A stretch of DNA of 6,430 nucleotides from a virus (lineage: Duplodnaviria; Heunggongvirae; Uroviricota; Caudoviricetes). A program made the position numbers and the translations under genes. The DNA is taken from the IMG/VR virus record IMGVR_UViG_2711768008_000001; one strand, 5' to 3'. Positions within the stretch are counted from its first letter, which is position 1; every line of letters begins with the position of its first letter. This document shows positions 1 to 6,430 of this stretch, piece by piece. The notes beneath the pieces are model-generated. The model was not told the DNA's origin, made no database searches, and saw nothing but the letters and a program-made list of their open reading frames with translations.

Positions 1-22
1 AACTCAGCTCACCGTCGAACAC
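1..22 (-). CDS. T: 5' end of the T reading frame (C-terminal extension of the gpGT tail assembly chaperone fusion); partial, continues beyond the window start
   Basis: The -1 frame relative to G stays open from the slippery site through G's stop to position 1 (GGG AAA GTG TTC GAC GGT GAG CTG AGT ...). Position 22 corresponds to the lambda T start when aligned on the G stop. No independent start codon or RBS is expected because T is made only as a G-T fusion. Confidence 0.5.
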
Positions 23-426
23 TTTCCCGCAGAAACAGGCTCTGCAGGCCCGGCGTCCTCTGCCTGTTCAGGAGCATCATTCACCACAAACTCATACATA
101 CCGGACAGCCGGTACACCACGTTTTCAGCATGAGAAATTGCCTCTGTGGGCCAGGTGGTAAGCACTTCCTGCTCAATCTGTTTAACGGCTTCATTCATGG
201 ACGGCATCTGCGTCTTCTTCGGATGGTTATGCCACAGGGACATCGCAACCACAAAAGCGCCGGTTCTGATGGCGTCTTCCACAGTAAACTTCCGGTTGCT
301 GTCTGACTCCGCCTGTTCTGCCTGCCGTTTCATCAGGTCGAGATGCTCAATACGCTGCAGGGCTGACAGTTCAGAAAGCGTGACGGTCACACCGTTATGT
401 TCAAATGATTCGGTTTTCAGGAACAT
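4..426 (-). CDS. G: Tail assembly chaperone gpG
   Basis: 140 aa ORF (MFLKTESFEHNGVTVTLSELSALQRIEHL...AGKCSTVS) matching lambda G as recalled. ATG at 426 with upstream GGAGAG; TGA at 4-6. Length of 423 nt equals lambda G. Confidence 0.95.
   Translation of the reverse strand: MFLKTESFEHNGVTVTLSELSALQRIEHLDLMKRQAEQAESDSNRKFTVEDAIRTGAFVVAMSLWHNHPKKTQMPSMNEAVKQIEQEVLTTWPTEAISHAENVVYRLSGMYEFVVNDAPEQAEDAGPAEPVSAGKCSTVS
22..28 (-). promoter_or_regulatory. Programmed -1 ribosomal frameshift slippery heptamer G GGA AAG for the G to G-T fusion
   Basis: Plus strand 22-28 is CTTTCCC, so the minus strand reads GGGAAAG. It sits in the G frame as GCG GGA AAG, six codons before the G stop, the same context as the lambda G/GT recoding site. 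Confidence 0.75.
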
Positions 427-441
427 CGCTGACTCTCCGGA

Positions 442-1182
442 TTAACTGGCGGTGACGTTGATTTCTGCAACCGCAGCAAACTCACCATTACCAGATACGA
501 CCGGAATGTTGACCTTGCCTGCAGCAACACCTTTCACGGTGATGGTCATACCACTGACCGACACGGTGGCTTTTGTTTTATCCGCAGACACCGCACGGAA
601 GCTCTTGTCGGTTGCGCCATCCGGCTGGAATGCCACGGTCAGCGTGGTGCTCTGCCCTTTCACTACGGAAGCACTGGCGGGTGTCACCGTCATGCCGGTC
701 GTCGCCGTCACCGTGCTGCGATCTTCTGCCATCGACGGACGTCCCACATTGGTGACCTTCACCGTGCGGGTAATCACCTCCTTCGCCGTCACCGCCTTAC
801 CGATACTGCTGACCCAGCCACGGAACACATCGACCGTGCCGTTCGGGAAGCGGATTTTATAGGCACGGGTATCACCTTCATTAAACCACGCCAGCAGCGC
901 CTGCTGCCCCTGCTCTCCGGGCATCCACGCCAGCGTGAAGCTGGTATCTCCGGCAGATTTCTGCCCCTGCCCGGTCGCAGTCCAGTCCGCATCTTCATCA
1001 TCGAGATAGCTGTCGTCATAGGACTCAGCGGTCAGTTCGCCGGGCGTCAGGTCTTTAACTTTTGCCAGACGCGACCAGTCAACGTCTGAAAGCGGGTTCG
1101 CATAAGGGTCACCGCTCCCCTTATAAACCCACAGGGTGGTCCCGGCACCTTTCACCGGCATTGTAGGATTTGGTACAGGCAT
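442..1182 (-). CDS. V: Major tail tube protein gpV
   Basis: The ORF from internal ATG 1182 ([36 protein letters not shown]...) matches lambda V. GAGGA lies at 1187-1191; TAA at 442-444. Length of 741 nt (246 aa) equals lambda V. The longer ORF-track start at 1212 is rejected. Confidence 0.95.
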
Positions 1183-1189
1183 AGCGTCC

Positions 1190-1442
1190 TCACATTTCAT
1201 AGATAATGACATAAGTCAGATCGGCTGAACTCCACAGGCCCGCATCATCGTCGCGCCGGTAGTCATAGCCGCTGGCCACCATACTGGTGATCAAATCTGA
1301 CAGTGCCGGGATATCGCTCATCACAGGATAAATCCGGGACTCCATCNNNNNNNNNNNNNNNNNNNNNNNNNNNNNNNNNNNNNNNNNNNNNNNNNNNNNN
1401 NNNNNNNNNNNNNNNNNNNNNNNNNNNNNNNNNNNNNTTCAT
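1190..1442 (-). CDS. U: Tail terminator protein gpU, interrupted by the N-run 1347-1437
   Basis: ATG at 1442-1440 overlaps the Z stop as ATGA. Hand translation of the minus strand 1346 to 1190 gives [51 protein letters not shown] then TGA, matching the lambda U C-terminus. The start and the C-terminal fragment are out of frame with each other across the gap. Confidence 0.85.
1347..1437. other. Run of 91 N (assembly gap or masked sequence) inside gene U
   Basis: Seen directly as unbroken N. The flanking U fragments are not in frame across it, so its length is not the true length. Confidence 0.99.
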
Positions 1443-2017
1443 CGCTTTATTACCATTCTCAGTTGATGCTGCAGCGCATAGCCCAGCTCTTTCGGAAGAC
1501 GTTCACGCCGTATCCGTTCAATATTCTGTTTAAACGCCGTGGTCAGCGGCACCGCCATCGGGATTTTCACCACATCAATGGGGTAACGGTTTTTCCCGGC
1601 CACACGCTGCATGACATGCCACCGGCCATTTTTCAGTTGCTGAATAAACGCGCCGGGAATACGACGGTTACCCACCACAAGCACGCTGCCGCCACCTTTC
1701 AGGGATGAACGCTGCCCCTTTTTATGACGCCTGCGGCGGGACAGGACAACCCGCGCATTACCCAGCTTGATTACGGGCAAATCCCCCCGGTTAACTTTGA
1801 TTCTGGCCTGCGGATTTTTGACCGTGGCCCTTTTCAGCCTGGCCCTTTCCTTTACCAGTTTCCGGCGTACCTTTGTCTCACGGGCAACCTGTGACGCAGA
1901 CTGCGATATCGCGGATGAAGCAACGCGGTTAATGGCCATTGCGGCGGCACCGGGCACCGCCGTTTTGCTGATACGGCTGAGGTTTTCAACGGCCTGCTCA
2001 AGACCTTTTATGGCCAT
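1439..2017 (-). CDS. Z: Tail completion protein gpZ
   Basis: 192 aa ORF (MAIKGLEQAVENLSRISKTAVPGAAAMAINRV...) matching lambda Z. ATG at 2017 with upstream AAGGGGGA; TGA at 1439-1441. Length of 579 nt equals lambda Z. Confidence 0.95.
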   Translation of the reverse strand: MAIKGLEQAVENLSRISKTAVPGAAAMAINRVASSAISQSASQVARETKVRRKLVKERARLKRATVKNPQARIKVNRGDLPVIKLGNARVVLSRRRRHKKGQRSSLKGGGSVLVVGNRRIPGAFIQQLKNGRWHVMQRVAGKNRYPIDVVKIPMAVPLTTAFKQNIERIRRERLPKELGYALQHQLRMVIKR

Positions 2018-2028
2018 ACATCCCCCTT

Positions 2029-2382
2029 TCAGCGGCGACGGTTAACGGCAGGCGGTACGCCCCGTCCAAGCCAGAGATGACAACTTCCGCCATCATCCGG
2101 CGAAACCCGATCTACCCAGAAATTTTCCTCACCGATGGTCAGCGTGTCTCCACGCCGCAGCTGCCGCACCTCATCAGTCCGGACAAACAGGGACGGGCTG
2201 GAGCCTTCAACGCGCACGCCCTGTCCGGCATAGCTGATATTTTCAGGGTCATCAAAAACACCACGTATCACCGCACCTGACTGCTCACCGGATGTCATGG
2301 TGGCTGACGTTCCCATGTACCCGCGTATCGTTTCATCGGCGCGGGCAATGGCAGCATCGAACAGGTTATCGAAATCAGCCAC
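2029..2382 (-). CDS. FII: Head-tail connector / head completion protein gpFII
   Basis: 117 aa ORF (MADFDNLFDAAIARADETIRGYMG...) matching lambda FII. The start codon read from the sequence is GTG at 2382-2380, preceded by GGGAGG; TGA at 2029-2031. Confidence 0.93.
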   Translation of the reverse strand: MADFDNLFDAAIARADETIRGYMGTSATMTSGEQSGAVIRGVFDDPENISYAGQGVRVEGSSPSLFVRTDEVRQLRRGDTLTIGEENFWVDRVSPDDGGSCHLWLGRGVPPAVNRRR

Positions 2383-2393
2383 AGCGCCTCCCG

Positions 2394-2792
2394 TTATTGC
2401 ATTCTGGCCAGGCCGCGCTCTGTCATTTCGGCTGCCACACCGGCAGAGACACGAAACGCCGTTCCCGGCAGCACAAATGCCACAGGTTTATCCCGCGTGG
2501 CGTGAAGTGCATCAGTATGCAGCGTCACCAGTGCCACGACCGTGACCAGTTCAGCCGTATCCTGAATCACGGTATCCGGCTGCGCTGATACCACCTCATT
2601 TTCATGCCCGGTCAGCACATTTTCCCGGCTGAGAGGGGTGTCCTGACCGGCAGTTTCATCCGTGTCATCAAGCTCTTCTTCCAGCTCTGCCACACGAAGC
2701 GCCAGTTCTTCTTTCGTTCCCGTCAAACTGACATCGCGGTTCAATTGCTCACCCAGCTCCTGAAGACGGGCAATCAGTTCATCTTTCGTCAT
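2394..2792 (-). CDS. FI: DNA packaging protein gpFI
   Basis: The ORF from ATG 2792 (MTKDELIARLQELGEQLNRDVSLTGTKEELALRVAELEEELDD...) matches lambda FI at 132 aa. GGAGGAG at 2796-2802; TAA at 2394-2396. The upstream ORF-track start at 2831 is rejected. Confidence 0.93.
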   Translation of the reverse strand: MTKDELIARLQELGEQLNRDVSLTGTKEELALRVAELEEELDDTDETAGQDTPLSRENVLTGHENEVVSAQPDTVIQDTAELVTVVALVTLHTDALHATRDKPVAFVLPGTAFRVSAGVAAEMTERGLARMQ

Positions 2793-2833
2793 GAACTCCT
2801 CCACAGAGAGAAAATGGCCCCGAAGGGCCATGA

Positions 2834-3859
2834 TTACGCCAGTTGAACGGACACGAACTCATCAGGATCAGCCAGCAGCATCAGCGGTGCTGACTGAATC
2901 ATGGTGAACTCACGCGCCGGATCGCCGGTGGTCACCCAGTTTTTCGGGTAACGGGCAGAAGCGTTAATGCCTTCGCGCTGTGCGTCCGCATCCTGAATGC
3001 AGCCATAGGTGCGCAGACCGCGAGCCTGAGTGTTCCCCAGCACCATCGTGTTGTCCGGCAGGAAGTTCTTTTTGACGCCGTTTTCCACGTACTGTCCGGA
3101 ATACACGACGATGGCCACATCGCCATACATTCCCTTATAGGACACCGCTTTGCCCAGGTCTTTTACCGCTGTCTCCAGCTCGGAATGAGAGCCGCGACGG
3201 GTATCCAGCTTCTCCTTGACGGCTTTGAAGGAACGGAACAGCGCCCAGCCTTTCGGGTCAAACACGATGATATTCACCACACCGCTGGCGTTCAGCGCGT
3301 AGGCTTCGATATCGTCGGTCGGGTCATACGTGGACTTGTCACGCTTGCTCCACTCCGTACCGCCGGACTGCGTGATGTTGTTCGCCGCACTGCGGCCCAT
3401 ATCCACCTCAACCGGATCGAAGGCTTCACCGGTCATGGTGTATTTGCCCTTGAGCACGGCAGAAACTGCCTGCATCTCTTCGACCTGAGCAATGGCCAGC
3501 TCTTCGTCACGCATGTTCTGCATGATGATGCGACGGCGGCGGTAAGCCGGGTCCGCCAGATTCTGCGGATCTTCATCCGGCAGGCGACGCAGGGTCATCT
3601 GCGGATTCACCTCATGCTTGGGTTTGACATATCCCGGCGTAAATTCAGAGGTGGAGCCGCCACGGGAACGGATAACCTCACCGGAAACAATCGGCGAAAC
3701 GTACAGCGCCATGTTTACCAGTCCCGGAATTTGTGAGAGATAGACTTTCTCCGTGGTGAAGGGATAGCTCTCACGGAAAAAGAGACGCAGAAACAGCGGA
3801 TCAAACTTAAATTTCTGCTCATTTGCCGCCAGCAGCTGGGCGGTTGTGTACATCGACAT
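2834..3859 (-). CDS. E: Major capsid protein gpE
   Basis: The ORF from ATG 3859 (MSMYTTAQLLAANEQKFKFDPLFLRLFFRESYPF...DPDEFVSVQLA) gives 341 aa, equal to lambda E. The upstream in-frame ATG at 3886 is rejected as an ORF-caller extension. Confidence 0.95.
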   Translation of the reverse strand: MSMYTTAQLLAANEQKFKFDPLFLRLFFRESYPFTTEKVYLSQIPGLVNMALYVSPIVSGEVIRSRGGSTSEFTPGYVKPKHEVNPQMTLRRLPDEDPQNLADPAYRRRRIIMQNMRDEELAIAQVEEMQAVSAVLKGKYTMTGEAFDPVEVDMGRSAANNITQSGGTEWSKRDKSTYDPTDDIEAYALNASGVVNIIVFDPKGWALFRSFKAVKEKLDTRRGSHSELETAVKDLGKAVSYKGMYGDVAIVVYSGQYVENGVKKNFLPDNTMVLGNTQARGLRTYGCIQDADAQREGINASARYPKNWVTTGDPAREFTMIQSAPLMLLADPDEFVSVQLA

Positions 3860-3914
3860 AAAAAAATCCCGTAAAAAAAGCCACACAGGCGGCCTTTAGT
3901 GATGAAGGGTAAAG

Positions 3915-4247
3915 TTAAACGATGCTGATTGCCGTTCCGGCAAACACGGTCCGTTTTTTCGTCTCGTCGCTGGCAGCCTCCGGCCAGAGCACATCCTCAT
4001 AACGGAACGTGCCGGACTTGTAGAACGTCAGTGTGGTGCTGGTCTGGTCAGCAGCAACCGCAAGAATGCCAACGGCAGCACCGTCGGTGGTGCCATCCCA
4101 CGCAACCAGCTTACGGGTGGAGGTGTCCAGCATCAGCGGGGTCATTGCAGGCGCTTTCGCACTCAATCCGCCGGGCGCGGTTGCGGTATGAGCCGGGTCA
4201 CTGTTGCCCAGCGGCTGGTAATGGGTAAAGGTTTCTTTGCTCGTCAT
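3915..4247 (-). CDS. D: Head decoration protein gpD
   Basis: ATG at 4247 ([41 protein letters not shown]...AGTAISIV) gives 110 aa, equal to lambda D, with AAGGGA upstream; TAA at 3915-3917. It lies 10 nt after the C/Nu3 stop, as in lambda. Confidence 0.95.
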
Positions 4248-4256
4248 AAACATCCC

Positions 4257-4703
4257 TTACACTGGTGTGTTCAGCAAATCGTTAACGGCATCAGATGCCG
4301 GGTTACCTGCAGCCAGCGGTGCCGGTGCCCCCTGCATCAGACGATCCAGCGCAGTGTCACTGCGCGTCTGTGCACTCTGTGGTGCTGCGGCCAGAATACG
4401 GCGGGCCGTTTCCACGGTCATACCGGGGGTTTCGGCCAGCACGCGTGCCTGTTCTTCGCGTCCGTGAGCCTCCTCACAGTTGAGGATCCCCATAATGCGA
4501 CTGTTTTCTGCCGCAACCGCTGCGGTGATCTGCGCGTTCACGTCCGGCTGCGCCGCGCTGGCGTTCTCGCCCTCCGTCGCTTGCACCACGCCAGTAACGT
4601 CAGCCTGCGAAGCAGTGGCTGAAACAGTTGTTGATTGAGTCTCTTTGGTCATTCGCCCTCCTGAGAGACGGGATTTACGTGCATCCAGTGCATCACGCAT
4701 GAC
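4257..4703 (-). CDS. Nu3: Capsid scaffolding protein Nu3, C-terminal portion, in frame with and identical to the C-terminus of gpC; start lies in the N-run
   Basis: The frame is open from the gap edge at 4703 (VMRDALDARKSRLSGGRMTKETQSTTVSATASQADVTG...DAVNDLLNTPV) to TAA at 4257-4259. It matches the shared C/Nu3 C-terminus of lambda. The roughly 201 aa Nu3 would start upstream of the 148 visible codons, inside the gap. Confidence 0.8.
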   Translation of the reverse strand, partial: VMRDALDARKSRLSGGRMTKETQSTTVSATASQADVTGVVQATEGENASAAQPDVNAQITAAVAAENSRIMGILNCEEAHGREEQARVLAETPGMTVETARRILAAAPQSAQTRSDTALDRLMQGAPAPLAAGNPASDAVNDLLNTPV

Positions 4704-5454
4704 NNNNNNNNNNNNNNNNNNNNNNNNNNNNNNNNNNNNNNNNNNNNNNNNNNNNNNNNNNNNNNNNNNNNNNNNNNNNNNNNNNNNNNNNNNNNNNNNN
4801 NNNNNNNNNNNNNNNNNNNNNNNNNNNNNNNNNNNNNNNNNNNNNNNNNNNNNNNNNNNNNNNNNNNNNNNNNNNNNNNNNNNNNNNNNNNNNNNNNNNN
4901 NNNNNNNNNNNNNNNNNNNNNNNNNNNNNNNNNNNNNNNNNNNNNNNNNNNNNNNNNNNNNNNNNNNNNNNATTGGCCAGCGCCCATACCGGCTTTATGT
5001 CACGCACACGGGCGATGATGTCAGCGCAGTCAAATGCTCCCGCCACCATTCCGCCCGGTGTGTCCATATCGAGCAGAATGCCGTCCACCATCGGGTCGCT
5101 GGCAGCCTGTTGCAGACGGGCGATAATGCCGTTGTAACCGGTCATCCCCGAGTACGGCTGCAGCGCCCGCGTCCGGCTGACCAGCGTGCCGGACACCGGC
5201 AGCACGGCGATGCCGTTCATTACCTGATAACTGCGGGCCTGTCGTGGTCCGTCATCATCACCGGATAACGCCAGCGCCGCGGGTGCCTCTCCGGCAGTCA
5301 GGCTGTCGCCGGATACTGCATCCGTCAGGCAGCTGATCCCAAGCTGGCCTGCAAGCGCACAAAAGAAAACCCGCGCATAGGCGGGTTCAAGCATCAGCGG
5401 CTCATTAAAAGCCATGCTGGCAATATGCGGGAGATTACGCAGCTCTGCTGTCAC
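4257..5454 (-). CDS. C: Prohead protease / minor capsid protein gpC (S49 peptidase family), interrupted by the N-run 4704-4971
   Basis: GTG start at 5454-5452 preceded by GGAGG at 5461-5465. The N-terminal 161 aa (TAELRNLPHIASMAFNEPLMLEPAYARVFFCALAGQLG...IKPVWALAN) match lambda C and the C-terminal fragment resumes after the gap. The two fragments are not in frame with each other across the gap. Confidence 0.88.
4704..4971. other. Run of 268 N (assembly gap or masked sequence) inside gene C / Nu3
   Basis: Seen directly as unbroken N. The flanking C fragments are in different frames, and the span is about 120 nt shorter than the recalled lambda C length would require. Confidence 0.99.
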
Positions 5455-6430
5455 TCTTCTCCTCCTCTGTTGATTGTCGCAGCCCGGATTCAAATGCCGC
5501 AGCCGCCCAGGCGGGCGGTTTAAGACCAGCTGCGCGGCGCTCCATCGTTTCACGGACCTGCTGGGCAAAAATTTCCTGATAGTCGTCACCGCGTTTCGCG
5601 CACTCTTTCTCGTAGGTGCTCAGTCCGGCTTCTATCAGCATCACCGCTTCCTGAACTTCTTTCAGACCATCGATGGCCATACGACCGGAGCCTATCCAGT
5701 CGCAGTTCCCCCAGGCACTGCGGGCTTCCTGAAAACTGAAGCGCGCTTTTGAAGGTAACGTCACCACGCGGCGAACGATGGCCTCTTCCAGCCAGCACAG
5801 AAACATCTGGCTCGCCTGACGGGATGCGACGAATTTTCGCCGCCCCATAAAGTACGCCCACGACTCGTTCGCACTGGCCCGTGCCGTGGAGTAGCTCATC
5901 TGGGCGTAATTCCGGGAAAGTTGCTCATACGAGACACCCAGCCCGGCAGCGATATACCGCAACAGTGACTGCTCAAACACGGAGTAGCCGTTATCCGTGT
6001 CCTGAGCCGTCTGCAGGTTCAGTGAGTCCCCCGGCATCAGGTGCGGCACTTTTGCGCCTCCCAGACGGACCGGTGCTGCGGCGTAATACGCGGCAATTTC
6101 ACCAATCCAGCCCGTCAGCCTTTCCCGCTGCTCCTTACTGTTCGCGCCCAGAATAAAATCCATCGCTGACTGCGTATCCAGCTCACTTTCAATGGTGGCG
6201 GCATACATCGCCTTCACAATGGCGCTCTGCAGCTGCGTGTTCTGCAGCGTGTCGAGCATCTTCATCTGCTCCATTACGCTGTAAAACACATTTGCACCGC
6301 GGGTCTGCCCGTCCTCCACGGGTTCAAAAACGTGAATGAACGAGGCGCGCCCGCCGGGTAACTCACGGGGTATCCATGTCCATTTCTGCGGCATCCAGCC
6401 AGGATAGCCGTCCTCGCTGACGTAATATCC
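5435..6430 (-). CDS. B: Portal protein gpB, C-terminal 331 codons; N-terminus beyond the window end
   Basis: The frame is open from the window edge at 6430 to TAA at 5435-5437 (...GYYVSEDGYPGWMPQKWTWIPRELPGGRASFIHVFEPVEDGQTRGANVFYSVMEQMKMLD...STEEEKSDSRAA), matching lambda B. It overlaps the C start by 20 nt, as in lambda. Confidence 0.93.
   Translation of the reverse strand, partial: GYYVSEDGYPGWMPQKWTWIPRELPGGRASFIHVFEPVEDGQTRGANVFYSVMEQMKMLDTLQNTQLQSAIVKAMYAATIESELDTQSAMDFILGANSKEQRERLTGWIGEIAAYYAAAPVRLGGAKVPHLMPGDSLNLQTAQDTDNGYSVFEQSLLRYIAAGLGVSYEQLSRNYAQMSYSTARASANESWAYFMGRRKFVASRQASQMFLCWLEEAIVRRVVTLPSKARFSFQEARSAWGNCDWIGSGRMAIDGLKEVQEAVMLIEAGLSTYEKECAKRGDDYQEIFAQQVRETMERRAAGLKPPAWAAAAFESGLRQSTEEEKSDSRAA

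What the first reader, a model, noticed from the sequence alone, without database searches (positions are those of the whole stretch)
1..28. G to G-T programmed -1 frameshift site with the T frame running off the window
The minus strand carries the heptamer GGGAAAG at 22-28, six codons before the G stop, and the -1 frame stays open through the G stop to position 1. This is the classic arrangement in which a small fraction of ribosomes slip to make the gpGT fusion needed for tail assembly. It is a recoding signal that an ORF track alone does not reveal.
Basis: partly seen in the sequence, partly recalled or inferred. Interest (0 to 1): 0.5.

Follow-up and report, generated by a model that had tools for sequence, protein, structure and literature searches.

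The report
Lambda G-T tail chaperone frameshift site
This is the well-known "slippery" sequence at the end of phage lambda's tail gene G, where about 1 ribosome in 25-30 slips back one base to make the G-T fusion protein needed for tail assembly; it is real, but ordinary and long known.

Summary
GGGAAAG lies on the minus strand at 28..22, phased G GGA AAG in a 140-aa ORF (426..4). Five sense codons and a TGA (6..4) follow, and the -1 frame is open from 67 to position 1.

The ORF is lambda gene G (NCBIfam equivalog TIGR01674, 216 bits; 5 of 140 residues differ from lambda). The window's last 45 nt are identical to lambda. The window is a lambda-type head-tail block (B, C/Nu3, D, E, FI, FII, Z, U, V, G) on the minus strand.

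The source contig could not be retrieved. In 24 related loci, three of them 99.8-99.9% identical to the whole window, the -1 frame runs exactly 144 codons (TIGR01715, protein T) and overlaps tape-measure gene H.

Across 248 loci (79 distinct junctions) the site is G GGA AAG, G GAA AAG or A AAA AAG in all but two. T's first codon is a start codon in only 14 of 79.

Verdict: the Levin-Hendrix-Casjens (1993) G/G-T programmed -1 frameshift. It is already known and annotated in close relatives such as phage 434.

One minor extra: a possible RNA helix starting 8 nt downstream, already flagged computationally in 2014.

The parts
22..28 (-). Slippery heptamer G GGA AAG, the -1 programmed ribosomal frameshift site of gene G
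   Evidence: Sequence and phase. Identical in sequence and position to lambda 10109-10115. Conserved in phase in homologues down to 36% protein identity, as G GGA AAG, A AAA AAG or G GAA AAG. Listed as lambda's G/GT slippery sequence in PMC3296357 Table 1.
4..426 (-). Gene G, tail assembly chaperone (140 aa; ATG 426..424, stop TGA 6..4), the zero-frame product
   Evidence: ORF. PF06894 Phage_TAC_2, E 5e-60. TIGR01674 phage_lambda_G equivalog, 216 bits. Five of 140 residues differ from lambda G (sequences printed).
1..22 (-). First 7 codons of the T frame read after the slip (GTG TTC GAC GGT GAG CTG AGT = VFDGELS). The frame runs off the window. The -1 frame as a whole is open from 67 to 1.
   Evidence: Identical to the start of lambda T. 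In relatives the frame continues to 144 codons and reaches TIGR01715 phage_lam_T (186 bits) and PF06223.
7..13 (-). Tentative: 5' arm (GGUGAGC) of a possible stimulatory RNA helix starting 8 nt 3' of the heptamer. Its 3' arm and an enclosed hairpin lie beyond the window edge.
   Evidence: about 89% of cells paired against 21-46% in slid controls, and pair 16-84 seen as AU, GC and CG. This is weak because few independent events underlie it, it lies in conserved coding sequence, and the RNAalifold covariation term is about 0. PMC4066793 Table S4 scores this cluster 'structure: Y'.
442..1182 (-). Gene V, major tail tube protein, immediately upstream of G (the context that defines the G-T position)
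   Evidence: PF16461 Phage_TTP_12, E 1.4e-70, plus Big_2. Annotated V in 434 and lambda.

Best explanation
The site is the programmed -1 ribosomal frameshift signal of a lambda-type prophage or phage tail operon.

Most ribosomes translating G read G GGA AAG in the zero frame and stop six codons later, giving gpG (140 aa). A few percent slip back one base while the Gly and Lys tRNAs sit on GGA and AAG, and re-pair on GGG and AAA. They then read GTG TTC GAC ... in the T frame, pass the G stop and make the gpG-T fusion (279 aa in relatives).

The G part binds the tape-measure protein H. The T part recruits the tail tube protein V. The low slip rate fixes a G:G-T ratio of about 25-30:1, which tail assembly needs. 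Neither protein ends up in the virion.

Shown here: the heptamer, its phase, the stop, the open -1 frame, homology of G, and conservation of the arrangement in relatives. Taken from the literature: the slip itself, its rate and the protein roles. Inferred: that this particular element still has intact T and H beyond the window.
For: Anatomy.

Homology: G reaches TIGR01674 and PF06894. The last 45 nt are identical to lambda and the last 88 nt differ at 4 positions. Gene order is B-C/Nu3-D-E-FI-FII-Z-U-V-G.

Extension by proxy: in all 24 loci sharing the terminal 120-mer, or being lambda, T is 144 codons and the fusion 279 aa. In 23 of them an ORF overlapping the T stop by 5 nt follows; it is 849-859 aa (H) where it is complete. 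L009 is the exception (574 aa, starting 38 nt after the stop). The simulated fusion reaches TIGR01715 at 186 bits.

Selection: 248 loci with 79 distinct junctions give only G GGA AAG, G GAA AAG and A AAA AAG plus two singletons. The G stop is 5 or 1 codons later and T is 112-152 codons. The heptamer is kept while flanking bases vary.

Annotation: phage 434 has a joined GT CDS, and Gifsy-1 and HK225 carry frameshift notes.

Literature: GGGAAAG, about 96% zero frame, and sensitivity to tRNA-Lys thiolation (PMC3296357). The 30:1 ratio and the G and T domain roles, and G_GGA_AAG as highly shift-prone in E. coli (PMC5009743). The gpG cluster marked [true] (PMC4066793 Table S4).
Against: Only 7 T-frame codons are inside the window, and the source contig could not be retrieved. 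An intact T and H in this specific element are therefore inferred.

One related chromosomal prophage (L032) has the heptamer intact, but its T frame is broken after 84 codons and its H is fragmented. So the signal can outlive its function, or that assembly has errors.

No expression data are available here. The window has two N runs, so it comes from an imperfect or masked assembly.
Confidence: 0.95

Rival explanations
1. T is an ordinary separate gene, initiated at the GTG formed by the last base of the heptamer (window 22..20), as the lambda RefSeq record draws it (T CDS 10115-10549). No frameshift is involved.
For: NC_001416 and many gene callers list T as a stand-alone 144-aa CDS starting at that GTG.
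Against: The first T-frame codon is a possible start in only 14 of 79 distinct homologous junctions; elsewhere it is GCC, GTC, GCT, GCA, GTT or ACC. L033 and L035 have GCG there, yet keep the 144-codon frame. Where no GTG exists, gene callers fall back on an internal ATG and lose 15 conserved residues. The conserved T sequence begins right at the slip point. There is no Shine-Dalgarno motif at a usable distance (sequence). The literature reports expression of T as the G-T fusion by frameshifting.
Confidence: 0.02
2. The signal is a relic. The window comes from a defective prophage, or a broken assembly, in which T and/or H beyond position 1 are truncated, so the heptamer is intact but no longer makes a useful G-T.
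For: L032 (GCA_900449375.1) shows exactly this state: heptamer intact, T frame broken after 84 codons, H in five pieces. The window carries two N runs and its source was not found.
Against: All 24 loci sharing the terminal sequence have an intact 144-codon T frame, and 5 of 6 chromosomal prophages with the identical E protein do too. Every visible gene from B to G is intact outside the N runs. The nearest relatives, at 99.8-99.9% identity, have full T and H where their contigs extend far enough.
Confidence: 0.07
3. The fusion is made by RNA polymerase slippage (loss of one A in the transcript) and not by ribosome slippage.
For: Some homologues have a run of six A's (A AAA AAG) at the site, and transcriptional slippage is known elsewhere (PMC5009743).
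Against: This window and lambda have only three A's, too short for appreciable polymerase slippage (established knowledge). The rate responds to tRNA-Lys anticodon modification, which points to the ribosome (PMC3296357). The review explicitly contrasts lambda GT ribosomal frameshifting with transcriptional slippage systems.
Confidence: 0.01
4. The heptamer is a chance occurrence with no recoding role.
For: GGGAAAG alone is common: 3 copies in 6.4 kb, 0.76 expected. Inside the window the -1 frame can be followed for only 7 more codons.
Against: It is in phase and placed 5 codons before the stop of a G homologue, identical to the experimentally proven lambda site. It is also conserved across 248 loci while the surrounding bases change.
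Confidence: 0.01

Closest known systems
Bacteriophage lambda G / G-T programmed -1 frameshift (Levin, Hendrix & Casjens 1993, PMID 8230192; Xu, Hendrix & Duda 2004, PMID 15469818, and 2013)
   Same: Same heptamer G GGA AAG, same phase and same distance to the G stop. The last 45 nt are identical. G differs at 5 of 140 residues. V is upstream, and T (144 codons) and H are downstream in near-identical relatives.
   Different: Nothing of substance. There are a few substitutions in G (A30D, L59V, Q70K, N117D, T122A, read from the sequences printed). The T and H parts are simply outside the window.
Phage 434 'tape measure protein chaperone' G and GT (OL657226, CPT_434_14/15)
   Same: It is the best annotated match, 98.5% over 1300 nt. 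It carries a two-piece joined CDS annotated as the GT frameshift product, with H starting 8 nt before the GT end.
   Different: 434 is a sequenced phage. The window is probably a prophage copy from a draft or masked assembly.
G-T sites of more distant lambdoid phages (Stx phages, ASU11, HK225/N15 type, phi80, Gifsy-1, cdtI)
   Same: The two-frame G-T architecture sits between the tail tube and tape measure genes, with an A AAG core in phase at the end of G and a T frame of 112-152 codons.
   Different: The heptamer is A AAA AAG or G GAA AAG (not a strict X XXY YYZ). In the Gifsy-1/cdtI type the G stop is 1 codon after the site rather than 5.
E. coli dnaX and IS911/IS3 orfAB -1 frameshift signals
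   Same: Tandem-slippage heptamers ending in A AAG are read by the same tRNA-Lys (mnm5s2UUU). They can be boosted by a structure starting 5-8 nt downstream (PMC4066793).
   Different: Those signals have defined stimulators (SD-like element, stem-loop or pseudoknot) and much higher rates. For G GGA AAG the measured rate is 0.28% with no stimulator, 3.8% with IS911 elements and 43% with the IS3 pseudoknot (Table S3). Lambda runs at about 4%, and the papers I could read name no defined stimulator for it.

Membership tests
Lambda-type tail assembly chaperone G/G-T -1 frameshift | The upstream ORF is a gpG homologue | tested here: met
   PF06894, 201 bits (cutoff 27). TIGR01674 equivalog, 216 bits (cutoff 74).
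Lambda-type tail assembly chaperone G/G-T -1 frameshift | A slippery heptamer in X XXY YYZ phase close to the 3' end of G | tested here: met
   G GGA AAG at 28..22, five sense codons before TGA. Identical to lambda 10109-10115.
Lambda-type tail assembly chaperone G/G-T -1 frameshift | The gene pair lies directly downstream of the major tail tube gene | tested here: met
   V (PF16461, E 1.4e-70) ends at 442 and G starts at 426.
Lambda-type tail assembly chaperone G/G-T -1 frameshift | The -1 frame encodes a gpT domain of about 110-150 codons that overlaps the end of G and lacks its own start | tested here: inconclusive
   In the window only 22 codons of open -1 frame are visible (67..1), and the 7 after the slip are identical to lambda T. 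In 24 relatives the frame is 144 codons and reaches TIGR01715 at 186 bits. The first codon is a start codon in only 14 of 79 distinct junctions. The window's own continuation could not be retrieved.
Lambda-type tail assembly chaperone G/G-T -1 frameshift | The tape measure gene (H) follows T | tested here: inconclusive
   It lies outside the window. An ORF overlapping the T stop follows in 23 of the 24 relatives, 849-859 aa where complete, and PF06791/PF09718 products are called in five of six chromosomal prophages. H is fragmented in L032.
Lambda-type tail assembly chaperone G/G-T -1 frameshift | A G-T fusion protein is actually made at a few percent of gpG and is required for tail assembly | not testable with these tools
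   Known for lambda from the literature only (PMC3296357, PMC5009743).
-1 PRF signals with a 3' RNA stimulator | A conserved RNA structure starts 5-8 nt downstream of the heptamer | tested here: inconclusive
   The candidate helix starts 8 nt downstream. 89% of cells are paired against 21-46% in slid controls, and 5-6 pairs changed on both sides. But the RNAalifold covariation term is +0.22, the single-sequence z-score is only -1.98, several pairs are broken in the Gifsy-type clade, and the pair types follow clades. There is no Rfam family. PMC4066793 Table S4 scores 'structure: Y' for this cluster.

The most novel reading that the evidence does not exclude
The roughly 4% slip rate of lambda-type G-T sites is set not by the heptamer alone but by a conserved RNA helix. 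Its 5' arm (window 13..7) covers the last codons of G, 8 nt after the slip site. Its 3' arm lies about 55 nt further on in T and encloses a GC-rich hairpin.

Support: the bare heptamer gives 0.28% in reporters, against about 4% in lambda. Pairing is kept in 89% of cells across 79 distinct sequences, with G-C, A-U and C-G at one pair.

Even if true, a downstream structure for this cluster was already predicted in 2014. It would be a refinement, not a discovery.
Probability: 0.35. Interest if true: 0.25.

Novelty: already known. Interest (0 to 1): 0.1.

Why it matters
For annotation, it means the window's G gene should carry a second, joined G-T product. It also means that a stand-alone 'T' gene beginning at GTG, or at an internal ATG as several gene callers produced, is a mis-annotation.

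Biologically it adds nothing new. The lambda G-T frameshift has been a textbook recoding case since 1993. It is conserved across long-tailed phages, is covered by phage annotation guidelines (PMC8785237), and is present in thousands of E. coli prophages: G-V region sequence similar to this window was found in 3722 of 5426 complete genomes.

The only loose end of some interest is what raises the bare-heptamer rate of about 0.3% to about 4%.

Tried and rejected
1. Recovering the window's own contig so as to read beyond position 1.
- An exact 120-mer from the window edge gave 0 hits in genome contigs and 22 hits in viral contigs, none of them the source (best 99.8-99.9%, 9 mismatches).
- A 71-mer spanning three window-specific variants gave 0 hits in both collections.
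- An exact-protein lookup with the window's E protein found it to be extremely common (6064 blocks). The six loci returned were only 94-98% identical.
- Complete E. coli genomes gave 99.2% at best.
- The metagenome scan was not used, because the proxy evidence was already sufficient.

2. An ungapped comparison of the window to the loci failed because of indels and N runs. It was replaced by blastn.

3. The first related-loci scan with a T alignment returned 80 loci, all 99% identical to lambda T, which is useless for covariation. Re-ordering the alignment to put Gifsy-1 or phi80 first gave the needed diversity.

4. Xu et al. 2013 (PMC3762263) is not held. I could not read Levin et al. 1993, so I make no claim about what that paper says on downstream stimulators.

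5. Rfam has no family in the window or at the lambda G-T junction.

6. Rejected readings: independent initiation of T, transcriptional slippage, and a chance heptamer (see rival explanations).

Full report
**What is in the sequence**

Read on the minus strand, the window ends ...GTT TCT GCG GGA AAG TGT TCG ACG GTG AGC TGA GTT. GGGAAAG occupies 28..22. It sits in a 140-codon ORF (ATG 426..424, TGA 6..4) in the phase G GGA AAG, with five sense codons (C S T V S) before the stop. The -1 frame has its last stop just upstream of position 67. From there it is open to the window edge: 15 codons before the slip point and 7 after it (VFDGELS).

**Is it more than chance?**

On its own, barely. The heptamer occurs three times in the window against 0.76 expected, and 8 of 200 shuffles reached three. 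Seven further open codons mean little. However:
- The minus-strand copy in gene B is out of phase, and the third copy is on the other strand.
- The other in-phase X XXY YYZ heptamers inside genes (A AAG GGG in Z, A AAT TTC in FII) lead into -1 frames of 15 and 8 codons.
- Two T-rich hits that assigned to 'E' lie upstream of E's real ATG at 3859. They are in the D-E spacer, where phage 434 has an annotated terminator.

The real argument is homology.

**Context**

The window is a lambda-type late operon on the minus strand. It runs from the 3' part of portal gene B through C/Nu3, D, E, FI, FII, Z, U and V to G.
- The 140-aa ORF is gpG: PF06894 at 201 bits and the NCBIfam equivalog TIGR01674 at 216 bits. 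Five residues differ from lambda G (sequences).
- The gene upstream is the tail tube protein V (PF16461).
- The best annotated match is phage 434 at 98.5%. Similar sequence occurs in 3722 of 5426 complete E. coli genomes, at up to 99.2% identity.
- The last 45 nt of the window are identical to lambda, and the last 88 nt differ at four positions.
- In lambda the heptamer is at 10109-10115. The T CDS is annotated 10115-10549 and H is 10542-13103.

**Beyond the window**

Twenty-two IMG/VR contigs share the window's terminal 120-mer exactly. Three of them (L013, L021, L023) are 99.8-99.9% identical to the whole window, with 9 mismatches. In all 22, and in lambda and 434:
- G is 140 aa, the -1 frame continues for exactly 144 codons after the slip, and the fusion is 279 aa.
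- In 23 of the 24, an ORF begins 5 nt before the T stop. It is 849-859 aa where it is complete and runs off the locus in the rest. In L009 the longest ORF near the T stop is 574 aa and starts 38 nt after it.
- The simulated fusion reaches TIGR01715 (phage_lam_T, 186 bits) and PF06223.

Five of six chromosomal prophages that encode the identical E protein show the same arrangement. The sixth (L032) keeps the heptamer, but its T frame is broken after 84 codons and its H is fragmented. That is the one realistic caveat for this copy.

**Evidence that the signal is selected**

tblastn of the fusion against 50,697 phage records finds 185 records. In 39 of the 40 listed, the match is split into two frames, from 98% down to 36% identity; the exception (H80, Providencia) matches only the T part.

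In seven graded homologues the site is G GGA AAG (74% identity), A AAA AAG (52-57%) or G GAA AAG (36-53%). It is always in phase at the end of G and followed by a long -1 ORF.

Across 248 loci (79 distinct junction segments):
- The only forms are those three, plus one GGGAAAA and one AGAAAAG.
- The G stop is 5 or 1 codons downstream.
- T is 112-152 codons.
- The first T-frame codon is a possible start codon in only 14 of 79 distinct sequences.

L033 and L035 have GGGAAAGCG, so GTG has become GCG, yet the 144-codon frame is intact. Where the GTG is missing, gene callers start 'T' at an internal ATG. This rules out T as an independently initiated gene and supports expression by slippage.

**Mechanism (from the literature)**

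- Lambda's G/GT slippery sequence is GGGAAAG. The zero frame is kept about 96% of the time. Under-thiolated tRNA-Lys (mnm5s2UUU) slips more, which lowers the G:GT ratio and the phage yield (PMC3296357; PMC7618472).
- The gpG:gpGT ratio of about 30:1 is crucial. G and the G part of GT coat the tape measure protein H, the T part binds V and starts tube polymerisation, and neither is in the virion (PMC5009743).
- G_GGA_AAG is one of the most shift-prone heptamers in E. coli.
- Sharma et al. list the gpG cluster (G_GGA_AAG_4, 74 genes) as a true case (PMC4066793 Table S4).
- The Phage Annotation Guide cites gpG/gpGT as the standard example of a programmed frameshift (PMC8785237).

**A possible 3' stimulator**

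In reporters, G_GGA_AAG gives 0.28% -1 frameshifting with no stimulator, 3.8% with the IS911 elements and 43% with the IS3 pseudoknot (PMC4066793 Table S3). Lambda's rate of about 4% therefore suggests a moderate stimulator.

Folding the 102 nt from the heptamer onward in the nearest relative gives -41.5 kcal/mol, z = -1.98. RNAalifold on eight graded homologues proposes two elements:
- A 6-bp helix pairing columns 16-22 with 78-84. It starts 8 nt after the heptamer, and its 5' arm is window 13..7.
- A hairpin enclosed by it, at columns 41-76.

Pair counts on those eight sequences give 89.4% of cells paired, against 21-46% in slid controls, and 5 pairs changed on both sides, against 0-2. None of 500 shuffles reached the observed percentage paired or covariation score, and 2 reached the count of pairs changed on both sides. 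On 79 distinct sequences the figures are 88.9% against 21-45%, and pair 16-84 appears as AU 46, GC 17 and CG 10, with 6 unpaired.

Against it:
- The RNAalifold covariation term is +0.22.
- The pair types follow the three clades, so few independent events underlie the counts.
- Several pairs are broken in the Gifsy-type clade.
- The region encodes the most conserved part of T.
- There is no Rfam family.

Sharma et al. already scored 'downstream structure: Y, SD: N' for this cluster. I treat the helix as plausible but unproven and not new.

**Verdict**

This is the lambda G/G-T programmed -1 frameshift site in a lambda-like (pro)phage of E. coli or a close relative. It is already known, and its interest is low.

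Noticed in passing
window 1347-1437 and 4704-4971: There are two runs of N, 91 and 268 bases. The first replaces the 5' two-thirds of gene U. The second replaces the middle of C, including the region where the nested Nu3 start lies in phage 434. Near-identical relatives have 234 and 390 nt at these places, so the N runs do not keep true length or reading frame, and ORF calls across them are artefacts.
   Followed up: partly
window 7-13 (minus) plus about 55-80 nt beyond the window edge; L002 1225-1293: A candidate RNA helix starts 8 nt 3' of the slip site and encloses a GC-rich hairpin. About 89% of cells are paired across 79 distinct homologues, with some double changes. It could be the stimulator that lifts the bare-heptamer rate of 0.28% to lambda's roughly 4%.
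   Followed up: partly
L033 and L035, 13975-13984: In these E. coli prophages the base after the heptamer is C (GGGAAAGCG). T therefore has no GTG start, yet it keeps its 144 codons. Gene callers then start 'T' at an internal ATG (129 aa) and lose conserved N-terminal residues.
   Followed up: yes
L032 (GCA_900449375.1, UGCX01000002.1) 13972-16962: This prophage has an identical E protein and an intact slip site. But its T frame is broken after 84 codons, and the tape measure gene and several tail-tip genes are split into fragments. It is either a decaying prophage or an assembly with indel errors.
   Followed up: partly
window 1715-1721 (minus), in gene Z: An in-phase A AAG GGG heptamer lies in Z, with a 15-codon -1 frame. 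The motif gives 0.13-5.7% slippage in reporters (PMC4066793 Table S3). It is probably incidental. Conservation was not examined.
   Followed up: no
window 3860-3878 (minus), D-E spacer: T-rich runs (TTTTTTA, TTTTTTT) lie just upstream of E's true ATG at 3859. They fall in the spacer where phage 434 has an annotated rho-independent terminator between D and E. The ORF listing extends 'E' through them from an upstream GTG, which is an artefact.
   Followed up: partly
L028-L031 and about 160 IMG/VR loci (L118-L277), at the G-T junction: Most non-lambda members use G GAA AAG, which is not a strict X XXY YYZ heptamer because P-site re-pairing needs a G-U at the middle position. In the Gifsy-1/cdtI type the G stop follows after a single codon. 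Single-locus variants GGGAAAA and AGAAAAG also occur.
   Followed up: partly
PMC3296357, section 9: In the held text of that paper the lambda slippery sequence appears as 'GGGTTTG' with codons 'GGT-TTG', while its own Table 1 gives GGGAAAG. This is a slip in the paper or in the stored text, not a real variant.
   Followed up: yes

What the first reader, a model, noticed from the sequence alone, without database searches (positions are those of the whole stretch)
4257..5470. C with nested in-frame Nu3, a GTG start and a 20 nt overlap with B
C begins at GTG 5454 behind a strong GGAGG and overlaps the 3' end of B by 20 nt. Its C-terminal third is the scaffold Nu3, made from an internal in-frame start. 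That internal start and its RBS should lie in the N-run, so the Nu3 initiation context cannot be inspected here.
Basis: partly seen in the sequence, partly recalled or inferred. Interest (0 to 1): 0.4.

Follow-up and report, generated by a model that had tools for sequence, protein, structure and literature searches.

The report
Lambda C/Nu3 gene with assembly gap
This is the well-known head protease/scaffold gene (C with nested Nu3) of a lambda-like prophage, interrupted by an assembly gap of arbitrary length; the conserved internal start that makes the scaffold is probably not hidden in the gap but is readable at 4650-4662.

Summary
The window is the reverse complement of a whole public draft contig, CWVN01000203.1 (probably Shigella sonnei). 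It carries lambda-type head and tail genes. The GTG at 5454, the GGAGG six bases upstream and the 20-nt overlap with portal gene B are all real and identical to lambda.

The 268-N run is a scaffold gap in the public record, and its length is not true. In 85 lambda-clade C genes it corresponds to 390 nt (codons 162-291), so the two visible halves are out of frame as written. A complete chromosome whose C flanks are 100% identical has an intact 439-codon C.

The gap hides most of the S49 protease fold (residues 81-298), the Ser166/Lys218 dyad and Met239, the GenBank nu3 start. That ATG has no Shine-Dalgarno, lies inside the protease fold and is Ile in the N15 and phage 21 clades.

A strong AGGAGGG-CGA-ATG at 4662-4650 (Met309) is an ATG with a Shine-Dalgarno in 169 of 170 distinct homologues. 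It is the annotated nested start in N15, phi80, phage 21 and Salvo, and gives a 131-aa product, the "C-terminal third".

Verdict: a known feature.

The parts
5435..6430 (-). 3' two-thirds of portal gene B. It runs off the contig end; its stop TAA is at 5437-5435.
   Evidence: ORF list. Pfam Phage_portal_2 on the public gene call of the same contig. 99.9% identical to L285.
5461..5465 (-). Shine-Dalgarno GGAGG of C, within AGAGGAGGAGAAGA, 6 nt before the GTG.
   Evidence: Duplex energy is -12.0 kcal/mol. The sequence is identical in lambda.
5452..5454 (-). GTG start codon of C.
   Evidence: GTG is found in all 85 lambda-clade sequences, and it is the annotated start in lambda.
5435..5454 (-). 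20-nt overlap of the B 3' end with the C 5' end.
   Evidence: The overlap is also 20 nt in lambda and N15, 11 nt in phage 21 and 8 nt in Salvo.
4972..5454 (-). Visible codons 1-161 of C: the N-terminal region and the first part of the S49 fold.
   Evidence: 483/483 nt identical to L285 and 160/161 aa identical to A38. Family hits are below threshold only.
4704..4971 (.). Scaffold gap of 268 N. It stands for about 390 nt, codons 162-291, which hold Ser166, Lys218, Met239 and most of the S49 fold.
   Evidence: The N-run is present in the public record CWVN01000203.1. The segment is 390 nt in the 85 lambda-clade C genes and in L285. Gap sizes in sister assemblies are wrong by -139 to +417 nt.
4257..4703 (-). 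Visible codons 292-439 of C plus the stop codon.
   Evidence: 447/447 nt identical to L285 and to A38.
4656..4662 (-). Internal Shine-Dalgarno AGGAGGG. It is encoded as Ser-Gly-Gly, with the Gly-Gly pair written GGA GGG.
   Evidence: Duplex energy is -10.8 kcal/mol, the strongest of all in-frame start codons in C. The first Gly is always GGA (156/156), against 13.5% use of GGA elsewhere in these genes.
4650..4652 (-). In-frame ATG (Met309 of C), the probable start of the scaffold protein.
   Evidence: ATG in 169/170 distinct homologues. It aligns with the annotated nested starts of N15, phage 21 and Salvo and phi80.
4257..4652 (-). Nested 131-codon scaffold ORF (Nu3-type), in the same frame and with the same stop as C.
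   Evidence: phrog_8399 'head scaffolding protein', residues 1-131 of a 131-residue profile, E=1.4e-78. It is called as a separate gene in the public record.
3915..4247 (-). Decoration gene D, starting 9 nt after the stop of C.
   Evidence: ORF. Pfam HDPD on the public gene call.

Best explanation
The region is gene C of a lambda-like prophage in a draft contig.

What the gene encodes. C encodes an S49 (SppA-type) serine protease fused to a C-terminal scaffold domain. Translation of full-length C starts at GTG 5454, behind a strong SD that lies inside the end of portal gene B. A second, internal SD+ATG at 4662-4650 (Met309, just past the end of the protease fold) starts translation of the last 131 codons alone. 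This gives the scaffold protein (Nu3), whose sequence equals the C-terminal 30% of C.

Inferred from established lambda biology, not shown here. Because protease and scaffold share this domain, a few protease molecules are built into the procapsid together with many scaffold molecules. The protease then digests scaffold and itself before DNA packaging.

The gap. The 268-N run is a scaffolding gap of arbitrary length, not a biological feature. It conceals about 390 nt: the catalytic Ser166/Lys218 and the ATG that GenBank calls the nu3 start (Met239). The gene is most probably intact.
For: Identity of the locus. The visible parts are 96-98% identical to lambda C and 99-100% identical to E. coli A38. 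They are 100% identical to the C gene of complete chromosome CP045526.1 (L285), which is 1320 nt and carries no internal stop. The gene order is portal-C-D-E-FI-FII-Z-U-V-G.

S49 membership. The full-length relative hits Pfam PF01343 at 149.7 bits, residues 150-297. It aligns with B. subtilis SppA structures over residues 81-298, with Ser166 opposite the catalytic Ser and Lys218 opposite the position mutated to Ala in those crystals. Ser is kept in 168/170 and Lys in 169/170 homologues.

Internal start. The annotated nested starts of N15 (residue 311), phage 21 (302) and Salvo (307) fall in the same alignment column as lambda Met309. ATG is present in 169/170 sequences, with SD energies of -10.8, -9.9, -12.0 and about -6.8 kcal/mol in the four clades, in the top 1% or so of codon positions of each gene. 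The SD is kept through different peptides: GG encoded as GGA-GGN in 156/156, and RS with the rare AGG codon in Salvo-like phages. PHROG 8399 is a 131-aa 'head scaffolding protein' family that matches residues 309-439 end to end.

Gap. The window equals contig CWVN01000203.1 with the same N-runs. The second N-run is also too short, 91 against 234 nt. Sister assemblies have gaps elsewhere, with length errors of -139 to +417 nt.
Against: GenBank and RefSeq lambda, HK630 and phage 434 annotate nu3 at Met239, giving 201 aa. PHROG 8940 is a 201-aa family. I could not read the primary papers on the Nu3 N-terminus: Medina 2010 and 2011 and Liu 2013 are not held in the library.

No expression data were examined. 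The hidden sequence of this isolate was not seen. In another isolate with the same 131-aa allele, an IS1 end abuts C codon 285 or so, so disruption does occur in this lineage.

One SD-like motif followed by a start codon is expected by chance at this density.
Confidence: 0.82

Rival explanations
1. The scaffold is the 201-aa protein of the GenBank annotation. It would start at Met239, which lies under the N-run. The AGGAGGG-ATG at 4662-4650 would then be only a Gly-Gly-Arg-Met coding stretch.
For: Lambda, HK630 and phage 434 records annotate 5132..5737 or its equivalent. ATG is present at codon 239 in all 42 distinct lambda-clade sequences. PHROG 8940 is a 201-aa family.
Against: There is no SD: GTCCGGGA[A/G]ACACTGCAGTCCCGG ATG, -0.5 kcal/mol. 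The codon is ATC, ATT or ATA (Ile) in all 68 N15/phi80-clade and 46 of 47 phage 21-clade sequences, and Leu, Ile or Val in Salvo-like phages. It lies in the middle of the S49 fold, residues 81-298. N15's nested start, 'assigned by similarity with lambda', is at the Met309 equivalent. Public annotation is inconsistent: one lambda hybrid record uses codon 207.
Confidence: 0.12
2. C is a pseudogene in this isolate. The gap would hide an IS1 insertion, a 122-nt deletion or a frameshift, so only the 131-aa ORF remains expressible, if anything does.
For: The two halves are out of frame as written. In a contig from another sample (L273), the terminal 27 nt of IS1 are joined to C 20 nt upstream of the position that matches window 4703. 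Shigella prophages are often degraded by IS elements (own knowledge).
Against: The N-run is a scaffolder's estimate. The second gap in this contig and the gaps in sister assemblies are wrong by -139 to +417 nt, and they fall at different single-copy places. A sister assembly reads 22 nt past the L273 IS1 junction along the C sequence. The nearest complete chromosome (10 mismatches in 6071 nt, C flanks identical) has an intact 1320-nt C. All 85 lambda-clade C genes compared are 1320 nt.
Confidence: 0.08
3. Both internal starts are used in the lambda clade, giving three nested products of 439, 201 and 131 aa.
For: Both ATGs are present in every lambda-clade sequence. Both product sizes exist as annotated families.
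Against: The Met239 site has no SD and no special accessibility: mean unpaired probability is 0.45-0.47, against 0.56 for Met309. The lambda clade is too uniform for its ATG239 to count as conservation.
Confidence: 0.1

Closest known systems
Bacteriophage lambda genes C and nu3 (NC_001416 4418..5737)
   Same: Same start codon, same SD and same 20-nt overlap with B. The visible parts are 96-98% identical in nucleotides. Same stop and same downstream genes D and E.
   Different: A few amino-acid substitutions. The middle 390 nt are replaced by 268 N in this draft contig. The RefSeq nu3 coordinate (Met239) is not the start that comparative data support.
N15 gene 5/gene 6, phi80 gene 5/gene 6, phage 21 gene 5/gene 6 (nested protease/scaffold genes)
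   Same: An S49 protease with an in-frame nested scaffold gene. The annotated start, with its SD, aligns with window ATG 4652.
   Different: 54-75% amino-acid identity. Phage 21 has a triplicated scaffold repeat (the 'Tri boxes') and a 200-aa nested product. N15 starts gene 5 with ATG.
SppA signal peptide peptidases (family S49; PDB 3rst, 4kwb, 3bf0)
   Same: Same fold region and the same Ser/Lys dyad in full-length relatives.
   Different: SppA is a membrane-associated host enzyme with no scaffold domain. In the window itself, the homologous core is under the gap.
Herpesvirus UL26/UL26.5 and phage P2 gpO (protease-scaffold fusions; own knowledge)
   Same: A protease and a scaffold share a C-terminal domain, so that the protease is co-assembled into the procapsid.
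   Different: The proteases are unrelated. Herpesviruses use a nested transcript rather than an internal ribosome binding site. P2 makes one protein.

Membership tests
Peptidase family S49 (SppA-like) | Match to the family profile above the curated threshold (Pfam PF01343) | tested here: inconclusive
   The visible 161-aa and 148-aa pieces give no PF01343 hit. They give only sub-threshold NfeD1b_N (22.4 of 40 bits) and TIGR00706 (27.5 of 155 bits). The full-length A38 relative scores 149.7 bits over residues 150-297, and L285, whose flanks are identical, carries PF01343. Most of the domain lies under the N-run.
Peptidase family S49 (SppA-like) | Catalytic Ser/Lys dyad | not testable with these tools
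   The positions (Ser166, Lys218) are hidden in 4704-4971. In relatives they are kept in 168/170 and 169/170 sequences and align with the SppA dyad.
Lambda-type nested protease/scaffold gene (C/Nu3) | Gene directly follows, and overlaps, the portal gene, with its own SD and start | tested here: met
   GTG at 5454, GGAGG at 5465-5461, 20-nt overlap.
Lambda-type nested protease/scaffold gene (C/Nu3) | In-frame internal SD plus start codon downstream of the protease domain | tested here: met
   AGGAGGG at 4662-4656 and ATG at 4652-4650. Conserved in 169/170 homologues and equal to the annotated nested starts of N15, phi80, phage 21 and Salvo.
Lambda-type nested protease/scaffold gene (C/Nu3) | C-terminal domain homologous to the Nu3 scaffold | tested here: met
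   phrog_8399, residues 1-131 of 131, E=1.4e-78; phrog_8940, positions 71-201 of 201.
Lambda-type nested protease/scaffold gene (C/Nu3) | One uninterrupted reading frame from the C start to the shared stop | tested here: inconclusive
   As written, the span is 1198 nt and the halves are out of frame. The cause is a scaffold gap of untrue length. The gene is intact in L285.
GenBank-type Nu3 (201 aa, start at Met239) | Internal ATG with a ribosome binding site about 201 codons before the stop | tested here: not met
   The site is hidden in the window. In relatives the ATG exists only in the lambda clade, has no SD (-0.5 kcal/mol) and is Ile, Leu or Val elsewhere.

The most novel reading that the evidence does not exclude
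The nu3 coordinate in GenBank and RefSeq lambda (Met239, 201 aa), copied into many phage records, is not the functional start. The scaffold of lambda-type phages would be the 131-aa product that starts at the conserved SD+ATG (Met309). A more exotic variant is that the lambda clade alone has gained an extra SD-less start at Met239, so that three nested proteins come from one frame.
Probability: 0.75. Interest if true: 0.25.

Novelty: already known. Interest (0 to 1): 0.12.

Why it matters
There is little biology at stake. C/Nu3 is a textbook nested gene, and this copy sits in a fragmentary draft contig.

The practical points are three:
- N-runs in draft scaffolds cannot be used to count codons or to judge reading frame.
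- The widely copied lambda nu3 coordinate is not supported by comparative evidence. Public records place the nested start at three different codons (207, 239 and 309).
- The conserved internal ribosome binding site is a clean example of an SD kept by selection inside a coding sequence, using rare GGA and AGG codons.

Tried and rejected
Literature. I tried to read Medina 2010 and 2011, Liu 2013 and Casjens & Hendrix 2015 for the experimental Nu3 N-terminus. None is held. Nine text searches gave no statement on it.

Source search. An exact-pattern scan of genome contigs found only two non-identical relatives: a Shigella flexneri chromosome and a contig filed under an Akkermansia MAG. The true source came from the exact-protein look-up.

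Length-true N-run. I considered that the N-run might be length-true, which would imply a 122-nt deletion. I rejected this because of the second gap, the sister assemblies and the near-identical complete chromosome.

IS1 under the gap. I judged this unlikely but did not exclude it.

Other in-frame starts. Codons 207, 245 and 293 were tested as alternative conserved starts. None combines a start codon with an SD across the clades.

mRNA accessibility. Prediction gave only a weak preference for Met309.

Exact look-up of the 131-aa and 201-aa proteins. Both exist in public sources, but the names do not settle which one is made.

Full report
WHAT THE WINDOW IS

On the minus strand the window carries a lambda-type late operon: portal B (3' part), C, D, E, FI, FII, Z, U, V and G. 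It has two N-runs, at 1347-1437 (91 nt) and 4704-4971 (268 nt).

An exact-protein look-up showed that the reverse complement of the window is the whole of public contig CWVN01000203.1 (6430 nt) of assembly GCA_001248525.1, with the same two N-runs. Proteins identical to the window's are named as Shigella sonnei in NCBI. The N-runs are therefore scaffolding gaps in a draft assembly.

CHECK OF THE OBSERVATION

- GTG lies at 5454-5452, preceded by AGAGGAGGAGAAGA. GGAGG is at 5465-5461 with a 6-nt spacer, and the duplex with the anti-SD is -12.0 kcal/mol.
- B ends with TAA at 5437-5435, so the overlap is 20 nt.
- C ends with TAA at 4259-4257.
- The 44 nt upstream of the GTG are identical to lambda, where this GTG (4418) is the annotated C start and B ends at 4437.

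These parts of the finding are correct.

However, 5454..4257 is 1198 nt, which is not a multiple of three, and the two visible halves are in different frames. Lambda, E. coli A38 and 83 further lambda-clade loci (80 of them viral contigs) all have a C gene of 1320 nt. In every aligned relative the N-run corresponds to 390 nt, codons 162-291. The N-run is 122 nt too short.

The gap in U is also too short, 91 against 234 nt. Sister assemblies of the same project carry gaps at other single-copy places, with length errors from -139 to +417 nt. The length of the N-run therefore carries no information, and codon counting across it is meaningless.

WHAT IS UNDER THE GAP

The closest complete genome found is chromosome CP045526.1 (L285). 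It differs from the window at 10 of 6071 visible positions. Over the two visible parts of C it is identical: 483/483 and 447/447 nt. Its C gene is intact, 439 codons. Its 390-nt fill encodes DMNCSAGQ...STDAIT.

In full-length relatives:
- Pfam Peptidase_S49 covers residues 150-297, and TIGR00706 covers 82-294.
- B. subtilis SppA structures align over residues 81-298. Ser166 lies opposite the SppA nucleophile. Lys218 lies opposite the position that is Ala in those mutant crystals (the residue numbers of SppA are from my own knowledge).
- Ser166 is kept in 168 and Lys218 in 169 of 170 distinct homologues.

So most of the protease fold and both catalytic residues are hidden. On its own visible sequence the window does not reach any S49 threshold.

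THE INTERNAL START

GenBank and RefSeq lambda place nu3 at 5132..5737. This is Met239 of C and gives 201 aa.

In 85 lambda-clade sequences its context is GTCCGGGA[A/G]ACACTGCAGTCCCGG ATG, with no Shine-Dalgarno at a usable distance (-0.5 kcal/mol). In N15, 74.5% identical, the codon is ATC.

I collected 270 loci from four clades (lambda, N15/phi80, phage 21 and Xylella Salvo-like). This gave 170 distinct proteins. Across them:

| Position | Codon | SD |
|---|---|---|
| Column of Met239 | ATG in only 42 sequences (all in the lambda clade); Ile in 119, Leu in 5, Val in 3 | none |
| Column of Met309 | ATG in 169 | -10.8, -9.9, -12.0 and about -6.8 kcal/mol in the four clades |

At Met309 the SD energy is in about the top 1% of codon positions of each gene.

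The annotated nested scaffold genes all start in the column of Met309: N15 (residue 311, 'assigned by similarity with lambda'), phi80 (137 aa), phage 21 (residue 302, with an annotated RBS) and Salvo (residue 307, with an annotated RBS).

The SD is maintained at the nucleotide level through different peptides. Gly-Gly is always written GGA-GGN (156/156), although GGA is 13.5% of Gly codons elsewhere in these genes. Salvo-like phages write Arg-Ser as AGG-AGT, although AGG is 0.5% of their Arg codons.

Other in-frame candidates (codons 207, 245 and 293) do not combine a start codon with an SD across the clades.

Met309 lies just after the end of the S49 fold, whereas Met239 lies in its middle. 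The 131-aa product is 30% of C, the 'C-terminal third'; 201 aa would be 46%.

PHROGs holds both a 201-aa family (8940) and a 131-aa 'head scaffolding protein' family (8399). The latter matches residues 309-439 end to end. Public records are inconsistent: one lambda hybrid uses codon 207. A phage 434 record annotates codon 239 but carries a note, 'real Nu3 start ...', that the tool cut off.

In the window this conserved site is visible:
- AGGAGGG at 4662-4656
- CGA spacer
- ATG at 4652-4650
- 131 codons to the shared stop

The public annotation of this very contig calls it as a gene.

The motif alone is not statistically remarkable: 5 GGAGG-N3-9-DTG sites against 4.8 expected. All five are on the coding strand, and three are the true starts of C, FI and FII. 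The argument rests on conservation.

MECHANISM

Shown here:
- Two in-frame initiation sites with strong SDs on one reading frame.
- The first lies inside the end of the portal gene.
- The second lies directly after the protease domain.
- The C-terminal 131 residues are homologous to annotated scaffold proteins.

Inferred from established lambda biology (Shaw & Murialdo 1980; Medina et al. 2010; cited from memory, not read here):
- The short product is the abundant scaffold.
- The long product carries the same domain, and so is co-assembled in a few copies.
- After shell assembly it degrades scaffold and itself.

Predicted mRNA accessibility is slightly higher at Met309 (0.56) than at the C start (0.38-0.47). 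This is weak support for a higher scaffold output.

RIVALS

(a) The GenBank 201-aa start is the real one. Only annotation supports it; conservation, the lack of an SD and the fold boundary count against it.

(b) C is disrupted in this isolate. In another sample with the same 131-aa allele, a contig begins with the terminal 27 nt of IS1 joined to C about codon 285, so this does happen. For this contig, though, the gap edges differ from those of a sister assembly, which reads through that junction, and the nearest complete genome is intact.

(c) Both starts are used.

VERDICT

This is a known gene arrangement in an ordinary draft contig. The descriptive part of the finding is right. The inference that the internal start is unreadable is probably wrong, and the N-run was wrongly taken as length-true. 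Novelty: already known. Interest is low.

Noticed in passing
window 1347-1437: A second N-run lies inside tail gene U. It is 91 N where relatives have 234 nt, so U is also out of frame as written. It is likewise a scaffold gap in the public record.
   Followed up: yes
window 22-28 (minus strand): GGGAAAG lies near the 3' end of gene G. This is the slippery heptamer of the lambda G/G-T -1 frameshift (own knowledge). The contig ends shortly after it.
   Followed up: no
window 6047-6061 (minus strand): GGAGGCGCAAAAGTG lies inside portal gene B. It is a GGAGG followed after 7 nt by a GTG in the B frame (Val in ...LGGAKVPH...). It could be chance; conservation outside the lambda clade was not tested.
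   Followed up: no
L273 1-27 (Logan SRR14334183): The contig starts with the terminal 27 nt of IS1, identical to the end of IS1A in E. coli K-12 (L293 97-123). These are joined to C about codon 285. IS1 has therefore disrupted C in at least one isolate that carries the same 131-aa allele.
   Followed up: partly
L003 (SFDX01000070.1): A 3137-nt contig filed as 'MAG: Akkermansia muciniphila' is 97-98% identical to this enterobacterial lambda-like head region. It is probably a binning contaminant.
   Followed up: no
L296 36-737; L294 991-1596; L085 1331-1744: Public phage records place the nested scaffold start at three different codons: 207 (Lambda imm434), 239 (lambda, HK630, 434) and the equivalent of 309 (N15, phi80, phage 21). 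The phage 434 record has a note, 'real Nu3 start ...', that was cut off in the output.
   Followed up: partly
L086 1565-1959: The scaffold part of phage 21 contains three annotated 'Tri box' repeats. Each encodes a copy of the motif that is single in lambda (IMGILNCEEAHGRE...TPGMTV..ARRILAAAP). This explains its 200-aa nested product.
   Followed up: no
window 1 and 6430: The window is a complete contig that ends inside genes G and B. Sister assemblies break this prophage at many different places, which suggests low coverage or heavy fragmentation rather than a structural feature.
   Followed up: partly
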